A stretch of DNA of 64,000 nt from Escherichia phage EC148, in the sequence record NC_106721.1; one strand, 5' to 3'. Positions within the stretch are counted from its first letter, which is position 1; the number at the start of each line of letters is the position of its first letter. Of the stretch, positions 1-64,000 are shown one piece after another. Both the position numbers and the translations under genes were made by a program. Below the pieces are notes generated by a model. It saw only the letters and a program-made list of their open reading frames with translations. It ran no database searches and was not told where the DNA came from.

Positions 1-19
1 ACAATTTCAACTTTAATTA

Positions 20-754
20 TTACGCAACTTTTAATTTCTCGATATATTGTTGCGGGCTGCAACTATATTCTGCGCGTTCTTCCTCGGTCATACCTTCCCA
101 ACATAATTTCAAACGATCAGCTAGGAATTGATAATCATTATCATCATCGAGGGATTCATCAATAAAGGTTTCACCTATCAATGCCACGCCGATTGATAGA
201 ATATCGTTAACGGCTTGCGCGTCCAGCGTTTTAAATCCGTATGATGCCGCCGCTGATAGTACACCCTTATGATCGTCAATCATTGTAAAATCAGCGTTCG
301 GATATAACTGTTTAAATAATTCAAAATAATAAGATTTATATACTGCGTCTTTGCTGTGGTATATTTCGCTAACTTTATCAGCTTCAAAATATTTGTGTAG
401 TGTATCACGGGAAAACACGCGGATATTACTATTACCACGACCGCGCAGACCTTGTTTACGCAAATAATAATAGTCCGACTTGCTCATTAGTCGAGCGGTA
501 CAAATAATGTTTAAAGTATTTGCGTCATTCATGCACTGGCGCATGTATTCAACTAATGGTAATAAAGTATCCTGCATTATTAAATGATGTTTGCAGGCTT
601 CATTTTTATACTTATTTAAATCTAAATTGCCCTCACTATCAAAGCAAGGCGCTACACGATGGAAAGAATTAACGATAGTGCCGTCTAAATCCCAAATCAT
701 GACGCGGGAAATATGCGGGAAGCTGCGGGAAAGATTCATGATAGCTTTATTCAT
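20..754 (-). CDS. dmp: 5'-deoxyribonucleotidase, HAD-family phosphatase (T5 dmp-like)
   Basis: 244 aa ORF with HAD motif I (WDLDGTIV) near the N-terminus; first gene of pre-early block. Confidence 0.65.
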   Translation of the reverse strand: MNKAIMNLSRSFPHISRVMIWDLDGTIVNSFHRVAPCFDSEGNLDLNKYKNEACKHHLIMQDTLLPLVEYMRQCMNDANTLNIICTARLMSKSDYYYLRKQGLRGRGNSNIRVFSRDTLHKYFEADKVSEIYHSKDAVYKSYYFELFKQLYPNADFTMIDDHKGVLSAAASYGFKTLDAQAVNDILSIGVALIGETFIDESLDDDNDYQFLADRLKLCWEGMTEEERAEYSCSPQQYIEKLKVA

Positions 755-833
755 TTGTTACGTTCTCCATTTAAGGGATTAGATTAATTCAGCATTACCC
801 GCTATTTATAAGCGGGTAATAATAAATTAACTA

Positions 834-1226
834 TTAAAGACCATAAGCCAACGCATCAGCGATAAAACTAACATCCTCACCGGATACGCTGGAACGAATA
901 CCCGCACAAGTATATACTTTCGCACTCGTTAGCTGATCATCAAGGCAAGCGGGGCAAGGCGCGACAACTGCAAAGGCTAGACCAGATTTTACCGCGTCAA
1001 TAATGATTGTTTCTTGTTTCATCGTGTCAACATAAACGCCTTTTGCTTTAATATGGCTTGTTAGTTTGCCTTGCATATATGCAAATGTTGTAACCTGCAT
1101 CGCATCATTGAAATCTAACAATTCATCAATAACGTGCCCCGCCTCGACGTGATAACGTTCACCATTAGAATAAACCAGAACAATGGAAGACTGAGCGCGA
1201 TCGAATGGAATATTTTGCTTTTTCAT
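834..1226 (-). CDS. hypothetical protein with HxE ... PCxxC zinc-binding signature
   Basis: 130 aa ORF; HVEAGH and APCPAC motifs resemble a deaminase-type zinc site but spacing (about 70 aa) is atypical. Confidence 0.4.
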   Translation of the reverse strand: MKKQNIPFDRAQSSIVLVYSNGERYHVEAGHVIDELLDFNDAMQVTTFAYMQGKLTSHIKAKGVYVDTMKQETIIIDAVKSGLAFAVVAPCPACLDDQLTSAKVYTCAGIRSSVSGEDVSFIADALAYGL

Positions 1227-1264
1227 ATTTATAAAACCCCAATTAGTTTAATAATGGATTTAAA

Positions 1265-1522
1265 TTATTTGATAATAATCTGCATCTGGTACGGCGTTAA
1301 TTCACCGTTTACGGGTAGATTATTATCACTTAGCCACTCATAAAAAGCGCTATCGTCATCAAAAGGAACAACATCATTATCACGGTAATCTACGGAAATA
1401 ACGCCATCAGTATTAGTTTTAGCGGCTAGGATAGGCCCGAAGCTGTAAACTTTATCAGATTCCATTTCATCCGGTGAAATGAATACTTTTTCGTCCAGTG
1501 TTTTGGGTAATGTAACTTTCAT
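1265..1522 (-). CDS. hypothetical protein
   Basis: 85 aa ORF co-directional with dmp/A1. Confidence 0.4.
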   Translation of the reverse strand: MKVTLPKTLDEKVFISPDEMESDKVYSFGPILAAKTNTDGVISVDYRDNDVVPFDDDSAFYEWLSDNNLPVNGELTPYQMQIIIK

Positions 1523-1577
1523 TTTTGTGACTCCTGAAATAGCGGCTATATTTCAAGCCGCTAGGGAAATAATTTAA

Positions 1578-3242
1578 TTACGCAAAGAATTTACCGTTTT
1601 TAAAGTCAATCAAAGTGCGCTGACCGTTTGCATAGGTAATTAAATGCGTCTGCGTCCAGCTTGACGCGCCAACGTTGTAACCCATATCCAGACTACCAGC
1701 TACGCCAGCGGTGTATACGCCGCCGTAAATGCTGGCGGTATGCGTATGCCCCGTGTTTAACTTGCCCAATTTCTTAAATTGTTTCGGGTTGCCACGGCTG
1801 CCGTTAATGCCGTTGTGACCGTGTACGCCGCATTCAATACCTGCAATCTTGAAAGATTGGTCAGTGGTTAGGAAAATGGCGTTAAACTCACAACCTGCAA
1901 CCTTGCGCAACGCATAATCTAGCACGTTGAAAGTATCGTCATGCTCACCGATTGCCGCGTAAATTGCAGCATTTAGGCGGTGATATAGTTCGGCGTTGGC
2001 GGGATCGTCTTTAATGTTAGCATTACGATCATCAAGCCAGCGGGATAGCGCCAAATCGTGATTCGATTCTACGATGATTGTTTGACTAAAATCACGTTCC
2101 ATTGATTCCAGCACGCGCCCCGTATCGATAAGATCATCCAGAACTTTATCACGTCCGGCGGCATACTGTTTCGCTAGGAATACACCGGATGCACGGTTAT
2201 GATGATTGCGCGATGTAAAATCATGCACGTCATGAATAAGCTGATATTTTGGTTTAAGAATATCAAGCAAACTATTCTCGCCAGCCCATGACGCAACGGC
2301 ACAATCATCATCTAATTTTTCGGCGTGAATATCGCCATACTGCAAGCCTAAAACATGCCCCGATGTTTCATAGCATCCGGCAGGAGTAGCGCAAACGTTC
2401 AGATCATAAAACACCCCGCTTTCGTCCATCGTTTCAAGCTGGCGTACAAAAAATTCCCCGTCGTCGTCGAACTCAACAATAAGCGCACCGAAGTTATGCA
2501 GCGCCTCGGCCTTTTGTCCTGCTTTCTGCTGAATGTAGTTTTTGAGCGTTGCCGTTCCGGTTGAATACATACGGCGCACTACTTCACCTTTTAAAGCTGG
2601 CACACTTTCAGCGGTGATTTTAGCGTGACCAATTGCCAGACCTTCAATATTTAAAGCCGTTGCAGTTTCTGCGAATCCAGAAAGCGGATAATCTGCGGTT
2701 GGCAAAACATTAATTTCAGCCATGAAAGCGAAACGGCGGTTATTTAAAAACACGTTTTTGCTGCAAATATATTTATCAAACGCGGAATCATATTTGATTC
2801 CATCCGCACCTTCCCCATTTTGAAAACCGTTTTTATTATAAATATACTTAGAAACGAGCAAATCAGCGCCGATAAATTTGGCATATTGTTCAAGTGAGGC
2901 CAAAAAGTTTTTATGCGGGAAAGTATTATTCTGAATCGATGTAATAATAAAGCGTTTGCCTTGTTTTACTTCCCACTGTTCAACCGTGCTAGAAACAACC
3001 CCCGCCGCTTCTGGGCGCTCGTCGTTTTTAATGGCTTTTGCTACTTTCGCCGCTTTCGGTTTCGCTGGTTTATTTGCTTCCAACCAATCACAAATGGCGG
3101 TGGAGTGTTTCGTTGTATCGTAGACCGCTTTTGATATATCGTCGCAGACTTCCAGTTTAGTAGCGCGCAGACGTTTACCATAGAAATTAAAGTCAGCGGC
3201 CATTTTCAGGATAACGGTTTGTTTTTCTGCGGAAATAATCAT
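1578..3242 (-). CDS. A1: A1-like pre-early protein, calcineurin-type metallophosphoesterase
   Basis: 554 aa ORF; phosphoesterase motifs GDIH, HDVHDF, ESNHD, GHNG/GHTH; position after dmp matches T5 pre-early order. Confidence 0.65.
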   Translation of the reverse strand: MIISAEKQTVILKMAADFNFYGKRLRATKLEVCDDISKAVYDTTKHSTAICDWLEANKPAKPKAAKVAKAIKNDERPEAAGVVSSTVEQWEVKQGKRFIITSIQNNTFPHKNFLASLEQYAKFIGADLLVSKYIYNKNGFQNGEGADGIKYDSAFDKYICSKNVFLNNRRFAFMAEINVLPTADYPLSGFAETATALNIEGLAIGHAKITAESVPALKGEVVRRMYSTGTATLKNYIQQKAGQKAEALHNFGALIVEFDDDGEFFVRQLETMDESGVFYDLNVCATPAGCYETSGHVLGLQYGDIHAEKLDDDCAVASWAGENSLLDILKPKYQLIHDVHDFTSRNHHNRASGVFLAKQYAAGRDKVLDDLIDTGRVLESMERDFSQTIIVESNHDLALSRWLDDRNANIKDDPANAELYHRLNAAIYAAIGEHDDTFNVLDYALRKVAGCEFNAIFLTTDQSFKIAGIECGVHGHNGINGSRGNPKQFKKLGKLNTGHTHTASIYGGVYTAGVAGSLDMGYNVGASSWTQTHLITYANGQRTLIDFKNGKFFA

Positions 3243-3581
3243 GATAATAAAACTCCATTAAAGGGATTAGATTAATAACGGCAATATTGCCAAATATAAC
3301 GCCTCGAATAATAGGCGTTATAATTTGCAACATTAATTTAAAGGCATAAGGCTAGAACTAACACCACAAGCAACGGCGGCAATAAAACAAATAATACGAA
3401 TCTAAATCATTTTGAAAATAAGCGAACAATAACGAGGCCGCCATAATAAACAAGCCTAGAATTAATGATTCAGTAGGATAAAAGATCATTTTAAAAACTC
3501 CTGATTTAAGGGAAGAAAATAACTATCGCTAAACAGTTATATTATTGCCCCCTCACTAAAAAAGGGGGCAAGGTATAACTA

Positions 3582-3989
3582 TTATTCGCCTGCGGCTTGT
3601 TTTACTTCATCGGCAACGCCTAACAATTGCGCTACTGCGTCCAGCGTTTCAAGTTTTGCACTTTCAAGGCTTGCCAGATCATCGGCATCTTTGATAATGC
3701 CGGAATCGATAGCGTGTTTTGCAATAACGCGTACATAATGAGCTTTGCGGATTGAACTACCGCCGCCAACTTTGCGAGGCTTATCGCTTTTTTGATATGC
3801 TTTTGCGCTGGTCAATTTTGACCGAACGGATACGGGAGAAGCCGCGCCCACTGCTTTTGCAATCTCTTTTAAACCGTCGCTATTTGCGAAATCTAAACCG
3901 TTTTCATTAATTAACTGTTGATACATGGAAACAGCTTTCTGAGTGTTTTCTTCATTCCATGCGAATTTTGCGATTTTAGCGTTAGTCAT
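3582..3989 (-). CDS. A2: A2-like pre-early protein
   Basis: 135 aa ORF downstream of A1 with the same conserved upstream leader motif as dmp and A1; size and position fit T5 A2. Confidence 0.45.
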   Translation of the reverse strand: MTNAKIAKFAWNEENTQKAVSMYQQLINENGLDFANSDGLKEIAKAVGAASPVSVRSKLTSAKAYQKSDKPRKVGGGSSIRKAHYVRVIAKHAIDSGIIKDADDLASLESAKLETLDAVAQLLGVADEVKQAAGE

Positions 3990-4085
3990 GATGTAACTCC
4001 TATTAGTTTAATTTAAGGGATTAGATTAACTTAATGTTAATCGTTATATCCCCCTGAAATAAGGGGATATAAAGTTAACACTAAT

Positions 4086-4337
4086 TTACAATACAGCTTC
4101 CCATTTTTCGTTGCGTTGAACAACCTTTACAACATCGCCGGATTTAACGCGAACGCTAAAAACGGGCTTGCCGTTGTTACTACGTTCATTTTCAGCGTAT
4201 ACCGCGTCGATTGTATCGAACGGCATAAGCGCCGCACCTTTAATACGTTCGGCCTTTCCGGTTAATTCATCCGTTTTAGTAACGAAAGGAATGAAGACGG
4301 ATTGACCAACTTTCGGCGCGGTAATAACGTTTTGCAT
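4086..4337 (-). CDS. hypothetical protein
   Basis: 83 aa ORF, co-directional pre-early block. Confidence 0.4.
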   Translation of the reverse strand: MQNVITAPKVGQSVFIPFVTKTDELTGKAERIKGAALMPFDTIDAVYAENERSNNGKPVFSVRVKSGDVVKVVQRNEKWEAVL

Positions 4338-5218
4338 AATATAAACTCCTAGTTATTTGGGGATTGTTCCGCATTACCTGCTAGAAAGTAACAGCAGGTA
4401 ATAAGTAACAATCCGCTCGCCAATATAATCAATTTTAAAGAACTCCACGTAGGCCGCTATATCCCGTTAGGGGGCGGGATGCATTATGGTAAGCACCGAC
4501 CGTCAAATTTTATCAAGTTATCGCTCTTATCGAACTGGGTACATCTTAAAACCTATCGGCTAGGTTGTCAAACAATTTTTTGCAATTTTTTATGATTTTC
4601 TTTTAGGTCAATCATAATATTTCGCCAGATCATTTCCAGACCTTGCTGGCGACCTTTCTTGTACTGCGTGAATCTATATCTTACTGATCTTTGAGCTACT
4701 GTCAACAAATTTTTTGTTTTGCTATCTAGTGCCTTAATAGGCTTGCCAGTGATCAAAAGCGTTTGTTTCATATCGTCGATTCCTTATAATGAATAAGTTT
4801 ACCGCCGATAGGCTTTAAGATGTACCCAATTTTTAAAGAGCGTGGCGGTAAACTTCCCGCCGTGTAGTTCGTCATTGCCGCCCTACGAGATAAATAATAG
4901 GGGATTCCCGAAAATGGCGCAACCTTATTTTTGTAAAGAAATGTAAAGGTAAAACTCACCGGACACCGTGCGGCGACGGCCTAAAATTAAAAGAAACGGG
5001 CGCGCGAATACCACAAAATAAAGCAAATAGGCAAGTAATTTTTTCATTTATATTTGCTTTGCCCTACTTGACAAAATCTAAAAAGCTCGTGGTAATGATA
5101 AACGGCTTATCCCCTTATGATGGGATGGCTAAAAACTTTATTGCGTTCTGGAGCGTTTTAGGCGCATTCTAGCCTTGTTGATAACTTATCCCCAAAAGCA
5201 AAAATGAAATTTTCCTAG

Positions 5219-5251
5219 TTATCCACTTGACTTTTATTTTCCAGTGGATAA
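5219..5251. promoter_or_regulatory. inverted pair of DnaA-box-like 9-mers (TTATCCACT / AGTGGATAA)
   Basis: 8/9 matches to TTATCCACA on both strands, 15 bp apart, in an ORF-free AT-rich region. Confidence 0.45.
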
Positions 5252-5505
5252 CTACTTATTTTATGAAATAAATTAATTGACTTTTATTTGTTAGTATGCA
5301 TCGGAAAGATAGCAGACTAATAATTGCTAGAATGATAATCATGCTGGTGGATTGTAACGACCTGAATTATTAGCAGACTATTAATCACGGAAAAATCTCA
5401 TTAGCCAACTAACTATTTCATGATATATAATATACATATAAATTAATGAGAAATAATAACTATAAGAAATCATCTAGCTAAGTGAGAACCACTATCATTT
5501 AAGTT

Positions 5506-5514
5506 ATACACAAA
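5506..5514 (+). promoter_or_regulatory. DnaA box (TTATCCACA)
   Basis: perfect 9-mer consensus read directly. Confidence 0.5.
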
Positions 5515-5576
5515 GTTATCCACAGCACTTTTTGACTTGACACGATAGGCGGCGATATAAGGACTTTTACACAGAC

Positions 5577-5585
5577 TTATCCACA
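5577..5585 (+). promoter_or_regulatory. DnaA box (TTATCCACA)
   Basis: perfect 9-mer consensus read directly. Confidence 0.5.
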
Positions 5586-5877
5586 GGTTATCCTACTGTA
5601 TATTTATACAGGGTAAAAAGGTAGTGTTAACAACTGCAATCAATTTTAAGCGGCTTAAATCGCATTCTAACGAGCTAAACGCTGTAAGGTAATATTAAAG
5701 TAAAGCCTCAATGCGTCGGCCTGGTGGCTTCGCCGTGGTTTGCTCTTTATTGCACCGCTGCGCGGTTATCATAAAAATAGGCGCTAGGCAAGGAAAATAA
5801 AAAGGTAAAATAATATTTGCCTATGCTAGAAATTTACCTTTATCATTCACTCACCGATTAACGAGGAGGCCGAACAA

Positions 5878-6888
5878 ATGAGGCTGTATAAACCTGATAA
5901 TGCCACCGTATTAAAGGGTGCATTGCGCAACCTGCTAGACGGTAGCAAGTCAACCAGCATTAAACATTTTATTAACAAGATTGAAACTATTCATCAAAAC
6001 TTTTTTGATGATTATGACGCTTATGATATGGATAGTTTTCTACCCTTATATAGACAAGGGGCAACGCTAGTTTTATATAATCGGGATTGCCATATCTTTA
6101 CAGGCAGGGGAGCGGGGCCGGATACCGATTTTATTGTTGCGCAGGGTAATAATATTGTTGCGTATCATAGCAATTCAGGCCGTCAATCATTTAATATAAA
6201 TAGTTTTGAGCTTATTGGACTTGATCTGATAAATGGACTTTCTAGCATTGAGGGATTTTTAGATGTTATCTGGAAGTATTTACCCGCTGGATGGCATAAG
6301 CCGGATAACGACGGATCTCAATATACCGGTATAATGGCTTTTGATGGCGACGGTAATTTTTTGTTACCACGGGAGCTATACCCATATATTTATGATGGGG
6401 ATATAGAAAGCGCTGGTTTTTCTTTCTGGAAAGATGAAGATCAGATTATTGACAGCGTAGAAAACCATGCTGTAAATTCTAACACTCAAAGCGTTAACAC
6501 TCAAACTACTGAAAACAAAGGAAAAAACACCATGACCAAGATTGCTAACATCGTTGCCGCCAATAAATCCGCTGTTGTAAATGCTGCAAAACTGGAGGCG
6601 GGTAAAATTGCATTAACTCAAATTACGAAAGTAGCGGCTAAAAAAGCACCATTCATGATCAAAGGTTATATCGATACACCTATTGGTCGTGTAGTGATCG
6701 CTAACCTGCTGAGTGTAGCGGTTGACCAGTACGCACCGACTAACCAAAAGGCGAAAGCGGTAGCGGGGGCGGCTATGGAAGCGGCAATGCTGGAAATGGT
6801 GCAAAGTTTTAACATCGCTGAAATGATTGATGAAATGGTGAAAGGTATTGATATTTCTACTTTTACCACTAACACCGAAAGCGAGTAA
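5878..6888 (+). CDS. hypothetical protein
   Basis: 336 aa ORF preceded by GAGGAGG RBS; Ala/Lys-rich C-terminal half; hairpin terminator follows. Confidence 0.5.
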   Translation: MRLYKPDNATVLKGALRNLLDGSKSTSIKHFINKIETIHQNFFDDYDAYDMDSFLPLYRQGATLVLYNRDCHIFTGRGAGPDTDFIVAQGNNIVAYHSNSGRQSFNINSFELIGLDLINGLSSIEGFLDVIWKYLPAGWHKPDNDGSQYTGIMAFDGDGNFLLPRELYPYIYDGDIESAGFSFWKDEDQIIDSVENHAVNSNTQSVNTQTTENKGKNTMTKIANIVAANKSAVVNAAKLEAGKIALTQITKVAAKKAPFMIKGYIDTPIGRVVIANLLSVAVDQYAPTNQKAKAVAGAAMEAAMLEMVQSFNIAEMIDEMVKGIDISTFTTNTESE

Positions 6889-6896
6889 TAATATTT

Positions 6897-6925
6897 AGCG
6901 GGGATTATTTCCCCGCTTTACTACT
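6897..6925 (+). terminator. hairpin terminator candidate
   Basis: stem AGCGGGGA/TCCCCGCT followed by T-rich tract directly after the 336 aa ORF. Confidence 0.45.
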
Positions 6926-6953
6926 CCCTTGTTAATTAATAGGAGGCTAATAA

Positions 6954-7448
6954 ATGGCTGAGGAAAAATACGGCTTCTCGCTAGGGGAAGTGAGCACGGC
7001 TAAACATGATATGATCATTTTAGTCGATTGTCATACTGGCTATTGCGGGGAAGGGAATACCGAGGAATACTTTGTTCCTGCTGGTACGGATCTGGACGCT
7101 TTCGCTCATGAAATGGCTATTGATAATGCTTCTCGTTTTGGTAGCGATGGCTATGAAGACGAAGAAACTGGCGAATGGTATGAAAATGAAAACGTATATG
7201 CTGGCCTTTATCATTATCAATTAAGTAAATCCGGCACATATGTAAACGGCGGCGATCCTATTAATTCCGTCATGAAATTAATTATTAAATATGGTGGCGT
7301 CGAAATAATTGATAATAAAGCGGTAATATACGCAAATCGATTAAAACAGCTTGTTTATATTCCTGATAATACCCGATGGGAGGAATACGCTGTTTTACAT
7401 GATGAATTAAAACGATGTTTCAATGTTGAATCCTTACAGGTAGTTTAA
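6954..7448 (+). CDS. hypothetical acidic protein
   Basis: 164 aa ORF with AGGAGG RBS. Confidence 0.5.
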   Translation: MAEEKYGFSLGEVSTAKHDMIILVDCHTGYCGEGNTEEYFVPAGTDLDAFAHEMAIDNASRFGSDGYEDEETGEWYENENVYAGLYHYQLSKSGTYVNGGDPINSVMKLIIKYGGVEIIDNKAVIYANRLKQLVYIPDNTRWEEYAVLHDELKRCFNVESLQVV

Positions 7449-7552
7449 TGTAAAGTTTTGTAAAGGTCGCCTTTTATGGTGGCCTTTTTTGTTATAATGC
7501 TTTTACACCAAAACGGTGGATTAAAAATTTCCCAAAAATTTGGAGGCTTAAA

Positions 7553-7783
7553 ATGGTTGCTTACTCTTCTGCTACTCATCTGTTCACCGCTCAAGGCTGG
7601 GTATCTAACCGCGCCATTATTCATGAAATGGTGCAGGAGTTCGGCATTGCTAAAACTTATAACACCATCCAAGAACTATACAACGCCGATAAAATCGATC
7701 AGCAAACGGCGGGCTTTTTGCTGGACACGCTGAAAGCGGAACACTGTACTAAAAAACAAGCTGCAAAAATTGTTTTAATGTAA
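7553..7783 (+). CDS. hypothetical protein
   Basis: 76 aa ORF with GGAGG RBS. Confidence 0.4.
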   Translation: MVAYSSATHLFTAQGWVSNRAIIHEMVQEFGIAKTYNTIQELYNADKIDQQTAGFLLDTLKAEHCTKKQAAKIVLM

Positions 7784-7830
7784 TTAGTAACGGGGGATAT
7801 TATATCCCCCACTGACTAGGAGAATAAAAA

Positions 7831-7980
7831 ATGGTTATTTTTCGAGCTATTCTGGCGGGTATCTTGGGCGCTATTTTATCGTTGTTTGCAATAGCTTTTG
7901 GCGTTCACGCCGTTATTATTGGCGCTGGCATTGCTGCGTTTTCTTATCTGCTGGGCTGCATGACTAGTAAAGGAGAATAA
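7831..7980 (+). CDS. small hydrophobic membrane peptide (49 aa)
   Basis: own translation: MVIFRAILAGILGAILSLFAIAFGVHAVIIGAGIAAFSYLLGCMTSKGE; RBS AGGAGAA upstream; below the 60 aa cutoff of the ORF track. Confidence 0.4.
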   Translation: MVIFRAILAGILGAILSLFAIAFGVHAVIIGAGIAAFSYLLGCMTSKGE

Positions 7981-7982
7981 AA

Positions 7983-8195
7983 ATGATCCGCAACGTTTCC
8001 CTTGCACGTTCGAAAGGCTTTAAGCTGGTGGATGTTAACACGTTCGAGCGGGAAGATTGTAAAATCGAATATGTAGCACGTAACAAAAATGCCTTTCGTG
8101 TTACCGAGAAAAAATTTGATAAGCGCGGCAACGTGATAGCTGAAACAGTTAAACACTTTGCCACCTTTTACGCTGCGTTTCGTGGGGTACTATGA
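7983..8195 (+). CDS. hypothetical protein
   Basis: 70 aa ORF, start 3 nt after previous stop. Confidence 0.4.
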   Translation: MIRNVSLARSKGFKLVDVNTFEREDCKIEYVARNKNAFRVTEKKFDKRGNVIAETVKHFATFYAAFRGVL

Positions 8196-8335
8196 AAAGC
8201 GTTATTGTTATTATCCTTGCAATGGCTGGCGGTTTTATCGCCACCTTATTTAAAAATGACCCCATTTCATTGGGGATCTTTATGCTTTTATCTGGCTATC
8301 TAATCGGGAGGCTAACAAATGATTCAGCAAATTAA
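8192..8335 (+). CDS. small hydrophobic membrane peptide (47 aa)
   Basis: own translation MKSVIVIILAMAGGFIATLFKND...; ATGA start/stop overlap with upstream gene. Confidence 0.4.
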   Translation: MKSVIVIILAMAGGFIATLFKNDPISLGIFMLLSGYLIGRLTNDSAN

Positions 8336-8441
8336 AACGGCTTTTCGTTTTTGGGGCGTCCTGCCTTCAATTGGTTTTATTCTGATAATTATTAGTCAGC
8401 TAATGATCATCGGCGGAACTATTTGGGAGCTATGCAAATGA
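8319..8441 (+). CDS. small hydrophobic membrane peptide (40 aa)
   Basis: own translation MIQQIKTAFRFWGVLPSIGFILIIISQLMIIGGTIWELCK; overlaps the previous peptide gene in another frame. Confidence 0.35.
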   Translation: MIQQIKTAFRFWGVLPSIGFILIIISQLMIIGGTIWELCK

Positions 8442-8782
8442 TAATTTATGAAGGCAATCGTTTTGTTGCTAATTGCCGCCCAGCATTATTAGCAAACTAT
8501 TTAAATCAGCTTTCCCCAGCTTATAAGGGCGTTATTAATATTTATGAGGGCAAGGCACATTATAAAATTAATGCGGTCGTTGCCCGTGAACTAGCGTTTC
8601 AATTTTTGACCTTTGCATCTTGTGACGTTCAGGTTATGGGTGAAGCATTAATTGCAGAAAATGAAGATGATTTTATTAATATTTTCCGCAAGGTATGTAC
8701 CGAGCGCCTGATAATGAAAGGCGCATATATTCAATCCACTGCGGATAGTATTGAAACAGCGTTTCGAAAGGTGGCGCAATGA
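8438..8782 (+). CDS. hypothetical protein
   Basis: ORF track 8423..8782; start moved to ATG at 8438 (ATGA overlap with upstream stop). Confidence 0.45.
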   Translation: MIIYEGNRFVANCRPALLANYLNQLSPAYKGVINIYEGKAHYKINAVVARELAFQFLTFASCDVQVMGEALIAENEDDFINIFRKVCTERLIMKGAYIQSTADSIETAFRKVAQ

Positions 8783-8883
8783 GATTATATATTTTCGTTG
8801 GTAATAGTAAGGCCGCTAATGATTCCGCTGGTGGCGATAACATTCGCCACTATTGGCAAAAATATATTTACTAGGGAGTTATT

Positions 8884-9078
8884 ATGAGTAATAAAATAGT
8901 TGTAACCAAGATCAGTACAATGGTTGATGTTTTTTACGTGCCAGATACGCCGGAGAATCGGCAAGCGGTCGAGCGTGGCGAATATGATAAAGTGATTTAT
9001 GATCACGATGGTTATTATCAGTATTTGGTGGATTCCTACGGGGAGGAGGAAAAAATCACGCATCGACTACCAGACTAA
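8884..9078 (+). CDS. hypothetical protein
   Basis: 64 aa ORF with GGGAG RBS. Confidence 0.4.
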   Translation: MSNKIVVTKISTMVDVFYVPDTPENRQAVERGEYDKVIYDHDGYYQYLVDSYGEEEKITHRLPD

Positions 9079-9119
9079 TAATCACGGGGCGCAACTATCA
9101 GGGAGTGCCCCCAATTTTC

Positions 9120-9140
9120 AAATGAGAATGATTCTCATTT
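9120..9140. repeat. palindrome AAATGAGAATGATTCTCATTT
   Basis: near-perfect 21 bp inverted repeat; second copy at 9616-9635. Confidence 0.6.
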
Positions 9141-9435
9141 AACCGCGCCCGCGATGGTTAGCCTGCTAATGATTAGGGTGTTACGTGTCGCCTTGTGTGA
9201 TCGTTAGCTCGCTAACTAATTTCTAAGCCTCCTCCAATTTTACCCGTGTTTTAGTATCCCCAACAAAATTAAACGCGTTAGAATGCGTTTGAGAGCGTTT
9301 TAGCTGTATATTAGAATTATTCACTGCATAGGAATACTGTATATTTATACAGTAGGATAAGCTGTTGATAAGTCTGTTGATAACGCCTCAAAATGGCTAG
9401 GATTTTGTCAAGTCAAATCGTGCTGTTGATAAGTC

Positions 9436-9444
9436 TGTGGATAA
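9436..9444 (-). promoter_or_regulatory. DnaA box (TGTGGATAA, reverse orientation)
   Basis: perfect reverse complement of TTATCCACA next to two TGTTGATAA half-matches. Confidence 0.45.
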
Positions 9445-9615
9445 CTTAAATAATAGTGTTTCTCACTTCCATTCTTAAATACGAATCAGTATCATTCGCA
9501 TTTCACTATCTAACTAATAATCATTCCACTTTTTAAATGAGAATCGTTTCACTTCCTGAATAATTCTCATTTCCATTCTTAAATGCGAATTATTATCATT
9601 CACATTCCGCTTTTT

Positions 9616-9635
9616 AAATGAGAATGATTCTCATT
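9616..9635. repeat. palindrome AAATGAGAATGATTCTCATT (copy 2)
   Basis: same inverted repeat as 9120-9140, inside a block of tandem 30-50 bp repeats (9440-9650). Confidence 0.6.
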
Positions 9636-9677
9636 ATCATTCGTATTCAGGCAAGCAGGGCAATTGCCCTGCGCTTT

Positions 9678-10278
9678 TGTGCAAATCCGACATTTGCCCC
9701 CATGGATTACGCGTGGGCGTGTATGTGCGAATCCGACAATTTTTGGTAGTGTGCAAATCCGACCCGAAAAATTTTTATAATGTGCGGATCCGACAATGAA
9801 TTTTCCTAAAAACTCCAGCAATCCGATGCTGCGCATCAATCCTGTGGAATTAACTAGAATATGTGCAAATCCGACATGGGTTTATTTGTGCGAATCCGAC
9901 AAGATTTTTGTGACTTCGATTGGAGAGTGTGTGATTGTAAGAGTTTGGGGAGAAGTTGAGAGATCGAGAAAAATTTGAGGGAACTGCGAGAGGGGCGCAT
10001 GTTTGGTGCGTAGCACCTGATTTGCGGGGATTTTGGGGAAGAGTTGAGAAGATTTGGGTTAATTTGAGATTAGTGCAGATAAAGTAAAATCTTATTAGCT
10101 AAATGGGGCAAAATAGCTTGACAAGTGAAAGTTTCTGTGGCTCTAAAAACTCAGGCAATCATGGGCCTTCGGCCCGAAATAATGCTGCCATTTTCAAGAG
10201 ATTATATGTTCCTAAAAACTTAGGCAATTGTGCAAATCCGACCATAAATTTCTAGAAACACAATGTGCAAATCCGACA
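9678..10278 (+). repeat. dispersed direct repeats TGTGCRRATCCGACA, 8 copies
   Basis: copies read at about 9678, 9724, 9751, 9781, 9862, 9887, 10229 and 10264; irregular spacing, no ORF. Confidence 0.7.
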
Positions 10279-10320
10279 GTAATTTCTGGAAATGTGTTTT
10301 CAAAAAATGTCTCCTAGAAA

Positions 10321-10400
10321 TAACCGCCCTCCCCATAACCGCCCTGTATTAAACCGCCTAGTATATGTTCCTAGAAACTTAGGAGAACCGCCCTAGAAAG
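10321..10400 (+). repeat. short direct repeats AACCGCCCT (x4) interleaved with CTAGAAA motifs
   Basis: read directly; same ORF-free repeat region. Confidence 0.5.
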
Positions 10401-10814
10401 AGTGAGTATTTCGTGAGAACTCTGGAGTTTCTAGGAAAGTGTTGTGCCATCCTAGCAGATGAGCGGCAACAGGTGTATCATCTTGAATGTAAATTATGTG
10501 GTCAAAAGTTTTACTTTTATTTTAAATATAAGATCCCCCAGGGTTCTCATATAGAGCTTTGCCCCCGCCAGAAGGTCTCGTGATGTTTCTAGCAATTTAT
10601 ATTAAATTACTTATTAACTTGTCCTGTCGCTCCGTATCCTCCGCTACAAGTTAGTAATTTTAAATTACTGAACCACCACACCTTCTGTGTGGCAACTCTA
10701 AATGGTTAATTCTATTAACTCATAGAGTTATGATAACATACATTTAGCTATCTGTCAACGAGAGTTTGTATTTGAGTCTCGGTACAGGTATTGTGCACCG
10801 AGACATGCAGGATC

Positions 10815-11699
10815 TTACAGTAACTCTTGGTATGCTTTTTGGTACGCCTCAGTGTCAGTAGGTGTATCTTTTGCTAGTGCAATTAGTTCATCTGTTATCT
10901 GAATGTTCGTATTATAACGTGTGTGGAACTCGTTAGGAATTTCTAGGTATCTATTGATGAATGCTGCAGCAAGCGGTGTGACTAAACCAATCTCTAGAGA
11001 TAGCTTAACTTGTTTTTCGTAGATTAAATATTGAGAATCAGATGGGGTTGGTGGGGTTACATCAATTTTCTCGGGTTCTTTTTCTGGAAGCAATGGATTA
11101 TTATATAATGCTTCATCTGGAAGCACAGATTTACGCTCTTTAAATATATAAGTTTCTAGATCCGATGCTTTAGATCCTGAGTATACCGCAAAGATGCTAG
11201 CTTTACCCTGTGATGCCCTAACTGGTAAATAACTAGTAGGATAGCTTCTTAATGCATCATGGAATGGACTTCCTGAGTACTTGTATGTATCTCCATAGAG
11301 ATCATCAATATTCATTCGTTCATCTTCAAAGATGTGAAATGACTTAAATGGTGGAATGGTGAAGTATTCCATCTGTAACCCATAAACTAAGAAACGATGT
11401 GCATATGCACTGATTTTTAAGACTGTGAATGCTTTTTCACCTTCTTTATGGGCGTTGCCTTTTGAAGTAACTTGGTAACGTTTACAAAACATCTCTACTA
11501 GACGTTTCTCATTAATACTAAGGGTGGAGTACAGTCGTCCACTTAATCCTATAAGTGCATCGAACATAAATGCTAGTTTATCTTTTTCTTCCTGGGTTAG
11601 TTCAGGAAATGGAAGTACTTTAGCATCAGGAACACTATTATTTTCCTTAGGTTTTGTTTTACCAGCGTTTTGTCTTAGTTTATCTTTAAAGTTATACAT
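10815..11699 (-). CDS. hypothetical protein
   Basis: 294 aa ORF, first gene of the minus-strand early block. Confidence 0.5.
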   Translation of the reverse strand: MYNFKDKLRQNAGKTKPKENNSVPDAKVLPFPELTQEEKDKLAFMFDALIGLSGRLYSTLSINEKRLVEMFCKRYQVTSKGNAHKEGEKAFTVLKISAYAHRFLVYGLQMEYFTIPPFKSFHIFEDERMNIDDLYGDTYKYSGSPFHDALRSYPTSYLPVRASQGKASIFAVYSGSKASDLETYIFKERKSVLPDEALYNNPLLPEKEPEKIDVTPPTPSDSQYLIYEKQVKLSLEIGLVTPLAAAFINRYLEIPNEFHTRYNTNIQITDELIALAKDTPTDTEAYQKAYQELL

Positions 11700-11776
11700 T
11701 ATTATCTCCCATTTTTAAGGTCTGGATGACCTTCTTTTTATTTTAGAGCCTCCGTAGAGGCTCATGTATTAGAGGA

Positions 11777-12391
11777 TTAGCTACCTCTCTTATCTTCATT
11801 AATAGCAGCTCCCAACGCCTCCATAATAGCATCCTCTAAACTTCCATGTTTACCAGGATTATTAAAATGAATAGTACAAACAGAACTCCTAGAAACTCCA
11901 GCATCCGCAGGTGCTACGCTTCGCATATCAGATTCAAAAGCTTCTTGAGTATGTTTTAGCTGTACAGATGGGCCGTAATCTTCCACAAACTTATATGACT
12001 GCGTACTACTTACCACACCCCCACAAGGAATATTGTGCATATCCGACATTAATCTTTTATCGGAGTTATTCAGCATTGCGATTGGTCCGGACGGCCATGA
12101 ATCTCGAATAGTTACTGGAGCACTAGGACGGTTCACCTCAGTCTTCACGAGTTTATAACCAGCGTCTATTAGTGCATTAATCAGGTTATCAGCCGGGATG
12201 CGAGCCGTGCCAAAAATCTTACGAGCATCTTCGAGCTTACTCTCAAGATCTTTACAGGCTTTAAGGTCGGTGTGTGCAAATGTTAGCTTCATAGATTTGA
12301 ATTGTACAGTAGCAGTTAAATCTTTAAAGCTGTAATCCCATGTGTTCAGTTCATGGTCTGGTACTACTTGAATAGGCTGTTGTGTAAACAT
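11777..12391 (-). CDS. hypothetical protein
   Basis: 204 aa ORF. Confidence 0.5.
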   Translation of the reverse strand: MFTQQPIQVVPDHELNTWDYSFKDLTATVQFKSMKLTFAHTDLKACKDLESKLEDARKIFGTARIPADNLINALIDAGYKLVKTEVNRPSAPVTIRDSWPSGPIAMLNNSDKRLMSDMHNIPCGGVVSSTQSYKFVEDYGPSVQLKHTQEAFESDMRSVAPADAGVSRSSVCTIHFNNPGKHGSLEDAIMEALGAAINEDKRGS

Positions 12392-12576
12392 TATTTATTC
12401 TCCAGTTTGTCTAACAGTTTATGGGCTGCTAGATTATATTGTTTAAGTTCACGGTTAAGGATTTGGTTCTCACACTTTAACTCTAGATTCTTGTTGTTAA
12501 GAATGTTGCAGATTAGTAGAAGTGCTAGTATTAGTAACAGAGAACCTACGAGCATTAAAAGAAAAAGAGTTTCCAT
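12391..12576 (-). CDS. small membrane protein
   Basis: 61 aa, single hydrophobic helix. Confidence 0.35.
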   Translation of the reverse strand: METLFLLMLVGSLLLILALLLICNILNNKNLELKCENQILNRELKQYNLAAHKLLDKLENK

Positions 12577-12809
12577 TATTTGATTCCCATGTAACGTTTA
12601 AGATATACGATGAAGTCTTCTGCTGTATGCTCTACACTACCTTGAGCTACGAATAGCTTGAGAGCTTCACGTTGTAGTTTGAGCCCCGCTACCTCACCAC
12701 GTAATTTTACTACATCTTCTGCTAATTCTCTGGCTCTACGCATAATAGCAAAAGATACAAGTACTATGATGAATAACATAACTACTAAAATAATTGCTAT
12801 GATTTCCAT
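12576..12809 (-). CDS. small membrane protein
   Basis: 77 aa, N-terminal hydrophobic helix. Confidence 0.4.
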   Translation of the reverse strand: MEIIAIILVVMLFIIVLVSFAIMRRARELAEDVVKLRGEVAGLKLQREALKLFVAQGSVEHTAEDFIVYLKRYMGIK

Positions 12810-13087
12810 ACTAACATCCAGCTTTTATCACACATTTGGGCATGATCTATCAATTCATTCATTGATGTATTGTTATCATAAATGCACTCTAGTATATACC
12901 TTCTGTCAAATTCGTCAACCAAATATTCTACGTTATTTATTACTACTTTATACAGATCTGGGACTAGAGAGCATGTATTTGGTATGGGGCGGCTGCTTAA
13001 TTCTATTTCATTATAGCCCCATGTTGTTTTAAATAGTTTGTTACTAAGTGCTGCTAATGGATTTGACCATATAATATAGCTACTCAC
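12797..13087 (-). CDS. hypothetical protein
   Basis: 96 aa ORF. Confidence 0.4.
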   Translation of the reverse strand: MSSYIIWSNPLAALSNKLFKTTWGYNEIELSSRPIPNTCSLVPDLYKVVINNVEYLVDEFDRRYILECIYDNNTSMNELIDHAQMCDKSWMLVWKS

Positions 13088-13526
13088 TATTTATCTCCAT
13101 TCTTAACTTTGAAAACTTATTATACCAAACTATATGATTATCGTCAATTACAAATTTATGATAACATGCTGGTACGGTATAAGTTCCATAATCCGTGACA
13201 CGCTGCACAACCTTGTGTGCGCACAGTCGACAACCATGCCCTTCTAAATGAGATCTAGCAGTTTGCCAGTAATAACCATCATGATCTGGACAATAGATCT
13301 CGACTTGCTGTTGCATTGTTTTATAATTTACATGCTCATATCCAAAGAAAGCTCCATGAACTGCAACAGCTTTCTTGATAAATATAATATTTAGTGCTTC
13401 TTGTTGAAAGTCGGGATGTAGCTGCTTAATCTTGGTTCTATTAATAGACCCATCCGATTTGATAAACCTATTTATTGGGAAGTTGTTAGCTTCCTCGATT
13501 AATAATTCATTTATTTTATCACGCAT
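13080..13526 (-). CDS. hypothetical Cys/His-rich protein
   Basis: 148 aa; cluster YCPDH ... HGCRLCAH ... PAC suggests a zinc site; nuclease identity not established. Confidence 0.4.
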   Translation of the reverse strand: MRDKINELLIEEANNFPINRFIKSDGSINRTKIKQLHPDFQQEALNIIFIKKAVAVHGAFFGYEHVNYKTMQQQVEIYCPDHDGYYWQTARSHLEGHGCRLCAHKVVQRVTDYGTYTVPACYHKFVIDDNHIVWYNKFSKLRMEINSE

Positions 13527-13527
13527 G

Positions 13528-13746
13528 TTACTTATTAAATAACTTATTTAGTTTGCAGTATAAGTCTTTTGCTTGTTCTTCGGATAGCCAAATAATATTG
13601 GGGGATGTTCCTCCACCTTTTTGAGCTAATCGTACTGTTTTATTTTTGCTTATTTCACAGGTTACAGCAGATTGATCTTCCGTAGGGCTATATCTAGCCT
13701 TTAGGTAGTTATCTAATGTTTTCATACTAAGTTCCTTGAAACACAA
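13528..13746 (-). CDS. hypothetical protein
   Basis: 72 aa ORF. Confidence 0.35.
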   Translation of the reverse strand: MCFKELSMKTLDNYLKARYSPTEDQSAVTCEISKNKTVRLAQKGGGTSPNIIWLSEEQAKDLYCKLNKLFNK

Positions 13747-13776
13747 AAGGCCAGAACAATTAAGTCCTGGCCTCTA
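13745..13776 (-). terminator. rho-independent terminator candidate
   Basis: stem AGGCCAG/CTGGCCT; minus-strand reading gives U-tract after the stem. Confidence 0.5.
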
Positions 13777-13779
13777 GAA

Positions 13780-14151
13780 TTAGTGGAGTTGTTTACCACT
13801 TCTTAAAATAGTGGCCGTTTCCATAAGATTTAACGTTATATCACGCTTTTTGATTTGTTTGTCCAGTTCATCGGTACGTTTGCCAATGTAAGCGTTAATA
13901 GCCATATTCATAGCTGAGGCGAGATCTTCTTTGGTTATCTCTTCATTATCTAAAGCTAATTTAGCTAAAGAATCGAAAGTACTAGAAAGTCCTATAAGAT
14001 CTGAGGTTTCACTGGCCAAAATAGGGTTAATATTATCTATTGTTACTTCCAACATAGAGTTAACAATATCTTCTCCGTCTACTAGACCAGATTCAATATT
14101 ACTCTCCCATTCCTTCATCTGCTCCAGCAATGGATTTTTCTTTTCTGTCAT
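13780..14151 (-). CDS. hypothetical protein
   Basis: ORF track 13780..14217; start probably the internal Met (MTEKKNP) to limit overlap with the upstream gene. Confidence 0.4.
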   Translation of the reverse strand: MTEKKNPLLEQMKEWESNIESGLVDGEDIVNSMLEVTIDNINPILASETSDLIGLSSTFDSLAKLALDNEEITKEDLASAMNMAINAYIGKRTDELDKQIKKRDITLNLMETATILRSGKQLH

Positions 14152-14560
14152 GGTAGAGGTTTCCTGTGTCAGTTGGTAAGAAAGCCGATTGAGCTTTAGG
14201 TGGATGTTGTTTAGCAATCCAGTTAAGAATCAGTACACGACTAGGAACAATATCGGTATTATACCAGAAATCATGAACCCATTGACGAGCATCCTCAAAC
14301 TTACCAAATTTATACGCTTTCTTAAACAATTCAAACCCAAAACAATCTGGTGTAAAATCTACTTCACGATATTGAATTACTTTAGAACCAGTTAAATCTT
14401 GGATAGCTGCATTAATTTCTGTATGGGAGAATTTTGTTTCGTGAAACTTATTAAAGAATCGGTAGTTGAAACGTCCGTTCGTTTCGACAAATAACTGGAT
14501 AAAGAGATCGTTAAATTGGTTATCAAACCAGTAATTCTGTAGTTGTTGTAGTGCTGTCAT
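14099..14560 (-). CDS. hypothetical protein
   Basis: 153 aa ORF. Confidence 0.45.
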   Translation of the reverse strand: MTALQQLQNYWFDNQFNDLFIQLFVETNGRFNYRFFNKFHETKFSHTEINAAIQDLTGSKVIQYREVDFTPDCFGFELFKKAYKFGKFEDARQWVHDFWYNTDIVPSRVLILNWIAKQHPPKAQSAFLPTDTGNLYHDRKEKSIAGADEGMGE

Positions 14561-14757
14561 TTACGAACTCCGTTAATTGCCACGATGATGCCTTCGTACA
14601 TAAAAGGAAGTAGTTTAGAAGTGTAGAAGATATTTTCCGTTATTCCTAGATGTCGAAAAAGTATATTAAATAATGCTGTTAGAAATACAATCTGAGGCAG
14701 TAATACAAAATACTCAGTTACAATCTTTGGTGCCTGATAAACAAGACGTTTTATCAT
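14557..14757 (-). CDS. small membrane protein
   Basis: 66 aa, hydrophobic. Confidence 0.3.
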   Translation of the reverse strand: MIKRLVYQAPKIVTEYFVLLPQIVFLTALFNILFRHLGITENIFYTSKLLPFMYEGIIVAINGVRK

Positions 14758-14856
14758 TGTTTTTAAGTCTCCTTATTACTTTGGCCTGCTCCACAATAAT
14801 AAAAACTGCGAGCACTAATAGTGCTAGTAGCCCCGCAGTAATTGGTACTAAATCAA

Positions 14857-15183
14857 TCATGGGAGACGCCATACGTAATTAGCTGTCTGTAGGATCTTAG
14901 GTGTGTCATCATGATACATTACTACAGACTTTGGTGAATAACTATCAGCTAGTTCTTTACGAATCATTTCACACTCTTCACCAGTATCAATATTTTTAAC
15001 TATCACTTTCATATTAAGTGGTGTTAATACAGAAAGTGGTTTCCAAGAGTCCTCAATCTCAATTCCTACCTTTTTCTCAATTATCATGAGAACTTCCAAT
15101 GTATCATCTGGAATACTAATATTATTATTCACAAACTGTAATATCTCATGTAAGGTATTTAATTCATTAAAATTAAGCTTCAT
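14857..15183 (-). CDS. hypothetical protein
   Basis: 108 aa ORF. Confidence 0.4.
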   Translation of the reverse strand: MKLNFNELNTLHEILQFVNNNISIPDDTLEVLMIIEKKVGIEIEDSWKPLSVLTPLNMKVIVKNIDTGEECEMIRKELADSYSPKSVVMYHDDTPKILQTANYVWRLP

Positions 15184-15418
15184 CTTTAATAATATCCTCT
15201 ACCATATCACAAGACTGTTGCAATTCATCAGCAATACGTTTAACATCGGTTTTTGTTACTTTACCGATTAGCATTACCAGTAACATAGAAAAGATAATAA
15301 AAGGTACTGGAATAACAAATAATGCTACCTTAGCTACATTCTTTGGTGTCCATGTATGGTACTTAGTAACTAGTACACCAACCACAACTAAATAAAATGC
15401 GAGAATAAACATCATCAT
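15173..15418 (-). CDS. membrane protein
   Basis: 81 aa, two hydrophobic helices. Confidence 0.4.
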   Translation of the reverse strand: MMMFILAFYLVVVGVLVTKYHTWTPKNVAKVALFVIPVPFIIFSMLLVMLIGKVTKTDVKRIADELQQSCDMVEDIIKDEA

Positions 15419-15696
15419 TTTTTAATCTCCGTAATTATCTGTGCACGCATTACTTTATTAGGTAGTTTTGTATTCCCAGCTATTGCTTCAATATTGTTTA
15501 GTTTTTCTTTTAGAATATCTGAGCGTCTTTGCGTTAGCTCAATATCTTGTTCTTGTTCTATTAAGCGACAGTGGAGTCCACTATTAGTAATACGCATACT
15601 CTCCATATTTTTTCGTATGCTTACAATACCAATAACCCCACCAATCGCTGCTAGTGTCATAAGCACTAGCAGTCCAATAAGAATTTCTATAATCAT
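15415..15696 (-). CDS. membrane protein
   Basis: 93 aa, N-terminal helix then charged coiled region. Confidence 0.4.
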   Translation of the reverse strand: MIIEILIGLLVLMTLAAIGGVIGIVSIRKNMESMRITNSGLHCRLIEQEQDIELTQRRSDILKEKLNNIEAIAGNTKLPNKVMRAQIITEIKK

Positions 15697-16118
15697 TTGT
15701 CCGTTACTCCATTACTACATTTAATGTAGGGGCTTACAGTTTCGTAGAATTTAATCTTGACTAAAGATCCGTTAACTGCTCTACAAAATCTCTTACCCTC
15801 TTCAATTTGAAGTTTGGCCTCAATTGAATCTTCCATTTTGTAGGCATCTACTACTTCAACCCCAGAATCTTTAGATAAGGCTTCATCTAGTTTTATTTGC
15901 CTGAGCACAAGGTCTGCTTCTGCAAGCATTATTTTATGTTTTGATAGTAACTTATTGCTTTCTGCCCTAGCTTTAATTTCTGGACTGATATGTTCCTCTA
16001 TTACAACTTCCTTCACTTCGTCACGTTGATTAAGTATATAGTCGGTAACACCAATCGATATTGCTAAAGAAAGCAGCGAGTTAACTGCTATAGTATAGAA
16101 AAATTGGCCATTAGTCAT
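15693..16118 (-). CDS. membrane-anchored protein
   Basis: 141 aa, N-terminal hydrophobic segment. Confidence 0.4.
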   Translation of the reverse strand: MTNGQFFYTIAVNSLLSLAISIGVTDYILNQRDEVKEVVIEEHISPEIKARAESNKLLSKHKIMLAEADLVLRQIKLDEALSKDSGVEVVDAYKMEDSIEAKLQIEEGKRFCRAVNGSLVKIKFYETVSPYIKCSNGVTDK

Positions 16119-16369
16119 TATTTCTTACCTTTCAGTTGCTTAACTTCACGCTCAAAAGATGCTGCACGACGTTCGGCAGTTGCCTGATGCTCTTTCGCAA
16201 AACGTGCTTCCTGTTTTGCGAGGTTGAACGCCATAGCATTCTTATTCAGAGAATCATACATCTTTTTCATTGCCGGAATAGACATCTTCATGAGCTGACC
16301 CTCAAAACCCTGCATGTCGAGGAGAATTGCCAGAACGTTAGCCATTTCATTTTTAGTCATGTTTTCCAT
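16118..16369 (-). CDS. hypothetical protein
   Basis: ORF track 16118..16387 starts at an ATG inside the conserved leader; true start taken as the next Met (MENMTKNEM). Confidence 0.4.
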   Translation of the reverse strand: MENMTKNEMANVLAILLDMQGFEGQLMKMSIPAMKKMYDSLNKNAMAFNLAKQEARFAKEHQATAERRAASFEREVKQLKGKK

Positions 16370-16401
16370 TAGAATTTCCTCTCTCATTAATTTATGAACT
16401 T

Positions 16402-16430
16402 ATTATACAGAATTTTAAGGCTTAAAGCAA
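16402..16430 (-). promoter_or_regulatory. early promoter, TTGCTT-17-TATAAT
   Basis: minus-strand hexamers with 17 bp spacer, followed by conserved leader AATTAATGAGAGAGG. Confidence 0.6.
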
Positions 16431-16447
16431 CTGAATTTTTTAATTAC

Positions 16448-16879
16448 TTACCAATCGTTAACAACGCCGGAGAACTCAGAAGCAAAAACCTTTTCAAATT
16501 TCTCTGCAATTTCAGGATGATCTTTGCAGATCAGCTCAATACATGCTTCTGGAGTCATTCCTTCATCTTCAGGATCACCGTAGTATTTGTCCCAAAGATC
16601 ATCAGGGATGATATGCTCCGCCAAATCTTGGAAAGAGATTAACTGATAACGTTCTGCTTCCTCAGCGATAAGAATTTCGCACAGATCTTTATCTATATCG
16701 CTACGATAATCCGCAATTAATAGGGCATTGCAAGCATGGCATTCCCAGACCATCAAACGTTCAGAGATAGGATTAGACTTATCTTGAACGTAAGACTGGA
16801 ACAAGGTTCGGAAAGTTGCCTTAACTTGTTCAAACTTATCTGCTGCTGCGAAAACTAGAGCTTTATCAACTTTGTTCAT
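16448..16879 (-). CDS. hypothetical acidic protein
   Basis: 143 aa ORF. Confidence 0.45.
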   Translation of the reverse strand: MNKVDKALVFAAADKFEQVKATFRTLFQSYVQDKSNPISERLMVWECHACNALLIADYRSDIDKDLCEILIAEEAERYQLISFQDLAEHIIPDDLWDKYYGDPEDEGMTPEACIELICKDHPEIAEKFEKVFASEFSGVVNDW

Positions 16880-16909
16880 TTTGATTCCTTCTCATCAATT
16901 TATAAAGTA

Positions 16910-16938
16910 ATTATACAGAAACTTAGGCATTTTAGCAA
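16910..16938 (-). promoter_or_regulatory. early promoter, TTGCTA-17-TATAAT
   Basis: same cassette architecture as 16402-16430. Confidence 0.55.
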
Positions 16939-17046
16939 ATAAAACTTTTAATTAAAATGCCTAATCCTGTACCAATAGCAATACAAATGATTATAAGTAT
17001 TGCTATCGCTTGTATAATTCGTTTAATAATAGCCTCAGCTATATAC

Positions 17047-17637
17047 TCAGACATTTATATCACCACGCAATACAGCAGCTACGTCTTCCCCTATTTGTAA
17101 TACCTCGCCGGTAGTACAATTAACTACTCTATCGTAACTAGTAAACTTACCAGACACAATATCTTCTAGTGGAATTGGAGTTTTACTCATTTCAAATGAG
17201 ACATTGATATAACGTGGATCACGTAGAGAAGTAGTATGTACGTGTCCGTGAATATTTAGTTTGCCACGAAGTTCATTAGGGTGCAAAGGGCAGTGAGATA
17301 GCCAAAACTTTTTGCCACCTCCAGTCTGTTTACCTAGAGCCTGAATATCGTCATAAACTTCCGCCAAGTCCCTAATGCTCAGTCCCTGACGTTCTGCATC
17401 ATGATTACCCATAATCAGTTGATTAGGAACATTGTGGATAACCGACTTTAATTTAGCTAGACCTTCACGACCTACTGCAATATCTCCTAGCAAAATAAGT
17501 TTTGTTCGTTTACCAATATGCTTGGACAAAGTATCTAGAATATACTCATCGTGCTCTTTCATGTTCTTAAACCACGGACGGAAACGTAACGCTCCAGGGT
17601 GGTCTAGGTGCAAGTCTGACCAGAATTTAACTTTCAT
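17047..17637 (-). CDS. calcineurin-like metallophosphoesterase
   Basis: 196 aa; motifs SDLHLD, GDIA, GNHD, GHVH. Confidence 0.6.
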   Translation of the reverse strand: MKVKFWSDLHLDHPGALRFRPWFKNMKEHDEYILDTLSKHIGKRTKLILLGDIAVGREGLAKLKSVIHNVPNQLIMGNHDAERQGLSIRDLAEVYDDIQALGKQTGGGKKFWLSHCPLHPNELRGKLNIHGHVHTTSLRDPRYINVSFEMSKTPIPLEDIVSGKFTSYDRVVNCTTGEVLQIGEDVAAVLRGDINV

Positions 17638-17926
17638 TACTCTTTTCCTTATTCTGTATTAAACTATCAACCCAAGAGGTTAACACTTTGGTTTTAAACT
17701 CCTCGGAAGTCTCTCCTTCCTTAAGGTCTACCTCATTAAGATAGGTAGTAAGCCTTGTTTCTACCTCTATTTCAGTAGGAGAATTAAAACAAAAATTGAC
17801 TGCTATCCCAGAATATATTACCCCCGTATCTCCTTTGACGAAAGCATTAACTAATGCCCTCCAACGAAGGGCATCAATACGCATTGCTCGTAATTCTTCT
17901 CGTACTTCTTTCATTCTATCATTCAT
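17627..17926 (-). CDS. hypothetical protein
   Basis: 99 aa ORF. Confidence 0.4.
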   Translation of the reverse strand: MNDRMKEVREELRAMRIDALRWRALVNAFVKGDTGVIYSGIAVNFCFNSPTEIEVETRLTTYLNEVDLKEGETSEEFKTKVLTSWVDSLIQNKEKSNES

Positions 17927-18801
17927 TAAAGAATCCTCTGTACACCACAGCTATCTTCCCGGAGTGTAGTAAATGTGGTGATTTTGCCCGTTTCATCATT
18001 AACTTGCGCAACCGTCAACTGCCCGTTGAAAACACCGCCAGTATCAAGGTAAACACGGTTTTTATAAAGAAGTGGGTAAGGTACTCCAGTATGCCCATGA
18101 AACACGAAATCTACCCCTTTAACTTCTGGCACTTCTACCATATATTTTTCTTTAAATCCTGAATAACGCTGGAAATACGGGTGTTCCTCACCATTTTTGG
18201 ACAAGTAGAAGCCTATTTCTTGGATTACATCTCGATCCCATAAATATGGTTCAATATGGTATCCAGGATGGTCATGTGGGTCTTCCTTAGCTGCTTCTAC
18301 TTGTGCAATAAGATTATCCCATACTGGGGTTTCTACTTCATTACCACATTCTTTGTACGTAAAAGGTACACCACCATGAACAACACCATACTTCTTACCA
18401 CGATGCCTAACAGTTAGGAATACTGGCATTTTTTCAGCCATATCTTCGGCGATATTTTTAATGGTGTCTGCATCCAGCTCTTCCATAGCCCATATACCAC
18501 CGTTATACATCCAATTAGCCCAATCTCCTGCAATCATAAATTGGTCGTGATTACCACGGACACTGATAAAATGTGGATTATACAGGAATTGGGCTAAAAC
18601 TTGTAGGTTTTGTGTGCCTCGGTCAATTAAGTCACCAACACATACTAAGCAATCTTTCTTGCTATTATACCCAGCTAATTTCAACGCATCTTCCAGCAAA
18701 TCATTGCATCCATGAATATCACCAACGAAAAACAAGTTGGCATCATCTGGCACTACTAGAGTTTTATGTACATTAAATTCTTTTTTCATAATTATTCCCA
18801 A
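17926..18801 (-). CDS. Ser/Thr protein phosphatase (PPP family)
   Basis: 291 aa; motifs GDIHGC, GDLIDRG, GNHD, HGG. Confidence 0.7.
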   Translation of the reverse strand: MGIIMKKEFNVHKTLVVPDDANLFFVGDIHGCNDLLEDALKLAGYNSKKDCLVCVGDLIDRGTQNLQVLAQFLYNPHFISVRGNHDQFMIAGDWANWMYNGGIWAMEELDADTIKNIAEDMAEKMPVFLTVRHRGKKYGVVHGGVPFTYKECGNEVETPVWDNLIAQVEAAKEDPHDHPGYHIEPYLWDRDVIQEIGFYLSKNGEEHPYFQRYSGFKEKYMVEVPEVKGVDFVFHGHTGVPYPLLYKNRVYLDTGGVFNGQLTVAQVNDETGKITTFTTLREDSCGVQRIL

Positions 18802-19037
18802 ATAACAGTTAAAATAGTTGTGCCATACTCATTAGATAGTTGGAGAGTATAACCCTCTTTATAGAGGGCTTTTATAGCTTCATAACTAATTTCATCACGA
18901 TTAAACTGTACAAAAGAACCTCCAATCTCCACAGAAGAAACTATTCTCTTTTTAACATACTTATATGGTTTCTTTCTGCTCTTAAGAATTGCAGCTCTAT
19001 TTATCCTAGCTAAACGTTTTGCTTGTTCCGCTAACAT
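18792..19037 (-). CDS. hypothetical protein
   Basis: 81 aa ORF. Confidence 0.4.
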   Translation of the reverse strand: MLAEQAKRLARINRAAILKSRKKPYKYVKKRIVSSVEIGGSFVQFNRDEISYEAIKALYKEGYTLQLSNEYGTTILTVIWE

Positions 19038-19041
19038 TTAA

Positions 19042-19419
19042 TTATCTCCAGTGGTTAGTATGCTTCTCAGCTTCCTCATCGTTAGGCTCAAAGACAACAT
19101 GGCAGTCAACTGCTTCCCAAAAAGCCTCACGGATTAAAGAGTTTTTAGCTGAAATGTCTAATTCTCCCCACTCTTCTAAAGTCTCTAGGTCTGTATCAAC
19201 TTCGGTATCACAGCCAACCAGCCCCAAAGAGACAACAATAGTAACGCGATCTTCACGCTGTTCGGGATAAACATCAGCATATTCCCAAGCAGCTTCTTCA
19301 ACATAATATTGTTGTTCCTTTTCTGGAAGTGACTTATACTTTTCTTCTGTAATACCCATCTCAACGGCGCGAGTACCACAAACTACATTGTTATTAATAA
19401 TTAGATATGCATAGTTCAT
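19042..19419 (-). CDS. hypothetical acidic protein
   Basis: 125 aa ORF. Confidence 0.4.
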   Translation of the reverse strand: MNYAYLIINNNVVCGTRAVEMGITEEKYKSLPEKEQQYYVEEAAWEYADVYPEQREDRVTIVVSLGLVGCDTEVDTDLETLEEWGELDISAKNSLIREAFWEAVDCHVVFEPNDEEAEKHTNHWR

Positions 19420-19530
19420 CGTAATACTCCTATTTCTTGAGTGGCAAAGATGTCCATTAATATGGCTAAAATCCCTGCAAAGATAGGTGGCGTAAGCATA
19501 TTAATGGCTCTCTTATCAATTTATATAAGT

Positions 19531-19559
19531 ATTATACCAAAATTTTTAGCAAAAAGCAA
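19531..19559 (-). promoter_or_regulatory. early promoter, TTGCTT-17-TATAAT
   Basis: conserved cassette; a 26 aa hydrophobic mini-ORF lies between it and the 125 aa gene. Confidence 0.5.
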
Positions 19560-19561
19560 GT

Positions 19562-19602
19562 AAAATAAAAGCCTGATCTGCTAAGATCAGGCTTTGTTTA
19601 TT
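19562..19602. terminator. bidirectional hairpin terminator candidate
   Basis: stem AAGCCTGATC/GATCAGGCTT with T-rich tracts on both sides. Confidence 0.5.
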
Positions 19603-19891
19603 AGTCCTCTGGATTATCATCCAGGAAATTTTTAATAGCTTCGTGCATAGTTTCTTTACGAAGCTGACGTCCAATCAAAATATGGTTAGCTTCTACTCGA
19701 CCATTAGGTAAGCGATCTGCCAGAACTACTACAGGAACTTGGCGCACACCAAATTTCTGCATTAATTCTGTATTATCAGTCTCTTTATGGATTTCCAAAT
19801 TATAGTCATTGACTACTTTATCAAATACTGGCTCAAACATTTTGCAAGGATTGCAAGTGGAACCTTTTAATAGGTATACTAATTTACTCAT
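19601..19891 (-). CDS. thioredoxin/glutaredoxin-like redoxin
   Basis: 96 aa with CNPC active-site-like motif. Confidence 0.5.
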   Translation of the reverse strand: MSKLVYLLKGSTCNPCKMFEPVFDKVVNDYNLEIHKETDNTELMQKFGVRQVPVVVLADRLPNGRVEANHILIGRQLRKETMHEAIKNFLDDNPED

Positions 19892-20315
19892 AGTTATTAA
19901 TGGCCTCTAAGAAGTTTTTCATAGTTTTTACGGTTGCGGTGCTCAGATCAAGATTTACACCCAAACACTCGGTTAATGCTTCCTGATAAGGAGCTTTTAA
20001 TCTGCCTTCCGGGACTTCTACCTTCTTATATTCTTTATTTTTGACCTTTTTAATCATAGTCTCTAGTACAAGAAGCGGTAATTTAGCACCTTCAATATCA
20101 GTACCCAAAAGTTCAGTTAAAATTTTATTAAGATCAAGACGAGTTAACTTTTTGCCCTTAGACATAGATGCACCTACCTTTGTATCAATAGATTTTTCCG
20201 CTTTCTTTTCGAGCTTTTTGTACTCAGGAGAGTCATGATCACGGAGTGCAATGTTTAGCTCGTAATGTGGTATACGAAAATGTTCCGCCATTTGAGTATA
20301 GAAACGATCAGACAT
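19884..20315 (-). CDS. hypothetical protein
   Basis: 143 aa ORF. Confidence 0.45.
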   Translation of the reverse strand: MSDRFYTQMAEHFRIPHYELNIALRDHDSPEYKKLEKKAEKSIDTKVGASMSKGKKLTRLDLNKILTELLGTDIEGAKLPLLVLETMIKKVKNKEYKKVEVPEGRLKAPYQEALTECLGVNLDLSTATVKTMKNFLEAINNYE

Positions 20316-20390
20316 AATATATACCTCTCTTAACTAATTTATGTATATATAATATAATAACTAGGGCTAAAAGTCAACTACTTTTTTATC

Positions 20391-20807
20391 TTAATCTACT
20401 GCATGTATAAATTTTTTCCTAACTAGATACATAGTTATTGGGTAAATTGAGTACATAAGTATCGGGGAGAAAAGGGTGAAATACGCTGTAACTCCCCCAG
20501 CTAACATCAAAGGTATTAATGCTAGAGTAAGGGCCATAAGAATCATACCGAATGAAACAGCCAAAGCTATGGATATAGGATTCTCTAGTTCCATCCATAA
20601 CCAACAATATTTCGTATCTCTATGGCAATTGCATTTACAAACGCCGAATGAACCCATAATTATATACTCTAGTCCGTGAATAACCTTTATTAATAAGCTA
20701 TTTCGGGTAGTTAATGCAATGATAGTAAAGACTATCATTAAAACGAATACTACTAGACTTATTTTCCAGATACCTAGCAGCATCATAGTGAATAGTTCTG
20801 CAAACAT
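20391..20807 (-). CDS. multi-pass membrane protein
   Basis: 138 aa with 3-4 hydrophobic segments. Confidence 0.45.
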   Translation of the reverse strand: MFAELFTMMLLGIWKISLVVFVLMIVFTIIALTTRNSLLIKVIHGLEYIIMGSFGVCKCNCHRDTKYCWLWMELENPISIALAVSFGMILMALTLALIPLMLAGGVTAYFTLFSPILMYSIYPITMYLVRKKFIHAVD

Positions 20808-20835
20808 GGCTTTCTCCTATCTTCAAAAATTATTA

Positions 20836-20874
20836 AAGCCCCCTTTGCCTAAAAAGGCGGGAATATTCCCGCCT
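20836..20874 (-). terminator. rho-independent terminator candidate
   Basis: stem GCGGGAATATTCCCGC followed by U-tract on the minus strand, directly after the endolysin stop. Confidence 0.5.
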
Positions 20875-20884
20875 CAGTTATTAA

Positions 20885-21298
20885 TTAAACTAGTTCGACA
20901 TGACCGCCATCATAGGTACCACGTTTTATTTCGTCGTGATAATCTCCCGAAGCATTCCAATCAGCACCAAAACGAAGTTTAATGCCTAGTTCTTTACCCG
21001 CTTGTTCAAAAGCCTTTTTAACTGCCCAAAATGCTTCTAAATCATTCCAATCAATTTTGCCATTAATGTATGGAGCAAAATCAAGGGCATCCCCAGTAAT
21101 ATGCTTGCTTTTACTAGGATCTTTTAAAAATGAAGTACCATTAGCAATATTCTGGGCACTTTGTGCTACTGTACGAATACCCTGTACGATCGTGAAATCA
21201 TATGGAGATAATTCTAAAGCTCTACGAGCTACTTTTTGTAGCTCTGGCTTAACGGTAGCTAATTGTTTTTCGCTATTTTTACCAAATTTAAAACTCAT
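20885..21298 (-). CDS. lys: endolysin, L-alanyl-D-glutamate peptidase (M15 family)
   Basis: 137 aa; H...D...H zinc-peptidase pattern (SKHITGD ... DGGHVEL); from memory the sequence looks near-identical to the T5 endolysin. Confidence 0.8.
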   Translation of the reverse strand: MSFKFGKNSEKQLATVKPELQKVARRALELSPYDFTIVQGIRTVAQSAQNIANGTSFLKDPSKSKHITGDALDFAPYINGKIDWNDLEAFWAVKKAFEQAGKELGIKLRFGADWNASGDYHDEIKRGTYDGGHVELV

Positions 21299-21951
21299 AT
21301 TGATCTACCTAAAGATCTCTGTTGTGGGGAACAGAGCTTTGTTAAATATTCCTTAAATTTCTCAGAATCGGCTGCATCTACAGGATTATCTTTCCAAGCA
21401 ATACCAATATATCCAGCATAGATATTGTTTAGATTGAAATATGGACAAGTGTATATGTAATTAAAAGTAACGTTCTTAAACGCAGGTATATTTAACCCCG
21501 TATATTTATTTACTCTTACACTTAAATCCGATGCGTAGTTAAAGCCCTCTAAGTGACGTCTGTATAGCTCAGACGTTTTATTTACTGCTTTATCGGCCAA
21601 GTCAGCCCTATCTAATTGCGCATTGCTTTCCCATGCAATAATGTTAGAATAATCATTAATGGCATCGGGTTTATACTTGACTACAAAAACAGCATCCGCA
21701 CCCGTTTGAGAAAAGAGTACCATGCTCTTTTCTCTAGCTACATTAGGAAAGTTATCTATCCTTTGAGTTTGAACATCCTGTAGAACCGCAGACGTGGAGA
21801 AAGTCTTTAAGAATGACATCACCTCGCTAGTATTACTAACAAATAAGAAAATAATGACAGCAACTAAGATAGTTAGCAGACGTTTAAGAAGCGATGCTGG
21901 ATCTTTCGCTTCTTGGAGCAGTACCGTTAATAATTGTAAGAACTTTTCCAA
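21295..21951 (-). CDS. hol: holin
   Basis: 218 aa with N-terminal TM helix, immediately upstream of and overlapping the endolysin gene. Confidence 0.6.
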   Translation of the reverse strand: MEKFLQLLTVLLQEAKDPASLLKRLLTILVAVIIFLFVSNTSEVMSFLKTFSTSAVLQDVQTQRIDNFPNVAREKSMVLFSQTGADAVFVVKYKPDAINDYSNIIAWESNAQLDRADLADKAVNKTSELYRRHLEGFNYASDLSVRVNKYTGLNIPAFKNVTFNYIYTCPYFNLNNIYAGYIGIAWKDNPVDAADSEKFKEYLTKLCSPQQRSLGRSI

Positions 21952-22065
21952 TTGTAACCTCCTCTAACCAGTACCATTATACTAATTTTGGAGGAAAATT
22001 ACAATGTGTTTTTAAAGATTTTCTTTGGAGCACAAAATTTTGTCGTTGTCAAGAAGAATTTTAGA

Positions 22066-22099
22066 TAAAAGAAAAGCCAGGGTCGTTAAACCCTGGCTT
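22066..22099 (-). terminator. rho-independent terminator candidate
   Basis: stem AGCCAGGGT/ACCCTGGCT with U-tract on minus strand. Confidence 0.55.
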
Positions 22100-22107
22100 A
22101 AAACTAC

Positions 22108-22707
22108 TTACTCTTCTTTATGCTCCTCTGATTGAGGTAACTGGGCTTTATTATACTGCTCAGATCGATATTTTGCCAAGATTTCAATACGCTTATGGAT
22201 TTCTTTGCTATCTAGATAGATATTTTTGTTGTCTTTTACCATCTCATCGATTTCGTCTATTGAGAAAAACGGATAGTAGACATCTAGCATCATATCTTCT
22301 ACGAACTTGTTGTAAGATTCATAGGCTTTCTTGATTTCTTGACCCTTCTCACAGAATCCGCCAGAGAACGTGTGTCCCATTAGTGTAGCATGTGGATGTA
22401 CTACCCACCCATGACAGGATAGGAAAATTGTGCAGTAAGCAGAAGCACTAGGACCAACCAGATGTCCTATAACTGTTCCACGGCAATTAGCAATTAAGTT
22501 AGATAACTGTGCAGCAGTATCAACATAACCACCAGGGCCATTAATCATCAGATTAATTTCGTCGTCCTCATTTGCTTGCATAAGTACCATTGATAAATCA
22601 CGGTATTCATCCGGCGGGCCTAATTCTTCATCAAAGAAAAAGGTATACTCATTAGATTGGCGAATGGAGTGAAACAGGTTAGTCTTTTCTTCTTTTTTAT
22701 TAGTCAT
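22108..22707 (-). CDS. ClpP-like serine peptidase (putative)
   Basis: 199 aa; GPGGYVD ... GPSASAY ... H pattern resembles S14/S49 peptidases. Confidence 0.4.
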   Translation of the reverse strand: MTNKKEEKTNLFHSIRQSNEYTFFFDEELGPPDEYRDLSMVLMQANEDDEINLMINGPGGYVDTAAQLSNLIANCRGTVIGHLVGPSASAYCTIFLSCHGWVVHPHATLMGHTFSGGFCEKGQEIKKAYESYNKFVEDMMLDVYYPFFSIDEIDEMVKDNKNIYLDSKEIHKRIEILAKYRSEQYNKAQLPQSEEHKEE

Positions 22708-22719
22708 AGTGATCCTTGA

Positions 22720-23472
22720 TTATCCAACTAGTGGTTCTAGCTCTAAGTCACAGAAGTTATAAACTTCTAGTTTAAGGTTATTGATACCATCGAATTTATT
22801 AACTAATTCGTGAGTAATATATTTTGCAGGAATACCACTTTCAGATGGATGATCTGATTTAATAGTGAACTTCTGCTCAGCGGGTACTACATTTACTATC
22901 AAAGAATCCATATCTAAATGGTTTGTTTCTCTGAGTAACTCTCCTTCATTGGGGAATCTAACATCTGTTATTACGGCGACATCTGGGTCGTCTTTAGCGA
23001 TGGATTGCTCCAGAATTATGAGCCAAATGCGTTCATGCACCAGCTGCCTTCCTAGCTCTGTCCCTACGAGCTGTAACATTTTTCTCGGAGAAATAAATAA
23101 GCTATAAAGACCGTCTTCTTTATTCTCTGATATAAGTTGTTGAGGATTAAGATATTTTTCCTCAAAAATAGGCCAAACGTACGAGAAGTCTTCAAACTTA
23201 TCGATACCGTACTTAAACCACACATCCCTGGCTCGTTCCAACTGAGATTGTGTGACCGTAAACCATTGGTCAATCTCTTTTCCCCTGCGCTCTCCTAGAA
23301 ACTCTGGAGTTACACCGAGGATTACGGATGCAAGTTCATAAACGGGCTTAGCAAAACTATAACGACGAGATAAACACGTTGGATACGTGTCATTACACCA
23401 ATCGATAATTAATTTTGCAACGGTATCTTTTCCCGAACCAGCTTCACCATGTAAACCGACTAATACTGACAT
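22720..23472 (-). CDS. dnk: deoxynucleoside monophosphate kinase (P-loop)
   Basis: 250 aa; N-terminal Walker A GLHGEAGSGKDT. Confidence 0.55.
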   Translation of the reverse strand: MSVLVGLHGEAGSGKDTVAKLIIDWCNDTYPTCLSRRYSFAKPVYELASVILGVTPEFLGERRGKEIDQWFTVTQSQLERARDVWFKYGIDKFEDFSYVWPIFEEKYLNPQQLISENKEDGLYSLFISPRKMLQLVGTELGRQLVHERIWLIILEQSIAKDDPDVAVITDVRFPNEGELLRETNHLDMDSLIVNVVPAEQKFTIKSDHPSESGIPAKYITHELVNKFDGINNLKLEVYNFCDLELEPLVG

Positions 23473-23825
23473 TAATCTTTCCTATTGTTAATTGGTGGAT
23501 AGTAAACTAAGCAACGTTTTTCTTGTAAATCTTGACGATAGAAGCAGACCATACCAGTCAGTCGTGAAATGTAAGAGTAAACTGCTTCCTCACATTTTGC
23601 TTTTGCATTCCAATCTTTGTATGGTATAACAACTACTACGCCATCTTCTCCATTTGTAGCTAATTTCTTTTCAAACTTAAAGTCAAAGCTACAAGGTTGA
23701 AGTCCTTTAGGCCAGTCTACATGAGCTTGCTTTAACTCATGAGATGGCTCTGGTTTTATTTCTTCTGCACAGCCTGTGATTGTGATTGTGGCTGCGAGCA
23801 GTACTCCAAGTTTCCAGTTAAACAC
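23472..23825 (-). CDS. lipoprotein, outer-membrane spanin candidate
   Basis: 117 aa; signal peptide plus lipobox ITGC; overlaps upstream membrane protein gene. Confidence 0.45.
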   Translation of the reverse strand: MFNWKLGVLLAATITITGCAEEIKPEPSHELKQAHVDWPKGLQPCSFDFKFEKKLATNGEDGVVVVIPYKDWNAKAKCEEAVYSYISRLTGMVCFYRQDLQEKRCLVYYPPINNRKD

Positions 23826-24205
23826 GCTAATCTTTCCTCGAACTCTTTATTCTGCTTTTTAGCAATCAATGTTACCAATCCAGGTTTTGCAGCGATAACA
23901 TCTTGACGACTAAGAGCTTTATCTAGCTGCTTAATCTTTTTGTCTAGATCTGCTTGAGAAATATTATTCATCGTGAAATACTGATTCATTCTAGTCTCAC
24001 GAAGTTCACTTTCAGCTTTCACCTTATTAAGGGAAGTCTCTAGAGAAGAGATCTTTTTAGTAGCTACTGCAAGATCTCCCGCTAAAGTCTCCACTTTATC
24101 TACTAAGTGATAAGCACCGAATCCGATGCCTATCGCTAGACCTGCTCCCAGGATATACCACTTACCGTGCCATATTCCTGAAAGAAGTTTTTGTATCAAA
24201 TCCAT
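23756..24205 (-). CDS. inner-membrane spanin candidate
   Basis: 149 aa; N-terminal TM helix then coiled-coil; 3' end overlaps the lipoprotein gene. Confidence 0.45.
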   Translation of the reverse strand: MDLIQKLLSGIWHGKWYILGAGLAIGIGFGAYHLVDKVETLAGDLAVATKKISSLETSLNKVKAESELRETRMNQYFTMNNISQADLDKKIKQLDKALSRQDVIAAKPGLVTLIAKKQNKEFEERLACLTGNLEYCSQPQSQSQAVQKK

Positions 24206-24860
24206 GCGCTGCTAACCTGTCTTTATCTGATACTTTAATCATATCAGGCTCACCAGTTCCTAGTACTCCAAAGATATACTGTTCGAGAACTTGGTGTAAA
24301 CGGTATAAGTTACTTTCAATTTCCTGCCACGGAATACCTGATTGATGGAAACGAATGTTAGTCTGAATCACGAAGTTACGAACATCATCGTTATCGTTCT
24401 TTTTAATACCTTTCACATATGCAATCGGTACACGCAGTTCGGATAAGATACGTTCTGCTTTAGGTTTTGCTTCCGCGAGCAAATCACGCATTGTTTCACG
24501 AACATCTCCGCGACTCTTATCCATTAAATAAGAGCGAGCATGCAATCCCATCTCTTCCATTTTATCGAACATAGTGTCGAGGTTGAACGTTTTGAAGCTA
24601 AATGCTGGATGCCAGCAGTACAGCTCGTGTAACCAGTAAACTTCACCTGCAACAAATAGTGGGTTTACAAAATATTCGAAATCACCACGGAAAGATAGCG
24701 AACCATCACGAAATACCTGGCGAGTATGCACAATGTTCTTTTCTGCATCATCGGTTACTTTGACCAGCAACTCTTCAGTTTTACGTTCCCAAACACGATC
24801 TGGGTCGAACAAACTGTTCTGCAAGTCATACACATCGGCGAACTTAGAAATAATCCTCAT
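24162..24860 (-). CDS. hypothetical protein
   Basis: 232 aa ORF. Confidence 0.5.
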   Translation of the reverse strand: MRIISKFADVYDLQNSLFDPDRVWERKTEELLVKVTDDAEKNIVHTRQVFRDGSLSFRGDFEYFVNPLFVAGEVYWLHELYCWHPAFSFKTFNLDTMFDKMEEMGLHARSYLMDKSRGDVRETMRDLLAEAKPKAERILSELRVPIAYVKGIKKNDNDDVRNFVIQTNIRFHQSGIPWQEIESNLYRLHQVLEQYIFGVLGTGEPDMIKVSDKDRLAAHGFDTKTSFRNMAR

Positions 24861-24891
24861 ATTTAATCCTCTTGCCTCAATCTATAAACAT

Positions 24892-24920
24892 ATTATACAA
24901 AAGTTTGGGCATCTAAGCAA
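24892..24920 (-). promoter_or_regulatory. early promoter, TTGCTT-17-TATAAT
   Basis: conserved cassette. Confidence 0.55.
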
Positions 24921-25014
24921 CTAAAATTTTATTATAAAAATAGCCCAGTCGCAAAAGTGCAGGCTGGGCTTTGTCATTATTTGCTTTTGCTAGTAAGTTG
25001 ATTTAGTATCAATC

Positions 25015-25395
25015 TTATGTAATATTAGTTTCTCTAGCTTTGCGTAGTACCCCTGCGTTTCTCCACAATTTGATGTCGGCAACTGTTTCTTTATATGGAG
25101 CAATGGTAGAACCAATTGGGCCAGCAACTAATAGTCCAAAGAACCCTACAATACGCATGTAGAACAAGCATTCTTTGGCTGTCATATTATTTACTGCTTT
25201 TTTCTGCTTTTCATCTTTAAACTTCTGTTCTTGATCATCAATACGTAGATACTTAACAAACCATTCAGCAGAATGTTCATCCAAATGTCTAATAATAGCT
25301 ATCGCATATCCAGCACCGATTAAAAACCAAGTTGTAACAAGAATTAGTAATATAGTCATATTATCTCCAGTTATGGCTAGCAGCCACCTCACCAC
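25015..25395 (-). CDS. membrane protein
   Basis: 126 aa, several hydrophobic segments. Confidence 0.4.
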   Translation of the reverse strand: MVRWLLAITGDNMTILLILVTTWFLIGAGYAIAIIRHLDEHSAEWFVKYLRIDDQEQKFKDEKQKKAVNNMTAKECLFYMRIVGFFGLLVAGPIGSTIAPYKETVADIKLWRNAGVLRKARETNIT

Positions 25396-25469
25396 TTACC
25401 GCACTAAGGGGCACGACTCCCTTATCCGTAACAGTTGCAGGTGACGCAACTCGGTCCTACGCGAGTTCT

Positions 25470-25754
25470 TTAGGTATTCTGCATTTCAGCTTTAAATTTT
25501 TTCATATTACGAGTCTTTCTATAAAAGAAAAACACAGATGTTGGGCCTAGAAGAATATCCACAATAAATATCATAGATCTAGCACATCTGAGTAATGTTT
25601 TATCATCAAGAGGAGGCAGATCTAACGGTCGAGTTTTATGTATAACGTATAATATTACATCTTTATTCTTAGAAATATACAGATCATCAACCAAGCTGTA
25701 AATAGCTACTATAGATCCAATGACGAACCAAAGGGCAAATGGAGAGATAATCAT
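25470..25754 (-). CDS. membrane protein
   Basis: 94 aa, hydrophobic. Confidence 0.4.
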   Translation of the reverse strand: MIISPFALWFVIGSIVAIYSLVDDLYISKNKDVILYVIHKTRPLDLPPLDDKTLLRCARSMIFIVDILLGPTSVFFFYRKTRNMKKFKAEMQNT

Positions 25755-26047
25755 TTCAGATCCTTTTCATTAATTAGAATATTAGTAAACAGTGGAGTAA
25801 CTCCTAGACTCATAGTAGGTCCAAACGTATTCATGGCTACCCACAATTGCATAGTAATCATCCCATCTTTAATCTCTGGATCTTTATATTCTTCGATACG
25901 TTTTTTAGCAAAGGCAACTACATCTGGAGTACTACCGTTCTTTACAACATGATCATGCCAAAACTGAGCGTTTTCACTCCGTAGGAATGTTAAAACATCC
26001 TTAGTTGCTGGAATCTGCACTGTGCTATTGATGTTTAGTCTTTTCAC
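25751..26047 (-). CDS. hypothetical protein
   Basis: 98 aa ORF. Confidence 0.4.
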   Translation of the reverse strand: MKRLNINSTVQIPATKDVLTFLRSENAQFWHDHVVKNGSTPDVVAFAKKRIEEYKDPEIKDGMITMQLWVAMNTFGPTMSLGVTPLFTNILINEKDLK

Positions 26048-26444
26048 GTTCTTCTCTCCGACGTTTAGATTCTTTCATCATATGAGCTGCTACAACTTCG
26101 TGGTAGTAGTCATTAATGTTATCTTCTGGCAAGAAATGCTTAATAGTCTCTAGCTGACAAATAACTCGATGAAGATGGTTATTTGGTAGACACAATTTTA
26201 TGCCTGCAACAAATCCAGAGAAGCCTGGAACACTGAACATGGGTTGGGCTTCTACTCTACCTTCAGGGTTGATATTAAGCTCAATTGAGATACCCATTTT
26301 CATACTATAAAGCTGGCAATATTCTCCATTACCAGACCTTGACCAAACAGTGAAATCCTCATCAATTTGATCTTGGATTTCTGTAATTGCAAATTTAATT
26401 CTAGGGTCTAAATTATTCATCTTCACCTTCAAAGTCGCAATCAT
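26025..26444 (-). CDS. hypothetical protein
   Basis: 139 aa ORF. Confidence 0.45.
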   Translation of the reverse strand: MIATLKVKMNNLDPRIKFAITEIQDQIDEDFTVWSRSGNGEYCQLYSMKMGISIELNINPEGRVEAQPMFSVPGFSGFVAGIKLCLPNNHLHRVICQLETIKHFLPEDNINDYYHEVVAAHMMKESKRRREEREKTKHQ

Positions 26445-26715
26445 AACGACAAGTAAAAGAACTGGAGCTATTAGTACGTTGGGTGGTTATTTCACCGCGT
26501 TTGCTAATAGTAATGGCTGGAGTAGAGAAGTTTTTATTAGTATAGATTTCTACTTTACCATTACGTTCCTTAACATCACGAACTTTACCATACTCGGTAA
26601 TAATGCCGTTCTGTTGGACTTTAACATTACCATTTTTCATAGAAACTTTGGTAGACGCCAGAGAACCGAAACTAACTGCGGAGATCATCAGTGCAATAAT
26701 AAACTTATTCATCTT
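26413..26715 (-). CDS. secreted protein (signal peptide)
   Basis: start taken at MKMNKFIIALMISAVSFGSLA, a typical signal peptide. Confidence 0.4.
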   Translation of the reverse strand, partial: KMNKFIIALMISAVSFGSLASTKVSMKNGNVKVQQNGIITEYGKVRDVKERNGKVEIYTNKNFSTPAITISKRGEITTQRTNSSSSFTCRYDCDFEGEDE

Positions 26716-26986
26716 CATCCTCCCCACTACAATCACGACATACATCATAATCATTGAAAGAACGTTCGTGAGCTTCACACCACCAAGAACAAGAATTGCA
26801 GAGGAACATTTCGGTTTTCTCCAGTGCTTGACCTAAAAGATCATCAGCTTCCTCAGCAGTAATCTTCAATCCGCACACATCTGCCACACGTTCTTTAATT
26901 AAACGACCTGCTTCGTGGTAAGACATACAGGTTCCAGCAACATCATGCTCAAGAACATGAACAGCACAGTCTAGACGAGTTTTCAT
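26705..26986 (-). CDS. Cys-rich zinc-ribbon-like protein
   Basis: 93 aa; CNSCSWWC ... CRDC. Confidence 0.4.
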   Translation of the reverse strand: MKTRLDCAVHVLEHDVAGTCMSYHEAGRLIKERVADVCGLKITAEEADDLLGQALEKTEMFLCNSCSWWCEAHERSFNDYDVCRDCSGEDEDE

Positions 26987-27016
26987 TTCAAACCTCTCTC
27001 ATCAATTTATAAACAT

Positions 27017-27045
27017 ATTATAGCAAGAAAAGAGAGGTTTAGCAA
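27017..27045 (-). promoter_or_regulatory. early promoter, TTGCTA-17-TATAAT
   Basis: conserved cassette. Confidence 0.55.
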
Positions 27046-27062
27046 ATGAATTATTTCAGAAT

Positions 27063-27410
27063 TTAGTCATAGCACCACCATAACCCACGCTTACGCATGT
27101 CATGATCGCGATTATAGTCGTAATTTTCTGGATCTTTCATCACGCGGTGAAGTTCTTGACGATTCCCTTGACGAACCATTTTATTAGAGTGCCACTTAAC
27201 ATTCTTACTAATGGAATTCCAGTTATAACCATCCTTTTTCTCATTACGAATGGTTGCTTCCTTCATTTCTTTTTTGATGTCGTCCCAGGATTTGGCATAA
27301 ATAACACGAATCCAGTAGCCATTTTCTTTGAAGAAAGAATATTCTTGAGAGAAGTGTTCTTTAGACTTCCACCACTGATCACCAGATTGTTTACGATAAG
27401 TACGGCTCAT
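27063..27410 (-). CDS. hypothetical basic protein
   Basis: 115 aa, Trp/Lys-rich. Confidence 0.4.
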   Translation of the reverse strand: MSRTYRKQSGDQWWKSKEHFSQEYSFFKENGYWIRVIYAKSWDDIKKEMKEATIRNEKKDGYNWNSISKNVKWHSNKMVRQGNRQELHRVMKDPENYDYNRDHDMRKRGLWWCYD

Positions 27411-27531
27411 ATTACCTCCATTAAGTCTTTTAAATTAACCTAATGTGGATGAATTTTATTATACATATATTATGTACCTTTATACAGAAAAACCCCAGAC
27501 TACTTATTCAATAGCTGGGGTTTGTTATTAA

Positions 27532-27846
27532 TTACAGATCGGGGCGTTCATCTTCGGAATAGCCTGAGCTGATTCCTTCTCCGAATCCTACAAAGCCATC
27601 AAATTCATCATTTGAGATGCCCATAATCATTGCTTCCATTTTCCTAATCTCCGAAATTTTCATGCCTGCTTTACTATTCTTATAATATTTGCGAGGGTTC
27701 CCGCACATCCAACAAGAACAGATGCAAGGAGTAGTAATGATAATACCTAACCGCTTAGGGCTTTCTTCATGTGGAAAGACTGTCCAATACTTCTTGCGGT
27801 TGTTCTTCACACGTTGCCGGTGATGGCGTCTTAATGCTCGATCCAC
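27532..27846 (-). CDS. hypothetical protein
   Basis: 104 aa, basic N-terminus and Cys cluster. Confidence 0.4.
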   Translation of the reverse strand: MDRALRRHHRQRVKNNRKKYWTVFPHEESPKRLGIIITTPCICSCWMCGNPRKYYKNSKAGMKISEIRKMEAMIMGISNDEFDGFVGFGEGISSGYSEDERPDL

Positions 27847-27927
27847 ACATTTCTCCTAAAACTTGGGAGATAAACGGAGTTTGCTCGACTACCTCACGTA
27901 GTTCGGAGAAATCGTACCCAAACCCCA

Positions 27928-28296
27928 TTACATCGCCTGAGTAAATGTACGACTAATAACGTCGTTCTGTTGTTCACGAGTCAGTGCGTTAAATCGAACA
28001 GCGTAGCCAGAGACACGGATGGTCAACTGAGGATATTTTTCAGGATGTTTCTGCGCATCCAAAAGCTGATCACAGCTTAACACATTGACATTTAGGTGCT
28101 GACCACCTTCGATTTGAGGGGCGACTTCCACTTTGACTTCACGGAAGGCTTCGGGATCGAATTGTGGTGTGATACCTTCTAGATCTTCAACTAGAACTTT
28201 CTGTTTAAGTTCACCGTTGTCGGAGTATAGCTGAATAATCTGATTTTCATGAACAAGGTTAATTACGCCAGATTTAAGATTTTGATATGCTTTCAT
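27928..28296 (-). CDS. grcA: autonomous glycyl-radical cofactor (GrcA/YfiD-like)
   Basis: 122 aa; C-terminal [10 protein letters not shown] ... [24 protein letters not shown] ... RTF matches the GrcA / PFL C-terminal glycyl-radical signature (RVSGY). Confidence 0.75.
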
Positions 28297-28338
28297 TAGA
28301 TCTCCCCGATGTTAGAATTTGGCTCAGCTATTTATTCT

Positions 28339-28533
28339 TTATACTTTTCCATAGTATACGGAAACTGTCTTACCAGTTTGGTTCATGACATATGCTACTT
28401 CATCTTCTTTTAAAAAGATGGCTTGGTCTACTCCAACTATAGCCAATCTTTTATTTCTAGGATTAAAGCTTACACTTTTGCCTGTATGAATCTGTTCCCC
28501 ATTCTTGGCTGACATTATTTTAATTGTTAACAT
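28339..28533 (-). CDS. hypothetical protein
   Basis: 64 aa ORF. Confidence 0.35.
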   Translation of the reverse strand: MLTIKIMSAKNGEQIHTGKSVSFNPRNKRLAIVGVDQAIFLKEDEVAYVMNQTGKTVSVYYGKV

Positions 28534-28570
28534 AGCTGCTCCTAAAGTTAGCTATCTCTAGCTCTTTTAA

Positions 28571-28646
28571 TGGTAGTTAGTAGTGGATTTGAACCACTGT
28601 AGTCGCTCCGTATGAAGGAGGTGCATAACCACTCTGCCAACTAACT
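28571..28646 (-). tRNA. tRNA, anticodon CAU (Met or Ile-lysidine)
   Basis: 76 nt; paired acceptor ends, T-arm GGATTTGAACC, anticodon loop TTCATAC, encoded CCA. Confidence 0.6.
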
Positions 28647-28813
28647 AGTTAATTCTTTATAGGTTAGATCTAGAAGATCTTTCTTACTGATAAGTCCTTC
28701 TCTATATTGGTCAATAAACATATCTATTCTAGAGTTCTCTGAGACTTCTATATCAGAAAGTTCAGCAAATATTTTTGCAAGTTTATCAATATCTTCCATA
28801 CATAACCTTAATT

Positions 28814-28890
28814 TGGTACTCCGGGAGGGATTTAAACCCCCGGTCTCTCGGTTATCAGCCGAGTGCTTTAGCTCGCTAAGCTACCGAAGC
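28814..28890 (-). tRNA. tRNA-Ile (GAU)
   Basis: 77 nt cloverleaf by hand; anticodon loop CTGATAA; encoded CCA. Confidence 0.6.
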
Positions 28891-28891
28891 A

Positions 28892-29119
28892 TTAACATTT
28901 TGCAGCAGAACGTTTGCCATTTCTAGGTGCACCTGGAAGTCGTGCACGTTCTGCCATTCTTCGCTTAATCTTTGAGATATTTTCTAGTGTTTGTTCTTCA
29001 GGCTTAATACCTGAAACACTACACCACTGATTACCATCCCATGCGGTAATGATCATAACACCATTACTCATGATCTTTTCTGTAAAAGTAATCCTCATTA
29101 TAGCAACTCGTCTAAGCAA
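28892..29119 (-). CDS. hypothetical protein
   Basis: 75 aa ORF between tRNAs. Confidence 0.3.
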   Translation of the reverse strand: MLRRVAIMRITFTEKIMSNGVMIITAWDGNQWCSVSGIKPEEQTLENISKIKRRMAERARLPGAPRNGKRSAAKC

Positions 29120-29391
29120 GAGGTATATTTAAGTTTACCATCTTTATCTACTTTGATTTCGACTTCCGCTCGTGGTACTTGACGAACTACACCATGAATC
29201 ATCTTATAGCGAATGCCTTTAGCTGGTTCATGCTCTTTTGGAAATACTTGCTTAACCGTTACTACCTTAAAACCCTCACGCGGTGTTAACACTACTACTT
29301 GATCACCTTCTTTGATCTTCCAAGAGCCAGGAAATTCATAGGTATAGCGTTGACCACCAGTTTGGAACACAACAGAAAGATAACGTTTCAT
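29098..29391 (-). CDS. hypothetical protein
   Basis: 97 aa ORF directly downstream of a conserved promoter/leader. Confidence 0.45.
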   Translation of the reverse strand: MKRYLSVVFQTGGQRYTYEFPGSWKIKEGDQVVVLTPREGFKVVTVKQVFPKEHEPAKGIRYKMIHGVVRQVPRAEVEIKVDKDGKLKYTSCLDELL

Positions 29392-29421
29392 TTGGCTTCC
29401 CTCTCATTAATTTATATAAAT

Positions 29422-29450
29422 ATTATAACAATAAATAAGAGAGAAAGCAA
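29422..29450 (-). promoter_or_regulatory. early promoter, TTGCTT-17-TATAAT
   Basis: conserved cassette; leader ...AATTAATGAGAGGGAAGCCAAATG. Confidence 0.6.
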
Positions 29451-29640
29451 ATGAATTTTTAATAAAGTTTAGTCACTTCATAAACTATACTACGAGATTC
29501 TTTATTACGTTCTATTAAATTAGAATATGCTTTTTCAGCTTCATTTTTAGTATTAAAGTCTATAACGTGGGAGGTATTCGCTCTATTTGATTGACTATAC
29601 CAGATAACTACTAATAATTTAAACATAATAGTCCTTAAGT

Positions 29641-29727
29641 TGGTGCTGGGCACAGGATTCGAACCTGTAACGGGATTACTCCTCCTGATTACAAATCAGG
29701 TGCATTCAACCATTCTGCCAACCCAGC
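29641..29727 (-). tRNA. type II tRNA (long variable arm), anticodon loop TTTGTAA (reads as UGU), identity unresolved
   Basis: 87 nt; Ser/Leu-like body (3 bp D-stem, 15 nt variable arm) but anticodon not Ser/Leu/Tyr. Confidence 0.45.
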
Positions 29728-29892
29728 AGAACCCGTTATTTCAACGGGATTTCTTTTTCAATAACAGGAGACTTATCAGTCATAACCGCCATTGCCATTT
29801 GTTGTAGAAATTCAAAGGTGAAGGCTACACGTTCTTCACCAATCTCTACTTCTACACGTTTCTTTTGTTTATCGATCTTGACTTTTAGGTTA

Positions 29893-30144
29893 TCAGCCAT
29901 TAGAGAGTACAGTACTGGTAGTTGGCAATACTACAGATGAAGCAACAGTGTTTAAATGCTTTCTCCAGTCTAGGTTAAATTGTTTTCGAAACTCTTCATA
30001 AGGTTCTTCTGGATAAAAGCTAAAACCTCCTTTCTCATCATTCAGGATAACAGAGCCGTCAGTTTGTTCGTATGCTCGGTATGTTTCTCCAATAACAATA
30101 ACTCGTTTTTCGGTACTTTTATTACGAAACTCAAAAACGTGCAT
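29893..30144 (-). CDS. hypothetical protein
   Basis: 83 aa ORF. Confidence 0.4.
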   Translation of the reverse strand: MHVFEFRNKSTEKRVIVIGETYRAYEQTDGSVILNDEKGGFSFYPEEPYEEFRKQFNLDWRKHLNTVASSVVLPTTSTVLSNG

Positions 30145-30160
30145 AATGTTTCCTTAAAGT

Positions 30161-30236
30161 TGGAGCGGCTAGAGGGAATCGAACCCTACTCAGCGAGGCT
30201 TGGAAGGCCTGCGGCACAACCCGTGTGCTTAACCGC
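30161..30236 (-). tRNA. tRNA-Gly (UCC)
   Basis: 76 nt; anticodon loop CTTCCAA; T-arm GGGAATCGAACCC. Confidence 0.6.
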
Positions 30237-30244
30237 TTATTGTT

Positions 30245-30320
30245 TGGCTGGAGAAGGAGGAATCGAACCTACCATTAACGGAGTCAAAGGCCGTTGTGCT
30301 AACCGTTACACTACTCTCCA
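30245..30320 (-). tRNA. tRNA-Gln (UUG)
   Basis: 76 nt; anticodon loop CTTTGAC. Confidence 0.55.
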
Positions 30321-30326
30321 ATTATT

Positions 30327-30402
30327 TGGCTGGGATGCCACGGATCGAACGTGGAACCTTCGGAGTCAGAGGCCGACGATCTGCCAATTGATCTACATCC
30401 CA
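30327..30402 (-). tRNA. tRNA-Gln (CUG)
   Basis: 76 nt; anticodon loop CTCTGAC. Confidence 0.55.
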
Positions 30403-30414
30403 ATAATTTTTATT

Positions 30415-30609
30415 CTACGGAAAAATTGTTGTTGGCTCAGATTCTTCCAAACGTTTGCCTTCATGATCAACACGAATAACGCCGCATCCTTCGCAAATCA
30501 CAACTGCACCATAACCTTCTTTGACCTCAGCTTCTGTAATCAAACCAGAAAGATCACCAGTATCTTTACCCCACATATCAATGGAGCATTGTTTGCAGAA
30601 ATCAGCCAT
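30415..30609 (-). CDS. small Cys-rich protein
   Basis: 64 aa; CxxC ... CxxC. Confidence 0.35.
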   Translation of the reverse strand: MADFCKQCSIDMWGKDTGDLSGLITEAEVKEGYGAVVICEGCGVIRVDHEGKRLEESEPTTIFP

Positions 30610-30632
30610 ATTTTATTTCCTATTTAAGTTAA

Positions 30633-30709
30633 TTTGGGGTGGCTAGTGGAATTCGAATCCACATAGGCCTGATTCACAATCAGGATCATTAACCAATTAT
30701 GATATAGCC
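30633..30709 (-). tRNA. tRNA-His (GUG)
   Basis: 77 nt (extra 5' G typical of His); anticodon loop TTGTGAA. Confidence 0.65.
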
Positions 30710-31077
30710 ACAATTGAAAACTCGCAGGGTTAGCGAAACCTTCCTCAATTAGCATGTTCTAGAATACTAATCAAGTTATCTCCTATTGCACGCAGCTCAA
30801 GACGAGTACGAATTTTCAATTGTGGCGGCTCTCAGAAACTCTTCTACTCTAGTCTTAGCAGCTTACTCCCGAACGCATGTCGGGGAAGTCTTACTAAGCG
30901 CATCAAATAGCACCGTTACACTTTGAGCCATTGGTGTATCAAGAAGCAGAAGGACTTGAACCTTCACGAGATAGACCATTTATCTCAGCCGCTTTATGAG
31001 GTATGTTGCAGGGAGTGGATGTTCCCTATAAACCTTTTAGGCAGCCCCGTCTACCGATTCCGGCATACTTCAGGATT

Positions 31078-31172
31078 TGGAGGTAGGTAAGGGGATCGAA
31101 CCCTTACACCGTATCACTACGATCAACCGATTTCAAGTCGGAGTCCAGCGCCAGCCATTGGATTGACCTACC
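31078..31172 (-). tRNA. tRNA-Ser (UGA), type II
   Basis: 95 nt; anticodon loop CTTGAAA; long variable arm. Confidence 0.5.
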
Positions 31173-31184
31173 ATATAAATTGTT

Positions 31185-31275
31185 TGGCGGAAGAGGAGAG
31201 ATTTGAACTCTCAAGCCGTTTTACCAGTCAGCCACTTTCCAAGCGGTTTTCGTCACCAATTCGATTTGCTCTTCC
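31185..31275 (-). tRNA. type II tRNA-like, anticodon unresolved
   Basis: 91 nt; perfect acceptor pairing and T-arm GAGAG-TTCAAAT-CTCTC but no canonical anticodon arm found by hand. Confidence 0.35.
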
Positions 31276-31311
31276 AATAACAAGATGATGCCTCTATCAC
31301 ACCAGGCAGTT

Positions 31312-31387
31312 ACGCCTCGCTGGGATTCGAACCCATTAAAACAGCTCAACCGAGATAGTAGGTTTAATTTACTCTGACCATCAAATT
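31312..31387 (-). tRNA. tRNA-like element, non-canonical
   Basis: T-arm GGGATTCGAACCC present but acceptor stem cannot be paired. Confidence 0.2.
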
Positions 31388-31464
31388 TGGTGCGTGACAA
31401 GGGATTCGAACCCTCAAAACCCGACTTCTAAGGACGGTATGTATGCCAATTCCATCAATCACGC
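31388..31464 (-). tRNA. tRNA, anticodon loop CTTAGAA (UAG, Leu by anticodon) on a class I body
   Basis: 77 nt; acceptor and T-arm clean; anticodon stem has one mismatch. Confidence 0.4.
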
Positions 31465-31469
31465 GTATT

Positions 31470-31548
31470 TGGTGGAGAATAACGGAATCGAACCGTTCTG
31501 ATGTCCTCGGTGCAAGCGAGGTGTCCACTCCATGCAGACCCATTCCCC
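31470..31548 (-). tRNA. tRNA-Ala (UGC)
   Basis: 79 nt; anticodon stem CCTCG/CGAGG, loop CTTGCAC. Confidence 0.55.
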
Positions 31549-31567
31549 AAATTATTTAGTTTACTAA

Positions 31568-31741
31568 GGCTATTAGCTCGGCGTAACTACAGCACCTTCG
31601 CTTCGAGCGGAAGGAACCGCGTCATCTCGCAAACCCGATACACTATTCAGTTGCCACTGAATCTAGTGGACTAATCTAGAACTTCTCCCGAATCGTAGGG
31701 ATCGTGCTTTTTGGCAGCCAGTCCTAGGTCGAGCTAATACC
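31568..31741 (-). ncRNA. structured RNA candidate closed by a 12 bp long-range stem
   Basis: GGCTATTAGCTCG at 31568 pairs with CGAGCTAATACC at 31730; internal GC-rich hairpins; no ORF; directly downstream of promoter 31787-31815. Confidence 0.3.
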
Positions 31742-31786
31742 TTAGTGAACTATGATGAGGATTTCTCCTCATCAATTTATATAAAT

Positions 31787-31815
31787 ATTATAACAAGAAA
31801 TTAAGCATTAAGCAA
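31787..31815 (-). promoter_or_regulatory. early promoter, TTGCTT-17-TATAAT, feeding the tRNA/structured-RNA unit
   Basis: conserved cassette; leader contains palindrome GATGAGGAGAAATCCTCATC. Confidence 0.55.
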
Positions 31816-31833
31816 CTGCGTTTTTCTTGAAAT

Positions 31834-31912
31834 TGGTAGATCGCCTGGGACTCGAACCCAGAACCTTCCGATTAAAAGTCGGATGCTACTAAACCTATTG
31901 AGCTAGCGATCT
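31834..31912 (-). tRNA. tRNA-Lys (UUU)
   Basis: 79 nt; anticodon stem TCCGA/TCGGA, loop CTTTTAA. Confidence 0.6.
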
Positions 31913-32101
31913 ATTAGTAACCATTATACACTTCTTTAATAGAGTGGACTTTTAAGTAAGGGTGATTAGTACTAAACTCTACCATTACTTCATCCCAATT
32001 TTTACCATAATGAGCGAGTAAGGATTTTGATGTATTCTTACCTAACCGTTTGTCACTTACTACTAATCGAAATACTTTCATTTCGAAATCCTCTATTAAA
32101 A

Positions 32102-32179
32102 TGGAAGCGGGTGCAGGAATCGAACCTACCTCTTTCTAGCTTATGAGACTAGCGATCTCTACCAGAGATCTAACCCGCA
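32102..32179 (-). tRNA. tRNA, anticodon CAU (Met or Ile-lysidine)
   Basis: 78 nt; D-stem GATC/GATC, anticodon loop CTCATAA. Confidence 0.6.
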
Positions 32180-32185
32180 ATTGTT

Positions 32186-32261
32186 TGGTCAGTGCGGCAG
32201 GACTCGAACCTGCGACCCGAAGCATCCAAGGCTCCCACGCTACCAACTGCGCTACGCACTG
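32186..32261 (-). tRNA. tRNA-Pro (UGG)
   Basis: 76 nt; anticodon loop CTTGGAT; T-arm GCAGG-TTCGAGT-CCTGC. Confidence 0.6.
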
Positions 32262-32270
32262 TTAATTCTT

Positions 32271-32468
32271 TTATTGTGGAGGAATATTAATAATTCGTCC
32301 GTCTACACAATAAACGGTACTAGGAATTGTACTATATATGTAGAAATTCTTTATATTACTCTCTCCGCCACAGAAATTTTTAGCAAATTCATACTCTTTA
32401 TTAATGGTTGAGTCAAGTTTAAAACAACCAGTAAGTAGGAATACAGACAGCAGTAAAACTTTTTTCAT
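32271..32468 (-). CDS. small lipoprotein
   Basis: 65 aa; signal peptide with lipobox LLTGC; own promoter upstream. Confidence 0.5.
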   Translation of the reverse strand: MKKVLLLSVFLLTGCFKLDSTINKEYEFAKNFCGGESNIKNFYIYSTIPSTVYCVDGRIINIPPQ

Positions 32469-32500
32469 TTTGCTTTCCTTCTCAACACTTTATAAGGTAT

Positions 32501-32529
32501 ATTATACAGAGAATTAAGCATAATAGCAA
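32501..32529 (-). promoter_or_regulatory. early promoter, TTGCTA-17-TATAAT
   Basis: conserved cassette upstream of the lipoprotein gene. Confidence 0.55.
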
Positions 32530-32679
32530 ATGAATTTTTAATAAATTTACTTATTGTGTAGGCCACCTGGAGGCTACCAACCCCACGGCTGACAAAGAAG
32601 TTTGCGAGACCTCTCTTAAGTGCCAGAATAGACCCGCCGATCTATCGGAACCTACATAATAAGTAAACTTTATAGTGTC

Positions 32680-32799
32680 ATTCTAGACAGGACTCGAACC
32701 TGTTATCACTTGTGCGGACTTACGAGAACCATTCTTTCACTCGAATCGAACGAGCTTCTGCCCTCGCCAAGCTGGTTTCCCCATCAACCACGCTAGAAT
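32680..32799 (-). tRNA. atypical 120 nt tRNA-like element (two T-arm-like hairpins)
   Basis: terminal 7 bp acceptor-like pairing ATTCTAG/CTAGAAT, T-arm ACAGG-TTCGAGT-CCTGT plus internal CTCG-TTCGATT-CGAG. Confidence 0.25.
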
Positions 32800-32810
32800 G
32801 TTTGATTGTT

Positions 32811-32915
32811 TTCAGTGCAAGAGTCCGAGTCTTGGACACGACCGCTTCGCAAGTACATAGGCAGCTTATCATGAGTCAGCACTTCCGAATTGCTAGCTCC
32901 GTGTTCTGCACTGAA
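32811..32915 (-). ncRNA. structured RNA candidate closed by TCAGTGCA/TGCACTGA
   Basis: 8 bp long-range inverted repeat enclosing about 85 nt of GC-richer sequence; overlapping plus-strand ORF looks spurious. Confidence 0.25.
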
Positions 32916-32921
32916 ATTTTA

Positions 32922-33269
32922 TTAGTTTAACCGTAAAGTATTATCTACTTCACCATTAATTGTTCGGCATTCTTCTGGGATTGCTGGTGTAGCCTTATAT
33001 TCCCACCATTCAGAACCGTCGTATTCACCACGTTCTAACCAAGTTCCATCAGTAAACCACACGTTACCATAAAGCAATTGCCCACCGAAACCAGAATCAT
33101 ATTTAAAGTCTAGATTATTTAGAAAATCTTCAATATCTTTTTCTGTATAACCTACGGGTAACACCCAAACTTCTTTGTCCCCATAATAACCGAATTCTAT
33201 CTTAATACACTTAACTTCAGAATTAATATTCTTTAAGGCAAGTAACAATTCTTCTTTAGCATTAATCAT
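32922..33269 (-). CDS. hypothetical protein
   Basis: 115 aa ORF. Confidence 0.45.
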   Translation of the reverse strand: MINAKEELLLALKNINSEVKCIKIEFGYYGDKEVWVLPVGYTEKDIEDFLNNLDFKYDSGFGGQLLYGNVWFTDGTWLERGEYDGSEWWEYKATPAIPEECRTINGEVDNTLRLN

Positions 33270-33295
33270 AGCATATTTCTCGTACTAGTTTAATT

Positions 33296-33372
33296 TGGCG
33301 CGACCGATGGGATTTGAACCCACATTCCCTCCCGTGACAGGGGAGTACCATTACCAAGCCAGCCCCGGTCGC
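33296..33372 (-). tRNA. tRNA-Asp (GUC)
   Basis: 77 nt; anticodon stem CTCCC/GGGAG, loop CTGTCAC. Confidence 0.65.
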
Positions 33373-33381
33373 ATAATTCAT

Positions 33382-33567
33382 TTACTCAGCTTTGAGTTTT
33401 TCAATAGCTGCATTAAGTTCTTTAAGAAACTTTTTTCGTACATTAAGACGGTTGAGACTTACTAGTATATCATGTTTAAGTTCTTCGATGTATTTCTTCT
33501 CAACTTCAATATTGTTGATAGTGCTATCACGATGAACTTCTAGCTGTGCAATTACATTCTTGGACAT
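33382..33567 (-). CDS. hypothetical coiled-coil protein
   Basis: 61 aa ORF. Confidence 0.3.
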   Translation of the reverse strand: MSKNVIAQLEVHRDSTINNIEVEKKYIEELKHDILVSLNRLNVRKKFLKELNAAIEKLKAE

Positions 33568-33669
33568 GCTTGTTTCCTCAGTTATTAATGAAAATGGTAT
33601 CTGTGACTGAATTCGATGTCAGCAATGATAGCTGGTTGGCTACCGGTTTACTTAACTCTACACAGAATT

Positions 33670-33752
33670 TGGCGGGCCGTGTAGGATTCGAACCTACGTT
33701 GTCTTTCGACATGGATTAACAGTCCACCGCCAAACCGCTTGGCTAACGACCC
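33670..33752 (-). tRNA. tRNA-Asn (GUU)
   Basis: 83 nt; anticodon loop CTGTTAA; unusually long (13 nt) variable region. Confidence 0.45.
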
Positions 33753-33904
33753 TAAATTTATATTGCTGACTAGGATTTTCACCTAGACGGAGTTAGCACC
33801 GTAGCGTGTAGCGGCATACCTCTCCAAACCGTGCCTCATCTTTCAATTACGGAGACAGTGTTCCTACGCGTGCCTGAATTGATTTAACAACTCTTTCAGC
33901 AAAT

Positions 33905-33980
33905 TGGACGACCGCATGAGATTTGAACTCACATAAAAAGGATTTGCAATCCTTCGCCTAAGCCATTCAGCCAACGGTCG
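33905..33980 (-). tRNA. tRNA-Cys (GCA)
   Basis: 76 nt; anticodon stem AAGGA/TCCTT, loop TTGCAAA. Confidence 0.6.
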
Positions 33981-34028
33981 ATTTATCTTGTTCTGTCATG
34001 TTGCTTCTCCAGTTCAATTTATGTAATT

Positions 34029-34057
34029 ATTATACAGAACTTTTGGAAACTAAGCAA
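34029..34057 (-). promoter_or_regulatory. early promoter, TTGCTT-17-TATAAT
   Basis: conserved cassette. Confidence 0.55.
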
Positions 34058-34337
34058 CTACATTTTTTAAAAATTTGATGCCTTTCTTTTTCTTCTTATA
34101 TTTCCACGTTAAGGGATTCTGTCGATTATGAACGCTTGAGATCTTTGTCTCGTCAAAGTTCTTCAATATCATGTAATCACAGGATAATTGTTCTAATGGA
34201 ATGTGATCACCGTCAAAAGCGTATACATAAGGCTGTTGACTAGCACGATAATGATAGACTTTGTTAATTCTACGCTTCAGCAACTTATCCGCGCAGTAAA
34301 TAAAGAAGTTTTCAGGATGCATCAGCAGCTCCCTCAA
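34050..34337 (-). CDS. hypothetical protein
   Basis: 95 aa ORF; 5' end may be shorter because the ORF start overlaps its own promoter. Confidence 0.3.
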   Translation of the reverse strand: MRELLMHPENFFIYCADKLLKRRINKVYHYRASQQPYVYAFDGDHIPLEQLSCDYMILKNFDETKISSVHNRQNPLTWKYKKKKKGIKFLKNVVA

Positions 34338-34339
34338 TT

Positions 34340-34414
34340 TGGTGCACCCTGTTCGTATCGAACGAACCTCTCAAGCTCTTCAGGCAAGCGCTAATCCATC
34401 TCAGCTAAAGGTGC
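34340..34414 (-). tRNA. tRNA-Phe (GAA), tentative
   Basis: 75 nt; anticodon loop CTGAAGA; anticodon stem has two U-U mismatches. Confidence 0.4.
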
Positions 34415-34420
34415 AAATTT

Positions 34421-34497
34421 TGGCAAACCTACTAGGACTCGAACCTAGACCGTACGGTTTTGGAGACCGACATGCTGTCCAGTAACACTCTAGGAAT
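34421..34497 (-). tRNA. tRNA-Trp (CCA)
   Basis: 77 nt; anticodon loop CTCCAAA; two acceptor mismatches. Confidence 0.45.
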
Positions 34498-34505
34498 GCA
34501 GGAAT

Positions 34506-34582
34506 TGGCGTCCTGTGCGGGGATCGAACCCACAAATCCTACCTTGAAAGGGTAGTGACTTTACCAGTTTGTCTAACAGGAC
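34506..34582 (-). tRNA. tRNA-Glu (UUC)
   Basis: 77 nt; anticodon stem CTACC/GGTAG, loop CTTTCAA. Confidence 0.6.
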
Positions 34583-34589
34583 TTAAATT

Positions 34590-34680
34590 TGGTGTTGGAT
34601 GATGGAGTCGAACCACCCGAGACCCTTCCGAGTCGGCAGATTTACAGTCTGCTTCGCTACCTCTACGATACTAATCCAAC
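34590..34680 (-). tRNA. tRNA-Tyr (GUA), type II
   Basis: 91 nt; anticodon stem GCAGA/TCTGC, loop CTGTAAA; long variable arm. Confidence 0.6.
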
Positions 34681-34761
34681 ATATTTAAAAGTATTCAAAT
34701 ACTAGTTTAAACACTTTTAGATATGTTTCCAAATTAGATAACTATTATATCAAGTTTTATG

Positions 34762-34800
34762 GCACTGAGCAAGTCAAATTTTAAAGAACTTGCTCAGTGC
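34762..34800 (-). terminator. 13 bp perfect hairpin (terminator or processing site)
   Basis: GCACTGAGCAAGT ... ACTTGCTCAGTGC immediately downstream of the TGA-containing ORF; no clear U-tract. Confidence 0.4.
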
Positions 34801-34808
34801 TGTATTAG

Positions 34809-35084
34809 TTAGTCGAACTTAGGAGCGACAGTTAAGGAGAATGGAAGTTCGAAAACTTCTTCGCCCTCATCACTAACAGTAATTACACGACCTTTAAGTT
34901 CAGACATTGAAATATCAATATCAGCTTTTGCATCTGGAGCCATGCCAGCTTCAATACATTTAGCTTTAACTTCCGGCAGAAGTTCTACATCGTAGAAATA
35001 AAGCCATTCAATCTCACCTTCCCAGCCTTCTCAGGATTTACAGATTGCACTTTCAATACCAGTTGCTATAACACGATTTTGCAT
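34809..35084 (-). CDS. early ORF interrupted by an in-frame TGA at codon 18
   Basis: promoter and conserved leader abut the ATG at 35084; 17 codons, then TGA (35031-35033), then 73 in-frame sense codons to TAA at 34809. Confidence 0.35.
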
Positions 35085-35114
35085 TCGTTAACTCCTTCAT
35101 CAATTTATATAACT

Positions 35115-35144
35115 ATTATACCAGAAATTTAAAGCAAAAGGCAA
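35115..35144 (-). promoter_or_regulatory. early promoter, TTGCCT-18-TATAAT
   Basis: conserved cassette with variant -35. Confidence 0.5.
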
Positions 35145-35174
35145 GTACATTTTTAAAAATTCTGTTTGGAGGAG

Positions 35175-35381
35175 CTAAACTCCAGATTCTTCAGCTAAGT
35201 CTAGGCTAATAAGAGATATAGCCATAATTGCTGCTCCGTGTTCTCTTTCTCCTGTCTCTTTAGCTAGGGTTATAATATCAAGAAATTGCTTATGAAAGTC
35301 TGCAACCTCTTGAGTCATACCTGCCTCAGCAATCATGCCTTTAAGCATGAAACGTTGTGCGGTAATTTCGGGATTAGCCAT
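35175..35381 (-). CDS. hypothetical protein
   Basis: 68 aa ORF. Confidence 0.4.
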   Translation of the reverse strand: MANPEITAQRFMLKGMIAEAGMTQEVADFHKQFLDIITLAKETGEREHGAAIMAISLISLDLAEESGV

Positions 35382-35556
35382 GTTGTTTCTCCAGTTTCAT
35401 GTTTAATAGTCTACAAATAAAATCAATGTCTTCATCTGTGCCTAGATCTCTATCTTCAAGAGTTGCCTTGAAGTTTTTCGTCAATTCCATGAGGATAACT
35501 TCTCTAGAACGACGTGTTGGCGGAGGTGGATGTCTATACATCTTATTTCCTTAAGT

Positions 35557-35633
35557 TGGTAGGGGTGGTGGGATTCGAACCCACAAAACCTGAATTTTAA
35601 GTCCAGTACCTATACCAATTCGATTACACCCCC
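35557..35633 (-). tRNA. tRNA, anticodon loop CTTAAAA (UAA, Leu by anticodon) on a class I body
   Basis: 77 nt; acceptor GGGGGTG, T-arm GTGGG-TTCGAAT-CCCAC; 5 nt variable loop. Confidence 0.4.
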
Positions 35634-35734
35634 ATGTAATCAGTTTATTAGTTGATACATATTATAGCCTAGTGAAAATCCTACTACTAGTCCCACAAAC
35701 CAACCAATATAATAATCTTTTAGTTTCACAGGTA

Positions 35735-35920
35735 TTATCCTCGTTCAATATCTAGGGAAACACCGCAGTTAGGATTAATACCTGTACCGTTGCAATTTGA
35801 ACAAATCCAGATATTGCAAAAAGTATCTCCTGCTTCTGCATCAGAACTTTCACCAATTCCCCTACACTCAGGGCAGGCACATTCTTCTAGCTCTTGCTTG
35901 AGTTCTTGAAACTTGGACAT
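35735..35920 (-). CDS. small Cys-rich protein
   Basis: 61 aa; CACPEC ... CSNCNG. Confidence 0.4.
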   Translation of the reverse strand: MSKFQELKQELEECACPECRGIGESSDAEAGDTFCNIWICSNCNGTGINPNCGVSLDIERG

Positions 35921-35929
35921 ATAGTCTCC

Positions 35930-36118
35930 TTAGTCAATTACTTTTGAGGCTTCAAGGGAGTCGATATAGTATACGTTTTCTACCATAATCATATAATCTG
36001 CCACTTTATCCATAGCTTGGGCCTCAGAGGTAGCTCTGGCTAACCTATATCCTTTTTTATATTCATCCGGGTATTCTCTATCTTGAATAAATACAACATA
36101 AACTATGTATAATTCCAC
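35930..36118 (-). CDS. hypothetical protein
   Basis: ORF track 35930..36265 runs into tRNA genes; start moved to a GTG with AGGGG RBS near 36118. Confidence 0.3.
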   Translation of the reverse strand: MELYIVYVVFIQDREYPDEYKKGYRLARATSEAQAMDKVADYMIMVENVYYIDSLEASKVID

Positions 36119-36138
36119 TTGTAATCCCCTAATTAAGT

Positions 36139-36216
36139 TGGTGGCTCCCCGAGGATTCGAACCTACGTACCTTCCGGTTATGAGCCGGGTGCTCATACCA
36201 TATGAGCTTGAGAACC
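36139..36216 (-). tRNA. tRNA, anticodon CAU (Met/fMet or Ile-lysidine)
   Basis: 78 nt; anticodon loop CTCATAA; third CAU tRNA in the cluster. Confidence 0.5.
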
Positions 36217-36222
36217 AGAATT

Positions 36223-36311
36223 TGGCGGAAGAAGTGGGAATCGAACCCACAAGGCTATATTTCAAACCGACAGATTAGCAATCTGCTGCAATACCGTTAT
36301 GCTATTCTTCC
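36223..36311 (-). tRNA. tRNA-Ser (GCU), type II
   Basis: 89 nt; anticodon loop TTGCTAA; long variable arm. Confidence 0.55.
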
Positions 36312-36332
36312 GAATTTATAAGATATATTATA

Positions 36333-36851
36333 TTAGAAATTTAGCTTCATAGCAAGAAAATTTTTCAAGTTTTCGGTAGACATCTCATCCACATCTACGG
36401 GAGAAACAAAGCCGTTTAATTTTCTAGCAAATTTTTCACCCGCAGGATCGTTGTCTCCGACAGCTACCAATTTAAAAGGTAATAATTTCAGTTGCTTTAA
36501 TAACGCTTTTCCTGGAGAAGAACCTAACATTGCCAGGGCTGGATAACCAGCGTTATGTAGCGCAACTGCCTTAAATACAGATTCAGCGATCAATACTACT
36601 TTTTCATCTCCATTGAGAGTTTCTAGTCCCCATACACACTGGGTAGTAGAATAAGTAAAATATTTAGCTTCAAAGGGACACTTACCATGACCTTTTGGAG
36701 CAGAAGGATTATACGTCTGATAGCCTCGCAACATCCCGGAGAAGTCATACAACGGGACTGTTAGCCATCCTTCCGGACTTAACCAGCAATGATATTTATC
36801 TGTATCAAATCCTCTGGATAAGAGGTGCTGTGTTAGCTCATCAACATTCAT
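36333..36851 (-). CDS. Toprim-like domain protein (putative)
   Basis: start taken at MNVDELT; C-terminal E ... VGDNDPAG resembles a Toprim acidic motif. Confidence 0.3.
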   Translation of the reverse strand: MNVDELTQHLLSRGFDTDKYHCWLSPEGWLTVPLYDFSGMLRGYQTYNPSAPKGHGKCPFEAKYFTYSTTQCVWGLETLNGDEKVVLIAESVFKAVALHNAGYPALAMLGSSPGKALLKQLKLLPFKLVAVGDNDPAGEKFARKLNGFVSPVDVDEMSTENLKNFLAMKLNF

Positions 36852-36881
36852 ATTTGGTTCCTCTCTCAAATTTATAGATAT

Positions 36882-36910
36882 ATTATACAGAGAATTTAGC
36901 ATTCAAGCAA
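36882..36910 (-). promoter_or_regulatory. early promoter, TTGCTT-17-TATAAT
   Basis: conserved cassette. Confidence 0.55.
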
Positions 36911-37026
36911 TCAAATTTTTTAACTTTTTAGAGGAAAATCATAGGGCACTTAAGGGTAGCAGATAAGTGGGGAGGACCAAAATTTGTGACCCCACTAAAA
37001 ATCCGGGGGCAATTTTTAAAGACCCC

Positions 37027-37055
37027 TTGACATTTTCGCTGGGGTAGTGTAAAGT
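37027..37055 (+). promoter_or_regulatory. plus-strand sigma70-type promoter (TTGACA-17-TAAAGT)
   Basis: consensus -35; differs from the TTGCTT-TATAAT early cassette; precedes the plus-strand three-gene cassette. Confidence 0.45.
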
Positions 37056-37117
37056 ATATGTTATGGATGAGTGATCAAAGAGACACACATTTTCTATATA
37101 CTAGGAGGTGTCAAAAT

Positions 37118-38107
37118 ATGACAGAAGAAGTAGCTAAGAGTCCTGAGACCGTCGCTAGCGTTGCAGCAGAACTGCACAGTCACGAGGAATCAGATAAGAA
37201 AAAGTGGGAGAAGGTCAGAGCCTACGAAGAAAAACATCGTGAACACGATGATGAAGAAGAAGATGACGATGATGAACATTGTCATAAATATGGAAAACAT
37301 AAAATGCAAGAACCAGTAAACGTATTCACTAGTGGCTTCCCTGGCCTACTGGGTGGTTACCCAGCAAACGCAGGTGCTTTCGGTGGTGAAGGTATGGGAC
37401 TATTCGGAGCTATCCTAATCGGTGCTCTATTAACCGGCGGATTCGGTGGTTTCGGTGGATTCGGTGGACGTGGTGTAGTTGGTGAAGGTACCGCAGTTGA
37501 TGCAGTACTTCAGAACCAAGATACCGCTAGTATTCTAGCAGCTATCAACACTACTCGTACAGAGGCTAACCAGGGTACTGGAGCTGTTTTAAGCGCAGTT
37601 AACAATGGTTTTAGCCAGACAACCCAAAACCAGAGCCGTGATACTCAGTCTGTACTAACTACGATCTACGGTACAGGTGCTAATCTGTCTAATCAGATCT
37701 GCCAGGAAACTCGCAACGTTATTCAGGGTCAGTTCGATCTTTCTCGCCAGATTGATCAATCTTTCGCAGCTAACCAGATAGCTCGTGCACAAGATAAGTT
37801 TGATTCTGCACAGATCGCTTTCCAGCAGACTTTACAAACTAATAACCAGTTTGCCGCTGTTCAGGCTCAGATGTGTGCTAACCAGAACTCTCTGGAACGT
37901 CAGATCGCTGAATGTTGCTGTGAACTTCAGACTGCGATCGCTGGTGTAACTACTGCGCGTATCCAGGATGAGTTAGACGCATGTCGCCTACGTGAAGCAA
38001 TCGCTGCGGGTAGCGGTGCTAACGGTCAGGTAATTAATCAAATCGCTTTAAGTCTTGGTGCTATCACTCAGACTCTGGCTGGTCTGCAGGCTAAACTGCC
38101 GGCTTAA
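37118..38107 (+). CDS. membrane-anchored Gly-zipper / Gln-Asn-rich protein
   Basis: start moved to ATG with AGGAGG RBS; acidic N-terminus, GLFGAILIGALLTGGFGGFGGFGG hydrophobic Gly-rich segment, then Q/N/T-rich repeats and a CCC motif. Confidence 0.55.
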   Translation: MTEEVAKSPETVASVAAELHSHEESDKKKWEKVRAYEEKHREHDDEEEDDDDEHCHKYGKHKMQEPVNVFTSGFPGLLGGYPANAGAFGGEGMGLFGAILIGALLTGGFGGFGGFGGRGVVGEGTAVDAVLQNQDTASILAAINTTRTEANQGTGAVLSAVNNGFSQTTQNQSRDTQSVLTTIYGTGANLSNQICQETRNVIQGQFDLSRQIDQSFAANQIARAQDKFDSAQIAFQQTLQTNNQFAAVQAQMCANQNSLERQIAECCCELQTAIAGVTTARIQDELDACRLREAIAAGSGANGQVINQIALSLGAITQTLAGLQAKLPA

Positions 38108-38128
38108 TATTAAGGGGAGGAGCCCATT

Positions 38129-38545
38129 ATGAGTAAATATGGTTTTGTAAATAACGGACTTAATCAAAGTATGGGCTCCCAGCAGCCCATTCCGGGTCTG
38201 GATAACCCCTACTTACAACAGTTGCAACAGCGTTTAGCAGAAGCGCAACAGATGCAGCAACAACTCCAGCAAAACCCTGGAAGTGTGAGTCCTATGCAAA
38301 TGATGCAGCAAATGAGCGGGCAGTCGCAAATGCCTCAACAAATGCAGCAACAGGTGCCTCAGCAGCAAGTTCAGCAACAAACCCAACAACCGCAGGTTTC
38401 TGCGGAAGGACAGGCAGTACTAGCCCTTTTCGAAGACTTCGCAAAGACAGAGGATGGGAAACAGCTTGTATCACTTATGGGTAAGTTTAATAGCTTCTGC
38501 CAAAGCCAAGTTGCAAAAGCTCAAAATGGGGGTAGTAACTCCTAA
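38129..38545 (+). CDS. Gln-rich low-complexity protein
   Basis: 138 aa; GGGGAGG RBS; poly-Q/M tracts. Confidence 0.5.
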   Translation: MSKYGFVNNGLNQSMGSQQPIPGLDNPYLQQLQQRLAEAQQMQQQLQQNPGSVSPMQMMQQMSGQSQMPQQMQQQVPQQQVQQQTQQPQVSAEGQAVLALFEDFAKTEDGKQLVSLMGKFNSFCQSQVAKAQNGGSNS

Positions 38546-38554
38546 GGAGGAAAT

Positions 38555-38749
38555 ATGTGTTGCAGAAAATCTGTTTCGTGCTGCCCAGTGCCTGTAGCAC
38601 GTTGTTGCTCTCCAGCAATGTTTACGCAAATACCGGCGTTCAATCCCTTTGCCTTTAAGCCTACTCTTATCCTGCCCCCTAGAGTAGATTTTCAGTCAAG
38701 ATTGGCCTCCCGTATGGGTGGTTGCTGTACACCGAGAGTATGGTTCTAA
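38555..38749 (+). CDS. Cys-rich peptide with four CC doublets
   Basis: 64 aa; AAGGAGG RBS; MCCRKSVSCCPVPVARCCSP ... GGCCTPRVWF. Confidence 0.45.
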   Translation: MCCRKSVSCCPVPVARCCSPAMFTQIPAFNPFAFKPTLILPPRVDFQSRLASRMGGCCTPRVWF

Positions 38750-38757
38750 ACCAAAAA

Positions 38758-38796
38758 CAAAAGCCCCTGCCGAAAGGTAAGGGGCTTTTTCTTTTG
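38758..38796 (+). terminator. rho-independent terminator
   Basis: stem AGCCCCT/AGGGGCT followed by TTTTTCTTTT. Confidence 0.65.
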
Positions 38797-38804
38797 CCTT
38801 AAAT

Positions 38805-38842
38805 ACAGAAAAGCCCGCGCTCTCGTAGGAAACGCGGGCTTG
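38805..38842 (-). terminator. rho-independent terminator
   Basis: stem AGCCCGCG/CGCGGGCT with U-tract on the minus strand after the SPFH gene stop. Confidence 0.6.
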
Positions 38843-38864
38843 GTTCGAAGATTACGTGTAACTA

Positions 38865-39812
38865 TTACTTGTTACGCATATCCATGATCATTTGACCATC
38901 GTAGCCAGTACCTACCACAGTCTGAGGTACACCACCTTGATACTTCTGAGCACGGATCATTTCAACTTCCAGTTGTTTCCAACGAATCATTTCAGGAGTA
39001 ATGGTACGTTGCAATGCGGCGTTAGCTTCAGCTTCTTTCTTAGCTGCGTACAGTTTAGCATCTGCGTCACGTTCATTAGCAATAGCTTGGTTGTTACGAG
39101 CTTCACGATCTGCTTCTGCTTGTTTAACTTTTTGCTGTGCTTCCTGTTCAACGCGAGCAAGTTCAGCTTTCGCAGCATTAACTTGCTCTTCACGAACTTT
39201 GGTATTCTGTACCTGTTCCATGATTACTGGCGGCAAGGTAATATCCTGAAGGAATACCTGCTTAACTGTGTAACCATATGGGCGCGCATACTCTTCAACT
39301 TCCTGTTGAATTGCAGTTTGCAATTGAGCCTGAATTTTAGCATCAAATAAATCTTGTGCTTTAGGTACAGACTTACCAAACTCACGAATAGTAGACAGTA
39401 ATTTTTCAGTTACATACTTGTCTAGTGCCTGATCCTGAGTACCTGCGTTAATACGGTTAATCGGTGCTTTAGAACCATCAAACTGCAACATAACAGTCAG
39501 GTCAACAGTGGATTTAAACTTATCCTGGCTAGGAACCTGAAGTTTATCTAATTTTACAGCAATATCTTTTGTACTAAAAGTATCGAAAGATGCAAACGGG
39601 TTTACAAGATGGAAGCCCGGCAATACTGGATTAGGGTCTACTTTACCCAGGAATGTTTGGGTTTTAACCGTACCATCAGAAACAATAGTATATGAATTAA
39701 AAGCTAGGATTAAACCTGCTAAACCAACTACAGCACCAATACCCCAACGTTTAATAGTACGAATTACTTTCTGCTCAGAAGTCAGTTCTTTCATATTTTT
39801 AGTAGCAAACAT
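38865..39812 (-). CDS. SPFH/band-7 (prohibitin/HflKC-like) membrane protein
   Basis: 315 aa; N-terminal TM helix, SPFH-like core, Ala/Glu/Gln coiled coil, prohibitin-like C-terminus. Confidence 0.55.
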   Translation of the reverse strand: MFATKNMKELTSEQKVIRTIKRWGIGAVVGLAGLILAFNSYTIVSDGTVKTQTFLGKVDPNPVLPGFHLVNPFASFDTFSTKDIAVKLDKLQVPSQDKFKSTVDLTVMLQFDGSKAPINRINAGTQDQALDKYVTEKLLSTIREFGKSVPKAQDLFDAKIQAQLQTAIQQEVEEYARPYGYTVKQVFLQDITLPPVIMEQVQNTKVREEQVNAAKAELARVEQEAQQKVKQAEADREARNNQAIANERDADAKLYAAKKEAEANAALQRTITPEMIRWKQLEVEMIRAQKYQGGVPQTVVGTGYDGQMIMDMRNK

Positions 39813-39846
39813 ATATTTCCTTTGTTTTAGTTACAGTTAATAAAAT

Positions 39847-39921
39847 TGGCCGAGGTGACAGGATTCGAACCTGCATAAAGGAATTTAGAAGACTCCTGCC
39901 TCTCCCTTAGACTACACCCCG
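39847..39921 (-). tRNA. tRNA-Arg (UCU)
   Basis: 75 nt; anticodon loop CTTCTAA; T-arm ACAGG-TTCGAAT-CCTGC. Confidence 0.5.
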
Positions 39922-40423
39922 TTTAAGTATTTTTAAGAACTCTCGTAAAAACTCTTAAAAATACAGACGATACCGGGAGAGTCATAAGTCTCACTCATTA
40001 AGTATTTCAAGACAAAATACAGTAACGTCTATTATTTTCCAGTTTAAGTCAGGGTGACTTAGTGGTTATGTCCTGCGGTATATTGAGGACTCGGTTAGGC
40101 TTGGGGTCATGACTTCCCACCTTTTGCTGCTACTCAACAGGAGTTATCGCGAATTACCTGTGCTATTGTGCACCATTAGTGACATCTCTCATGTCAGCAT
40201 TTCCCACTTTGTGGATAGCTTGAAAAACTACTCCGATATGGAGAAAGAACTTCACTATCCTAGAATACCTTCTAAAGTTCTTCTTTAGCCTGGACATAGT
40301 TAAATCGTAATAAAACTATTCAGCAGACTGGTTGGTTAGTCTGGAACCAACTACCGCGTGGTTTAGGCAGTGCGCAACTAACCTCGGAAGCTTTTATGTT
40401 AAAAGCATCAGTTATCCAGTTCT

Positions 40424-40493
40424 TACCGACCGTAGGATTCGAACCTACATCTTCCACCAGTTACGGCTTGATAATACCAATTATACTAGGACG
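40424..40493 (-). tRNA. tRNA-like element, anticodon unresolved
   Basis: T-arm GTAGG-ATTCGAA-CCTAC and plausible acceptor pairing; internal arms not resolved. Confidence 0.25.
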
Positions 40494-40718
40494 GCAGTGT
40501 TACTACATAAGTGATTTCCACACCCCACTATTTATAAATCAGAGAAGAGTTTAGGGGAGAGGTTTCAGACGCCTCATTTTACACGTTCTAGCCACTAACC
40601 GGGATTGCCGCCCCCTGTGTACTAGTTTTACAACTAACCCACCGACTCTATTCAATGCGCTCCGGTTGGGATTCTGCACTCAGCGTAATCGGCTCGCTGT
40701 TCCCTAATTTATGAATAT

Positions 40719-40747
40719 ATTATACAGAATTTATAAGCATTTAGCAA
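40719..40747 (-). promoter_or_regulatory. early promoter, TTGCTA-17-TATAAT
   Basis: conserved cassette. Confidence 0.55.
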
Positions 40748-40755
40748 ATGAATTT

Positions 40756-41190
40756 TTAGAAAAATTCACTAGCAATCAAAGCAGTTGTTTTACCGTCATA
40801 ACGTCCGGGAAATTCTGCCTTAATAGTTTTCATTAATAGAGCTTTGGTAATACCTGGGTTTAATTTAACCAGTTCTGCAAAATACTCACGAATCTGAACC
40901 TCAGTCAGTTGACTTGGCTGATACTCTTGCAGCATGGAATAAAGCAGTTGCTCATAGTCTACATCAGTAGGAACTTCCATACCAACTTTAATAGCGCGTT
41001 GTTTTGCATTTTCTAGAGCCTTAATCTGAGCTTTCAGATAGGCTACGAACTCGGTTCGAGTAACAATGTCTTTATCAATACGTTGCAGATCACCAATCAT
41101 GGTCTGAAGATTAAGTGCCCGTTCCTTATCACCGTGAGTACGTGCTAGACTAAGTAGTCCACGAAGGGTCATTAGAATATTTTCACCCAT
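40756..41190 (-). CDS. hypothetical protein
   Basis: 144 aa ORF. Confidence 0.45.
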   Translation of the reverse strand: MGENILMTLRGLLSLARTHGDKERALNLQTMIGDLQRIDKDIVTRTEFVAYLKAQIKALENAKQRAIKVGMEVPTDVDYEQLLYSMLQEYQPSQLTEVQIREYFAELVKLNPGITKALLMKTIKAEFPGRYDGKTTALIASEFF

Positions 41191-41194
41191 TATT

Positions 41195-41362
41195 TCATCC
41201 CCAATGCTTGGTTAAAAGATTGTTCTGTCATAACTGCTGAGACTTTGGCGAAATCAAACTTTTTAGGGTTCGTAGTTATTTCAGCAACGTTAGAAGTTTT
41301 AACAGTTTTCGTAGTACGAATACCGCGAGTGTTAACACCAATAATTACAACTGATTTCATAT
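41195..41362 (-). CDS. hypothetical small protein (55 aa)
   Basis: own translation MKSVVIIGVNTRGIRTTKTVK...; directly behind promoter 41392-41420; stop overlaps next start. Confidence 0.35.
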
Positions 41363-41391
41363 TTCGCTTCCTCTCATTAATTTATGAAAGT

Positions 41392-41420
41392 ATTATACAG
41401 AAATTTAAGTAGCTAAGCAA
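41392..41420 (-). promoter_or_regulatory. early promoter, TTGCTT-17-TATAAT
   Basis: conserved cassette. Confidence 0.55.
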
Positions 41421-41428
41421 GTAAATTT

Positions 41429-41896
41429 TTAAGTTTTAGTGACAACAGGTTTATAGAATGTATGTCCCTTAATCTTAGTTGTTTTCTTAAACTTCTTTGT
41501 CCAGTAAGGTTTATCTTTACCACTATGGAAGTATAGTGCTCCATATGTAGGATCTTGTGGTAAATCAACGTAGTATATCACTCTAGCTAAATTCTTAGCA
41601 GTTTGCCAAGCCTCATCAGTTTTATCAACTTTTGGTCTCTTAGATACCCAAGAGAACTGGTTAGACTGATATACTACTTTACAGTAGGAATCTGGGAATT
41701 TACCGGAGTTTACACGGTTTTTAGTAACATGTGCAATCGCCGTCATTCCCTTTATGCCCTCACCACGACTTTCGAAATAGATATTTTTAGCAATGCAATC
41801 TATTTCTTTTGCATCGTGCGATGCCTGACTACTAAAGCTGAAGGTAAGGGCAGCTACTAAAAGCAAAGCTGCCTTCATTCTTTTTACTCCTGCCAA
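41429..41896 (-). CDS. secreted cell-wall hydrolase, SleB/Hydrolase_2-like
   Basis: 155 aa; signal peptide; ESRGEG ... AIAHVTKNRVNSGKFP ... QSNQFSW matches the SleB-family signature. Confidence 0.5.
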   Translation of the reverse strand: MAGVKRMKAALLLVAALTFSFSSQASHDAKEIDCIAKNIYFESRGEGIKGMTAIAHVTKNRVNSGKFPDSYCKVVYQSNQFSWVSKRPKVDKTDEAWQTAKNLARVIYYVDLPQDPTYGALYFHSGKDKPYWTKKFKKTTKIKGHTFYKPVVTKT

Positions 41897-42201
41897 TCAT
41901 ATTCAACACGATTGGGATTTTCTTTATACCCTAAGTCAAGCAAATCATTACGCATATTTTGCTTAGCTACTGGGTTCGAGGTTACTAGTACCACTTTCTT
42001 TGGTCTCTGCCCAAATTCTAAGAGTAAACGAAGAATTTGATAACCTTCCATACCATCTACAGCCAAGTCATTATCCATATAAACGAAATGGCCGGTGGTA
42101 TCAGTTTTATTCAGAAACTCTACAGCGGCTTCTGGGGTTCGAATGATAATGTCCATTCCGTGAAGATTACGCACATCATCAATCAAAATATGAAAAGTCA
42201 T
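41884..42201 (-). CDS. CheY-like receiver-domain protein (tentative)
   Basis: 105 aa; HILIDDV, YMDNDL, VVLVTS pattern resembles receiver beta1/beta3/beta4 motifs. Confidence 0.3.
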   Translation of the reverse strand: MTFHILIDDVRNLHGMDIIIRTPEAAVEFLNKTDTTGHFVYMDNDLAVDGMEGYQILRLLLEFGQRPKKVVLVTSNPVAKQNMRNDLLDLGYKENPNRVEYDWQE

Positions 42202-42231
42202 AATAGCCTCGTTTCATCAATTTAAAAATAT

Positions 42232-42260
42232 ATTATACAGATAACTTAGTAAATTAGCAA
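42232..42260 (-). promoter_or_regulatory. early promoter, TTGCTA-17-TATAAT
   Basis: conserved cassette. Confidence 0.55.
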
Positions 42261-42643
42261 ATACATTTTTAAATTGTGAAACTAGTAAACCGATAAACAG
42301 CCTAGAGGCGCCACAGGCCATATCTTATGAGCCATGTACCTTTGATCTAGGGTTTGAATCATCAACGAATACTTTGCATCTTTTAGCTTTAGAAGTTTAG
42401 AAGTTTGAGTTCTTTAAACTTTTCAGCTTTCATACTTAAATGTTGATCTTTGAAGTTGTGTCGGTAATATCAACGACGCTTTGTTCTTACGTGTCAGCTT
42501 AAAAGGCTGGTGTAATAAACATAATCTCCAATAGATTATACTTTATAGTATGGTCAGCGGTCTTATTTAACCTCGTATTTCAACCGCTGCTGCGAGGTAA
42601 GATGCTTGGGCTTTCGTCTACCGATTTACTAGCTTTTAAATTA

Positions 42644-43282
42644 TTACTCTACTTCAATGAAGGTAGAGGCGTTAGACTCGGACAGAACAAAGTCAACATT
42701 TGTTGCAAAGTCCTGGTATTCCTCGTCATGCTGCTTAATCAACTTCTCCAGTTCCAGCGGATCAATCAAGAATGGAGTATTCTTGAGTTCCAGCAGGTTG
42801 AGTTGCATTTTAACTTCATCTTCGGAAGTTTTCTTATCACGGGTAGCCATGCTATCCTGCAAACGCTCATATTTAGCATCAAACTGTGCTTTCTGCGTAT
42901 TAAACTTAACCGTAGCGGCATGGAACTGCTTACGCATGTTAGCCAGCAGTTGAGCTTTAAGCTCCATAGAACGCTTAGCTTCAATTGCTTCCGCAACAGT
43001 CATTTTACGAGAACCGATCTCAACGATTGTTTCTGCATTGCTCTTAATCAGAGCAGATTTAATACGATCACGCTGAGACATCATATCCAGCAGAGACTGG
43101 AAATCAGTCTTAATACGAGTAGACAGATCAGCTACTTCGATTGCAGCGCCAACTACAACCTGGTTTTTATCCTTACCTTCACCAACAGCGATCAGAAGCT
43201 GCTGTTCAGTAGCTTTACGGATTTTAGCTTCCAGAGATTTGATAGTTGCTAGAGCGCGAGTTTTAGAAATACGAGTAGTCAT
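42644..43282 (-). CDS. hypothetical protein
   Basis: 212 aa; strongly biased codons (CGT, CTG, GGT); overlapping plus-strand ORF 42602..43252 judged spurious. Confidence 0.5.
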   Translation of the reverse strand: MTTRISKTRALATIKSLEAKIRKATEQQLLIAVGEGKDKNQVVVGAAIEVADLSTRIKTDFQSLLDMMSQRDRIKSALIKSNAETIVEIGSRKMTVAEAIEAKRSMELKAQLLANMRKQFHAATVKFNTQKAQFDAKYERLQDSMATRDKKTSEDEVKMQLNLLELKNTPFLIDPLELEKLIKQHDEEYQDFATNVDFVLSESNASTFIEVE

Positions 43283-43335
43283 TATTTGTTTCCTTATATG
43301 AGGTTTGAGATTTGAATTTGTTTAAAGTTGGTCTA

Positions 43336-43518
43336 TTACAGACCAATTGCCAGCAGAGTGCGCAGAACAGTATCGTTACTGTTATCAATTTTAGGATTAG
43401 CACGATTTAGCAGATCAAAGATTTTCTGGACACCTGATTGACGTTCAGCCATACGACGGATACCCAGATTACGAGTAGCTTTCTTACCATTTTTACGAAC
43501 ATTTTTAGATACTGGCAT
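43336..43518 (-). CDS. small basic protein
   Basis: 60 aa, Lys/Arg-rich. Confidence 0.4.
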   Translation of the reverse strand: MPVSKNVRKNGKKATRNLGIRRMAERQSGVQKIFDLLNRANPKIDNSNDTVLRTLLAIGL

Positions 43519-43558
43519 ATTTGTTTTCCTTTTATTGTTTTCTCAAATTTATGAATAT

Positions 43559-43587
43559 ATTATACAGAATTTTGGAGCCGGAAGCAA
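43559..43587 (-). promoter_or_regulatory. early promoter, TTGCTT-17-TATAAT
   Basis: conserved cassette. Confidence 0.55.
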
Positions 43588-43588
43588 A

Positions 43589-44290
43589 TCAAATTTTCAT
43601 TTTTTCGATCATAGCTGCAACACAATAGCTTTCAACTAAGGCATCAAATGCAGGATCATGCTTAACCGGATAGATCCCATAACGAATGGTGTCCATCTTC
43701 TCCATTTTAGCTTTTGCCCAGCTAATACCTTCAGCCTCTAGATCTTTGTAACTATAATCAGCTTGCATCCAGAGATTACGAAGAGATCGAACATTGCCCA
43801 AATTCCAGAATTTCCACGGAACTACCTCTTCATTGGTTCCAGCATGGAATGTGTTTGCAGAGTAGATAGTCATATCAAACTCTGGGCCATTACCATAATA
43901 CAAAGCATTTTCGCCTAGAGCCAACTCCATAATATTTTGAGCCATAGAGAAGGCAGCATAGTTTGAGCCAAATTTATTAGTGCAATGATGTTTACCATTT
44001 TGGAAGGCAATCAGTTTTGGATTACGTTCCTTCATAGCTTCCATAATGTGAATAGCAGACGGGCTATTTTTAGCTTGATCCATCCAGAATGCTAGAGTAG
44101 ATGCTGTAACTTTAGCACCAGAATTAAGCTGATCTTGTACATCCAAAGTAACAAATACTAGATCAGGGTCTTTATCAATTCCATGCATAGCCACAAAAGC
44201 GAAAGAAGGCATTGCGATATGAGTAGTACCACAATCTCCTGGAGTTCCCAGAGATTCAATATCTAGCATACCAAATGGTTTTACTTTCAT
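43589..44290 (-). CDS. hypothetical protein, possible DEDD-type exonuclease
   Basis: 233 aa; N-terminal MLDIESLGT resembles Exo I motif (D-x-E); other motifs not confirmed. Confidence 0.3.
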   Translation of the reverse strand: MKVKPFGMLDIESLGTPGDCGTTHIAMPSFAFVAMHGIDKDPDLVFVTLDVQDQLNSGAKVTASTLAFWMDQAKNSPSAIHIMEAMKERNPKLIAFQNGKHHCTNKFGSNYAAFSMAQNIMELALGENALYYGNGPEFDMTIYSANTFHAGTNEEVVPWKFWNLGNVRSLRNLWMQADYSYKDLEAEGISWAKAKMEKMDTIRYGIYPVKHDPAFDALVESYCVAAMIEKMKI

Positions 44291-44318
44291 AAGTTATCCT
44301 TTATTGTGTAGAAAACTA

Positions 44319-44555
44319 TTAAAGAGCTGTCTCTTTAATAGACTCCCACTTCTTGGGGTCTTTAAAACCAGGGAGCATATCCTCACTGACATCCCAGTTC
44401 TCTTCCATAGAGAAGTCGGGCCATTCATCCCAACTACCTTCCAACTCTTCATAACAGGTATCCATTACCTCATGACTAGAAAGTCGTGTATAATCCCTAG
44501 CTGACTTATGGGTGGTAGCACGGTTAAAATCATTCTTTGCCACAAAATTACGCAT
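44319..44555 (-). CDS. hypothetical acidic protein
   Basis: 78 aa ORF. Confidence 0.4.
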   Translation of the reverse strand: MRNFVAKNDFNRATTHKSARDYTRLSSHEVMDTCYEELEGSWDEWPDFSMEENWDVSEDMLPGFKDPKKWESIKETAL

Positions 44556-44561
44556 AGTTTC

Positions 44562-44590
44562 TCCAAATAAGAGGGGCTTTCGCCCCCTGA
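44562..44590 (-). terminator. rho-independent terminator candidate
   Basis: stem AGGGGC/GCCCCT with UUCG-like loop and U-tract on minus strand. Confidence 0.5.
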
Positions 44591-44596
44591 TTTAAA

Positions 44597-44812
44597 TCAC
44601 TTGCCCAGCAGTTTAAGGATATTTTCCATAATAGTTTGGGCAGATTTTTCACTCTTGTTGGTTTCAGCCAACTTTAAAGCGAGTTCTTCCTGCTGTTTCT
44701 GAATATCAGCTGCGATTTTTTGATCAGCCTCAATACGAGCTTGAAGCTCATCAGTGATAGTGGTAAAGGAAGCAACGATTTCAGTAACAGAACGTGGTTT
44801 CTTAGAGAACAT
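44597..44812 (-). CDS. hypothetical coiled-coil protein
   Basis: 71 aa ORF. Confidence 0.4.
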   Translation of the reverse strand: MFSKKPRSVTEIVASFTTITDELQARIEADQKIAADIQKQQEELALKLAETNKSEKSAQTIMENILKLLGK

Positions 44813-44876
44813 AAAAAATATCCTTGATTAGTTAGAGAATTAGTGGATTGTAGGGGCTTCTGCCCCTATTTATCTA

Positions 44877-45392
44877 TTACTTCGCTTTACGCTTGCGAGC
44901 TGGTTTAGCAGATTTACGAGCAGAATCACCAGTGAACTTAATGCCTACACCGTAACACAGAGCGCGAACATTATCTTTACTATACTCTACGCCAAAGATA
45001 TTTGGCTTAACAGAACCAAACTGTCCACGAGTATCGCGCAATACATCTGCTGTTGGTTTACGCTTCTGGTTAACTGCCTTCTCGTAGTCTTTCATAGACA
45101 TACCATTACGAGAGAACAATTCAGCCCCAGCGTTGAAACTCAAAGATACTGGGACAGATTTGTGGCCGTAATTTTCTACATACATAACCATTTTGTAGGA
45201 TTTACGGGTGGCATTTTTAGCTTTAGGCTTCTTACGAATCGGAGCCGGATTATTCAATGCTTGCGCAGCCTGAGCATCGGTAGGATGCTTACGCAGGTGA
45301 CGTTCCAGACGAGCTTTGCGATTAGCCTCGGTCTGCGGGAAAGTTTTAACTGCCGGGGCTGCTTGAGTTTTTGCGTTTTTCTGCTTAGCCAT
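44877..45392 (-). CDS. basic protein, possible nucleic-acid-binding
   Basis: 171 aa; Lys/Arg-rich termini. Confidence 0.45.
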   Translation of the reverse strand: MAKQKNAKTQAAPAVKTFPQTEANRKARLERHLRKHPTDAQAAQALNNPAPIRKKPKAKNATRKSYKMVMYVENYGHKSVPVSLSFNAGAELFSRNGMSMKDYEKAVNQKRKPTADVLRDTRGQFGSVKPNIFGVEYSKDNVRALCYGVGIKFTGDSARKSAKPARKRKAK

Positions 45393-45430
45393 TATTTGTT
45401 TTCCTTTTTGTTTATCAATTTATGAAGTAT

Positions 45431-45459
45431 ATTATACGAGAATTTGAAGCGTTTAGCAA
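45431..45459 (-). promoter_or_regulatory. early promoter, TTGCTA-17-TATAAT
   Basis: conserved cassette. Confidence 0.55.
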
Positions 45460-45467
45460 ATGAATTT

Positions 45468-45917
45468 TTAATTTATTAACTGTAAGCTTCTTTTAATTTC
45501 AGACCTTACTTGCATCAAAAGGACTCCTAAAGTATTATCCCCGATGCCTCGGCAAACACCCCAATATGTATCTCCCCAGGTATTTCCTTCGATCAAAGTT
45601 GCATTTTCTGTTGCTAACAGTTTATCTCTTAAATCAGGAATTGCAAACTTTAATCGTAAAAGCTCTAGCATTACATCATCTTTTACTTTATCCCAGTCAG
45701 AGCGTAGGGTTAATTTACGTCCTCTACGTTTAGCAACTCCTGCATTTAGGGAGCGGAGTACATGAGCTACATCATCTTTTTGGTCGGATTTCATAGCCTG
45801 AAAAGCATGTTCTACAGTATCAGCATGCCATATCTCATTTAGATATTCGAAAGTAATTGGTGATAAATAAAAGTTAGATAAGAAACTATAAGTACCTTTA
45901 AATTCAGTAATCTTCAT
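45468..45917 (-). CDS. NADAR / YbiA-like (DUF1768) domain protein
   Basis: 149 aa; LSNFY ... EHAFQA ... GR ... W ... ENxWGDxxWG ... G.GxNxLG ... VR matches the NADAR family pattern. Confidence 0.65.
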   Translation of the reverse strand: MKITEFKGTYSFLSNFYLSPITFEYLNEIWHADTVEHAFQAMKSDQKDDVAHVLRSLNAGVAKRRGRKLTLRSDWDKVKDDVMLELLRLKFAIPDLRDKLLATENATLIEGNTWGDTYWGVCRGIGDNTLGVLLMQVRSEIKRSLQLIN

Positions 45918-46198
45918 TTTTTACGCCCCGCATCTTTAGCCTCCTCGGCTGTATAGATATACTGATAAGCCCCTTTGGAGTAGGCTGGAGCAGTACACAT
46001 TTTCTTACGCTCAATCTCTTCTTGAGCTTTTCTTTCGCGTTCCGCTAATTCTTCGTCCAAATAAACTAAACGTTGTTCTGGAGGAGGTGGAAGACGTGTT
46101 TCTGGCTCGCCAATATTAGCCTTTCTTATTTGACGAGGTGATTGTGCACGTTTTCTCAATGGTTTAAATCCTAATGAATTTGAGTTATAGATCCGCAT
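45914..46198 (-). CDS. hypothetical protein
   Basis: 94 aa ORF. Confidence 0.4.
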   Translation of the reverse strand: MRIYNSNSLGFKPLRKRAQSPRQIRKANIGEPETRLPPPPEQRLVYLDEELAERERKAQEEIERKKMCTAPAYSKGAYQYIYTAEEAKDAGRKK

Positions 46199-46225
46199 AA
46201 AGCCCTCCTCACTTTCAATACGAAT

Positions 46226-46254
46226 ATTATACTAAATTATAGGGCTTTAAGCAA
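46226..46254 (-). promoter_or_regulatory. early promoter, TTGCTT-17-TATAAT
   Basis: conserved cassette. Confidence 0.55.
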
Positions 46255-46275
46255 GAGAATTTTTTAATTTATTTA

Positions 46276-46764
46276 TCACATCTCAGCCATTTCAGCTTCA
46301 GTAATAACTGTATTACATAAGGCGTCTACAGCCTCATTACCACTAATACCAGAATGTCCTTTAACCTTAATAAAGGTAGGGTTAGTATTATGAAAGTTGA
46401 TATACTGCTGTGTTAATTTAAATGCTTCCTGCCAAAGTTCTAGATTAAGAGGAACTTCACCATCTGCTTTCTTCCAGCCTTTCCTTTGCCAAGAAAACAT
46501 CCAACTTTCCATGCCATTTTTGCAATAAGCAGAGTCAGTATAGATAGCAATTGGTCTATTATCTTTTTTAACAGACCAACGTAGGGCTTCTACGATAGCT
46601 GTGAGTTCCATCTCATTATTTGTAGTTTTAGGATTATAACCAGATTTAGAACCTAAACGATCGTCGTTATCATCATAGACAATAAAACCCCAAGCACCTG
46701 GACCTGGATTAGACTTACAAGCACCATCTGTGTAAATGTGGAAAACCGACATTATACCTCCCAA
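46276..46764 (-). CDS. rnh: ribonuclease H
   Basis: 162 aa; RNase HI motifs YTDGAC, GPG, TNNxxEL, YTDS, KVKGHSG..GNE..D. Confidence 0.7.
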   Translation of the reverse strand: MGGIMSVFHIYTDGACKSNPGPGAWGFIVYDDNDDRLGSKSGYNPKTTNNEMELTAIVEALRWSVKKDNRPIAIYTDSAYCKNGMESWMFSWQRKGWKKADGEVPLNLELWQEAFKLTQQYINFHNTNPTFIKVKGHSGISGNEAVDALCNTVITEAEMAEM

Positions 46765-47033
46765 CTAATTTTAAGACCCATGTCTACAAAGGCGGCTTCT
46801 CGGTAGTATTGAGAGAGATGATACCCCTTATCCGATAAGGTTTTTAGTACCGATTTAGCGGCTCCTGGCATTTCTCTAGGATTATATAGCCACCTAGCGT
46901 AAGGATTATCTCGAATAATTACTTCTGTATTTCCAGACTTAGCAGCTTCTACAATCTTTTCTTCTATAAACTTTAGAAAAGCGGGTACTTCTGTTAATCC
47001 TGCAAGTTCTTGGGCTTCTTTGGCTGAAATCAT
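46752..47033 (-). CDS. hypothetical protein
   Basis: 93 aa ORF. Confidence 0.4.
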   Translation of the reverse strand: MISAKEAQELAGLTEVPAFLKFIEEKIVEAAKSGNTEVIIRDNPYARWLYNPREMPGAAKSVLKTLSDKGYHLSQYYREAAFVDMGLKISWEV

Positions 47034-47233
47034 GGCTTTTCACCTTCTGCTACACTTCTGGTTTTTGGTGGGATGGGAGGGTTAGGTTTTATAGCCGCTA
47101 ATTCCCTATCTAAGAATTCCTCTATTGCTCTATCTACAAAGTAGTCATAGGGTAAATGATAATGTTCTGATAGAGTAAGAAGTTTGTGCTCTTGGCTTTC
47201 TGTTAAATAAACTTTCTTTCTAAAGAGTCCCAT
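47030..47233 (-). CDS. hypothetical protein
   Basis: 67 aa ORF. Confidence 0.35.
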   Translation of the reverse strand: MGLFRKKVYLTESQEHKLLTLSEHYHLPYDYFVDRAIEEFLDRELAAIKPNPPIPPKTRSVAEGEKP

Positions 47234-47280
47234 ATGTGTATCTCCAATCTATAAAATATATTATATTTAAATTTCGAAAT

Positions 47281-47308
47281 TTAAATATAATAGCCCCGAA
47301 GGGCTATT
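47281..47308 (-). terminator. rho-independent terminator candidate
   Basis: stem TAGCCC/GGGCTA with CGAA loop and U-tract on minus strand after the thyA stop. Confidence 0.5.
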
Positions 47309-47312
47309 TAAA

Positions 47313-48167
47313 TTACACAGTGAATGGATATGCAATAGCAGGATGGTGTTCGTAACCACGAACAGTAAAATCATCCTTATTTACCCAGGTCAATACATCC
47401 TCCAGAGTTCGGATATTTGGATTGATTTCTAGAGTAGGAGGTGCAAAGGGTTCACGATCAAATTGCTTATGCTCCATCAAAACATTATACTGATCCTCAT
47501 AGATATGAAGATTGATAATCTTCTGGCGTGCAATCCCTGGTTTAAGGCCTGTAATCTGTGCCATTAATGCTAGAAGCGTATAGCACTGAACCATGTTAAA
47601 TACTTGGCCTAACAGGAAGTCATTAGATCTCTGGAAAGAGTTCAGATATAATGTATCTCCCAAAATAGAGAACTGATGAGTATGCATACATGGACGTAAG
47701 CAACCCTTTGAGAACTCCCCCGGATTCCAGAAGGTTAGAATTTCCCCACGATCATCAATGCCCTTTTTCAGATTATGATAAATCTTGGCTAGTTGGTCAA
47801 ACATAAGACCATCGGAATTAGTCCACTGACGTCCTTGAACACCATAGACTCGTCCCATATCATCCTCACCTTTACGGTATGGATTGTCTAGCCAAGCTAA
47901 GTTTTCATTTGCATTAGCATTCCATGTGTTAACACCAATAGCGCGGAATTGTGCTGCTGAATCATACCCACGTAGATACCCAATCATTTCCATTATTGCT
48001 TGTTTTGCAAACGCCTTACGAGTAGTAATAAGTGGGAATTCACCTGCACCTACGTTAAAAGTAAAATCTGCATCAATAATGGTGAGGCAACGAACCCCTG
48101 TTCTGGGATTCGTTACCCACTGACCTTCTGATAGAATACGTTTTCCAACTTCTATATACTGATCCAT
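47313..48167 (-). CDS. thyA: thymidylate synthase
   Basis: 284 aa; FPLITTRK and PCMHTHQF ... QRSNDFLLG ... FN ... Y.LL..M.AQ pattern typical of ThyA. Confidence 0.7.
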
Positions 48168-48700
48168 TAATAAGTAACCAATTCCTGTACAAATCGCAGG
48201 CTGTTATCACTGTTTGCGCCAGTTGCGTAAACTAAACGAGTAGATTCATAGTTGTAATCTAGAATCGTATTATCCAGATATACATCTGCCTCTAGTTTTT
48301 GATTACTAAAGATTGTGGATACAAAAGCACTTTCAATATGACCATATTGATACATTTCTAGAAGAAGGTTAGCACCACCTAGAACTACTGTCTGCTGATC
48401 TTTCAGAAATGTAGGTAAAGCATCCCCAATCTTAGAAATTGGGGTGTAAATATCATGTGTAATATCATCTGGCAGTGGACGATCAGCACGAATAAATAGG
48501 TCAGAAGCTCCAATCATACGTTCTCTAACGGCGTATGGAAGAGCTAAATAAGTACCCGCACCAATGATGATGTTATCTGGATTCAACACGTCCAGTTGAG
48601 AATAGAAAGCATCTAGTTCTTCTTTGAAGGAACCCCATGGAAGTTTACCGCGGAGGCCGAACTCCCCATTCGGCCCAACTGCATACATTGCTGTAATCAT
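48167..48700 (-). CDS. dihydrofolate reductase
   Basis: 177 aa; N-terminal [22 protein letters not shown] resembles the DHFR signature; adjacent to thyA. Confidence 0.55.
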
Positions 48701-49842
48701 AAGAAATCTCCAAATTCATTACCCAGATCTTTCAGAGTATCAGTAGAGGTCTCAGTTACCTGACCTACACGGTAGGCTGCACCAATCTGGATTTCTTGTG
48801 GAGCAGGCTGTAGAGAAGTAGTATCCAACCAGTTCATAATCCACGGAATAGGGTTTTTGGTGATTACTGGTAAATGACTAGGCCATTCTACACCGATGTG
48901 CATAAATGCATTACGTCCCACAAAATACAGATATTCTTCTAGAAGTTCTGCATTCAAGCCAATCAGACTACGACCTTTGAAAATGAAATGACCCCATTCA
49001 ATTTCAGTTTTCAGAGTTTTCAGGAGCTGTGCTGGTGCTTTAGCCACTGCTTCATCTACCAGATCTTTGTCAAATTGCTGAAACATAATCTGGATGATTG
49101 CTTTGGACATCTGAGTGTGCAGAGCTTCATCTTTAGCGATTAATTGCAGATTTTTAGCAATACCTTGCAGAATATCGTTCTCTGCTAATGCAAAGGTACA
49201 TGCAAAGGATGCGTAAAACTGCATTGCTTCCAGACCATAGATCGCAAAGTAAGCGTCTAATAGTTTAGCCTGAGTTTCACGTTTAACTTCAGGGAACTCA
49301 GTTTCTGGATATGTATTGTCGCCACGATGATCGCGTACTGCGATGAAATACTGACCTAACTGGTACAGTTCATCGAATAGTTCAACAGAATCAGCGATGC
49401 GCGCGAATGCTTCTTGGTTTTTGGTTACAGAATCAATAAATTCTGCTGGATCAGTCAGCACATTACGAATAATATTGCTATAAGCACGACTATGCAGGTC
49501 TTCAAAATAGCTCCACTGTTTGAGCATACCTTCCAATTCTGGACGACTTACAAGCGGCATAATAGCTGCTTCAGGGGCACGACTGATAAAGGAATCAGTT
49601 TGAGTTTGCCATGCTAAGTTCAGGAGTGTAATTTCCTGAATTTCTCGTGGGAGATTAGGCCATTGTTTCTTATCTGCTTCCAGACTGATTTCAGTTTCAG
49701 TCCAAAATTGAGAGCGCTGCAGAAGTGCCAGACGTTCTAGTTCTGGATGTGCTACACGTACATAATCTGCGATACCGAGAGAATCTCCCAGGAAAAGGTC
49801 GGCGTTAGTATGATCCCAATTCAGGTTTAGTAAAGTAGTCAT
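48697..49842 (-). CDS. nrdB: ribonucleotide reductase class I small subunit
   Basis: 381 aa immediately downstream of NrdA; size and position typical. Confidence 0.65.
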   Translation of the reverse strand: MTTLLNLNWDHTNADLFLGDSLGIADYVRVAHPELERLALLQRSQFWTETEISLEADKKQWPNLPREIQEITLLNLAWQTQTDSFISRAPEAAIMPLVSRPELEGMLKQWSYFEDLHSRAYSNIIRNVLTDPAEFIDSVTKNQEAFARIADSVELFDELYQLGQYFIAVRDHRGDNTYPETEFPEVKRETQAKLLDAYFAIYGLEAMQFYASFACTFALAENDILQGIAKNLQLIAKDEALHTQMSKAIIQIMFQQFDKDLVDEAVAKAPAQLLKTLKTEIEWGHFIFKGRSLIGLNAELLEEYLYFVGRNAFMHIGVEWPSHLPVITKNPIPWIMNWLDTTSLQPAPQEIQIGAAYRVGQVTETSTDTLKDLGNEFGDFL

Positions 49843-49873
49843 TGATTTTCCTCTTTCTCACTATTTCAGGAAT

Positions 49874-49902
49874 ATTATAGCAAATCTGGTAGCGATTAGC
49901 AA
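49874..49902 (-). promoter_or_regulatory. early promoter, TTGCTA-17-TATAAT
   Basis: conserved cassette between nrdA and nrdB. Confidence 0.5.
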
Positions 49903-49948
49903 GTAAAATTTCAAAGAAAAAGGAGACCCGAAGATCTCCTTGTTTTTA

Positions 49949-52384
49949 TTAAATAGTACAACCGCCTGATGCACAACCAGCTGCTTCTTCTCCAGCACCA
50001 CCACCATTTGCGGTGTTGAAGTTAGCATAATACCAAGTTTTCCACCCGTATTTAACAGCAGTCATGAAATCACGAACTACTACTGGGCCAGGAATAATTT
50101 CATTCTCAAACTTGGTGTAGTCGTAGTACATATTAGTACTAACAGACTGGCTGAAGAATTTCTGCATAGTTGCTACCCATTTGATCCACTCGATACGATC
50201 TACATCATAAGCCAATTTATAGCTCATTAACGTTTCCCAATCGGTTGCACCTGGAGCAATTGCAATTACTTTATTTACTGCACTACCCTTGATAGATACA
50301 ATCTTACGAGGTGGTTCGATAGAGTTAGTAACACCTAACAGAACAGAAGAACTTTCTCCCGGCATCTGAGCAGTCAGAACAGAGTTACGCATACCATATT
50401 TCAGAATATCTGCACGCAGAGACTCCCAGTCCATTTCTAGACCTACGGATACCAGCTCATCAACAGTTTTCTTGTACGTGTCGATTACCAGAATTCCTTT
50501 AGATGGTTTAGTACGATCAAACCACTCACATGCACCCTGTTCCTTAGCCAGGCGTACAGAGGCTTTATGCAGGAAGTAAGACAGTTTTTCAGCCTCACGG
50601 TGGATCCAGTTACGAGCTTCAATACCTTCGTAAGCCAGACCTTCTGCTGCCATTGCACCTGCTGCGTTCATTAGGCCAATACCGACATTACGACGTTTCT
50701 TAGCCGTATATTCCATAGTTGGGAACGGATAATCCTGAATTTCAATAATTGTATCAACGAATTTCAGAAGGATGTAGCAAGTTTTTTCCCACTCAGCCAG
50801 AGATTCCATGCGTCCAAGTACAACACCACCTAAGTTACACAGAGATACTTCACCAATATCCTCCGGCTTCATTTGATCAAGCTGCTCTTTTGTCTTGTAC
50901 AGCTCTGTAATGTGATGGAACGGGCGTGTAGGCTGAGTAATTTCAACACAAAGGTTTGTCATACGGATCGGATCAAGGAAGTTACCGTGACGATTAGATT
51001 CCCCAATGTGGTGAGCATACATACGTCCTGTTTCCATTCGGATACGTAGCCAAGTATCTAGGATTTCTTTTGCAGAGACTTTAGGAGCTGCAGGAACTGT
51101 TTTTCCTTCGTGGTCGATCTTTGTAAGAGATGCCACACGTTTCTCCGCTGCCACGTAGATTTCTTCAAATTTAGCCTCGTCATCACTATAAAACGCTTCA
51201 TGAACTTCTGGAGCATAGAAGTATGACATTAGCGTAATATCTTCGTTTTTAAGATAACGTTTTAACAAAAGATTGTTAAAGCTCAGAGAATAATCCATCT
51301 TATCGATTTTATTCTCATCTGTAGCACGTTGTTGCTTAACCTGCATCAATTGAATGATTTCAGGGTCGAAGTATGGATAAGACACTGTAGCAGAACCACC
51401 ACGAGTTTGCTGAGTATTGGCCTTTACTGAGCGGTCAATGTGTCGATAATACGGCAGTTTTCCGGAATGCGGGAATGCCCCATTTCGCACCGGATCAGCA
51501 ATTGATCGGCTTTCAAGATGATACCCGATTCCCGCTCTGGCTGCGACCATTTTGAAGACGATGTGCTCGGCGGTGTCGATTGAATCCAACGTGTCAGTGG
51601 AATCCACGAGACAGCAACTAGCAAATCCACGGTCACTAGAGCGCAGACCAACCAGTGGCGGCGTAGGAACGTTGATTTTGTGGAGCGACATTGCGTTGTA
51701 GAGGTCGATTGCATCTAGAATTGTCCAGTTAGGTTGAGATAACATCGCCATTGCCATACCCATGTAGGCGAATTGCGGGGTTTCATAAATTTCACCAGTG
51801 GCTATATTACGACGGGAATACTTATCAAAGAACTGCTTCAGCCCACCACTAGTAAAAAGACGGTCACGATCATGGTCGATAACCTGATTCAGAGCTTCAA
51901 ATTGCTCATCGGTAATCCATGCACTCATGTCTTCCCATGCACCTACGCTAACCATGTGGTCATGGAAGAAGCGTAAAGAAGGTGGTTCGAAAGAGTCATA
52001 AAGGCGTTTACGCATTTGCGCAAGACGTAATTCCTTTGCTGGCACATCGTATGCTGGATTATCTTTAATAAGACTTTCAGCAGCTTTAATTAATGCATCC
52101 ATCAGAGTGTCGGAATCTACAACCCCTTTAGGCAGAGTTTTTTGAGCAGCCATAGTAATGGCTGACCAGCTTACATCAACTGTTTTGCAACCATACTCTG
52201 CCCAACCATTGATTTTTTCAGGAGCAAAGTCTTCTACAGTACCGTCACGTTTAATTACTTTTTCAATGCGATGGCTCATTTGGCTTTCCTTTTTATAGTT
52301 ATCAGGATTTAAGGAATATTCTACTTTATTATCGGTCATTAGGCAAATAAAATTTTCTGATAGAAAAGGCCCGAGTATTTTCAT
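49949..52384 (-). CDS. nrdA: ribonucleotide reductase class I large subunit
   Basis: 811 aa (true start probably an internal Met); ATP-cone-like N-terminus, active-site NLCVEI, C-terminal Cys pair. Confidence 0.8.
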   Translation of the reverse strand: MKILGPFLSENFICLMTDNKVEYSLNPDNYKKESQMSHRIEKVIKRDGTVEDFAPEKINGWAEYGCKTVDVSWSAITMAAQKTLPKGVVDSDTLMDALIKAAESLIKDNPAYDVPAKELRLAQMRKRLYDSFEPPSLRFFHDHMVSVGAWEDMSAWITDEQFEALNQVIDHDRDRLFTSGGLKQFFDKYSRRNIATGEIYETPQFAYMGMAMAMLSQPNWTILDAIDLYNAMSLHKINVPTPPLVGLRSSDRGFASCCLVDSTDTLDSIDTAEHIVFKMVAARAGIGYHLESRSIADPVRNGAFPHSGKLPYYRHIDRSVKANTQQTRGGSATVSYPYFDPEIIQLMQVKQQRATDENKIDKMDYSLSFNNLLLKRYLKNEDITLMSYFYAPEVHEAFYSDDEAKFEEIYVAAEKRVASLTKIDHEGKTVPAAPKVSAKEILDTWLRIRMETGRMYAHHIGESNRHGNFLDPIRMTNLCVEITQPTRPFHHITELYKTKEQLDQMKPEDIGEVSLCNLGGVVLGRMESLAEWEKTCYILLKFVDTIIEIQDYPFPTMEYTAKKRRNVGIGLMNAAGAMAAEGLAYEGIEARNWIHREAEKLSYFLHKASVRLAKEQGACEWFDRTKPSKGILVIDTYKKTVDELVSVGLEMDWESLRADILKYGMRNSVLTAQMPGESSSVLLGVTNSIEPPRKIVSIKGSAVNKVIAIAPGATDWETLMSYKLAYDVDRIEWIKWVATMQKFFSQSVSTNMYYDYTKFENEIIPGPVVVRDFMTAVKYGWKTWYYANFNTANGGGAGEEAAGCASGGCTI

Positions 52385-52421
52385 ACCCAGGCCCTGTATA
52401 TTACCAGTCTAGCTTTTTAGC

Positions 52422-52644
52422 TTATTCAATTACTTTAGTTCTAGCTACTTCTTTTAATAGAATATCTATGGAGGTGCTCAACTCGTTATAATTGAATGGT
52501 TTATTTGGATTTGAGGTTACAATTTTCCACGCTAGGGTTGTCTTAGGACTTTCTTCCCCTTCCTTACGTGTAATCATATTAGCAGCACTCAGTGAAGTAC
52601 GATGTATTTTAGTTTTACGGCTCAGATGAACGACGTTTCCCATA
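52422..52644 (-). CDS. hypothetical protein
   Basis: ORF track 52422..52712 overlaps phoH; start moved to ATG at 52644 with GGAAGGTG RBS. Confidence 0.35.
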
Positions 52645-53406
52645 TTACACCTTCCCCATGTCTTTAAAGATGTCATAGAATGCTTTAGACTCAACAGAAC
52701 GAACGTTATCAATCAATTCGATCATTGAGAATGGGGCATTTTCGTATTTCTCATAGACTTCCATAAGGAGTGCTAGACCTGAGTCACCTTTAATGTCTTT
52801 CTGAGCTATATCTCCGCAGATAATTAAACGGCAGTCTTGCCCTACACGAGTTAGAAGACAAATCATTGCCTCAACGGAAATATTCTGAGCTTCATCGACA
52901 ATTACATAGGAGTTGTTGAAAGTTCTGCCACGAGCATGTTCGACAGCCAAAAATTTAATTTTCTGACGTTCGACATATCCCTTATAGGCATGATCGCCGA
53001 TGGCCCATTTCATACCATCAGCTATTGGCTCCAACCAAGGCTCTAGCTTTTCTGCTAGATCACCAGGAAGCATACCAAGAGACTTACCTAGAGGTTCATT
53101 AGGACGTACGAGGATCACTTGCTCAATATCTGAGTGAATGTCTACGAGTTCCTGAGCTGCAAGAACGGACGGAATAAAGGTTTTACCAGTACCTGGCTCA
53201 CCGATGCCCACAGTCACTGTGTTGTTCTTGATCATATTGATATATGATTTTTGCTCGCGGTTTTTACCTACTAGGGATTTAGCAACTGGGTTAGCGTAAT
53301 CATTAGAAAAATCAGCCTGAATTACGTTATTCTCATACTTGTTGCCACGCTTTCTTGAACCATTGCGGTTCTCTCTTTTTTGACGTGCTTTTCCCATAAA
53401 TAACAC
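52645..53406 (-). CDS. phoH: PhoH-like ATPase
   Basis: 253 aa; Walker A GEPGTGKTF and PhoH-like layout. Confidence 0.7.
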   Translation of the reverse strand: MLFMGKARQKRENRNGSRKRGNKYENNVIQADFSNDYANPVAKSLVGKNREQKSYINMIKNNTVTVGIGEPGTGKTFIPSVLAAQELVDIHSDIEQVILVRPNEPLGKSLGMLPGDLAEKLEPWLEPIADGMKWAIGDHAYKGYVERQKIKFLAVEHARGRTFNNSYVIVDEAQNISVEAMICLLTRVGQDCRLIICGDIAQKDIKGDSGLALLMEVYEKYENAPFSMIELIDNVRSVESKAFYDIFKDMGKV

Positions 53407-53470
53407 TCCTATAGTGTACTTCGCTAACAGAGGATCAACAAAAAGATCTTGTTTATCAACTTACAAATAT

Positions 53471-53499
53471 ATTATACCAATATATACAGTAAAAAGCAA
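53471..53499 (-). promoter_or_regulatory. early promoter, TTGCTT-17-TATAAT
   Basis: conserved cassette in the divergent intergenic region. Confidence 0.55.
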
Positions 53500-53691
53500 C
53501 TACAATTTTAAATAAGCCTATGATATTGCATTTAAATAAAAAATTTGCTTGCTTTTAACGTGAGATGTGTGATACTAGATAATCATTTTATATCGCGTGC
53601 ACGAGTGCGTGATTATACAATTTTTAATAGAGATTGGCAAATAAAATTTTTTGACTCAGATCATGTTACAGAACTTTATAGTAAAATATTG

Positions 53692-53720
53692 TTGACATCC
53701 ACCCTCGAATGAGTTATAAT
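53692..53720 (+). promoter_or_regulatory. plus-strand promoter, TTGACA-17-TATAAT
   Basis: perfect consensus hexamers 30 bp upstream of nrdD. Confidence 0.65.
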
Positions 53721-53749
53721 AGTAGTCTTAGTTAGAGAAGGAGAGTATA

Positions 53750-55624
53750 ATGAATCGCAATGAAGAACTAAAGTATAAAGAAATGCAGGCGTTAATTAGA
53801 AACTGCAAAGAGATTATCGAAGGGTCAGCAGATGAAGAGCTGCTGTTTAATAATGCCAATAAACCCTCAGAACGTTTCCCTACACAGAGGGATATGCTTG
53901 CAGGTGAATTGAGTAAGTATCTGATTCTAGAAGAAATGCCAATTCAGATTCGAAATGCTCATATGATTGGGGATATTCATTTCCATGATGCTGATTATGC
54001 TGCATTAGGCATGACTAATTGTTGTCTGGTAGCTCTGGAAGATATGTTGAAGAATGGTATGAAGGTTGGTAATGCTGAAATTAGCACTCCAAACTCTATC
54101 ACTACTGCGGCAGCTATTACAGCTCAGATTATCACACAGGTTAGCTCCCATCAGTATGGTGGTACTTCCGTGGATCGCCTTGATGAAGTATTAGCTCCTT
54201 ATGTTCGTAAATCCTATGACAAAAATCATGCGTTTGCAAAACGTTGGACTAAAGATGAGGCCAAAGCATCAGTAATGGCTACGGAGATGACTGAAAAAGA
54301 AGTTTATGATGCCTGTCAGGGTCTAGAATATGAAATCAATACCATGTTCAACTCTAATGGTCAGAGTCCATTTATTACCTTTGGTTTTGGTCTAGGAACT
54401 TCTTGGGAAGCACGTCTAGTACAGAAAGCAATACTGAAAGTACGCATGGATGGCTTAGGTATCAATAAACGTACAGCTATCTTCCCGAAACTGGTATTTG
54501 TACTTCGTGATGGCGTTAACATGAAACCAGGAGATGTTAATTATGACATCAAGAAGTTAGCTATGAAATGTACTGCTGAACGTATGTATCCAGATTATAT
54601 CAGCTATGATAAGGTTGTGGAAGTTACTGGTGACTATAAAGTTTCTATGGGCTGCCGTTCATTCCTAGCTGCTACAGAAGATGGTGAAACTGCCGGTCGT
54701 AATAACTTAGGTGTTGTTTCTGTAAACTTGCCTAGAATTGCTATCGAAGCTGAAGGAAATATTGATCTATTCTTTGATTTGCTTGAGCTACGTGTGGATA
54801 CAGCATTAAAAGCGTTGGAGTGGAGAGTTGATCGCTTAAAATACATTCAAGCTAAAGCTGCACCCATCCTCTATATGTCAGGAGCCTTTGGACTGCGCTT
54901 GGAGCCTGATGAATACGTATTCGATCATTTCTATAACCGTGCTTCTGTATCTCTAGGATATATTGGTTGTCATGAAATGCTACAGTTCATGTTTGGCAAA
55001 GATGTAGACACAATGTCCGAGACCAGCATCAAGTTTGTTCAGCGTGTATTGCAGTACATGCGAGATAGAGTCGATCAGAAGAAGGAAGAAACTAAGTTAG
55101 GTTATAGCCTGTATGCTACACCGTCAGAGTCCCTGTGTGATAGGTTTTGCCGTTTAGATCGTGAATATTTCCCGGAGCATGAAGATATTCTGTCCAAAGG
55201 ATACTACACTAACTCTCACCACCTTGATGTGGAACGTAAAGTTGCTCCCAATGTGAAATTTGATTATGAATCTAACTTTACTCCGATTGCTTCTGGTGGG
55301 TGTATTTCCTATGTAGAACTACCGGATATGAAACGATTCCCAGATGCACTAGAATGGGTTATTAATTATGCTGCTAGTAAAGTTCATTACTTCGGTATTA
55401 ATACTCCAGTGGATTCTTGTGGTAAATGTGGATTCTTAGGTGAAACAATAGCATCCGAAGATGGATTTAAGTGCCCTATCTGTGGTAATCATGACCCCGA
55501 AACTCTTGAAGTAACTCGTCGAGTTTGTGGGTATCTTGGAAATCCAGGTGCTCGTCCATTTAACCCAGGCAAACAGCATGAGGTTATGGGCAGGGTGAAA
55601 CATCAGGATATTCGAGCTAAGTAA
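53750..55624 (+). CDS. nrdD: anaerobic ribonucleoside-triphosphate reductase (class III)
   Basis: 624 aa; C-terminal zinc ribbon CGKCGF ... CPICG and glycyl-radical motif RVCGYLG. Confidence 0.8.
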   Translation: MNRNEELKYKEMQALIRNCKEIIEGSADEELLFNNANKPSERFPTQRDMLAGELSKYLILEEMPIQIRNAHMIGDIHFHDADYAALGMTNCCLVALEDMLKNGMKVGNAEISTPNSITTAAAITAQIITQVSSHQYGGTSVDRLDEVLAPYVRKSYDKNHAFAKRWTKDEAKASVMATEMTEKEVYDACQGLEYEINTMFNSNGQSPFITFGFGLGTSWEARLVQKAILKVRMDGLGINKRTAIFPKLVFVLRDGVNMKPGDVNYDIKKLAMKCTAERMYPDYISYDKVVEVTGDYKVSMGCRSFLAATEDGETAGRNNLGVVSVNLPRIAIEAEGNIDLFFDLLELRVDTALKALEWRVDRLKYIQAKAAPILYMSGAFGLRLEPDEYVFDHFYNRASVSLGYIGCHEMLQFMFGKDVDTMSETSIKFVQRVLQYMRDRVDQKKEETKLGYSLYATPSESLCDRFCRLDREYFPEHEDILSKGYYTNSHHLDVERKVAPNVKFDYESNFTPIASGGCISYVELPDMKRFPDALEWVINYAASKVHYFGINTPVDSCGKCGFLGETIASEDGFKCPICGNHDPETLEVTRRVCGYLGNPGARPFNPGKQHEVMGRVKHQDIRAK

Positions 55625-55630
55625 GCTAAT

Positions 55631-55666
55631 CAGCCGGGTTGCTAGTCGACCTGGCTTTTATTTTAT
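55631..55666 (+). terminator. terminator candidate
   Basis: imperfect stem AGCCGGG/CCTGGCT followed by TTTTATTTTATTT. Confidence 0.45.
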
Positions 55667-55695
55667 TTGCTTTCAGCCAAAAATTTATATATAAT
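55667..55695 (+). promoter_or_regulatory. plus-strand early promoter, TTGCTT-17-TATAAT
   Basis: same cassette as the minus-strand promoters, with leader ATTTATAAATTTGAGAGGAG. Confidence 0.55.
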
Positions 55696-55723
55696 AGATT
55701 TATAAATTTGAGAGGAGAAAGAT

Positions 55724-56104
55724 ATGGAATTAAAGCCCTATATAGTTGAATCTACATGTGGTAGTTTCCATCTGGGTGTAGATGATATTGCTGAGGCTGT
55801 CTTTGCTGCCACAGGTGATTACTCGCATATAGAGGGTGTTGGATACCCTACCATTATTGGCGATTGGGTGGGAACAAATCTAGATGTATCGCCTTATAAC
55901 CCATATTGCTTGTTTGATGAAGACAGAGATGAAGTAAAATGTAATCTTGAATTTGTGTATAATAGAGTGTTAAAAGTATACCAACGTAGCCCCAATGGGT
56001 ACGAAGATATTACTTGGAGTATTAAACAGTATCTTAAAGATGTATACTCTAGTTTTTCTGACGAAGACCTAGAAACAGTTGCAGTGGAGTTTAATAATGA
56101 CTAA
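55724..56104 (+). CDS. hypothetical protein
   Basis: 126 aa ORF. Confidence 0.45.
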   Translation: MELKPYIVESTCGSFHLGVDDIAEAVFAATGDYSHIEGVGYPTIIGDWVGTNLDVSPYNPYCLFDEDRDEVKCNLEFVYNRVLKVYQRSPNGYEDITWSIKQYLKDVYSSFSDEDLETVAVEFNND

Positions 56105-56303
56105 GAATGTGAAACACCTTAAATATCGCTTAATTTACAACGGACGTATGGAAACAGAAGATCTGGCCCAATTAGCTATTAACTCTAATGAGGTTACAGT
56201 GCGTGCACTGGCAATTGAAAAGTTGCGTGCCTCTTATGAAAATCGTGTTATGGAACTAGAGGAGAAACTTTATGGCATTCTCGAAGCCGATACTACCAGA
56301 TAA
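56079..56303 (+). CDS. hypothetical protein
   Basis: 74 aa ORF. Confidence 0.4.
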   Translation: MQWSLIMTKNVKHLKYRLIYNGRMETEDLAQLAINSNEVTVRALAIEKLRASYENRVMELEEKLYGILEADTTR

Positions 56304-56493
56304 GGGTTTAAACTCCGCTTTGGAAAATGCATTAATGCAGCAGTGGGAAACTGGCTATAAGGATGGTGTTGAATCCTGCGCTACTATGCTAGAAGTTATT
56401 GCTAATACCTTAATGGAGAAAGGCAATAAAGAATTAGCTGAGCTATTAGACAGTATTGGGCAAAACTTCAGAGAACAGGTGAAAAATGCGTAG
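56272..56493 (+). CDS. hypothetical protein
   Basis: 73 aa ORF. Confidence 0.4.
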   Translation: MAFSKPILPDKGLNSALENALMQQWETGYKDGVESCATMLEVIANTLMEKGNKELAELLDSIGQNFREQVKNA

Positions 56494-57322
56494 ATTAATT
56501 ATTATTAGTGGTGCGGGTTTGAGTGTTGAAAGTGGTGTACGAGCCTTCCGTACTGATACTGCTAGTGGTAAAGCATTGTGGGATGACTATGATCTAGAAG
56601 AAGTATGTAATATTCATGCCTTTCGTGGTAATTTTTATCATAAAACCCATATGTTTTACAACAAGCGTCGTGAAGAGCTAAAAACTGTTGAACCCAATCT
56701 TGCGCATTTGCGTATTGGTGAATGGTATAAACAATATCCAGGTCAAGTAGTAAACTTGACTACCAACGTTGATGACCTTATTGAGCGTGCTGGCGTTCCA
56801 CATAGTGACATTCTGCATATTCACGGATATTTAAAAGAGGTTGTTGTAGCTGATAGCTACAATAGTAGCAATAAACGGATTATTGATGTAGGATACAATT
56901 CTATTGATCCAGATGATTATAAATGGGTTAAACCTAATGTAATCTTCTTTGGAGAGCATGCTCCTGCATACGCAGAAATGTATAATGTTTTTGACGGTAT
57001 TACCAGTCAAGATATGATCATTGTGGTTGGTTGCTCTAACCAAGTAATTAACTTCTACTGGGAATTATTTCCTGTTCTTAATAGGACTGCTGCGAAATTT
57101 ATGGTAGTTAACTACTATGATAGTGCCCTCGCGGCGGAACCGGGCTATCAAGGTATGACTCGTAGTGAGATGTACCAGCTGGAAGAACGTGGTGTCCCTT
57201 ACTGGAGTAAAGGTGCGGTAGATGCTTTTAGTGATCCTGATTTTATTGCTCGTGTAGAAGCTCATTTAGAGGGTAGACCTTATGTGTCGAGAAGCAAGGG
57301 AAACAGATATGTCCATAGTTAA
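56486..57322 (+). CDS. Sir2-family (sirtuin-like) NAD-dependent enzyme lacking the zinc-ribbon module
   Basis: 278 aa; GAGLSVESGVRAFR, TTNVDDLIERAG, HIHG, VIFFGE match sirtuin NAD-binding motifs; no CxxC pairs. Confidence 0.6.
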   Translation: MRRLIIISGAGLSVESGVRAFRTDTASGKALWDDYDLEEVCNIHAFRGNFYHKTHMFYNKRREELKTVEPNLAHLRIGEWYKQYPGQVVNLTTNVDDLIERAGVPHSDILHIHGYLKEVVVADSYNSSNKRIIDVGYNSIDPDDYKWVKPNVIFFGEHAPAYAEMYNVFDGITSQDMIIVVGCSNQVINFYWELFPVLNRTAAKFMVVNYYDSALAAEPGYQGMTRSEMYQLEERGVPYWSKGAVDAFSDPDFIARVEAHLEGRPYVSRSKGNRYVHS

Positions 57323-57491
57323 ATCTGTGTATACACACCCCGATGATATATTTGTATGGGCGGATGGTAGTTGGTGCTATCGCTGTGAGCTGTGGGAGAT
57401 GGACTATAAATCCGATGACTATGGTGTTATATATGTTGATACGGTTGAGTATGATACGTTCTTAGAAAGGAACAAAAATGGAAATAAGTAA
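57282..57491 (+). CDS. hypothetical protein
   Basis: 69 aa ORF. Confidence 0.35.
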   Translation: MCREARETDMSIVKSVYTHPDDIFVWADGSWCYRCELWEMDYKSDDYGVIYVDTVEYDTFLERNKNGNK

Positions 57492-57984
57492 TACTCCAAT
57501 TATTTTTCTAGATATTGATGGGGTGCTCAATTCGAGCATCTCCCACCATCATGCACCTGATGACGAAAAGATTTTCTTTGGAAGTGATTGGGTTTTCAAA
57601 CCGCTTCTCAAGGCTTTTCAGGACTTTATTCGTCCTTCTCCGATAATGATTGTTGGAGTATCCTCATGGTTCTCTGTCAGGAATGAGATGGAGAACGTTC
57701 AGATTATGACCGGATTAGGTCTTATCGATCGTTTTCTTGGTACAACGGATTTTACTGGGGGTGGATTATCTAGGGGTAATTCTGTTCTTCGCTTCGTTGA
57801 AAAGCATAAGCTCAAACATTGGTGTGTTCTGGATGACGCTGGTGCTATGATGTACCAGTATCCAACGGTTATAGTCAACGGTAGAACTGGAATAAATCTT
57901 CAAGATTTAATGGCTGTTAGCTATATGCTAGAATTTAGTCCAGATCTTGAAATGTGTAAAGCCCTACAACAATTTAAGGTGTAA
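57478..57984 (+). CDS. HAD-superfamily phosphatase
   Basis: 168 aa; motif I FLDIDGVLN. Confidence 0.5.
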   Translation: MEISNTPIIFLDIDGVLNSSISHHHAPDDEKIFFGSDWVFKPLLKAFQDFIRPSPIMIVGVSSWFSVRNEMENVQIMTGLGLIDRFLGTTDFTGGGLSRGNSVLRFVEKHKLKHWCVLDDAGAMMYQYPTVIVNGRTGINLQDLMAVSYMLEFSPDLEMCKALQQFKV

Positions 57985-57986
57985 AT

Positions 57987-58415
57987 ATGTTCAATAATGT
58001 ATTCTCTAAAGAAGCTAACCCAATTTTGGTTAACTTTTGGCGTACTCTACCGGCTAGCCTGTATAATGAGGCTATTAACTCCTTGAAAATATGGTGTGAG
58101 AATAACGAAATCTCCTTTGCTTTTAAAGATGATATTGATGAGGCCCCCTGTATTGGTTTAATTGTGCAGGTAGAGGATGGTCTTGAAGAGATTGTGGGCT
58201 GGAAAGAGTTAGACGAAATGGGCTTAGTTTTTGCGTTAAATTATAAGCTGTTTATGCCTGCTAAGCATCGCCTTGTTGTTAACTATAAAACTAGTGAATC
58301 TCCTGGTTTTCAGGTTAATGAACGTTATGGTTGGTCTTACTCACCGGAAGAAGTAAATGAGGGGATTCAGAAACTTCGACGTTTCGGGTATATGATCCCA
58401 GGTTTAACTGCTTAA
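57987..58415 (+). CDS. hypothetical protein (paralog A)
   Basis: 142 aa; shares a domain with the next gene (C-x-G-[LV] ... W-x-ELD ... MGL[VI]-x-ALN ... P-GL). Confidence 0.45.
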   Translation: MFNNVFSKEANPILVNFWRTLPASLYNEAINSLKIWCENNEISFAFKDDIDEAPCIGLIVQVEDGLEEIVGWKELDEMGLVFALNYKLFMPAKHRLVVNYKTSESPGFQVNERYGWSYSPEEVNEGIQKLRRFGYMIPGLTA

Positions 58416-58424
58416 GGAGGCAGA

Positions 58425-58817
58425 ATGGAACAAGTATATTGGCGTCAGATTGATCCTAGTTTGGTGAAACGTGCGGAGAAGCTGCTACAACGTTGGTTGG
58501 GGGTAAGACAAGCCTCCTTCACTTTTCCGGAGCAGCAAATAGATGATCCCTGTGTTGGTGTTTTCCTATCCGGCTACGCGGGGGAATGGGAGTTGGATTG
58601 GAATGAGTTGTCTGCTATGGGTTTAATTGTTGCCCTAAATTTCTCTTTGTTCCACCCACGTGGTTTGGCCATATGTCGTGTGTCGGATGATGGTTGTTCG
58701 CCCCATCTTTTACAGGTGGAAGATGATATTTGGGAGTACACTCCAGATATTCTCAAAGAAGCTAAAGAACAATTAAACCGTGTTGGGATTTATGTTCCAG
58801 GCTTAAATGATGAATGA
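58425..58817 (+). CDS. hypothetical protein (paralog B)
   Basis: 130 aa tandem paralog of 57987..58415. Confidence 0.45.
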   Translation: MEQVYWRQIDPSLVKRAEKLLQRWLGVRQASFTFPEQQIDDPCVGVFLSGYAGEWELDWNELSAMGLIVALNFSLFHPRGLAICRVSDDGCSPHLLQVEDDIWEYTPDILKEAKEQLNRVGIYVPGLNDE

Positions 58818-58837
58818 TTTTTATTAGCTGAACTCTG

Positions 58838-58868
58838 ATTACCGAGTCATTTTGGCTCGGTTTTATCC
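58838..58868 (+). terminator. rho-independent terminator
   Basis: stem ACCGAG/CTCGGT followed by TTTTATCC. Confidence 0.55.
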
Positions 58869-58908
58869 GTACTCAAGACCAATGATAGCACCATCCGGAA
58901 AATTTTAC

Positions 58909-58937
58909 TTGCAGGATGCCCAAAATCTTGATATAAT
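58909..58937 (+). promoter_or_regulatory. plus-strand early promoter, TTGCAG-17-TATAAT
   Basis: conserved cassette and leader, but no ORF follows for about 480 nt. Confidence 0.5.
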
Positions 58938-58944
58938 ATTTATA

Positions 58945-59430
58945 TTGAATTGAGAGACATTAGTAAAAATTGATTTTGCTAATTTTTCTTGTTTACAATC
59001 CGCGATACGGAACAGTTAGGCTGCCCCATTAAGGGTTGTTTTAACTGTTACGTGTTAGTTTTTAAACAAATAGTTAATAGAATACTTAGCGATCTGCGTC
59101 CCATAGGAACCCTGGTAAGGCCTCGAAGCAACCTAGTATGAGGTGGTTGTGAAGTGAGATGGGAGGAGTGAAAAACTCCGAGACGTGATTCTGTAAGTTA
59201 TATTGCATCTAGTATGAGCTAGTATATGAAGCATTAGGTGAGCAAATCTGGCTTAGCGGCCATCCTCAAGGATTTGTGCGATATAGCAAAGCAGCAGCGC
59301 AGCGTGAAAGTGGAAGTTGCCACCCCCCTTCAGTATTTGCGATTAATTTGTTGAGAAATTGACAGTAACAGTTGTTCTATTCTTTCTGAATAGTCCTAAA
59401 GAAAACTTATTTTATTTCCAACACAGGAGT
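58945..59430 (+). ncRNA. promoter-driven ORF-free transcript (candidate ncRNA or long structured leader)
   Basis: only 4-10 codon ORFs in any frame; GC-richer than surroundings. Confidence 0.3.
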
Positions 59431-59436
59431 ATTGTT

Positions 59437-62226
59437 GTGTTCTCAATCCTACAAGGTCATGCAGGATTTCATCGCGATTTAGCCACAGGCAATTGGCGAG
59501 AAGTTAAAGCAGAAGACTATCTTTTTGCTAAAAGATTTTCCTCAAAGCATCCTGAAGGTAAACCAGCCTCAATGCCCTTCAAGTTTGATGTAATTGATGA
59601 AGTTGATCCTCAAACCCTAGTAGAAATGCTTCCTCTTATGAGACGTTTAACGTCTGACCCTCATATCGTTGCGGTACGAGGTCGATGTCTTGCACCTAAA
59701 AATAATGTGCGACGTAAGAAGGGCAACTTTAATGTATCTAATCCAAGTCATATAATTGCAATGGACGTGGATGGTATTGTAGATACAGGTGGTTGTAACA
59801 AGTTTGATCTTGTTGGCATGGCTCGACATATTATTAGGATGTTAAATAGTATTAGTGAGGATATGTTTCCTCTTGATGCAGGGTTTATCGCTCATGCATC
59901 GTCTTCGGCTGGGCTAAAACCAGGTATCCGAATGCACTTAATACTAGAATCTAATGTTAAAGTAACTCAGGGTCAAATCAAATTCTTATTTACATCTATC
60001 AATGAAAGTAGTAGACAAAAGTACGGCTTTGATATTGCCGACTTAGCTTATTACTCTTCCGTACAGCTCCATTATTTTGCAGATCCGTTATTTACTGATG
60101 GTATAGTAGATCCGTTTAAGGCGGAGGGTGCTTCACGTCTGGTATTTGTTAAAGGTTCTAAAGTAAATTTACCAAATAATCTGGTTGACTATGAAACAAC
60201 TAGAGGTGAGTTTAAGGAGGAGTTTTACTCTTTACTCGATCAAATTAAAGGTAAAAAAGCTGCCTCTGATAAAGTAGAGGAAACTATCAGCGAACTAGAA
60301 GAAGCTGAGGATGGGGTGTACTTGCGTATTATCCCCAAACTATACCATAGAGCATTAGAGGATGGTGTTGATTTTGCATGGCTAGAAAAAGAAATCCGTC
60401 CAGCCTTATCAGAATATATCGCAACTAAAGATAACAGTCGTAATATTCAAGATTATTTTAATAACGGTCGTAAGCAGGCTCTGAAAGCGTTTGTTAATAA
60501 TTCTAAACGCGATATACCCGATATTTTAAAAGGTATTCCACTTAAAAAGCTAGAAACTAATTCTCTAGAAACTGATAATTTCTTGAAACTAAATACTGTG
60601 CCACCAGAAGGTTATATGACTTTTGTAAAAGCGAGTTTAGGCACAGGTAAAACCACGGCGGTTGTGCGTTGGTTAGATTCAGGAGTTATTAAAGGTAATT
60701 TTTTAGCAATTACCAATACTAGAGCACTGGTATCTTCAAATGCTAAGAAATTTAGTGCAGGACAATACGATAAGTCTGTAGATATGCTTAATTTTAAGCG
60801 TGGTGCTATTGACCGTATGTCCACAACTATTCACTCTTTGCATAAGTTCAAGAGTTTTATTGGTCAAATTGATGCAATCTTTATCGATGAATGTGATGCA
60901 GTAATGAACGACCTATTATTCGCCCCGGTTGTTAAACAACGTCGTGAATGTATTCAGGTTCTTCGGGATATTCTTGCAACTGCAAAAATCATTATATTAT
61001 CTGATGGGGATATTAGTGCAGAAACAATTGAAGCATATGGTTCTTTGATTGAGTTTGATAAACCGGTTGCATTTTATAATCATCACCGTAAAATGCTATC
61101 AAAAGCTCATGCTTATGAGTTCCCTGATGAATCCAGTATTTGGGTTGCACTTCAGACTTCTCTAGAGATGGGTGAGAAATCTATCCTAGTATCTGACTGT
61201 GGGCCAGATGAACTGAATGAGAAGGGCATGGCATTGCGTCGTAATACGGGTGCGTTAGTTAAGGAAATCCACTCAAACTCTACATCTGATGTGGATATTA
61301 GACGTATTCTGGATTATACAACTAATGAGCTAATTGACCAACAAATTGATTGCTTATTATGTAGTCCATCCGTAACGAGTGGAGTTGACTTCAACTATTT
61401 TGATAACGTATTTGTTATTACTAGAACTAGTAACCAGGCGCCAAACATGCGTTTCCAAGCAATCAGGCGCGACCGTGGTGCTCAGAATATTTATTATTTT
61501 ATTGATAAATCTACGAGTGGATTCTCCGCAGGTTCTGAACAATATAACATTGATGAAGGTTGGCTGGAATTAGCACAGCAATTATACGCACGTCGTAGGG
61601 AGCTGGAGTCTAGGAACTATACTAGTACTTTACGTTATTACTTGCTTGATCAGGGTGCAACTATTGATATTTTCAGTGAAAGCTGGGGAAATATCGAAGG
61701 TGCAGGAAAAGAGTACACGGAAGAGCGAATCAAAGCCATTTTGTATTCAACTCCTGATTATTGTGCTCCACGCCATGCAGATGCGTATGAAGCTAAACTA
61801 CTTCTTGTTCGCTACTATCATCTTGAGTCTATCAAAGATGTAACAGTTGAGCATGTTGAACAATATATCAAGGATAAACCGAATGATCGAGCGGCATTCT
61901 TCCATAAGATGCACGAGATGTTCTGGGAGGATATTAAGAAGTGTTCAAATGTCACTATCAAACCATTCATAGAAGCTCTGAAAGGTAAGAAGAAAGATTT
62001 CTTCCTTAAAACAGGTCAAAGTGCTAACCCAAAATATGCCAGAATGTATCTTGGTATGATGGGTATTGGTAAGGATATGAACACGGAGAATATTGTAGAC
62101 TGGTACAGAACTTATTGTAAAATCGAGTGTATGCCAATCCCATATAAGTTTATGACTGATGAGGAAAAACATATGCATGATGAAGCAATGGCAGAGCTAG
62201 GTGCTAGAAATGACAGTGAAGAATAA
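59437..62226 (+). CDS. primase-helicase candidate (prim-pol-like N-terminus plus P-loop ATPase)
   Basis: ORF track 59359..62226; start moved to GTG with AGGAG RBS; IIAMDVDGI (D-x-D), Walker A GTGKTT, Walker B IFIDECDAV. Confidence 0.45.
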   Translation: MFSILQGHAGFHRDLATGNWREVKAEDYLFAKRFSSKHPEGKPASMPFKFDVIDEVDPQTLVEMLPLMRRLTSDPHIVAVRGRCLAPKNNVRRKKGNFNVSNPSHIIAMDVDGIVDTGGCNKFDLVGMARHIIRMLNSISEDMFPLDAGFIAHASSSAGLKPGIRMHLILESNVKVTQGQIKFLFTSINESSRQKYGFDIADLAYYSSVQLHYFADPLFTDGIVDPFKAEGASRLVFVKGSKVNLPNNLVDYETTRGEFKEEFYSLLDQIKGKKAASDKVEETISELEEAEDGVYLRIIPKLYHRALEDGVDFAWLEKEIRPALSEYIATKDNSRNIQDYFNNGRKQALKAFVNNSKRDIPDILKGIPLKKLETNSLETDNFLKLNTVPPEGYMTFVKASLGTGKTTAVVRWLDSGVIKGNFLAITNTRALVSSNAKKFSAGQYDKSVDMLNFKRGAIDRMSTTIHSLHKFKSFIGQIDAIFIDECDAVMNDLLFAPVVKQRRECIQVLRDILATAKIIILSDGDISAETIEAYGSLIEFDKPVAFYNHHRKMLSKAHAYEFPDESSIWVALQTSLEMGEKSILVSDCGPDELNEKGMALRRNTGALVKEIHSNSTSDVDIRRILDYTTNELIDQQIDCLLCSPSVTSGVDFNYFDNVFVITRTSNQAPNMRFQAIRRDRGAQNIYYFIDKSTSGFSAGSEQYNIDEGWLELAQQLYARRRELESRNYTSTLRYYLLDQGATIDIFSESWGNIEGAGKEYTEERIKAILYSTPDYCAPRHADAYEAKLLLVRYYHLESIKDVTVEHVEQYIKDKPNDRAAFFHKMHEMFWEDIKKCSNVTIKPFIEALKGKKKDFFLKTGQSANPKYARMYLGMMGIGKDMNTENIVDWYRTYCKIECMPIPYKFMTDEEKHMHDEAMAELGARNDSEE

Positions 62227-62443
62227 AAAATGGGAAACAAGGAAGTTCCCAGTAAAAGAACGTAAAGTTCCTGTTTACGACACTTCGGAAAAGCTATGTA
62301 GGGTGGTACCGCATAGATTAGCTGGCATCCCTAATATATCCGAATGGTTACTTAAACAACGGAAAACAAACGTGTCTCTTCGCATCGGCTTTGAGTTAGA
62401 TAAAGTCTATGCTGAACTTGCTTCTTTGCTCAAGGAATCGTAA
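62201..62443 (+). CDS. hypothetical protein
   Basis: 80 aa ORF. Confidence 0.4.
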   Translation: MLEMTVKNKKWETRKFPVKERKVPVYDTSEKLCRVVPHRLAGIPNISEWLLKQRKTNVSLRIGFELDKVYAELASLLKES

Positions 62444-62451
62444 AAATTTAT

Positions 62452-62480
62452 TTGCATAGTGCAAAAAATTTCTGTATAAT
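62452..62480 (+). promoter_or_regulatory. plus-strand early promoter, TTGCAT-17-TATAAT
   Basis: conserved cassette, leader ATTCATAAATTTGAGAGAGGAG before ATG 62512. Confidence 0.55.
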
Positions 62481-62511
62481 AGATTCATAAATTTGAGAGA
62501 GGAGTTTAAAT

Positions 62512-63216
62512 ATGGCTGGTTCTCGTAGAAAGAAACATATCCATGAAATCCCGGATGAAGTCTTTAAAAAGGTTATAGAGCATCTGGAGAACGGTGGTAC
62601 CAAGAAAGCAGCATGTGAAATGCTCGGCGTATCATCCAATCCAACTATGGAAAGGATGATTGAAGAATGGCAAGACCGCCAGATTCAAGTGGCTGAAATG
62701 AAGAAAAAGAAACGTGGCACACTCATTGAAGGCATTGAGTTAGCTAACGTTATTGAACAGTATTTGTCTGGTGATTCTTTTGAAGAAATTGCCGATCGTA
62801 ATTACCGCTCTGTAGCAATGGTTAAATCTGTTCTGGAACGATATGGTGCTCTGCTTCGTTTGAATGATATTGTAGATCCATTGAATCCTCCAATTATTCC
62901 TGATGATGCTGTAGCAGAAGAATTTGCAGTTGGTGAGCTTGTTTGGGTTCCTGGATACCAGTGTATCGGTGAAATCAAAAAAGCAATGGATAACCCTGTT
63001 GGTTGTTACCGTGTATGGCTTCTATCAGAAGGCAAACAACAGAACGTTCATTATATGAATTACGAGCTGGCTTCTGTTAAACATCTGGAAAAGTTAGGGG
63101 TAGACGTAAAATCTCTAGGATATAAGTGGACTCGTGAAGAAATTATTACGTTGATTAACGAAGCTGTTAAGGCTGCCCTGAAACTTGATAAAGAAAAAGG
63201 AAAACGCCGTGAGTAA
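62512..63216 (+). CDS. helix-turn-helix DNA-binding protein
   Basis: 234 aa; HTH-like GGTKKAACEMLGVSSN near N-terminus; could correspond to a D5-like regulator but unverified. Confidence 0.45.
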   Translation: MAGSRRKKHIHEIPDEVFKKVIEHLENGGTKKAACEMLGVSSNPTMERMIEEWQDRQIQVAEMKKKKRGTLIEGIELANVIEQYLSGDSFEEIADRNYRSVAMVKSVLERYGALLRLNDIVDPLNPPIIPDDAVAEEFAVGELVWVPGYQCIGEIKKAMDNPVGCYRVWLLSEGKQQNVHYMNYELASVKHLEKLGVDVKSLGYKWTREEIITLINEAVKAALKLDKEKGKRRE

Positions 63217-63460
63217 GCTAACAGATTTGCTTAAAGATGGGGAAGTAAAAACTCTATATCGTAGAAGCTGGGATAATGACAATAATGGCTTAGTGTTACT
63301 AACTTTAGACGCTGACTCAGATGTAGTTACCCAACATACCTGGGTAGCTGGTAATTATCCCTATAGTGAGGTTGTTACGTTAACAGTATGCGAAGCTATT
63401 GCTGACGATTGGGAGATTGCCAGCATTGATGATATGCTTGCTGTTGGCCTGGTGGAGTAA
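63185..63460 (+). CDS. hypothetical protein
   Basis: 91 aa ORF. Confidence 0.4.
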   Translation: MIKKKENAVSKLTDLLKDGEVKTLYRRSWDNDNNGLVLLTLDADSDVVTQHTWVAGNYPYSEVVTLTVCEAIADDWEIASIDDMLAVGLVE

Positions 63461-63477
63461 CTACAGAAAAATTTCAG

Positions 63478-63506
63478 TTGCTTAATCCTATAATTCTTGA
63501 TATAAT
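63478..63506 (+). promoter_or_regulatory. plus-strand early promoter, TTGCTT-17-TATAAT
   Basis: conserved cassette. Confidence 0.5.
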
Positions 63507-63563
63507 ATTCTCATAGTTTGAAAGAACTATTCTGTTTAATTCTTAATTAAGGAAATATAAAAT

Positions 63564-63974
63564 ATGACTACTCCAACTCAGTGGACTGATGAACTGTTCG
63601 AAAAAATGTCTTCCGAATACGTTGCTCGTATGGAGCAATTCCCAGAGGATGAACGTCCGGGTGTTAGCATGGAAATTGTTAGCGAAATTGCTCAGGAAAA
63701 TGGTGTAACTCCGAACGGTTTTCGTATGAAGTTGACCAAAGCAGGTGTATATATCAAGAAAGCTGCTGGCTCTGCTTCTAAATCTAGTGCATCTACTGGA
63801 GAAAAAGCTTCTGGTGGTTCTCGCACTTCCAAAGCCCAAGCTCATGCCGATCTTCGTTCAGCATTCTCTGATGCTGGCCTAGCACCAGATTTTCTGGATG
63901 ATGCAATTATCGACAAACTGACCGGTAAAGCGGCTGCTCATCTGGCAGAAGCAATCCGAGCTATCACTAAGTAA
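63564..63974 (+). CDS. hypothetical protein
   Basis: 136 aa ORF, Ala/Ser-rich C-terminal half. Confidence 0.45.
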   Translation: MTTPTQWTDELFEKMSSEYVARMEQFPEDERPGVSMEIVSEIAQENGVTPNGFRMKLTKAGVYIKKAAGSASKSSASTGEKASGGSRTSKAQAHADLRSAFSDAGLAPDFLDDAIIDKLTGKAAAHLAEAIRAITK

Positions 63975-64000
63975 TTTTTAGATAAATCCACCAACAAAAG

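What the first reader, a model, noticed from the sequence alone, without database searches (positions are those of the whole stretch)
58870..59436. Promoter-driven transcript of about 480 nt without an ORF, upstream of the primase-helicase gene
A standard plus-strand early cassette (58909-58937) is followed by GC-richer sequence with no ORF longer than 10 codons until the GTG start at 59437. This could be a structured long leader controlling the replication gene, a small RNA, or an origin-associated transcript.
Basis: seen in the sequence. Interest (0 to 1): 0.45.

Follow-up and report, generated by a model that had tools for sequence, protein, structure and literature searches.

The report
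Large folded RNA before T5 helicase gene
The 500 untranslated bases between an early promoter and the phage T5 replication-helicase gene (D2/obp) encode a previously unannotated, roughly 330-base RNA whose shape, but almost none of its sequence, is preserved across T5-like phages, so it is a real functional RNA element of unknown job sitting at the head of the replication initiator gene.

Summary
The window matches T5-like phage T5_ev212. A T5 early promoter (58909-58937) sits just after a terminator. About 500 nt with no conserved ORF follow, up to the GTG of D2/obp (59437). Other non-tRNA promoters of this type in the window mostly reach an ORF within ~30-60 nt (a few up to ~200).

The leader holds a 331-nt folded domain (59043-59373, 107 base pairs in 15 helical segments) closed by a 31-bp stem. 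Two common alleles of this core exist in otherwise 92-100% identical phages, and they barely align by sequence. A covariance model built only from the window-type allele still finds the T5-reference, Klebsiella-phage and Pectobacterium-phage versions full-length (32-110 bits). A sequence-only profile gives 0.6-60 bits.

In the alignment, 93% of cells pair, and 83 of 107 pairs change on both sides. Only 19 columns are invariant, eight of them the hairpin CUUAGCGG. Rfam has no match, and no T5 GenBank record inspected annotates the region.

Function is unresolved. My best guess is a cis-acting leader domain that controls or matures D2 mRNA. The rivals are an origin or primer transcript and a released non-coding RNA. 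I class it as a new RNA family of moderately high interest.

The parts
58841..58866 (+). Intrinsic terminator of the upstream T5.106/T5.107 operon (9-bp stem ACCGAGTCA/TGGCTCGGT, loop TTT, then TTTAT). It insulates the leader's promoter from upstream transcription.
   Evidence: Direct reading. The homologous site is annotated as a terminator in AY587007 and AY543070. The simple scan missed it because the tail has only 4 T in 8 bases.
58897..58937 (+). T5 early promoter: A/T-rich upstream element, -35 TTGCAG at 58909-58914, 17-nt spacer, -10 TATAAT at 58932-58937. The predicted start is near A58944.
   Evidence: 26 such cassettes against 1.2 expected; promoter annotations. A promoter is present at this position in every related locus, even where its sequence has been replaced. 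The start site is inferred, not mapped.
58944..59436 (+). Untranslated leader of the D2/obp mRNA, about 493 nt.
   Evidence: The MFE of the + strand has z = -2.8; the - strand has z = -1.4.
58951..58991 (+). P0, a 5'-terminal hairpin. The stem changes sequence between clades (UUAGUAAAA/UUUUGCUAA here; UUAGACAA/UUUGUCUAA in L041; AUGU.AGUU/AACU.ACAU in L030).
   Evidence: plus by-eye comparison.
59004..59029 (+). Conserved box GATACGGAACAGTTAGGCTGCCCCAT. It is nearly invariant in the A, B and Pectobacterium types and 80% conserved in the Klebsiella type, and it is not part of a covarying helix. Bases 59007-59018 can pair with the 5' strand of P1 (59042-59053) as an alternative to P1.
   Evidence: (I2). 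The pattern retrieved 9 metagenome contigs, all T5-like.
59043..59373 (+). Core folded RNA domain: 331 nt, 107 base pairs in 15 helical segments, arranged as a multi-branch fold closed by P1.
   Evidence: Model R1; searches; pair counts; independent RNAalifold of the other allele.
59043..59075 (+). 5' strand of the 31-bp closing stack P1/P1b/P1c. It pairs with 59341-59373.
   Evidence: helix 1: 31 pairs, 21 with changes on both sides, 92% of cells paired.
59341..59373 (+). 3' strand of the closing stack P1/P1b/P1c.
   Evidence: One-sided U:G to U:A changes in L003/L014 keep pairing on the + strand only.
59094..59099 (+). P3 5' strand CUGCGU, which pairs with 59297-59302 (GCGCAG). In other clades the helix reads CUACAU/GUGUAG, CUGUGU/GCACAG, CUACAC/GUGUAG and CUAGAA/UUCUAG.
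   Evidence: (helix 3, 100% paired, 7 of 9 pairs with changes on both sides).
59242..59277 (+). P7/P8 hairpin. P7 is GCAAAUC/GAUUUGU and covaries fully. P8 is GGC/GCC and closes the loop UUAGCG. CUUAGCGG (59252-59259) is the only invariant block of the RNA.
   Evidence: (helices 13 and 14).
59308..59330 (+). P9 hairpin (AAGUGG/CCMCUU) with the 11-nt loop AAGUUGCCACC.
   Evidence: helix 15, 6 of 6 pairs with changes on both sides. The window itself carries a U.C mismatch that relatives repair as U:A or G:C.
59377..59393 (+). P10, a small hairpin just 3' of the core (CUAUUC/GAAUAG). Other clades have CUAUC/GAUAG, CUUUCC/GGAAAG, UUCUUU/AAAGAA and UUCUC/GAGAA. It is not followed by a U-run.
   Evidence: By-eye comparison. 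The terminator scan is negative here.
59425..59429 (+). Shine-Dalgarno AGGAG of D2/obp, 52 nt after the core domain.
   Evidence: Direct reading.
59437..62226 (+). D2/obp gene (929 aa, GTG start), encoding the T5 bipolar SF2 helicase related to herpesvirus UL9 origin-binding protein.
   Evidence: searches (Pfam Herpes_ori_bp, 29 bits; PHROG 3712), annotations, and PMC3632103.

Best explanation
Shown. The early promoter at 58909-58937 heads a roughly 493-nt untranslated leader of the D2/obp mRNA. Within it, 59043-59373 folds as RNA into a conserved 331-nt multi-helix domain closed by a 31-bp stem. The structure is maintained by compensatory change while the sequence is free to diverge. The exception is one invariant hairpin, CUUAGCGG.

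Inferred. The domain works in cis on the D2 message. The invariant hairpin, displayed on the scaffold, is probably recognised by a protein (D2 itself or another early protein) or by a ligand, and this sets how much initiator helicase is made. The long perfect closing stem is a plausible RNase III site. Cleavage there would mature the D2 mRNA and release the folded domain.

My confidence that this is a functional structured RNA is about 0.9. My confidence in the cis-regulatory or maturation role specifically is the figure given in the confidence field (0.42).
For: - **Structure conserved without sequence.** Model R1 was built only from 12 window-type sequences. It finds full-length (1-331) hits at the homologous site in Pectobacterium-type loci (110 and 86 bits), T5-reference/Epseptimavirus loci (36-47 bits, E 1e-10 to 1e-13) and Klebsiella-type loci (32 bits). 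nhmmer from the same alignment gives 59.6, 12.6, 3.7, 0.6 and 12.3 bits.
- **Pair counts.** 93.2% of cells pair, against 75.5% in shuffles and 35-45% in slid controls. 83 of 107 pairs change on both sides, against 42 in shuffles and 17-35 in slid controls.
- **Window against the T5 reference core.** Identity is 47% in the model alignment. 68 of 78 inner pairs are canonical, and 27 of them differ on both sides.
- **Independent fold of the other allele.** RNAalifold of the 10 B-type sequences reproduces the same outer helix order (the P1 stack, P2, P3a/P3, P6, P6b, P7, P8, P9; the central P4-P5b region was not matched) and shows 6 compensatory pairs.
- **Strand.** G:U cells number 333 against 21 A.C cells. 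Alifold energy is -97/-92 on the + strand against -71/-64 on the - strand.
- **Cis context.** The element has the same strand and position upstream of obp in every lineage. It has its own promoter after a terminator. There is no terminator and no - strand promoter between the RNA and D2. The core ends a near-constant 56-67 nt before the start codon in four clades (coordinates).
- **Single copy.** R1 finds only one copy in the 64-kb window.
Against: - No expression platform was found. The SD is not sequestered in a conserved way, and no alternative terminator exists.
- The domain is far larger than known protein operators of phage replication genes.
- In Proteus-type loci (L032/33) a second consensus promoter lies about 30 nt before the obp RBS. 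There, obp need not be translated from the long leader.
- The alignment used for the pair counts was fitted by the model, which biases it towards the structure.
- No transcript data were found, so the 5' and 3' ends are inferred.
Confidence: 0.42

Rival explanations
1. Origin-associated transcript. The folded RNA, or the R-loop it forms, marks or primes the primary T5 replication origin next to the gene of the initiator helicase, as ColE1 RNA II does or as promoter-dependent T4 and T7 origins do. On this view the divergent core alleles are replicon-specificity cassettes.
For: - The element lies immediately upstream of the UL9-like initiator candidate D2.
- It sits at 48.5-48.9% of the 121,750-bp T5 genome.
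- It lies 3-5 kb from the point where all promoters switch from the - strand to the + strand.
- T5 replicates bidirectionally from internal origins that have never been mapped to sequence (PMC3632103 and PMC10055335).
- The whole core is exchanged as a cassette between otherwise 92-100% identical phages, and the first ~200 nt of D2 is also more diverged, at about 80%.
- A promoter is retained even where its sequence was replaced.
Against: - No antisense promoter or RNA I-like partner is present.
- No conserved iterons were found; the only direct repeat, CTAGTATGAG x2, is allele-specific.
- There is no GC-skew inflection at the site.
- Most promoter-dependent phage origins need no elaborate RNA fold.
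- A recombineering study inferred mainly unidirectional T5 replication from one end (PMC10055335).
Confidence: 0.2
2. Stand-alone non-coding RNA. The domain is cut out of the leader, for example by RNase III at the 31-bp stem, and acts in trans as a scaffold, decoy or counter-defence RNA.
For: - Promoters in this window that are followed by more than 400 nt without an ORF otherwise drive RNA genes (tRNAs).
- The closed, compact, multi-helix architecture with a long terminal duplex resembles stable RNAs.
- Rapid allelic replacement fits an arms race.
- Proteus-type phages have a separate obp promoter downstream of the RNA.
Against: No terminator or other defined 3' end was found. Linkage to obp in orientation and position is strict in all clades. 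There is no similarity to any known trans-acting RNA.
Confidence: 0.15
3. Metabolite- or ion-sensing riboswitch of a new class that controls D2 in response to, for example, nucleotide pools.
For: The element has a P1-closed aptamer-like domain in a 5' UTR about 60 nt from the start codon, covarying helices and a few invariant nucleotides. In A and B types, an alternative pairing of the P1 5' strand with 59007-59018 exists.
Against: Only 19 invariant columns, 8 of them in one hairpin loop, are far fewer than typical ligand pockets have. The alternative pairing is absent from the Klebsiella and Pectobacterium types. No expression platform was found, and the size is well above that of most aptamers.
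Confidence: 0.08
4. The structure functions as single-stranded DNA of the + strand, as a primase or helicase loading signal exposed when the origin is unwound, rather than as RNA.
For: Covariation alone cannot distinguish RNA from sense-strand ssDNA. The downstream protein is a helicase with invariant DxD and SxxGxxxGxRxH motifs in its N-terminal domain, which I read from memory as resembling AEP primases.
Against: A strong promoter reading exactly this strand is kept in every clade. At 331 nt with a multi-way junction, the element is far larger than known ssi or G4-type signals. The primase identity of the N-terminal domain could not be confirmed.
Confidence: 0.05
5. Non-functional spacer or remnant, with the apparent structure an artefact of composition and model-fitted alignment.
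For: The alignment for the pair counts was fitted to the model. Part of the model structure came from an MFE fold of the window sequence.
Against: - The model-versus-HMM gap is 20-73 bits on sequences not used to build the model.
- An independent alifold of the other allele gives the same helix order.
- The slid controls collapse to 35-45% paired.
- Length is conserved at 329-332 nt between alleles that barely align by sequence.
Confidence: 0.03

Closest known systems
ColE1-type RNA II (plasmid replication primer precursor)
   Same: A promoter-driven, several-hundred-nucleotide, untranslated and specifically folded transcript physically linked to replication functions. Sequence-divergent 'specificity' alleles occur among close relatives.
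   Different: No antisense RNA I promoter. The transcript continues into a protein gene. No origin has been mapped at its 3' end. No sequence or structural homology was detected.
Long structured 5' leaders that are processed by RNase III or bound by the encoded protein (lambda N leader; T4 gene 32 and gene 43 operators)
   Same: The 5' UTR of a phage early or replication gene, where a long duplex or hairpin is the control element and the control is cis-acting.
   Different: Those elements are 20-220 nt with one or two hairpins and usually overlap the RBS. This one is a 331-nt, 15-segment domain ending 52 nt before the SD.
Large 'ornate' bacterial and phage RNAs of unknown function (ROOL, GOLLD, OLE, raiA, HEARO)
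   Same: More than 300 nt, many covarying helices, few invariant nucleotides, phage association (ROOL, GOLLD) and no protein-coding capacity.
   Different: No match to any of their Rfam models. Smaller than ROOL and GOLLD. Embedded in an mRNA leader rather than standing near tRNA genes.
Large riboswitch and T-box leaders
   Same: A P1-closed multi-helix domain in a 5' UTR, consistently upstream of one gene family.
   Different: No known class matches. There is very little nucleotide conservation outside one hairpin loop, and no terminator or SD-sequestering platform.

Membership tests
Any curated Rfam 15 family (including group I/II introns, RNase P, tmRNA, 6S, riboswitches, T-box, ROOL/GOLLD/OLE/raiA/HEARO, RNAI) | Match to the family covariance model at or near its gathering score | tested here: not met
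   An E-value-threshold scan of window 58000-60500 gave nothing in the leader apart from a 13-bit chance match (E = 6.9) on the - strand. Nine related loci gave nothing but terminator-like chance hits. ARAGORN finds no tRNA or tmRNA here.
T5 early sigma-70 promoter cassette | TTGC-type -35, 17-18 nt spacer, TATAAT, A/T-rich upstream region | tested here: met
   58909-58937 is one of 26 cassettes against 1.2 expected. The homologous site is annotated as a promoter in AY587007 (T5P32), AY543070 and AY692264.
Cis-regulatory structured leader / riboswitch | Same-strand position in the 5' UTR of one gene family across lineages | tested here: met
   The element lies upstream of obp in all 36 IMG/VR loci. 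Promoter-driven ORF-poor leaders in the same position, not shown to be homologous, occur in the Vibrio and Aeromonas relatives.
Cis-regulatory structured leader / riboswitch | Secondary structure conserved with covariation | tested here: met
Cis-regulatory structured leader / riboswitch | Expression platform: a terminator or an SD-sequestering helix mutually exclusive with the sensor fold | tested here: not met
   There is no terminator-like site between 58938 and 59437. No conserved anti-SD pairing was found. The alternative to P1 (59007-59018 with 59042-59053) exists only in the A and B types.
Cis-regulatory structured leader / riboswitch | Binding of a ligand or protein that changes expression | not testable with these tools
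   Needs in-line probing, EMSA and reporter assays.
ColE1 RNA II-type primer transcript | Untranslated, folded, promoter-driven transcript adjacent to replication functions | tested here: met
ColE1 RNA II-type primer transcript | Antisense regulator RNA transcribed from the opposite strand | tested here: not met
   No - strand promoter-like site lies within 58938-59437 by either scan.
ColE1 RNA II-type primer transcript | Persistent RNA-DNA hybrid and RNase H-processed 3' end at a mapped origin | not testable with these tools
   The T5 origin is not mapped to sequence. Testing needs DRIP or nascent-strand mapping.
Autogenous translational operator (T4 gp32/gp43 type) | Small operator overlapping or abutting the RBS | tested here: not met
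   The core ends at 59373 and the SD lies at 59425-59429. The domain is 331 nt.
Ornate large RNAs (ROOL/GOLLD) | More than 500 nt, independent gene near tRNAs in phages or prophages, match to the family model | tested here: not met
   The domain is 331 nt, lies 19 kb from the tRNA cluster, is embedded in an mRNA leader, and has no Rfam match.
AEP primase fused to helicase (the 'primase-helicase' label for the downstream gene) | Recognisable primase domain in the N-terminal 390 aa | tested here: inconclusive
   Pfam hits only Herpes_ori_bp in the helicase part. Neither a PDB sequence search nor a profile search gives a hit. The AF2 model has pLDDT 35 and is unusable. Invariant D110-x-D112 and S155..G159..G163-I-R-x-H167 resemble AEP motifs from memory only.

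The most novel reading that the evidence does not exclude
This is a new class of large structured RNA that works together with the UL9-like initiator helicase D2 to start T5 replication. It would act as an RNA platform or primer at the long-sought primary origin. The two hyper-divergent core alleles would then be interchangeable replicon-specificity modules that let co-infecting T5-like phages keep their initiation systems apart.
Probability: 0.15. Interest if true: 0.85.

Novelty: new member of a known kind. Interest (0 to 1): 0.62.

Why it matters
T5 has been a model phage for 70 years, yet its replication origin and the control of its initiator helicase remain unknown. This work finds a 331-nt RNA with 107 base pairs at the head of the initiator gene. 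It is conserved by shape across at least four deeply diverged clades, with its one invariant hairpin also in Providencia-, Proteus- and Aeromonas-phage leaders. Only that hairpin is conserved in sequence.

This gives a concrete, mutable target for both open questions. It adds a large structured RNA family that is absent from Rfam and from every phage annotation inspected here. It also offers a natural experiment: two structure-equivalent but sequence-unrelated alleles in near-isogenic phages, useful for studying RNA structure-function and modular exchange.

Tried and rejected
- **Known RNA families and tRNA/tmRNA.** Rfam at permissive thresholds and ARAGORN gave nothing.
- **Hidden small gene.** Stop-free segments match between clades only where the DNA is conserved. 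They match in several frames and on both strands at once, and in different frames in different clades. I rejected a coding reading.
- **Minus-strand RNA.** The fold is weaker (z = -1.4; alifold -71/-64) and G:U cells far outnumber A.C cells. Rejected.
- **Iterons.** The only direct repeat is allele-specific.
- **SD sequestration.** Complementarity of the P2 5' strand to the SD spacer exists only in the window type. I treat it as coincidence.
- **Loop-loop (kissing) contacts.** P5 or P4a loops against the P9 loop are complementary in the window type but not conserved in other clades. Not claimed.
- **R1 with filters off on 79 kb.** The tool failed. On L034 alone it found only the P7/P8 hairpin (6.5 bits). 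Providencia-, Proteus- and Aeromonas-phage versions are therefore linked only by the invariant hairpin and by helices identified by eye.
- **Multi-clade model.** This was not possible because the model-derived alignment exceeded the 400-column limit, and the central part of the B and K types was inconsistently aligned.
- **Metagenome scan with the conserved 5' box.** It gave 9 contigs, all of known A or K type, so no new alleles.
- **D2 N-terminal domain.** The homologue search returned 2 proteins, the AF2 model was unusable, and PDB profile searches were empty.
- **Literature.** Seven searches found no T5 transcript map or description of this RNA. Bourguignon 1976 is not held in the library.

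Full report
**Identity and observation**

The window is identical over the queried stretch to Escherichia phage T5_ev212 (Tequintavirus). The finding covers the T5.107-T5.108 intergenic region. The downstream gene (GTG 59437, 929 aa) is T5 D2/obp. It is a UL9-like SF2 'bipolar' helicase proposed to be the replication initiator (PMC3632103).

It is one of 26 such cassettes in the window, against 1.2 expected. All three T5 GenBank records annotate it as a promoter after a terminator. They then leave about 470 nt blank.

ATG-initiated ORFs in the gap are at most 9 codons (direct reading). Mechanical TTG/GTG ORFs reach 50 codons, but none keeps a frame in relatives.

The gap is unusual. Outside the tRNA region most cassettes are followed by an ORF within 14-64 nt (three at 111-205 nt). 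Gaps above 400 nt occur only at promoters in the tRNA region and here.

**Conservation pattern**

Thirty-six related IMG/VR loci, down to 55% obp identity, all keep a promoter followed by 480-820 nt without a long ORF before obp.

Between the window and reference T5 the flanks are 92-100% identical. The stretch 59057-59363 drops to 29-46% identity per 100-nt bin in the MAFFT profile, yet it has the same length, 331 against 329 nt. Both alleles are common: 162 records carry the window-like 'A' form and 266 carry the T5-reference 'B' form. Both occur in Tequintavirus and in Epseptimavirus, so the core moves as a cassette.

Further forms occur in Klebsiella-phage loci (K, L030/31), Pectobacterium-phage loci (L041/42), and Providencia- and Proteus-type loci (L034/35, L032/33).

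**Structure**

Reading the clades side by side showed helix after helix in which both strands change together. Examples:

| Helix | Window | Other clades |
|---|---|---|
| P3 | CUGCGU/GCGCAG | CUGUGU/GCACAG; CUACAC/GUGUAG; CUAGAA/UUCUAG |
| P7 | GCAAAUC/GAUUUGU | AAUAGAAUC/GGUUCUAUU; GUGCGGGU/ACCCUGCAC; AUACGGG/CUCGUAU; CCACA/UGUGG |

I fixed these helices on the window sequence. The constrained fold costs -95.5 kcal/mol against an unconstrained -97.8.

I then built covariance model R1 (331 positions, 107 pairs) from 12 A-type sequences only. R1 finds exactly one hit in the 64-kb window. It also finds full-length hits at the homologous place in clades that were not used to build it. A sequence-only profile from the same alignment scores far lower:

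| Target | R1 (bits) | nhmmer (bits) |
|---|---|---|
| L041 | 110 | 59.6 |
| L042 | 86 | 12.6 |
| B type (L022 / L026) | 36-47 | 3.7 / 0.6 |
| K type (L030) | 32 | 12.3 |

Shared structure, not shared sequence, therefore carries the signal.

On the 24-sequence model alignment, 93.2% of cells pair, against 75.5% in shuffles and 35-45% when partners are slid. 83 of 107 pairs change on both sides, against 42 in shuffles and 17-35 in slid controls. The window and reference T5 share 47% identity in that alignment. Even so, 68 of 78 inner pairs are canonical in T5, and 27 of them differ on both sides.

Because that alignment is fitted to the model, I also ran RNAalifold on the ten B-type sequences alone. 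It returns the same order of outer helices (the P1 stack, P2, P3a/P3, P6, P6b, P7, P8, P9; the central P4-P5b region was not matched) with six compensatory pairs.

The fold belongs to the + strand:
- G:U cells number 333 against 21 A.C cells.
- Alifold energy is -97/-92 on the + strand against -71/-64 on the - strand.
- Single-sequence z-scores are -2.8 against -1.4.

Only 19 columns are invariant across the A, B, K and P types. Eight of them form the hairpin CUUAGCGG at 59252-59259. This 8-mer occurs exactly once, on the + strand and in the leader, in 43 of the 46 loci held at that point. That count includes the Providencia-, Proteus- and Aeromonas-phage loci.

**What it is not**

Rfam 15 has no match, even at E = 10. 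ARAGORN finds nothing here. No phage record inspected annotates an RNA in this region.

**Anatomy of the transcript** (inferred start near 58944)

- P0 hairpin, 58951-58991.
- A 26-nt conserved box, 59004-59029.
- The core, 59043-59373, closed by a 31-bp stack.
- A small conserved hairpin P10, 59377-59393, without a U-run.
- SD at 59425-59429 and GTG at 59437.

There is no terminator and no antisense promoter inside the leader.

**Mechanism**

It is shown that this is a structured RNA element within the D2 transcription unit. Its function is inferred.

I favour a cis-acting role (0.42). The strict same-strand linkage to obp, the private promoter and the near-constant 56-67-nt spacing to the start codon in four clades are the signature of leader elements. 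The single invariant hairpin on a variable scaffold suggests a protein recognition site. The 31-bp closing duplex is a plausible RNase III substrate, and cleavage there would mature the mRNA.

Several points weigh against this reading. No expression platform was found. The domain is very large. Proteus-type phages have a second promoter just before obp.

The main rival (0.2) is an origin or primer transcript. The site lies at 48.5-48.9% of the T5 genome, next to the initiator gene and 3-5 kb from the point where promoter orientation flips. T5 origins are internal, bidirectional and unmapped. From memory, unverified because the paper is not held, Bourguignon et al. 1976 placed the first origin near the middle of the genome. 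Cassette-like allele exchange resembles replicon-specificity modules.

The other rivals are a released trans-acting RNA (0.15), a riboswitch (0.08), a sense-strand ssDNA signal (0.05) and an artefact (0.03).

**Wider family**

Vibrio and Aeromonas T5-like phages also carry promoter-driven, ORF-poor leaders of 650-1800 nt before obp. These have conserved islands and some compensatory pairs. R1 does not detect them, so homology is open.

**Verdict**

This is a new RNA family, not in Rfam or in any annotation inspected. Its function is undetermined but testable.

Noticed in passing
L012, L025, L036 (about 2000-2100 in each); also Gostya9 and Kenya-K42 (hits H4 and H6): An insertion of about 98 nt lies between the 5' hairpin P0 and the conserved box of the leader. 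It occurs on both A-type and B-type cores, giving leaders of 597-600 nt instead of about 500. It could be a small mobile or accessory RNA module.
   Followed up: partly
L002 2016-2468 (AKFV33 orf111); also L008, L015, L020, L028: A homing (HNH) endonuclease gene is inserted between T5.107 and the leader. In these phages the leader is driven by a different promoter sequence (TTGCAAGGGAGTATTATTTTATAGTATAAT). A promoter at this spot is therefore retained even when its sequence is replaced.
   Followed up: partly
L043 1328-2428; L044 1660-2371; L045; L046 495-2308; L056-L060: Vibrio and Aeromonas T5-like phages have promoter-driven, GC-rich, ORF-poor leaders of 650-1800 nt upstream of obp. They show conserved islands and 25 compensatory pairs in a 5-sequence alifold. 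In Thalassavirus a predicted 5' segment (GAUUUCC) pairs with the obp SD. These may be much larger relatives of the T5 RNA or an independent RNA.
   Followed up: partly
L046 about 1140-1165 and 1395-1432: The Aeromonas phage AhSzq-1 leader carries a 10-bp perfect stem with the same UUAGCG loop that is invariant in T5-like phages, plus a second possible UUAGCG hairpin (by eye). The two lie about 260 nt apart.
   Followed up: no
window 16402-63506: All 22 TTGC-N19-21-TATAAT promoters up to 53640 are on the - strand, and all 4 from 55667 onward are on the + strand. This makes a sharp divergent-transcription switch at 53.6-55.7 kb, 3-5 kb left of the leader.
   Followed up: no
L032 and L033, 2435-2464: Proteus-type phages have a second, perfect TTGACA-N18-TATAAT promoter about 30 nt before the obp ribosome-binding site, downstream of the structured region.
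   Followed up: no
window 59007-59018 versus 59042-59053: A 12-nt segment of the conserved box is complementary (92%) to the 5' strand of P1. It closely resembles the P1 3' strand (shared AACAGUU), giving a possible co-transcriptional alternative to closing the domain. It is present in the A and B types and absent from the Klebsiella and Pectobacterium types.
   Followed up: partly
window 57987-58415 and 58425-58817: The two genes just upstream (T5.106 and T5.107) are tandem paralogues that both carry DUF7415. One pipeline annotates them as 'exonuclease' and most others as hypothetical.
   Followed up: no
window 59133-59147 and 59209-59223: The direct repeat CTAGTATGAG occurs twice, 76 nt apart, falling in the P5 loop and the P6b hairpin of the A-type core. 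It is not present in other alleles.
   Followed up: partly
window 59437-60606 (D2 residues 1-390): The N-terminal 390 aa of D2 has no Pfam or PDB sequence match. It does have invariant D110-x-D112 and S155/S157/G159/G163-I-R-x-H167 across relatives of 27-100% identity. The 'primase' label used in some annotations is unverified.
   Followed up: partly
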